Virus record (IMG/VR): IMGVR_UViG_2695420871_000010
Source: a virus
Lineage: Duplodnaviria > Heunggongvirae > Uroviricota > Caudoviricetes
Length of the DNA: 13,814 nt
Direction: 5' to 3' (one strand)
Part shown: piece after piece, positions 1-13,814 of the stretch
Layout: the number at the start of each line of letters is the position of its first letter
Numbering within the stretch: position 1 is the first letter of the stretch
The notes under the pieces: model-generated
What the model saw: the letters and a program-made list of their open reading frames with translations, nothing else
Database searches by the model: none
What the model was told of the DNA's origin: nothing
Program-made: the position numbers and the translations under genes

Positions 1-11
1 CCCCACAGCCC

Positions 12-46
12 CGAAAAAGAGCCAGTCAGTTGCTTAACTGACTGGC
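12..46 (-). terminator. Intrinsic terminator downstream of cspD
   Basis: Inverted repeat gccagtcagtt (21-31) / aactgactggc (36-46) with 4-nt loop; on the minus strand it is followed by a T-run (plus-strand gaaaaaga at 12-20). Confidence 0.65.
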
Positions 47-104
47 ATTACAGCCGATCGGGCTGGCATTTTGCCTTTAGGATGTACACAATGAGACAGA
101 AGAG

Positions 105-329
105 CTATGCGACTGCCGCTTCTACTTCGACGGGCACAATAACACTGGCGTGATTGCCTTTTGGCCCCTGGTGGACATCAAACTGAACGGATTGTCCAGC
201 TTTTAGCGTTCTGTAACCATCCATCTGAATGGTGGAATAATGAGCGAAAATATCTTCGCCGCCGCCTTCAGGGCAGATGAAACCAAACCCTTTGGCATTG
301 TTGAACCACTTAACAGTACCCTTTTCCAT
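105..329 (-). CDS. cspD: Stationary-phase cold-shock-domain protein CspD (74 aa)
   Basis: Translation MEKGTVKWFNNAKGFGFICPEGGGEDIFAHYSTIQMDGYRTLKAGQSVQFDVHQGPKGNHASVIV... is a cold-shock domain recognised as CspD. Start moved to the internal Met (ATG at 329-327) with AAGGA RBS 8 nt upstream; the 84-aa track ORF has an N-terminal extension without RBS. TAG stop at 107-105. Confidence 0.9.
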   Translation of the reverse strand: MEKGTVKWFNNAKGFGFICPEGGGEDIFAHYSTIQMDGYRTLKAGQSVQFDVHQGPKGNHASVIVPVEVEAAVA

Positions 330-549
330 GCTTCGACATCCTTCGCAAATCTTATACAAGTAAGATGGAATAAACCGGGGTCAGAGAGGGGGCTGTTCAA
401 AACCTCGCCAACTCTAGAAATACAATTTAGAGAATTAGGGCGAGCCGTCAAGCATTTGACAGGGGCCAGGGGGCAGGTATGAATCAAAAATTTGAAGCAG
501 TTAACGCTATTGACAGGAATGTGACAGATGTCGCTGATGCCAACGATAG

Positions 550-567
550 ATGATAGTTATTTATCAT
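550..567. repeat. Left copy of 18-bp att core repeat (attL), atgatagttatttatcat
   Basis: 17/18 identical to atgatagttatctatcat at 10655-10672; the repeat is internally palindromic (atgata...tatcat). Removing the sequence between the copies leaves a cspD-clpS spacer of ~320 bp. Confidence 0.65.
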
Positions 568-570
568 CTA

Positions 571-680
571 GTGTTCGCGGGTGTTCGTGGTAGTGTTTTG
601 TGTGCATTCATCGCTATGATTATAAAGGAAAATTTTGTTTTCCTTGTTCGCTCTTGTTCGTCACGGTTTGCCCTTGTACG
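571..680. promoter_or_regulatory. Helically phased (G)TGTTCG repeats, candidate integrase arm-type / accessory-protein sites (left end)
   Basis: gtgttcg at 571-577 and 581-587, ttgttcg at 644-650 and 654-660, degenerate copies at 593-599 and 673-680; pairs are spaced exactly 10 bp. The same motif recurs at the right end (10527-10556). Confidence 0.5.
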
Positions 681-686
681 ATGCAC

Positions 687-722
687 GGTGTAGTCAATGG
701 TGTAGTCAATGGTGTAGTTAAT
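687..722. repeat. Three tandem 12-bp repeats GGTGTAGT(C/T)AAT just upstream of int
   Basis: ggtgtagtcaat x2 and ggtgtagttaat x1, contiguous; two further copies lie at the right end (10560-10583). Candidate arm-type recombinase binding sites. Confidence 0.55.
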
Positions 723-745
723 TTTGATGACCGGAAACGCGAAAC

Positions 746-1984
746 ATGAGCAGCGCAATTCATAGACTTAGCGACACTCTTTTACGAAAATTAAGCGGAT
801 CACCAACCACAAAAAACGCCTTTTTTAATGACGGTGGCAATCTTAGCGTAAGACATTCCACCAGCGGCCTGTTAACCTGGTATTTCACTTACAGGGCCGG
901 AACTGGCAGGCAGGTATCACCGGAACGCCTGAGACTGGGCAACTATCCCGATCTGAGCCTGAAAGCAGCCAGGGAAAAAGCGGCACAGTGTCGCGCCTGG
1001 CTGGCTGAGGGGAAAAATCCGCGCTATGAGCTTAATCGTGCTGTACAGGATGCGTTAGCCCCCGTGACAGTTAAGGAAGCGCTCACTTACTGGCTTGAAT
1101 CGTATGCAAAGGAAAAGCGCACTGACTACGAATCACTGAAAAGCCGGATCAATAAACACATAATCAGCCAGATTGGCGCTTTGCCGTTGGAAAAATGCGA
1201 GCTACGGCACTGGTTGGCATGTTTTGACCAGATGGCAAAGCGAAGCCCAGTATCTGCCGGATTTTTGCTACAGGTATGCAAACAGGCGCTTAAGTACTGC
1301 CGAAAACGACGATACGCAATCAGCAACGTTCTTGATGATATGGTTGTCGGTGATGTGGGAAAAAAAGCAGAAATAAGCGAGCGCGTACTAACAAACAAGG
1401 AGCTTGGGGAATTACTCCGCGCCCTGGATGAAAAAATTTACCCACCGTACTACAGCGCCCTGATTCGCCTCCTGATTGTCTTCGGATGCCGTGCCACTGA
1501 GCTAAGACGCTCTGAGGTCCAGGAATGGGATTTTAAAGAAATGCTCTGGACCGTGCCGAAAGAACACAGCAAAACGAAGGTAGCAATATTCAGGCCAATA
1601 CCGGAAGCGATCTTGCCGTTCGTAACGAAGCTGGTGGAGCAGAACAGGCACACGGGATTATTGCTCGGAGAACTGAAAGGGCAATCATCCGTATCAGAGT
1701 ACGGAAGAACGGCACACAGACGCATTAATCAAGCCCCCTGGACGTTGCACGACATCCGGCACACGTTTACAACGATGCTGAACGATTTAGGCGTGGATCC
1801 TCATGTAGTGGAGCAGCTAACCGCGCACCAGTTGCCAGGAGTGCAACGAGTCTATAATCACTCCCGTTATCTCGATGCAAAACGTGACGCTCTTAATCTA
1901 TGGGTTGAGCGTCTCGAGCTTCTCCAGAACAATGATGAAAAAATCGTTGTTATGACCCCGCGAATTTACTCCCAAAATTCTTGA
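746..1984 (+). CDS. int: Tyrosine site-specific integrase, P4-like (412 aa)
   Basis: C-terminal catalytic region with ...LHDIRHTFTTMLNDLG... and ...VQRVYNHSRY... (R/H-x-x-R and catalytic Tyr context); N-terminal arm-binding-type domain typical of P4/CP4-57-family integrases; sits next to attL. Confidence 0.9.
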   Translation: MSSAIHRLSDTLLRKLSGSPTTKNAFFNDGGNLSVRHSTSGLLTWYFTYRAGTGRQVSPERLRLGNYPDLSLKAAREKAAQCRAWLAEGKNPRYELNRAVQDALAPVTVKEALTYWLESYAKEKRTDYESLKSRINKHIISQIGALPLEKCELRHWLACFDQMAKRSPVSAGFLLQVCKQALKYCRKRRYAISNVLDDMVVGDVGKKAEISERVLTNKELGELLRALDEKIYPPYYSALIRLLIVFGCRATELRRSEVQEWDFKEMLWTVPKEHSKTKVAIFRPIPEAILPFVTKLVEQNRHTGLLLGELKGQSSVSEYGRTAHRRINQAPWTLHDIRHTFTTMLNDLGVDPHVVEQLTAHQLPGVQRVYNHSRYLDAKRDALNLWVERLELLQNNDEKIVVMTPRIYSQNS

Positions 1985-2028
1985 CAAATTACGGCTGTTT
2001 TTCTTGCGAAAAATGGCCCTCTAAAATA

Positions 2029-2059
2029 AATCGTCGAATATCGGCAAATATCGACGATT
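2029..2059. promoter_or_regulatory. Perfect 9-bp inverted repeat aatcgtcga-N13-tcgacgatt between int and alpA
   Basis: Arms at 2029-2037 and 2051-2059 are exact reverse complements. Could be an operator in the alpA promoter region or a weak terminator for int (no strong T-run follows). Confidence 0.4.
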
Positions 2060-2393
2060 TATATGTGTCAACTATCGAAAAAAATTGAAATGTCTTCTTC
2101 TGAGTTCTTATTCTCTGTTTCTTGATTATTCCAATACCTGATGGTTTATCTATTTGTTTTTAATGAGGTAATTCAGGTGTCATGCCAAATGGCGACATTT
2201 TTTGTTGCGTCGCTTAAAAACTCGTGACACGATTTTAAACACTAACGAGCTTCTACGAACCTTAGCGAACAAAGCCTTTAGCATGGTTGTGTTTTTAATT
2301 TAAGAGGTGAAAAAGAATCTAAGTAATATCCGATCTCATATATCTACAGCTAAGAGAAAAGTTTATATACGTAATTTTTATGTAGGTTTTTGT

Positions 2394-2603
2394 ATGCGTG
2401 AAATAAATGAAGATCGCGTAATCCGTGAGGATGAATGTCGTAAGTTAACTGGAGTGTGCCGCACTACACGTTACGAACTGGAGAAAAAAGGGCGCTTTCC
2501 GTCACGTCTTAATCTGGGCGGTCGTTCTGTAGGGTGGCTGCTGTCCGAGGTTATGGAATGGGTTAAAAGCCGGGATCGCATTAATTCAGGTAAGGCAGTG
2601 TAA
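2394..2603 (+). CDS. alpA: AlpA-family phage transcriptional regulator (69 aa from internal Met)
   Basis: …RVIREDECRKLTGVCRTTRYELEKKGRFPSRLNLGGRSVGWLLSEVMEWVKSR matches the AlpA/MerR-like HTH pattern. The track start at 2307 is a GTG embedded in an RBS-like taagagg with no spacer, so the in-frame ATG at 2394 is preferred; start is uncertain. Confidence 0.7.
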   Translation: MREINEDRVIREDECRKLTGVCRTTRYELEKKGRFPSRLNLGGRSVGWLLSEVMEWVKSRDRINSGKAV

Positions 2604-2948
2604 AGGGGAGCATATGACACATAAAACAAAGGCGACCTGGGGCGGTCGCCAGTTTGGAAACACTAAACATAAGCATGTCAATGATAGCCGCTATCAGGCT
2701 GGTGGGCAATGCTATCAGTCTGTTTCAGTGCGTTGCCATAACTGCGAAGCTCTCTCCTTTGATGAGTATTCTTTAAGGTACTTCTCAAGGGCAAAAGAAC
2801 ACGGCGCGAATCGTTCTGATTCATGCTCTTTCTTTCTGCGTCGTCTTTTTCGTGCAGGTGATGTTTTTTTGGTTGATTCTTCGTTGGTCATTGTGTGCGC
2901 CTGTAAAGCAATGCGCCGGAGTTCCTCACACCACGGCGCTGATAGTGA

Positions 2949-3254
2949 TTATTCTGATTCTTTGGCCTTGCGGCGCTGGAGTTCTTCGCGTGCAACGGTG
3001 ATAAGCTGCCCGATTTCCTCCGCTGCCTTGATGCCGATTTGTTCGACATTAGCTAGGGCATCCAGTGAAGACACAAGGGGATTTTCTCCACTTCCTTCTG
3101 CCTGGCGCCTGGCGATCTCACCGCGTACAGCCGTAACTATAAAATTCGCTTTAGTTTCCCCTGGCTGTAGGGATGCCTCAATGCCACTCACTACTTCATG
3201 TGGAAATCTGGCATTCAGTTGCTGTGACTTATTGTTAACAGAACTCCTGGACAT
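2949..3254 (-). CDS. Small ribbon-helix-helix-like DNA-binding protein, candidate island repressor (101 aa)
   Basis: Internal ATG at 3254-3252 is preceded by a strong RBS (GGGAGGTG, 6-nt spacer); the longer track ORF has no RBS. N-terminus …QQLNARFPHEVVSGIEASLQ… has a beta-strand then helix pattern like Arc/CopG. Divergent from the replication operon, with operator repeats in between. Confidence 0.5.
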   Translation of the reverse strand: MSRSSVNNKSQQLNARFPHEVVSGIEASLQPGETKANFIVTAVRGEIARRQAEGSGENPLVSSLDALANVEQIGIKAAEEIGQLITVAREELQRRKAKESE

Positions 3255-3287
3255 GTTTGCACCTCCCATTAATAACGGGATGCAGTG

Positions 3288-3343
3288 TAATACAAAAGTG
3301 AATACCAAAAAAGACTTGAAATGGTATTCACCTAAATGTAATG
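3288..3343. promoter_or_regulatory. Operator-like cluster: three copies of GTGAATACCA (direct, inverted, direct) in the divergent promoter region
   Basis: gtgaatacca at 3289-3298, its reverse complement tggtattcac at 3313-3322, and gtgaatacca at 3334-3343; located between the minus-strand RHH gene (start 3254) and the plus-strand operon (start 3455). Confidence 0.55.
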
Positions 3344-3454
3344 TGAATACCACAAGTGCTGATACATGCAATTCAGCAATTGAAACGACGAAGCCCCGCA
3401 AGTGTCGTTACCACTCGCAGGGCTTCTAACCAACAACGTAAACGAGGAGCCGTT

Positions 3455-3652
3455 ATGGTTGCCGTAAATCATATACCACACCTTGTACACACACAAACGG
3501 CCTTTGTGTGGCGTTTTCTGGCCCTGAGTGCCGGAGAATCTCAAATCATCCACGTAACCGCCTGGACGGAACGCGAAGCGCGTAACCGTTGCCCGTCAGG
3601 TTGTGTTGCTGTATTCGCCGCCCGTATTCGTCAGGAGGTGTGCCATGCCTGA
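3455..3652 (+). CDS. Small protein (65 aa), possibly Icd-like host cell-division inhibitor
   Basis: ATG at 3455 with GAGGAG RBS 5 nt upstream. Sequence …TAFVWRFLALSAGESQIIHVTAWTEREARNRC…VFAARIRQ is reminiscent, from memory only, of Icd-like proteins of P4-like islands. Overlaps the next gene start. Confidence 0.4.
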   Translation: MVAVNHIPHLVHTQTAFVWRFLALSAGESQIIHVTAWTEREARNRCPSGCVAVFAARIRQEVCHA

Positions 3653-3965
3653 CATGACCAATTACCAGTACCTGATTAATCCGCATTTTAACTGTGAGCA
3701 TGATATTGCTAAAAAGGTTTATTCCGCTGCGGATGGGGCTACTGACAATATATCAATGGCTGTTGCGTCAATTGGTAGCCTGATGTGGCATGCGTCAGAA
3801 AATGAGGAATATGACGAAAAGGCTATGCGCATTGACATGGGTAATATTGGCTTGTTACTGGCAATGCTTGGGCAGTTTGATATTTCGTTACGGTGCACCA
3901 TTGAAAATGCCACAGATGCATTAAATGCCATAGAGAAAGCGAATACTGATTCAAATCTGAGATAA
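3645..3965 (+). CDS. Hypothetical protein (106 aa)
   Basis: ATG at 3645 with AGGAGG RBS about 7 nt upstream; 8-nt overlap with the preceding gene suggests translational coupling. No family recognised. Confidence 0.5.
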   Translation: MPDMTNYQYLINPHFNCEHDIAKKVYSAADGATDNISMAVASIGSLMWHASENEEYDEKAMRIDMGNIGLLLAMLGQFDISLRCTIENATDALNAIEKANTDSNLR

Positions 3966-3971
3966 ATAATC

Positions 3972-4271
3972 ATGAGAACGTATTTATCTGGCTTGACTGC
4001 CAGCGGTTATGCACACCCCAAAATTATCCCCGGCGCTATTTATCTGGATAAGAACGGTAACAGAGTAACGGTAAAAGAACTGATGTTTGACCGTGTGTAT
4101 TTTATTCGTGATGGCTATTCATTTCATAGTTCGCTGAACGTGGAGATCTTTATTAGCAGATTCAGGCGGGAAATCCCGCTTTCCAGAAATAACCATGTGT
4201 CATGTATGGATGTTGATAAAAAACTACAGGAACTGAAAAACATGATTGCCGCGTGGAGAGAGCAGAAATGA
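3972..4271 (+). CDS. Hypothetical protein (99 aa)
   Basis: ORF in the operon; weak RBS. Its TGA stop (4269-4271) overlaps the ATG of the replication gene (4268-4270) as ATGA. Confidence 0.4.
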   Translation: MRTYLSGLTASGYAHPKIIPGAIYLDKNGNRVTVKELMFDRVYFIRDGYSFHSSLNVEIFISRFRREIPLSRNNHVSCMDVDKKLQELKNMIAAWREQK

Positions 4272-6058
4272 AAAAAGCGCCAAATTTAAAACACCAGCCG
4301 CGTGACAAAATGACGGAAGTCATCATTTTTGCGGGTAATGATGCGTGGGCACATGCGAAGCAGTGGCAGGAACAGGACGGGCGACTGGCTGGCGACAGCG
4401 TGCCTCCTGTCTGGCTTGGAGAACAACAACTTGCCGAACTGGATAAGCTGCAAATCGTACCGGACGGACGCTATCGGGTGCGTCTCTACCAGGCGGGGTT
4501 ATTGCGTCCGGGGCTTGTTAATACCATCGGGCAGAAACTGGCAGCGGCAGGTGTCAGGGATGCTGATTATTACCCTGAAGGAATGCACAGCCAGAAACGG
4601 GAGAACTGGCGCGAATATCTGGAACGTGAACGGGCAGAGCAGGCGGAAAAGAAAAAGGTAGTTGAACTGCCTGTAAAGAAAAAAGAGCGGGTAAAAGACG
4701 ATAACGCTTCATCACTGGCGCTTAACCAGATGGGAGCAAGTCAACGCGGCGAAGTTCTCCTGGCACATTATGGCGGTGAACTGGCGATTCATGCTGACTC
4801 TGACACTGTTCACCATTACAACGGCGTTGTATGGGAGCCAGTACAGGATAAAGAATTACAGCGAGCTATGGCACAGATTTTCATTGATGCGGAGATCAGC
4901 TATTCGCAGAACGCCATTAAATCGGCGGTCGATACCATGAAGTTAAGTTTGCCTGTAATGGGGAATACAGCCCGTAACCTGATTGGATTCAGTAACGGGG
5001 TATTTGATACCAGAACAGGTAATTTTCGGGAGCATAACAAAAACGACTGGTTGTTAATTGCCAGTGAATTACCTTTCAGCCCACCAGCAGAGGGGGAAAC
5101 GCTGGCAACACATGCGCCGAATTTCTGGAAGTGGTTACGCCGTTCGGTGGCTGAGAATGACCGCAAGGCGGATCGCGTACTGGCTGTATTATTCATGGTG
5201 CTGGCGAACCGGTACGACTGGCAGTTATTCATTGAGGTAACAGGTCCAGGGGGAAGTGGTAAAAGCGTGATGGCGGAGATTTGCACCATGCTGGCGGGTA
5301 AGGCCAACACAGTATCGGCAAGCATGAAGGCGCTGGAAGATGCAAGGGAACGCGCGTTAGTGGTTGGCTTTTCGCTGATTATCATGCCGGATATGACCCG
5401 CTACGCTGGTGATGGGGCAGGGATTAAGGCCATTACAGGCGGTGACAAGGTGGCAATTGACCCGAAACACAAAGCCCCCTACTCAACGCGTATTCCGGCA
5501 GTAGTGCTGGCGGTTAACAATAACGCCATGTCATTCAGTGACCGCAGCGGGGGGATCTCACGTCGTCGGGTGATATTCAATTTTTCGGAAGTTGTACCGG
5601 AGAACGAACGCGACCCCATGCTGGCAGAAAAAATAGAAGGAGAGCTGGCGGTTGTGATTCGCCACCTGCTTACTCGTTTTTCTGACCAGGACGAAGCTAA
5701 ACGCCTGCTGTATGAGCAGCAGAAATCAGAAGAAGCTCTGGTGATAAAACGCGAGGGCGATTCGCTGGTGGACTTCTGCGGCTATCTCATGTCGTCGGTA
5801 ATGTGTGATGGTCTGTTAGTGGGTAATGCCGAAATTATTCCGTTCAGTCCGCGCAGGTATCTTTATCACGCCTATCTGGCATATATGAGGGCACACGGAT
5901 TCGGTAAACCTGTAACACTGACGCGCTTCGGTAAAGATATGCCGGGGGCAATGGCGGAATATGGCAGGGAGTATATGAAACGGAAAACGAAGCACGGTTT
6001 GCGTTCAAATGTGACCCTGACAGAGGATTCAGAAGACTGGATGCCATCATGTGCATAG
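4268..6058 (+). CDS. Replication initiation protein, P4-alpha-like: D5_N-type domain plus SF3 helicase/NTPase (596 aa)
   Basis: Walker A GPGGSGKS followed by …VVGFSLIIMPDMTRYAGDGAGIKAITGGDKVAIDPKHKAPY… (P4-family primase/helicase C-terminal region). Start set at ATG 4268 (GGAGAG RBS, 6-nt spacer), not the track start 4253. Iterons lie immediately downstream. Confidence 0.85.
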   Translation: MKKAPNLKHQPRDKMTEVIIFAGNDAWAHAKQWQEQDGRLAGDSVPPVWLGEQQLAELDKLQIVPDGRYRVRLYQAGLLRPGLVNTIGQKLAAAGVRDADYYPEGMHSQKRENWREYLERERAEQAEKKKVVELPVKKKERVKDDNASSLALNQMGASQRGEVLLAHYGGELAIHADSDTVHHYNGVVWEPVQDKELQRAMAQIFIDAEISYSQNAIKSAVDTMKLSLPVMGNTARNLIGFSNGVFDTRTGNFREHNKNDWLLIASELPFSPPAEGETLATHAPNFWKWLRRSVAENDRKADRVLAVLFMVLANRYDWQLFIEVTGPGGSGKSVMAEICTMLAGKANTVSASMKALEDARERALVVGFSLIIMPDMTRYAGDGAGIKAITGGDKVAIDPKHKAPYSTRIPAVVLAVNNNAMSFSDRSGGISRRRVIFNFSEVVPENERDPMLAEKIEGELAVVIRHLLTRFSDQDEAKRLLYEQQKSEEALVIKREGDSLVDFCGYLMSSVMCDGLLVGNAEIIPFSPRRYLYHAYLAYMRAHGFGKPVTLTRFGKDMPGAMAEYGREYMKRKTKHGLRSNVTLTEDSEDWMPSCA

Positions 6059-6099
6059 GTCACAAATGACGATGGAAAAAATTAAACTTATGGAATAAC

Positions 6100-6327
6100 T
6101 GTTCACCACTGTTCACCCTGCAATAAATGTCTTTTATATCAGTATATTATAGGGTGAACAGTTATTTATGAACTGTTCACCAAACTATTCACTGTTCACC
6201 TTTTTGATTCTTTATTGAGCTTTAAGGGTGAACAGTGGTGAACAGTTGGTGAATAGTTTTTGTGAAACTGTTAACCCATTAACATCATGAATAAAAAGGG
6301 AAAATTGCAAAAGGTGAACAGGTGAAG
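6100..6327. repeat. Iteron cluster (TGTTCACC / GGTGAACA in both orientations), candidate replication origin (P4 ori/crr-like)
   Basis: TGTTCACC at 6100-6107, 6110-6117, 6174-6181, 6193-6200; GGTGAACA at 6153-6160, 6228-6235, 6238-6245, 6313-6320; degenerate copies (tattcac, ggtgaata, tgttaacc, ggtgaag) interspersed; AT-rich spacers. Confidence 0.65.
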
Positions 6328-6372
6328 GGTTAAAATGCAAAAATTTTATTTTATTGCTGTGAGGTAAAGCCT

Positions 6373-6618
6373 GTGACAACGAAGCACGCCAAAAAACCAC
6401 AATCTCACGCCCTTGATTTGACAGAACACTGGCTGAGGGTGGCGATAAAAATCATCGACCGCAACGCCGGGGAAGGATACGCGAAAGCACATCCCGAACT
6501 GATAAGCGCATTCATGACCACGACGGCGGCAAACTTTGCCACGCTGACAGAACGGGAGATTGCCGAAGCGGAACAGGTGACAACCATCAACGTTAAAACC
6601 GGAGAGCAGACAGCATGA
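6373..6618 (+). CDS. Hypothetical protein (81 aa), GTG start
   Basis: GTG at 6373 with GAGGT RBS 7 nt upstream; TGA stop overlaps the ATG of the next gene (ATGA at 6615-6618). No family recognised. Confidence 0.45.
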   Translation: MTTKHAKKPQSHALDLTEHWLRVAIKIIDRNAGEGYAKAHPELISAFMTTTAANFATLTEREIAEAEQVTTINVKTGEQTA

Positions 6619-7037
6619 CAGCACAGATAGCGGCTTACGGGCGGCTGGTGGCTGACCCGCAGTTAAAGACCACCAGCAAGGGTACGCAAATGACGATGGC
6701 GAGTATGGCGGTTCCCCTGCCGTGCAGCCAGGCAGATGACGGAACGGCGACGATATGGTTATCCGTCCTGGCGTTTGGCAGACAGGCTGACGCACTGGCA
6801 AAGCACCAGAAAGGCGAGCTGGTGAGCGTGGCGGGTAACATGCAGGTAAGCCAGTGGACAGGCCAGAACGGAGAAACGCGGCAGGGCTGGCAGGTTATCG
6901 CAGACAGTGTAATCAGTGCCAGAACGGCGCGACCGGGCGGTAAAAAAGGCCAACAGGGGCAGGCCACTGATGCACTGAACAGGGCCAAACAACAGGCGGG
7001 GAATGATGATCCGTACGGGGATAACATACCGTTTTAA
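6615..7037 (+). CDS. Single-stranded DNA-binding (SSB)-like OB-fold protein with SSB C-terminal tail (140 aa)
   Basis: OB-fold-like core (…GRLVADPQLKTTSKGTQMTMASMAV…WLSVLAFGRQADALAKHQKGELVSVAGNMQVSQWTGQNGETRQGWQVIAD…), a Gly/Gln-rich linker, and an acidic C-terminus …DDPYGDNIPF resembling the E. coli SSB tail (…DDDIPF). Confidence 0.7.
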   Translation: MTAQIAAYGRLVADPQLKTTSKGTQMTMASMAVPLPCSQADDGTATIWLSVLAFGRQADALAKHQKGELVSVAGNMQVSQWTGQNGETRQGWQVIADSVISARTARPGGKKGQQGQATDALNRAKQQAGNDDPYGDNIPF

Positions 7038-7052
7038 GCAACGAGTGACAGA

Positions 7053-7077
7053 AGCCGGAGCAATCCGGCTTTTTTGT
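7053..7077 (+). terminator. Intrinsic terminator after the SSB-like gene
   Basis: Stem agccgga (7054-7060) / tccggct (7065-7071), loop gcaa, then tttttt. Confidence 0.7.
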
Positions 7078-7083
7078 AGGTAC

Positions 7084-7170
7084 TCCTGGTGGGGGTGGCC
7101 TGTCCACGGGGCGGGCGGTTCGCGGAAAAAGGCGTATTTTTTGATTTTTATGTCACCATCACCACCAGTT
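7084..7170 (+). promoter_or_regulatory. Conserved element copy A (cos-like; candidate packaging site or late promoter)
   Basis: ctcctggtgggggtggcctgtccacggggcgggcggttcgcggaaaaaggcgtatttttt… is near-identical over ~60 bp to 9613-9695. Contains ACG-GGGCGGGCGGTT-CGCGG followed by an AT-rich GCGTATTTTTTGA segment, resembling the lambda cos junction (…ACG|GGGCGGCGACCT|CGCGGGTTTTCGCTATTTATGA…, recalled from memory). Confidence 0.45.
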
Positions 7171-7505
7171 TAAGTTATTGATATATGGCAAAATAAAAAT
7201 TTTTAGTGTCGAATTAGGTTGTTTTTTGTTCGAAGCCGGAACGTTCCCGAAAGCATTTACAAAAAACAGGCGCAAAAAAAAGCGCCCCGATGGTGCCACC
7301 GGAGGCGCTTTGTCAGCGACAAAGGATACTGCCACTACCGAAATGATGAGTCTTAATTGTGCTGGCGTGGCAATAATTAGTCAATTCTTTTGCTGGTATG
7401 ACAAAAATCAGAAAACACATAATCTGATTTTTAGATAGAAAATGATTTATTTACCAGTTTTATCGATCAATAATGATGCCCGTTAATCATAACGGAGGCA
7501 GACTT

Positions 7506-13814: not shown

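Follow-up and report, generated by a model that had tools for sequence, protein, structure and literature searches.

A 101-aa protein of the YlcI/YnfO family with a predicted ribbon-helix-helix (RHH) domain probably serves a Gram-negative satellite of the PICI type as its maintenance repressor. Its gene (2949-3254, minus strand) is located in the 13,814-nucleotide stretch of DNA that was analysed here (the window) and faces the replication operon of the satellite, and the 10-mers between the two behave as putative operators of the protein. An earlier note on this DNA had described a minus-strand gene for 101 amino acids with a strong ribosome-binding site, separated by 200 bp from a plus-strand operon that begins at 3455. 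These assignments were reproduced exactly: the open reading frame runs from 3254 to 2949, its Shine-Dalgarno sequence GGAGG (3262-3266, minus strand) is found 7 nt from the ATG and is kept as CCTCC in related loci, the first ATG of the operon is at 3455, and the gap (3255-3454) comprises exactly 200 bp.

The island in the window has a length of ~10 kb and is situated between cspD and clpS. It encodes a tyrosine integrase (int, 746-1984), AlpA (2394-2603, plus strand; Pfam PF05930, 1.7e-16), a single-stranded DNA-binding protein (SSB, 6615-7037) and a ClpP-protease/capsid fusion protein (7697-9577). The order int, alpA and primase module, the size of ~10 kb, the presence of some capsid genes and the lack of lysis and tail genes are those of Gram-negative PICIs, and judged by gene order the element is of this type. 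On the far side of the island, clpS, clpA and type I-F CRISPR repeats were found. The rightward operon starts with a gene for an Icd-like protein of 65 aa (3455-3652, plus strand; NCBIfam NF033153, 64.8 bits; phrog_1743 and phrog_6196), which is preceded by the Shine-Dalgarno sequence GAGGAG (3444-3449, plus strand). It continues on the same strand with a 106-aa ORF (3645-3965), a DUF4222 gene (3972-4271) and a D5-type primase gene (4253-6058), and all these genes overlap or abut; the SSB gene is counted with the operon as well. The leftward unit is a gene pair (3254-2949 and 2891-2715, minus strand), the second member of which encodes, according to its translation, a very basic protein of 58 aa (p58; 2715-2891). 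The region of the repressor/operator module is also common to the model island EcCICFT073. Parts of the ~1.7-kb region around the module match 1,561 of 5,426 complete E. coli genomes, and a comparison with 50,697 phage records yielded no match.

The 101-aa protein scores 60.3 bits against the NCBIfam model NF041551 (YlcI/YnfO; curated cut-off 30 bits) over residues 9-50, and YlcI/YnfO is also the RefSeq name for its homologues. Approximately 126 clusters of 96-111 aa are spread across the Enterobacterales; with an exhaustive profile search, no more than 97 representatives were obtained at 50% identity, and short forms (55-70 aa) make up many of these. The AlphaFold model obtained with a deeper alignment (pLDDT 91.4) consists of an extended N-terminal segment and helices at residues 19-28, 35-54 and 59-100, corresponding to an RHH-like DNA-binding domain (approximately residues 8-54) and a long helix at the C-terminus (59-100). 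This model replaced one from a shallow alignment, in which residues 8-16 had appeared as a low-confidence helix. A Hef-like helix-hairpin-helix was also considered for the C-terminal part (E 0.007) and rejected, as the model has one long helix there instead. The modelled N-terminal 50 residues contain a strand-helix-helix arrangement of ~45 residues and superpose on RHH domains, in agreement with the RHH-like repressor candidate of the earlier note.

Neither the protein nor a profile of its N-terminal part matched Pfam families or PDB sequences at threshold, and a Foldseek search gave nothing significant. Members of the family have sub-threshold Pfam matches to Arc, RHH_1, PSK_trans_fac, CB_ParB_C and HicB_lk, which we take to be RHH families. 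Alignment with hhalign to the Arc and Mnt sequences was weak (E 0.013 over 20 columns) and placed KSQQLNARFPHEVV opposite KMPQFNLRWPREVL of Arc. We accept the protein as RHH-like on the predicted fold rather than on sequence membership. A LexA/S24 self-cleavage domain is absent from it. Neither the protein nor its operators were described in the literature searched, which covered YlcI/YnfO, RHH in combination with PICI, and repressors of EcCICFT073 or cf-PICIs.

The repressor gene is located opposite a long plus-strand open frame (2614-3429), which begins just after alpA and, antisense to the leftward gene pair, runs on across the operators. If the minus-strand ORF were only a shadow of this frame, the repeats would be situated inside a coding region, and the plus-strand frame is indeed open across the region in most loci. 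However, the minus-strand frame has a strong Shine-Dalgarno sequence and a terminator of its own, and its product is recognised by a curated family model and gives a confident RHH model. Moreover, substitutions in the minus-strand ORF fall mostly at codon position 3, its fraction of synonymous changes is the highest, and the stand-alone homologues YlcI and YnfO are encoded outside any such long ORF, so that a shadow ORF has hardly any probability. The terminator is an intrinsic-terminator-like hairpin with a T run (2631-2650, minus strand; 7 pairs, 6 of them G-C; tail TTTGTTTTAT), which would mark the end of the repressor-p58 transcription unit.

Exact copies of GTGAATACCA are found only three times in the 13.8-kb window, all within the 200-bp gap, while a mean of 0.03 copies is expected by chance and none of 200 dinucleotide shuffles gave three. 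Their direct, inverted and direct orientation had been reported correctly by the earlier note; together they form two perfect inverted pairs. The probe proposed there covered 3280-3350, and the third 10-mer ends at 3352, just beyond it. Seen from the repressor start codon, the first element is a degenerate half-site, s0 (CGGGATGCAG; 3276-3285, plus strand), which matches TGGTATTCAC at 6 of 10 positions. It lies over the predicted start of leftward transcription and is aligned with a perfect copy in most other specificity types. The candidate -10 element of the leftward (repressor) promoter, TATTAC (3287-3292, minus strand), belongs to a column block that is kept in the alignment of 27 loci and reads TATAAT, TATACT or TATAGT elsewhere; a recognisable -35 element was not found for this promoter. 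Site s1 (GTGAATACCA; 3298-3307, plus strand) is located within the spacer region of the leftward promoter.

The rightward promoter consists of the -35 element TTGAAA (3316-3321, plus strand), part of a TTGACx column kept in all loci, and, 17 nt after it, the -10 element TAATGT (3339-3344, plus strand) in a conserved TAAnnT column. The spacer between them is filled by s2 (3322-3331, minus strand), the inverted copy, which reads TGGTATTCAC on the plus strand, and s3 (GTGAATACCA; 3343-3352, plus strand) overlaps both the -10 element and the point at which rightward transcription is predicted to begin. With 8/12 the promoter of the window stays under the threshold of a consensus scan, and the scan finds the equivalent promoter in related loci (TTGACG-17-TAACAT in L020 and TTGACA-18-TAAAGT in L003). 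The four half-sites of 10 bp, 21-24 bp apart from centre to centre, form two inverted pairs, each of which brackets the -10 element of one of the two divergent promoters. The fourth site, the second promoter with its putative autoregulation, the minus-strand hairpin and the cassette exchange described below are additions to the earlier note. Upstream of ylcI in a DLP12-type prophage, one inverted repeat by cos was found and no comparable four-site array.

Repeats next to a small RHH-like protein could also belong to a type II toxin-antitoxin system, with the 101-aa protein as antitoxin, p58 as toxin and the repeats used for autoregulation only. The second gene does not behave like a conserved adjacent toxin: p58 is kept in EcCICFT073 and other loci, but is missing or replaced in many, and it has no match to a toxin family or to Pfam and no family assignment. 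In addition, the best-matching sites are located on the promoter of the replication operon and not just on that of the gene itself. We give the toxin-antitoxin interpretation a very slight probability.

The comparison comprised 27 loci from approximately ten genera, including Escherichia, Klebsiella, Enterobacter, Erwinia, Pantoea, Photorhabdus, Xenorhabdus and others. One layout is present in all of them, namely, from the repressor start codon, s0, a minus-strand -10-like TATAAT/TATACT, s1, TTGACx, s2, TAAnnT and s3. The copies within a locus share one sequence, and between loci the sites change together with residues 8-17, the putative beta strand, which is the hypervariable segment of an otherwise conserved 101-aa protein. 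A QLTTVRV strand is paired with GTGTGTTTCA in E. coli and Photorhabdus/Xenorhabdus, a [KR]QISIRI strand with TGTGATTCAG in E. coli and Klebsiella, and a QSLTARI strand with GTGTAAGAC in Enterobacter and Klebsiella; the strand of the window, with GTGAATACCA, is of the QQLNARF type. Between specificity types, identity amounts to 48% in the site columns versus 70% in the non-site columns; the C-terminal half of the protein is 88-98% conserved across the types.

The region that is exchanged has a length of ~300 bp (3120-3420) and contains codons 1 to ~45, both promoters, the four sites and most of a conserved hairpin. Comparing the window with loci L014, L018 and L021 showed 90-100% identity in both flanks and 35-55% identity inside ~3120-~3420; the N-terminal domain, the operators and the hairpin form a cassette that is swapped between islands with 90-100% identity elsewhere. 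The cassette type of the window is present in 57 of 5426 complete E. coli genomes. At least nine specificity types can be distinguished, which would be 'immunity' types as in the immunity regions of lambdoid phages.

The exchange allowed us to ask which protein the sites follow. Loci with the operators of the window have 98% identity to it in the N-terminal domain, only 23-43% in the integrase and no detectable AlpA match; in two of the three loci that share these operators, the primase is only 40% identical. Conversely, L018 and L021 have 98-99% primase identity, yet they carry other operators, and their N-terminal identity is 47-49%. The AlpA of L018 is 85% identical to that of the window despite the different operators, and one Icd-like allele was found with three different operator types. 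Across the loci compared, these identities show the type of site to be independent of AlpA, the integrase, the primase and the Icd-like protein. A Mantel test gave r = 0.68 for the beta strand versus the sites and 0.26 for the C-terminal domain. When IMG/VR was searched with the s2-s3 pair as DNA only, ten satellite-sized contigs were retrieved, nine of which encode the same N-terminal domain ~70 bp away. Part of the co-variation is simple linkage, because the beta strand and the operators are only 30-100 bp apart. The joint change of three or four separate sites nevertheless calls for a shared reader, which has to be encoded inside the cassette, and the RHH domain is the only credible coding sequence within it.

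A different reader of the repeats would be AlpA, the Icd-like protein, the primase (with the repeats as origin iterons) or a repressor of the helper phage. Downstream genes are activated by AlpA in EcCICFT073, the PHROGs label of the Icd-like families is 'transcriptional repressor', and iterons are present in PICI origins. The uncoupling of the operator type from AlpA, the Icd-like protein, the primase and the integrase speaks against the proteins of the island, as does the single Icd-like allele with its three operator types, and a host or helper factor would not account for the parallel variation of the sites and the beta strand encoded next to them. We therefore regard another reader as quite improbable.

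For the 101-aa protein as the reader, we infer that it binds the DNA of the gap and that the sign of its regulation is repression. RHH dimers would occupy the four 10-bp half-sites as two inverted pairs, with residues 8-17 setting the sequence specificity. Binding to s2 and s3 would clamp the -10 element of the rightward promoter and switch off the Icd-like/DUF4222/primase operon, and binding to s0 and s1 would clamp the -10 element of the leftward promoter and limit synthesis of the repressor-p58 unit. With both -10 elements clamped, one protein would shut replication off and limit itself. Since s0 is degenerate in the window, autorepression should be weaker there. The proposed arrangement resembles NikR-type tetramers, in which two RHH dimers sit on half-sites approximately two helical turns apart; in contrast to NikR, the 101-aa protein has no metal-binding domain, and any bridge would be a single predicted helix that is missing in short forms. 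In the oligomer proposed here, dimers may be linked through the C-terminal helix. The forms encoded by EcCICFT073 and by L031, a related E. coli island, have 59 aa and lack the C-terminal helix, and their site spacing is unchanged, so the helix is not required for the layout.

The hairpin between the operators and the Icd-like gene (3390-3426, minus strand) is conserved as an RNA structure and is a candidate intrinsic terminator, followed on the minus strand by a U-rich tail (3380-3389). Covariation was found at six pairs that are changed on both sides, and 86.6% of the cells are paired versus at most 50% in slid controls. This value applies to the plus-strand reading, which contains no G.U pair and in which 25 of the 27 mismatches are A.C; in the minus-strand reading 99.0% of the cells are paired, including 25 G.U pairs. 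As the A.C mismatches of the plus strand become G.U pairs on the minus strand, the minus strand is the paired strand, and this asymmetry led us to reject a role of the structure in the 5'-UTR of the operon mRNA. The minus strand folds into a perfect 15-bp stem (-38 kcal/mol, z -5.8), and terminator-like matches were obtained at the hairpin on the minus strand in L020, L003 and L014. No Rfam family was assigned to the hairpin on either strand in the window and 14 related loci.

Upstream of the hairpin on the minus strand, a candidate -10 element of a cis-antisense RNA, TATGAT (3468-3473), was found together with a weak -35 element, TTGTGT (3491-3496). A TAnnnT hexamer is present 46-50 nt from the hairpin in 16 of 16 distinct loci. 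It is located in the first codons of the Icd-like ORF and is kept in three loci with different residues at this place; the overlap with conserved coding sequence makes this a weak promoter call. These elements point to a candidate cis-antisense RNA of ~80 nt, which would extend from ~3461 to ~3383, be terminated by the hairpin and cover both the start codon and the Shine-Dalgarno sequence of the Icd-like gene. Such a minus-strand RNA may additionally lock translation of the Icd-like gene. For the RNAs C4 (RF01695) and isrK (RF01394), the window has no match at the gathering threshold, and 3200-3700 has none at E <= 10 either. As a positive control, the Rfam search detects both RNAs in L031, where they are located between the same hairpin and the Icd-like gene of that island. 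Some islands, L031 among them, therefore combine RNA immunity with the RHH module.

The long plus-strand frame of the window ends at the TAA of TCTAACC (3427-3429), while most relatives have it open as far as the Icd-like ORF, with which it is in frame. The break in the window results from 2 additional nt in the hairpin relative to L001, a locus of the same operator type. In the AT-rich gap of ~200 bp, the frame of the Icd-like ORF is stop-free in 13 of 21 loci, and the other two frames contain approximately 5-6 stops each. The long frame of EcCICFT073 (NC_004431, 1,379,766-1,381,052) comprises 428 aa, and its N-terminus is weakly similar to Bro-N/Ant. Experiments have established AlpA as the activator through which Gram-negative PICIs are induced: in EcCICFT073, over-expression of AlpA alone induces the island, induction needs AlpA, and the activity of an 'ORF3' reporter fusion is AlpA-dependent, and the presence of a repressor in Gram-negative PICIs was described as unclear (PMC6092414). 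As AlpA alone induces EcCICFT073, the repressor may not be the primary decision point.

The opening of the switch that we prefer starts with helper-induced AlpA. A translated rightward transcript would run from alpA through the long frame, antisense to the repressor gene, and cross the operators into the replication genes, so that the repressed promoter is bypassed and the convergent repressor gene is silenced. The strand specificity of the hairpin terminator would allow this plus-strand read-through. The long frame and the one-strand terminator fit AlpA-driven read-through at least as well as an anti-repressor.

An anti-repressor would be at work in a switch of the Stl type, where a protein of the helper phage binds the repressor, presumably at the C-terminal helix, and strips it from the operators. 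The position of the gene, divergent from the replication operon, and the lack of the LexA/S24 domain are in line with this, and the strong conservation of the C-terminal half across the types (see above) would suit a common partner. However, homology to Stl is absent, no anti-repressor is known, and AlpA is both needed and sufficient for induction (PMC6092414). EcCICFT073 is helper-inducible although its form of the protein has no C-terminal helix, and that of L031 is likewise short; these natural 59-aa forms argue against the helix as an obligatory sensor. We consider the Stl-type switch unlikely.

The earlier note had compared the region with Stl of PICIs as a repressor-operator layout. The layout itself is borne out by its conservation, by the variation of the sites with the strand and by their overlap with the core promoter, and the analogy to Stl holds for position and function, not for homology. 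Like the window, the Stl (Rpr) systems of Gram-positive PICIs have a leftward repressor that faces a rightward replication module and has no SOS self-cleavage domain, but the fold differs from that of the 101-aa protein, and family and structure searches for Stl/Rpr homology returned only YlcI/YnfO and RHH matches. The 101-aa protein is a member of the YlcI/YnfO family, belongs by its predicted fold to the RHH superfamily and is of neither the Stl nor the C4 family. Stl is the closest analogue in satellite logic; Gram-negative PICIs are induced via AlpA instead (PMC6092414).

In gene order, the vis-eta/kil-alpha region of P4 is the closest analogue. There, vis (an AlpA homologue) is followed by the Bro-type eta with an internal promoter, ending in Kil, and then by the primase, and translation of eta prevents termination (PMC10111431). 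This region and c4-icd-ant of P1 resemble the window in the series of alpA/vis, a long Bro-type ORF, a cell-division-inhibitor-like ORF at its 3' end and a primase. They differ in that C4, isrK and CI RNA were not found in the window. P4 also has no protein repressor encoded on the opposite strand, whereas the window has a putative one, and the strand on which the conserved hairpin of the window functions is likewise the opposite one.

In proposed function and in layout, the immI region of P22 is the closest analogue. It encodes the RHH repressors Mnt and Arc and contains the divergent promoters P_mnt and P_ant and the sar antisense RNA. As proposed for the window, a small RHH repressor is divergent from the controlled operon and the operators lie over back-to-back promoters; in Mnt, as in the model of the 101-aa protein, a C-terminal helix comes after the N-terminal RHH domain. 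The sar RNA is a short antisense RNA that covers the ribosome-binding site of the leading gene in the controlled operon, the position of the candidate RNA in the window. Sequence similarity of Arc and Mnt to the 101-aa protein is marginal, however. The P22 operator is one compact stretch of 17-21 bp whereas the window has four separated 10-bp half-sites, and the P22 operon encodes an anti-repressor whereas that of the window encodes satellite replication functions. In evolutionary behaviour, the immunity regions of lambdoid phages (imm434, imm21) are closest, since the DNA-reading part and the operators are exchanged there as one mosaic cassette, resulting in discrete types. The lambdoid repressors are helix-turn-helix proteins, whereas in the RHH protein of the window only the N-terminal domain is swapped and the C-terminal half is constant.

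The repressor-operator module between alpA and the replication genes is a candidate off switch for Gram-negative PICIs. A more general proposal is that these islands, EcCICFT073 included, have a YlcI-family RHH master repressor that is traded as a cassette and is part of a three-layer switch together with an antisense RNA and AlpA read-through; we put this forward only tentatively and consider it rather doubtful in this full form. If true, it would explain how a helper-induced activator overrides repression without an anti-repressor. Satellites would fall into immunity or compatibility groups according to their specificity type, and the types would be ready-made orthogonal repressor-operator pairs. 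For the uncharacterised YlcI/YnfO family, repression of a satellite would be the first proposed function.

Short forms of the repressor, the 101-aa YlcI/YnfO-family RHH-like protein, are present in other islands. The model PICI EcCICFT073 (L030) encodes a 59-aa form (L030 7474-7653; NC_004431 1380473-1380652), which is devoid of the C-terminal helix; relative to the window protein, approximately residues 51-92 are missing. The operators of EcCICFT073 read GTGGGCCACAC, and the stem-loop of the hairpin found at 3390-3426 in the window is identical in both islands. A related island of E. coli 2313, located at tRNA-Pro (L031 3701-4640), combines a short YlcI-like repressor with GTGGCTGACA operators and the same hairpin. 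This island also contains isrK RNA (4204-4280) and C4 RNA (4302-4389), both within an "ash family" pseudogene 5' of a second Icd-like gene.

The conserved hairpin (3390-3426, with a tail at 3380-3389) pairs properly only as minus-strand RNA, since 25 G.U pairs formed in that RNA become A.C mismatches when the plus strand is read. The hairpin is probably a terminator acting in one direction, and it could mark the 3' end of an antisense RNA, some 80 nt long, that runs across the start codon of the Icd-like ORF. A terminator-like hairpin followed by a T run (CACACAAACGGCCTTTGTGTG GCGTTTTCTG; plus strand, 3490-3520) lies within codons 12-22 of the Icd-like ORF, is likewise found in L014, L020 and L031, and could cause polarity if the ORF is not translated.

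On the plus strand of the window, a long open frame (2614-3429; in EcCICFT073, L030 6767-8050) starts directly 3' of alpA, runs antisense to the repressor gene and then passes over the operators. Its reading frame is that of the Icd-like ORF in 13 of 21 relatives, an in-frame joining similar to the arrangement of eta/kil in P4; in the window the long frame is interrupted because the hairpin there is 2 nt longer.

The leftward transcript of the repressor gene is predicted to include a gene for p58, a strongly basic 58-aa protein (KKTSPARKRRRRKKEH...; minus strand, 2715-2891), followed 3' by a good minus-strand terminator (2631-2650). The p58 protein is kept in EcCICFT073 and has no Pfam match that would assign it to a family.

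The island of the window is located between cspD and clpS, as are those of L018 and L019, and clpA is followed downstream by two type I-F CRISPR repeats (13599-13626 and 13659-13686), each scoring 50.1 bits against Rfam CRISPR-DR4. Its sole morphogenesis gene (7697-9577) encodes a 626-aa protein in which a ClpP-type protease is fused to a major capsid protein; it is not followed in the window by genes for a portal, a terminase or a connector.

Rfam searches matched int-alpA RNA (RF02996) in the related locus L012 (6188-6255) and isrN (RF01396) in L003 (1907-2049), and found neither RNA in the window. The inverted pair TGGTATTCAC-N9-GTGAATACCA is also present in L035 (4384-4412), an unrelated viral contig from an IMG/VR metagenome that lacks a homologue of the protein.

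Elsewhere in the family, the stand-alone ylcI of a DLP12-type prophage (L001 2610-2804 and 2805-3192) adjoins the cos site and faces nohD, with the inverted repeat ATCAATTAATACG / CGTCATAATTGAT upstream. Family member P0171 (122 aa), detected by profile search, carries the RHH-like domain twice in tandem in one chain, an arrangement that would make it a covalently linked "dimer".

Follow-up and report, generated by a model that had tools for sequence, protein, structure and literature searches.

A palindromic iteron field directly 3' of rep as the probable replication origin of a Gram-negative PICI

Introduction

The replication origins of Gram-negative PICIs are placed directly 3' of rep and consist of two sets of iterons around an AT-rich region (Fillol-Salom et al., 2018, ISME J, PMC6092414). 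A segment of EcCICFT073 containing rep and ori was able to maintain a temperature-sensitive plasmid, whereas mutants in rep or in ori could not do so (Fillol-Salom et al., 2018). The class of origin discussed here is thus known, and a sister island has provided an experimental test of it.

Papillomavirus E1 and SV40 large T each combine an SF3 helicase and an origin-binding domain in one protein, and in their origins inverted sites flank an AT-rich core. These SF3 helicase initiators, as well as the alpha protein of satellite phage P4, assemble on both arms of the origin. The specificity of SaPI origins (Ubeda et al., 2007, as cited in PMC6092414 and PMC7145576) is island-specific. SaPI origins differ from the locus described here in host phylum, in the sequence family of the initiator, which is unrelated at this level, and in their iteron words.

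The P4 record in GenBank (X51522) labels the octamer TGTTCACC 'ori type 1 repeat' in two regions 4.5 kb apart: ori, with six type 1 repeats (9310–9413), and crr, with ten (4291–4590). The record describes crr as a 'cis required region for replication'. The winged-helix domain of alpha binds the origin repeats, according to the statement in PMC4234260 that cites Ziegelin and Lanka (1995) and Yeo et al. (2002). Here we analyze a field of the same octamer in a 13,814-nucleotide stretch of DNA, which we call the window, and compare it with these systems.

Results

The element is a Gram-negative PICI

The element in the window is a Gram-negative PICI inserted at cspD-clpS of an E. coli-like chromosome. 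The positions of its two att cores (Table 1) give the island a length of ~10.1 kb, and chromosomal clpS and clpA lie beyond the right end. EcCIIHE3034 has the same att core, ATGATAGTTAT, and occupies the same cspD-clpS site (Table S1 of Fillol-Salom et al., 2018, PMC6092414). All assigned island genes are on the + strand, in a unidirectional, rightward arrangement, and lysis and tail genes are absent. The window, EcCICFT073 and EcCIIHE3034 share one gene order: int, alpA, an icd-like gene, a DUF4222 gene, rep, a gap of ~290 bp, a gene for 81–85 aa and ssb. Between EcCICFT073 and the window, synteny also includes the last ORF. The EcCICFT073 proteins are 35% to 87% identical to those of the window, with the SSBs at 80%. 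The DUF4222 gene, kept upstream of rep in both reference islands, is not related to P4 Cnr. In our collection, no complete E. coli genome matches the whole window above ~94% identity.

The island in the window differs from the other two in its capsid genes. EcCICFT073 and EcCIIHE3034 carry a capsid protein and a decoration protein, whereas the window has a single fusion of a ClpP-like prohead protease to a major capsid protein (7697–9577). This is the sole morphogenesis gene, and the island has no portal or terminase gene. The prophage adjacent to a related island in E. coli O157 (L001, described below) encodes the same kind of protease-capsid fusion, which hints at helper matching.

[quoted passage not shown] When all P4 proteins were compared with the window using tblastn, matches were confined to int (23%), to alpha over its C-terminal two-thirds (50%) and to vis/alpA (45%). 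Assignment of the island to the P4-like satellites was rejected, as no homologue of sid, psu, delta, epsilon or cnr is present in the window. The original prediction described the repeats as 'P4-type'. This description holds for the iteron word, the helicase and the origin-binding domain, but not for the element as a whole, which is a PICI whose initiator lacks the primase domain of alpha and whose repeats form a single palindromic field.

Table 1. Features of the island and of the iteron field (positions in the window)
Feature	Position	Strand	Remarks
attL core ATGATAGTTAT	550..560	+	
Tyrosine integrase	746..1984	+	77% identity to EcCICFT073 integrase
AlpA-family regulator	2307..2603	+	domain aa 36–86; Pfam PF05930, E=2e-16; phrog_2790
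DUF4222 gene	3972..4271	+	overlaps rep start
rep	4268..6058	+	596 aa from ATG at 4268; Pfam D5_N, DUF5906, Pox_D5
Iteron field, putative replication origin	6099..6328		12 iterons (8 exact, 4 degenerate)
Outer left iteron pair CTGTTCACC-A-CTGTTCACC	6099..6117	+	10-bp spacing
AT-rich spacer	6118..6152		GC 0.23; sequence variable among relatives
Iteron GGTGAACAG	6153..6161	-	head-to-head with 6173–6181 across 11-bp AT spacer
Inner left triplet	6173..6200	+	CTGTTCACC 6173–6181, degenerate CTATTCAC 6185–6192, CTGTTCACC 6192–6200
Central AT-rich spacer	6201..6226		26 bp, GC 0.23; dyad centre; candidate melting site
Inner right triplet GGTGAACAG-T-GGTGAACAG-TT-GGTGAATAG	6227..6256	-	spacing 10 and 11 bp; degenerate GGTGAATAG 6248–6256
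Degenerate iteron CTGTTAACC	6268..6276	+	exact CTGTTCACC in O157 relative L001
Outer right pair, GGTGAACAG and overlapping degenerate GGTGAAGG	6313..6328	-	GGTGAAGG 6321–6328; relatives: GGTGAACAGGTGAACA
81-aa conserved gene just 3' of field	6373..6618	+	87% identity to EcCICFT073 counterpart; phrog_1231
Island-encoded single-strand DNA-binding protein	6615..7037	+	replication module; Pfam SSB, TIGR00621
attR core ATGATAGTTAT	10655..10665	+	

Twelve iterons form an imperfect palindrome downstream of rep

Of the ten copies of the octamer TGTTCACC in the 13.8-kb window, eight lie within 6100–6320. Exact copies (TGTTCACC/GGTGAACA) are equally divided between the + strand (6100, 6110, 6174 and 6193) and the - strand (6153, 6227, 6237 and 6313). 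When the whole window was shuffled with its dinucleotides preserved, the octamer was found 0.47 times on average and three times at most, and in 0 of 200 shuffles were there at least ten copies. The two remaining copies are isolated, one at 4807 inside rep and the other at 11017 in chromosomal clpS, and no second cluster of TGTTCACC or of its one-mismatch variants is present elsewhere in the 10.1-kb island. The conserved unit is longer than the octamer, at 9–10 nt: all eight exact copies in the field read CTGTTCACC, and seven of them read ACTGTTCACC.

Four degenerate iterons, CTATTCAC, GGTGAATAG, CTGTTAACC and GGTGAAGG, complete the pattern; the first of these has lost 1 bp compared with the relatives. 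Together, the eight exact and four degenerate iterons form an imperfect palindrome of 230 bp, centred near 6213. Each arm contains six iterons in mirror orientation, paired as 6193/6227, 6185/6237, 6174/6248, 6153/6268, 6110/6313 and 6100/6321. The dyad symmetry is also visible when the field is folded as single-stranded DNA, which pairs arm to arm with -46.4 kcal/mol (z=-7.4 relative to shuffles). Tandem iterons are mostly 10–11 bp apart, about one helical turn, a spacing that would place the sites on one face of the helix.

The field begins 41 bp past the rep stop codon. Its GC content is 0.35 (6099–6328), with 0.09–0.25 in the spacers, compared with 0.5–0.6 in the flanking genes. The homologous stretch of related loci is intergenic in the RefSeq annotation, and the sole ORF that overlaps the field (6212–6400, minus strand, 62 aa) comes from a mechanical ORF list. 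Thus, the original prediction of an AT-rich, non-coding segment of ~230 bp, with at least eight exact octamers in both orientations and additional degenerate ones, is borne out, and the coordinates it gave for the field (6100–6327) and for the gene (4268–6058) are accurate.

We scanned the field for a + strand promoter and for a terminator and found neither. A search for DnaA boxes in and beside the field was also negative. In classical iteron plasmids of the RepA/Pi/TrfA type, the iterons are bound by a WH1-WH2 initiator that is not a helicase and relies on DnaA boxes and on the DnaB helicase of the host. An origin of this type was rejected, given that the initiator is an SF3 helicase and that no DnaA box lies in or beside the field. 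Rfam returned only matches to eukaryotic miRNA hairpin families, far below threshold, which we regard as an artefact of the palindrome. When the octamer itself was looked up in the literature, the only matches were primers of no relevance to it.

A second origin of P4, ori2, reportedly lies within the gene for alpha. Within the rep coding sequence of the window, an exact CTGTTCACC (4806–4814) and an inverted copy with one mismatch (4775–4783) lie 23 bp apart, an arrangement that may have arisen by chance.

Rep contains an alpha-type helicase and origin-binding domain

Rep consists of a ~130-aa N-terminal domain, a D5_N domain, an SF3 helicase domain with the Walker A sequence GPGGSGKS and, at the C-terminus, a winged-helix domain for origin binding. 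Rep and residues 320–771 of P4 alpha share 50% identity. The last ~100 residues of Rep (about aa 495–596) match the origin-binding domain of alpha, for which a structure is available (PDB 1KA8; E=2e-24), with 48% identity over the domain. There is also a weak Pfam match to PPV_E1_C (E=1.6e-4), which is the sole link in sequence to the initiators of SF3-helicase viruses. The adjacent gene is therefore P4-alpha-like, as was predicted, in having both the SF3 helicase and a homologue of the solved origin-binding domain.

The N-terminus of Rep is different. The DnaG-type primase domain of P4 alpha (~320 aa) is absent from Rep. The domain found in its place could not be assigned a function through Pfam, NCBIfam or PHROGs; it also occurs fused to RepA-type helicases. 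The domain seems to be a short Toprim-like fold, apparently without the catalytic acidic motifs. The 'pri-rep' proteins of PICIs of this kind may not be primases at all.

The reading frame of rep ends at a TAG codon (6056–6058), whereas the relatives read through this position (TCG in L001) to a TAA at 6083–6085. As a consequence, Rep in the window is without the last nine residues (SVTNDDGKN), which fall outside the region aligned with 1KA8. Considering the early TAG together with two to three iterons that are degenerate where those of relatives are exact, this copy of the module could be slightly impaired.

Comparison with P4 and EcCICFT073

P4 and the window share the identical 8-bp type 1 iteron, clustered in both orientations and with tandem spacing of 10–11 bp. 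The assignment of the octamer, in the original prediction, to the type I iteron of P4 ori and crr agrees with the annotation of X51522. The inner right triplet of the window (6227–6256), GGTGAACAGTGGTGAACAGTTGGTGAATAG, and the triplet GGTGAACAGTGGTGAACAGACGGTGAACAG of P4 ori agree in 27 of their 30 positions, counted by hand. The helicase and origin-binding domains of the two initiators are homologous (~50% identity), and both proteins carry the segment KR(K/H)TK(H/Q)G-(L/I)(R/Q)(S/T)N. The use of one iteron word is thus explained by a shared helicase and origin-reading domain. The field lies directly 3' of the alpha-like gene, which is the position of crr in P4. However, the cis-acting sequences of P4 are divided between ori and crr, whereas the island has one palindromic field, and neither the type 2 repeats of P4 ori nor the 120-bp direct duplication of crr was found in it.

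The Rep protein of EcCICFT073 has the same domain layout as that of the window and is 48% identical to it over the full length and 67% in the N-terminal domain. The DNA-binding domains are only 32% identical and differ in the specificity segment (see below). The EcCICFT073 origin aligns with the field iteron for iteron, in position and in orientation, but its word is TGTCTACC rather than TGTTCACC.

The iteron word changes together with a segment of Rep

Among 5,426 complete genomes of E. coli, 648 carry the rep-ori module, O157 strains included. Among ~25 related loci, the position and layout of the field are kept while the iteron word changes, with TGTTCACC, TGTCTACC, TGTCCGCC, TGTCCACC, TGTGCACC and TCTCTACC observed. 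A single field of ~220–230 bp follows straight after rep, usually in the strand order ++-++---, even where the word is different (for example in L010, TGTCTAC); this order is retained in L007, L009, L010 and vB_KppS-Ant. All PICI-type loci compared have one field each. The P4-like loci of Proteus (L041, L044 and L045) have a crr-like field beside the gene and a second cluster ~8 kb away. Unbalanced or direct arrays occur in Proteus loci (+++), in L011 (++--+----) and in L042 (++++--+-). We aligned eight loci, drawn from six genera, in which the word is TGTTCACC; the iteron columns are invariant in 70% of cases, compared with 34% of the spacer columns (Fisher p=1.4e-8). The iterons are under purifying selection.

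Six words are found 3' of the related rep genes: GGTGAACA, GGTAGACA, GGCGGACA, GGTGGACA, GGTGCACA and GGTAGAGA. The word co-varies with one short segment in the C-terminal domain of Rep, located after the predicted recognition helix, and the six words are matched by distinct versions of this segment (Table 2). Overall divergence does not explain this pattern: the helicase domains of L006, L010 and L011 are 90–93% identical to that of the window and go with a different word, whereas the P4 helicase domain is only 51% identical and goes with the same word. The co-variation supports the idea that Rep reads and binds these repeats, and it is the strongest in silico evidence for it. Because the loci compared are phylogenetically related, it represents a handful of independent events and not 25. 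From general winged-helix topology, the specificity segment would correspond to the beta-hairpin 'wing'; this placement is tentative, as the single-sequence model of the domain reached a pLDDT of only 39.

Table 2. Iteron words and the corresponding Rep segments
Word	Rep segment	Loci
GGTGAACA	KRKTKHG-LRSNVTL (P4: KRHTKQG-IQTNLTL)	window, L001, L003–L005, L007–L009, P4, L033
GGTAGACA	KRAKCTKGPDKGRVITNVLL, 5-residue insertion	L006, L010, L011
GGTAGACA	TRKVKGV-TQTN	EcCICFT073
GGCGGACA	KKAESKKKATRGRIQSNITL	L013, L014
GGTGGACA	KKERATRGPSKGNYQSNVTL	L015
GGTGCACA	RKFKTKRG-YYYNVDL	L041, L044, L045
GGTAGAGA	TRCIKGV-TQTNVQL	L051, L054

Two relatives with the TGTTCACC word reside in different surroundings. 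In L001 (E. coli O157 FDAARGOS_293, NZ_CP022050.2), Rep is 98% identical to that of the window and the field has nine exact copies of TGTTCACC; the integrase of this island is only 23% identical to that of the window. The L001 island sits in the terminase large-subunit gene of a prophage, which is split into 2074–3078 and 13414–14544, indicating that a satellite has integrated into, and disrupted, a packaging gene of the prophage. The same rep-ori module, with eight exact copies of TGTTCACC in the same order, is found in vB_KppS-Ant (LR881103.1; 11721–11949 of L076). This 16.5-kb, particle-derived phage record comes from an induced prophage and contains terminase, portal, capsid and connector genes and only one tail gene, and therefore looks like a cf-PICI. 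Finding the module there is an indirect hint at autonomous replication and at induction and packaging with the aid of a helper.

Discussion

We suggest that the field is the Rep-dependent vegetative replication origin of the ~10.1-kb PICI at cspD-clpS, a reading drawn from sequence comparison to which we assign a probability of roughly 85%. It is supported by a conserved and symmetrical set of repeats that co-varies with Rep, and by the homology to a rep-ori replicon with experimentally demonstrated function. The proposal that the field and its adjacent gene make up a self-contained replicon, contained in the original prediction, agrees with the published test of the homologous segment of EcCICFT073. 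That one field would be sufficient is suggested by analogy with this island, whose Rep is 48% identical to that of the window overall and 32% in the DNA-binding domain; P4, the one system in which this word has been studied, needs two cis regions.

A plausible sequence of events can be outlined. After induction and excision of the island, Rep would bind the twelve iterons through its C-terminal winged-helix domain. With six mirrored iterons per arm on one face of the helix, Rep is expected to assemble and oligomerise on both arms. It would then melt the central AT-rich spacer (6201–6226) and unwind outward, presumably in both directions, and the SSB encoded by the island would coat the unwound strands. 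The polymerase would come from the host, as would probably the primers, made by the host primase, since the N-terminus of Rep appears to be only a short Toprim-like fold, seemingly without acidic motifs. The likeness to papillomavirus E1 and SV40 large T is an analogy: the island is a bacterial mobile element, the origin-binding fold is different (a winged helix in Rep), and its twelve sites are many more.

The resemblance to P4 raises the question whether the field is instead an accessory enhancer of the crr type, which would load or concentrate Rep for a true origin located elsewhere. The field does occupy the crr position directly 3' of an alpha-like gene, crr is named in X51522 as required in cis, and the Proteus P4-like loci combine a crr-like field with a distant second cluster. 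However, neither the octamer nor its one-mismatch variants form a second cluster in the island, PICI-type loci uniformly have a single field, and the field has neither a 120-bp duplication like that in crr nor type 2 repeats like those in P4 ori. Moreover, rep and the adjacent ori region of EcCICFT073 were enough for plasmid maintenance. We consider a crr-type role very unlikely. It is just as improbable that the repeats serve mainly as a Rep operator or in copy control, either repressing or insulating transcription of orf81, ssb and the capsid gene or acting by 'handcuffing'. The iterons of many plasmids do both jobs, and because rep and the co-directional genes that follow the field are not separated by any terminator that we could detect, Rep bound there could be a roadblock. 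Against this, the field contains no promoter-like site on the + strand, a dyad of six plus six sites around an AT-rich core is origin-like, and deletion of the homologous region abolished replication of EcCICFT073. A regulatory side-role alongside origin function is possible.

Whether the origin in this particular copy is still functional has to be weighed separately. The early TAG in Rep, the degenerate iterons at 6185–6192, 6268–6276 and 6321–6328, where those of relatives are exact, and the ~94% ceiling on whole-window identity among complete E. coli genomes in the collection would fit a decayed remnant in a domesticated island. Yet the Rep frame is otherwise open over its full length with Walker A intact, the nine missing residues lie beyond the part aligned with 1KA8, eight exact iterons are retained, and the island has kept an intact integrase gene, alpA and ssb as well as both att cores. 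Some decay of the window copy is possible but minor, and a non-functional remnant is a highly unlikely explanation of the field. The symmetry could in principle also reflect a structured RNA or attenuator in the rep-orf81 transcript, with the changes in the two arms representing compensatory co-variation. Indeed, the strand folds far better than shuffled sequences, and both arms change in concert across loci with complementarity preserved. A hairpin, however, needs no same-strand tandem copies at 10–11 bp, and relatives in Proteus, L011 and L042 have unbalanced or purely direct arrays. Rfam gave nothing beyond its far sub-threshold miRNA matches, and the word, which in P4 is known to be bound by a protein, co-varies with a protein segment. 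An RNA element is thus extremely unlikely, and we retain the Rep-dependent origin as our reading of the field.

The analysis reveals no new kind of system. What is modestly new is that one word is common to two satellite families and that the related loci provide a clean series of iteron-Rep specificities. For this E. coli PICI lineage, the analysis identifies the origin that acts in cis and the code by which Rep probably recognises it, which is of practical use for PICI-based delivery vectors and for island annotation. The matched words and segments also constitute a map of the specificity determinant in winged-helix initiators of the P4-alpha type, and predict which satellites cross-replicate or exclude each other. 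As this PICI lineage and the unrelated P4 family share both the word and the specificity segment, although their initiators are otherwise only ~50% identical, cross-firing or titration becomes possible. In one cell, P4 alpha and the Rep of the window may fire or titrate each other's origins. The repeated switches of the word, which accompany insertions or substitutions in one small segment of Reps with helicase domains at least 90% identical, may be escapes from such cross-talk or incompatibility; we put this forward tentatively, as a possibility that is rather doubtful at present.

Two further observations concern regions of the island outside the replication module. A 271-aa ORF (2614–3429) lies downstream of alpA and ahead of the icd-like gene, in a part of the island that is variable. 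It has no match in Pfam, NCBIfam, PHROGs or PADLOC, and is possibly an accessory or anti-phage gene of the island. Just inside both att cores, at 572–722 and 10520–10582, there are arrays of short repeats with GTGTTCG/TTGTTCG units; the units GGTGTAGTCAAT/GGTGTAGTTAAT occur three times at the left end of the island and twice at the right end. These arrays are superficially iteron-like (TGTTC) but consist of a different word, and are probably arm-type sites for the integrase or excisionase.

Follow-up and report, generated by a model that had tools for sequence, protein, structure and literature searches.

A single-stranded DNA-binding protein gene in the replication module of an Escherichia coli PICI

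An island at the cspD-clpS site

The stretch of DNA analysed here (the window; 13,814 nucleotides, IMG/VR record IMGVR_UViG_2695420871_000010) reads, in order, cspD, an island, clpS, clpA and type I-F CRISPR repeats. The island occupies the cspD-clpS site, measures 10,105 bp between its att cores and carries all of its genes on the plus strand. The two cores are exact copies of the 11-mer ATGATAGTTAT, with attL at 550..560 and attR at 10655..10665 (both +), and they sit inside a longer imperfect repeat (546-574 and 10651-10679). This 11-mer is found twice in the window against an expectation of 0.01, and it is the att core of EcCIIHE3034 and EcCI18098, which are PICIs at cspD-clpS (PMC6092414 supplement). 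The island encodes a tyrosine integrase (746..1984, +; Pfam Phage_integrase and Arm-DNA-bind_3), an AlpA-family regulator (2307..2603, +; Pfam Phage_AlpA, E=2.1e-16 over residues 36-86), whose true start possibly lies further downstream, and small ORFs that include one for a DUF4222 protein. A replicase of 601 aa (Pri-Rep; 4253..6058, +) matches Pfam D5_N, DUF5906 (SF3-type helicase) and Pox_D5. Replicase residues 502-598 match PDB 1KA8, "putative P4-specific DNA primase" (E=2e-24), a chain that we take to be the P4 alpha origin-binding domain. A primase domain could not be detected in residues 1-165 of the replicase, a result that is compatible with, and weak evidence for, dependence on host priming.

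The replication origin (6084..6330, not assigned to a strand) is built of GGTGAACAG iterons arranged in both orientations around AT-rich DNA. Eight exact and two one-mismatch copies fall within 6099-6321, the window as a whole contains 17 copies where 3.1 would be expected, and the GC content of the origin is 33-37%. This layout agrees with that of published PICI origins, which lie directly 3' of the replicase gene and consist of two iteron sets flanking AT-rich DNA (Fillol-Salom et al. 2018). An Rfam miRNA match over the iterons was sub-threshold and was dismissed.

Two overlapping ORFs follow the origin: orf81 (6373..6618, +; 81 aa) and ssb (6615-7037, +), the latter encoding a protein of 140 aa that ends in ...GNDDPYGDNIPF. 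They are joined by the ATGA overlap described in the first-pass annotation, the ATG of ssb beginning at 6615 and the TGA of orf81 occupying 6616-6618. The start of ssb has a GGAG-type ribosome-binding site 9 nt before it, and orf81 is likewise preceded by a Shine-Dalgarno-like sequence. Antisense ORFs at 6635-7027, 6346-6801 and 6759-6992 run across the ssb region because the GC content of the gene is 60-61%; they are without family matches. An Rfam scan gave no match within or beside ssb.

The replication operon ends in a terminator-like hairpin with a T-run (7050..7076, +; -19 kcal/mol, z=-3.6), which was found by folding and is absent from the list produced by a consensus terminator scan. 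A compensated copy of this hairpin lies 3' of the capsid gene. Both copies belong to a 129-nt repeat (7052-7180 and 9582-9710) that also holds a cos-like site, present as copy 1 at 7076..7180 (+) and, together with the terminator hairpin, as copy 2 at 9582..9710 (+). The cos-like element matches intergenic DNA of lambdoid phages located 3' of lysis genes and 5' of small-terminase/packaging genes, and it resembles the cos.1/cos.2 core of EcCICFT073 (ACGGGGCGGCGACCTCGCGG). The capsid gene (7697..9577, +) encodes a fusion of a ClpP-like prohead protease and a major capsid protein (NCBIfam NF045540, 862 bits; Pfam CLP_protease and Phage_capsid_4). Pfam and NCBIfam searches of the island detected no portal, large terminase or tail genes, and searches with Pfam, NCBIfam and PHROG detected no recombinase gene. 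No island protein matched a PADLOC defence family at a meaningful score; a 17-bit match to a GajB fragment, from an overlapping ORF in an alternative frame, was dismissed.

Considering its size, its int/alpA/pri-rep order, the layout of its origin, its att site, its cos-like sites and its partial morphogenesis set, the island is, on the basis of sequence, a member of the EcCI family of Gram-negative PICIs that Fillol-Salom et al. (2018) described. The proposal that a satellite island encodes an SSB is therefore borne out, with integrase, alpA, replicase, iterons, att repeats and capsid gene all surrounding ssb.

Fold, tip and relatives of the island SSB

The ssb product scores 59.4 bits with the Pfam SSB family PF00436 (cutoff 26; E=3.9e-16) and 60.5 bits with NCBIfam TIGR00621 (threshold 53.95). 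It also matches PHROG 44, "single strand DNA binding protein" (E=1.2e-38), and 27 solved SSB structures at E<0.01. An AlphaFold2 model, computed from a 39-sequence alignment, predicts that residues 1-101 form an OB barrel (block-mean pLDDT 82-93), with strands at residues 2-11, 16-19, 25-36, 44-54, 69-82 and 88-101 and a helix at 55-62, while the tail (residues 104-140) is modelled with low confidence. In a Foldseek search of the PDB with this model, the best 50 matches listed were all bacterial SSBs, with a probability of 1.0 and target-normalised TM-scores of 0.62-0.79. The OB-fold-like core that had been read from the letters, with structure prediction as its proposed check, was thus recovered by AlphaFold2, Foldseek, PF00436 and TIGR00621, and solved SSBs were matched. 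On this evidence the gene divides into an OB-fold domain (6615..6917, +; residues 1-101; AlphaFold2, Foldseek, Pfam and PDB matches), a Lys/Gln/Gly-rich linker predicted to be disordered (6918..7004, +; residues 102-130; block-mean pLDDT 43-48) and a C-terminal tip, DDPYGDNIPF, with the stop codon (7005..7037, +), whose D-x-[IVLA]-[PS]-F ending is conserved in relatives. Sequence and predicted structure together indicate that the ssb product is a genuine bacterial-type SSB, with an OB fold and an SSB-type tip.

The chromosomal SSB of E. coli (PF00436; 1EYG, 1QVC, 1EQQ) has the same general organisation, with an OB fold, a disordered linker and an I-P-F end. The two cores are only 25% identical. 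Residues W54, F60 and W88 of E. coli SSB align with W48, F54 and W81 of the island protein, and the ssDNA-stacking residue W40 aligns with Gln39, so that three of the four stacking aromatics have aromatic counterparts in the alignment. H55, which lies at the tetramer interface of E. coli SSB, aligns with Leu49. Given that neither W40 nor H55 is conserved, the binding mode and the oligomeric state of the island SSB could differ from those of the host protein. At the C terminus, the first-pass annotation had noted a resemblance to the host SSB tail, and this resemblance is present: the tip agrees with the host sequence F-D-D-D-I-P-F at five positions, namely an aromatic residue at -6, Asp at -4, Ile at -2, Pro at -1 and Phe at 0. 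The tips differ in that the island protein ends in GDNIPF and the host protein in DDDIPF, and the island tip has fewer acidic residues than the host DFDDDIPF. The linkers are also unlike each other. That of host SSB is ~55 aa long, Gly/Gln/Pro-rich and carries PxxP motifs, whereas that of the island SSB is ~29 aa long and net basic.

Among relatives of the island SSB, motifs of the core are highly conserved (for example, N-terminal MTAQI..YGRL, WLSV.AFG and QVIADSVISAR), the linker is variable (with a 13-aa deletion and a 9-aa Pro-rich insertion among homologues) and the tip keeps the pattern [Y/F/W]-G-D-x-I-P-F. Full-length identity across the 120 best cluster representatives is 71-97%, and 115 of them end in D-x-[IVLA]-[PS]-F, the remaining 5 being truncated or extended. 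Within the tip, D136 is invariant, I138 is conserved at 90% and P139 at 95%; the set used for these values was chosen for an F ending, which makes the conservation of F140 uninformative.

The closest database cluster is 97% identical to the window protein and is named SSB. PGAP calls a "single-stranded DNA-binding protein" at matching places in 1,525-1,753 of 5,426 complete E. coli genomes, so that the gene is common in this species (~28-32% of complete genomes), and a single genome may hold up to six copies. The clade extends beyond Escherichia to Leclercia, Buttiauxella, Pantoea and Rahnella and to one Fulvimarina MAG (43% identity), and the core motifs are kept in these four further Enterobacterales genera and in the MAG. 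Tips outside Escherichia read DDQIPF, DDLPPF, DDEAPF, FDDDF, FDD and NDEVPF. The FDDDF and FDD forms are those of the Pantoea and Rahnella relatives, and recruitment of partners through the tip may therefore not be clade-wide.

We considered two sources for this clade. Recent acquisition from a sequenced coliphage was rejected: a collection of 50,697 phage records contained no close relative of the SSB, the best match being 31% identical, and the SSB matches in this collection came nearly all from phages of Gram-positive hosts. An origin from a conjugative-plasmid SSB was rejected as well, since 1,809 of the 1,812 places at which ssb is found are on chromosomes and identity to E. coli SSB is 25%. 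Conjugative-plasmid SSBs, F ssb of the leading region among them, are closely paralogous to the host protein and are expressed early in the recipient. They are mobile-element extra SSBs that carry a host-type tip and are dispensable for basic replication. The island clade resembles them as an extra SSB with a host-type tip on a mobile element, but it differs in being borne on chromosomal islands and in being distant from host SSB.

Position of ssb in related islands and its coupling to orf81

The prototype island EcCICFT073 contains a gene, c1497, that is listed as "ssb" and encodes 136 aa (PMC6092414 supplement). The window SSB is 72% identical to its product (PGAP WP_000126698.1) over the full length, and the two genes are orthologous. 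Similarly, orf81 is 88% identical to an 85-aa hypothetical protein of CFT073, and the window replicase is 48% identical to the EcCICFT073 Pri-Rep. The gene order in CFT073 is primase-family protein, gap, 85-aa hypothetical, SSB, PerC and capsid genes; c1497 likewise lies 3' of Pri-Rep, of the origin and of an orf81 homologue with which its start overlaps, and its product ends in the tip DDPYGDDIPF. The c1497 product differs from the window SSB in length (136 versus 140 aa) and in a segment of the linker (RRKTTGTQGNQPPAG). In EcCICFT073, moreover, perC comes after ssb, the island is located at roxA-phoQ, and there is no protease-capsid fusion but a separate module for capsid and decoration.

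In all six E. coli islands compared, which represent four att sites, ssb lies 3' of the replicase gene and of the origin gap. The replicase itself is not always of the same type: it is a D5/DUF5906 protein in the window, GB089, ATCC 25922 and CFT073, a RepA-family helicase in O157:H7 EC4115 and a DUF927 replicase in XJ6.1. In other genera, ssb is found 3' of Zn-ribbon/Toprim/D5 or Toprim/DUF927 primase-helicases. The window has the order replicase, iteron origin, (orf81), ssb and hairpin terminator, and GB089, ATCC 25922, O157:H7 EC4115, XJ6.1 and CFT073 share this order as far as ssb, with the terminator checked in the window only. The modules located 3' of ssb vary among islands and comprise capsid, decoration protein and small terminase; a protease-capsid fusion; or ProQ/FinO and PerC. 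Judged by these gene orders, ssb is part of the replication module, independent of replicase type. Its retention alongside D5/DUF5906, RepA-helicase and DUF927 replicases argues for a replicase-independent, host-facing role.

Neither what the gene encodes nor its occurrence in PICIs is new: c1497 is annotated as ssb, the replication genes listed for PICIs include SSB, which colocalises with mapped origins (PMC10111431), and PGAP names the gene SSB. The novelty implied by the first-pass annotation consequently falls away, and what the present analysis offers on this point is a confirmed annotation, namely that E. coli PICIs carry their own SSB beside the origin. Within the literature that could be searched, we found no functional work on a PICI SSB.

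The product of orf81 is a small helical protein of PHROG 1231, predicted to form a helical hairpin (pLDDT 71). It has no Pfam, NCBIfam or PADLOC family, and a structure search gave no informative match. A profile search places it in a broad family of small proteins comprising 661 clusters at 50% identity, with the motif GxGYAKxHPELIAAFM, and all 38 of the family members sampled fall in PHROG 1231. Searches of the phage collection by tblastn with orf81 and with a distant member, P0253, gave no match. The family consensus matched only Pseudomonas phage KT1, in which the homologue lies 3' of a primase-helicase and has no SSB after it. Of 70 E. coli-type IMG/VR loci with room downstream, many of them redundant, 68 show ATGA coupling, with the start of ssb 4 nt before the stop of orf81. 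Nine divergent members of the orf81 family have no SSB within ~4 kb, islands with DUF927-type replicases carry ssb and lack orf81, and in Buttiauxella and Rahnella islands ssb is coupled to an unrelated ORF of 132-142 aa. These SSB-less members, orf81-less islands and unrelated coupled ORFs led us to reject orf81 as a general partner of the SSB. As far as sequence comparison reaches, the coupling of orf81 and ssb is real, yet lineage-specific.

Proposed role in island replication and alternative readings

The explanation that best fits the sequence and the structural model, at a probability that we put at roughly 0.6, is that the island SSB acts as an accessory replication factor, coating island ssDNA and recruiting host proteins through its tip. 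Induction of the island by a helper phage would cause ssb to be transcribed together with the replicase gene. The SSB would then coat the ssDNA opened by the SF3-type helicase of the replicase at the origin, as well as that of the lagging strand. Two studies describe the SSB-Ct tip as the docking site of SSB-interacting proteins (PMC10164576, PMC7293020), and the [Y/F]-G-D-x-I-P-F tip of the island protein may recruit the partners of the host tip: Pol III chi, DnaG, PriA, and nucleases or helicases. The island would thereby have an SSB pool of its own during co-replication with the helper. Considering that identity to the host SSB core is only 25%, this pool would probably consist of the protein's own oligomers and not of oligomers mixed with host SSB.

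Origin-dependent replication by the EcCICFT073 Pri-Rep has been shown experimentally, and an EcCICFT073 pri-ori construct maintains a temperature-sensitive plasmid in DH5alpha (Fillol-Salom et al. 2018). Going by its name, this construct is without ssb, and host SSB thus appears to be sufficient for basic replication; the island SSB would be accessory, not essential. Support of the island's own replication was among the roles raised in the first-pass annotation. Its genomic side stands: every island examined has ssb closing the replication operon, directly behind the replicase and the iteron origin. This context favours the role, which is itself one that we infer.

The place of ssb in the operon would also suit a function aimed at the helper phage. 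The island SSB might serve mainly to compete for the partners of the host tip or to occupy helper ssDNA, diverting host replication and repair resources to the island and lowering helper yield. We consider this unlikely, even though several observations would suit it: interference with helpers is a known property of PICIs, the mimicry of the host tip at positions -6, -4, -2, -1 and 0 is conserved on a core that is otherwise distant from that of host SSB, and pri-ori appears, by its name, to replicate without the island ssb. However, the gene belongs to the replication module and not to the genes for packaging or interference, the PADLOC search matched no family of defence or interference, and the interference determinants of EcCICFT073 lie elsewhere, in the redirection of packaging (PMC6739421).

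It is doubtful, and less probable again, that the main task of the protein lies in recombination or end protection. The SSB could aid the formation of recombination-dependent or rolling-circle concatemers for cos packaging, or it could shield ssDNA intermediates from host nucleases, possibly alongside a helper recombinase. Packaging at cos, assigned by similarity from the two cos-like sites, needs concatemers. SSB tips also bind ExoI, RecQ and RecJ-type enzymes. An SSB-SbcB interaction is cited in the literature on defence-triggering phage SSBs. The island nevertheless lacks a recombinase gene, and such an activity would overlap with the accessory replication role without replacing it.

Foreign SSBs have recently been emerging as common triggers of anti-phage systems, and the island protein could accordingly be a trigger, a decoy or a shield for a defence that senses SSB, such as Retron-Eco8, AbpAB, DARNA, Hna or DRT10. 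The outcome would be protection of island ssDNA, or abortive infection following induction of the island by the helper. Activation of such systems by phage SSBs, some of which have tips like that of the host, is documented in several recent papers, and the island SSB is a distinct foreign SSB, as its 31% best match among phage records attests. It further resembles Bas52_0087 (the DRT10 trigger) and the phage SSBs sensed by Retron-Eco8 and AbpAB in being a foreign SSB with an FDDDIPF-like tip. Unlike the island protein, Bas52_0087 has two OB folds, and the defence-triggering SSBs belong to lytic phages. We regard an immune role as very improbable. The PADLOC search gave no meaningful defence match in the island, no SSB-sensing system is adjacent, and neither the island nor the literature searched links a PICI SSB to a defence system. 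In addition, about a third of E. coli genomes tolerate ssb, and no immune role is required to explain why ssb keeps its place in the replication operon.

A broader proposal would make the protein a satellite-specific tip mimic that either commandeers host SSB-interacting proteins after induction or is sensed by, or shields from, SSB-sensing immunity. We hold this to be a long shot, about as doubtful as the proposed recombination role. If it were true, roughly one in three E. coli strains would harbour a foreign, inducible SSB that alters helper yield or the activation of defence, and orf81, which is coupled to ssb in the enterobacterial lineage, could be the specific partner or chaperone of the SSB. 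Finally, that ssb is a decaying or non-functional passenger is scarcely credible: truncated variants do occur in database clusters and IMG/VR loci, but full-length identity is high among the best cluster representatives, core motifs persist in the other Enterobacterales genera and the Fulvimarina MAG, the tip is kept beside a variable linker, and the start remains coupled to the upstream ORF in nearly all of the loci compared.

Genes around the island ssb

At its N terminus, the replicase has a segment of ~141 residues (residues 1-141; window 4253-4680) that is 47-68% identical to the start of the replicases of other islands, with counterparts at L003 6149-6571, L004 5623-6039, and L007 4626-5042 (L-numbers denote relatives' loci, each with its own coordinates). 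This segment is common to islands that differ in the rest of the replicase, which is of the D5/DUF5906, RepA helicase, or DUF927 type. No Pfam family was found for these N-terminal residues, and their sole PHROG match was PHROG 2850. The segment is a conserved N-terminal module, possibly serving as a regulatory, priming, or partner-binding domain.

The 81-aa open reading frame coupled to ssb (orf81; window 6373-6618) belongs to PHROG 1231, a large family whose members are small and helical. This family comprises 661 clusters at 50% identity, shares the motif GxGYAKxHPELIAAFM, and has no Pfam entry. Its relatives (L022-L102) occur in a variety of prophage and satellite settings, at times immediately 3' of a primase-helicase, as in Pseudomonas phage KT1 (L095).

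The SSBs of the Pantoea and Rahnella relatives (L016 7001-7444 and L017 7001-7450) have C termini reading ...RPPFDDDF or ...RPPFDD, not I-P-F, reflecting either a diverged tip specificity or altered gene ends. Directly 3' of ssb, some islands encode an RNA-binding protein of the ProQ/FinO family (L004 8462-9279; L011 7453-7938), which suggests satellite-encoded regulation at the RNA level. PerC is also encoded downstream of ssb in the island of E. coli strain XJ6.1.

The capsid module and its flanking repeats

A fusion of a ClpP-like prohead protease to an HK97-type major capsid protein (window 7697-9577; 626 aa; NF045540, 862 bits) is the sole morphogenesis gene of the 10-kb island, in which no portal, terminase, or tail genes were found. 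This module is flanked by a 129-nt direct repeat (window 7052-7180 and 9582-9710), with 2.5 kb between the copies. In each copy, a hairpin terminator precedes a lambdoid cos-like site (ACGGGGCGGGCGGTTCGCGG...), and the terminator stems of the two copies differ by compensatory changes. The element matches lambdoid-phage intergenic DNA located upstream of packaging genes. The two cos-like sites of the island have a parallel in EcCICFT073, the prototype E. coli PICI, which likewise carries a pair of cos sites (cos.1 and cos.2). The related island of E. coli strain GB089 joins the same left-hand module to a different module of capsid, decoration-protein, and small-terminase genes, and the right half of these islands therefore appears to be swapped as a cassette.

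Island distribution, ends, and neighboring DNA

None of 5,426 complete E. coli genomes carried most of the island (window 540-10680) at an identity above ~93%; the best of them matched it at 92.7% identity over 93% of its length and 92.4% over 92%. Hence the source of the window is a lineage or island variant absent from those genomes. Just inside both island ends lie short tandem repeats (GGTGTAGT[C/T]AAT and TTGTTCGTGG-like; window 687-722 and 10527-10583), which are candidate arm-binding sites for the integrase. Downstream of clpA, type I-F CRISPR repeats (GTTCACTGCCGTACAGGCAGCTTAGAAA) recur at 60-nt spacing (window 13599-13746); the first two copies score 50 bits against Rfam CRISPR-DR4, and the array extends toward the window end.
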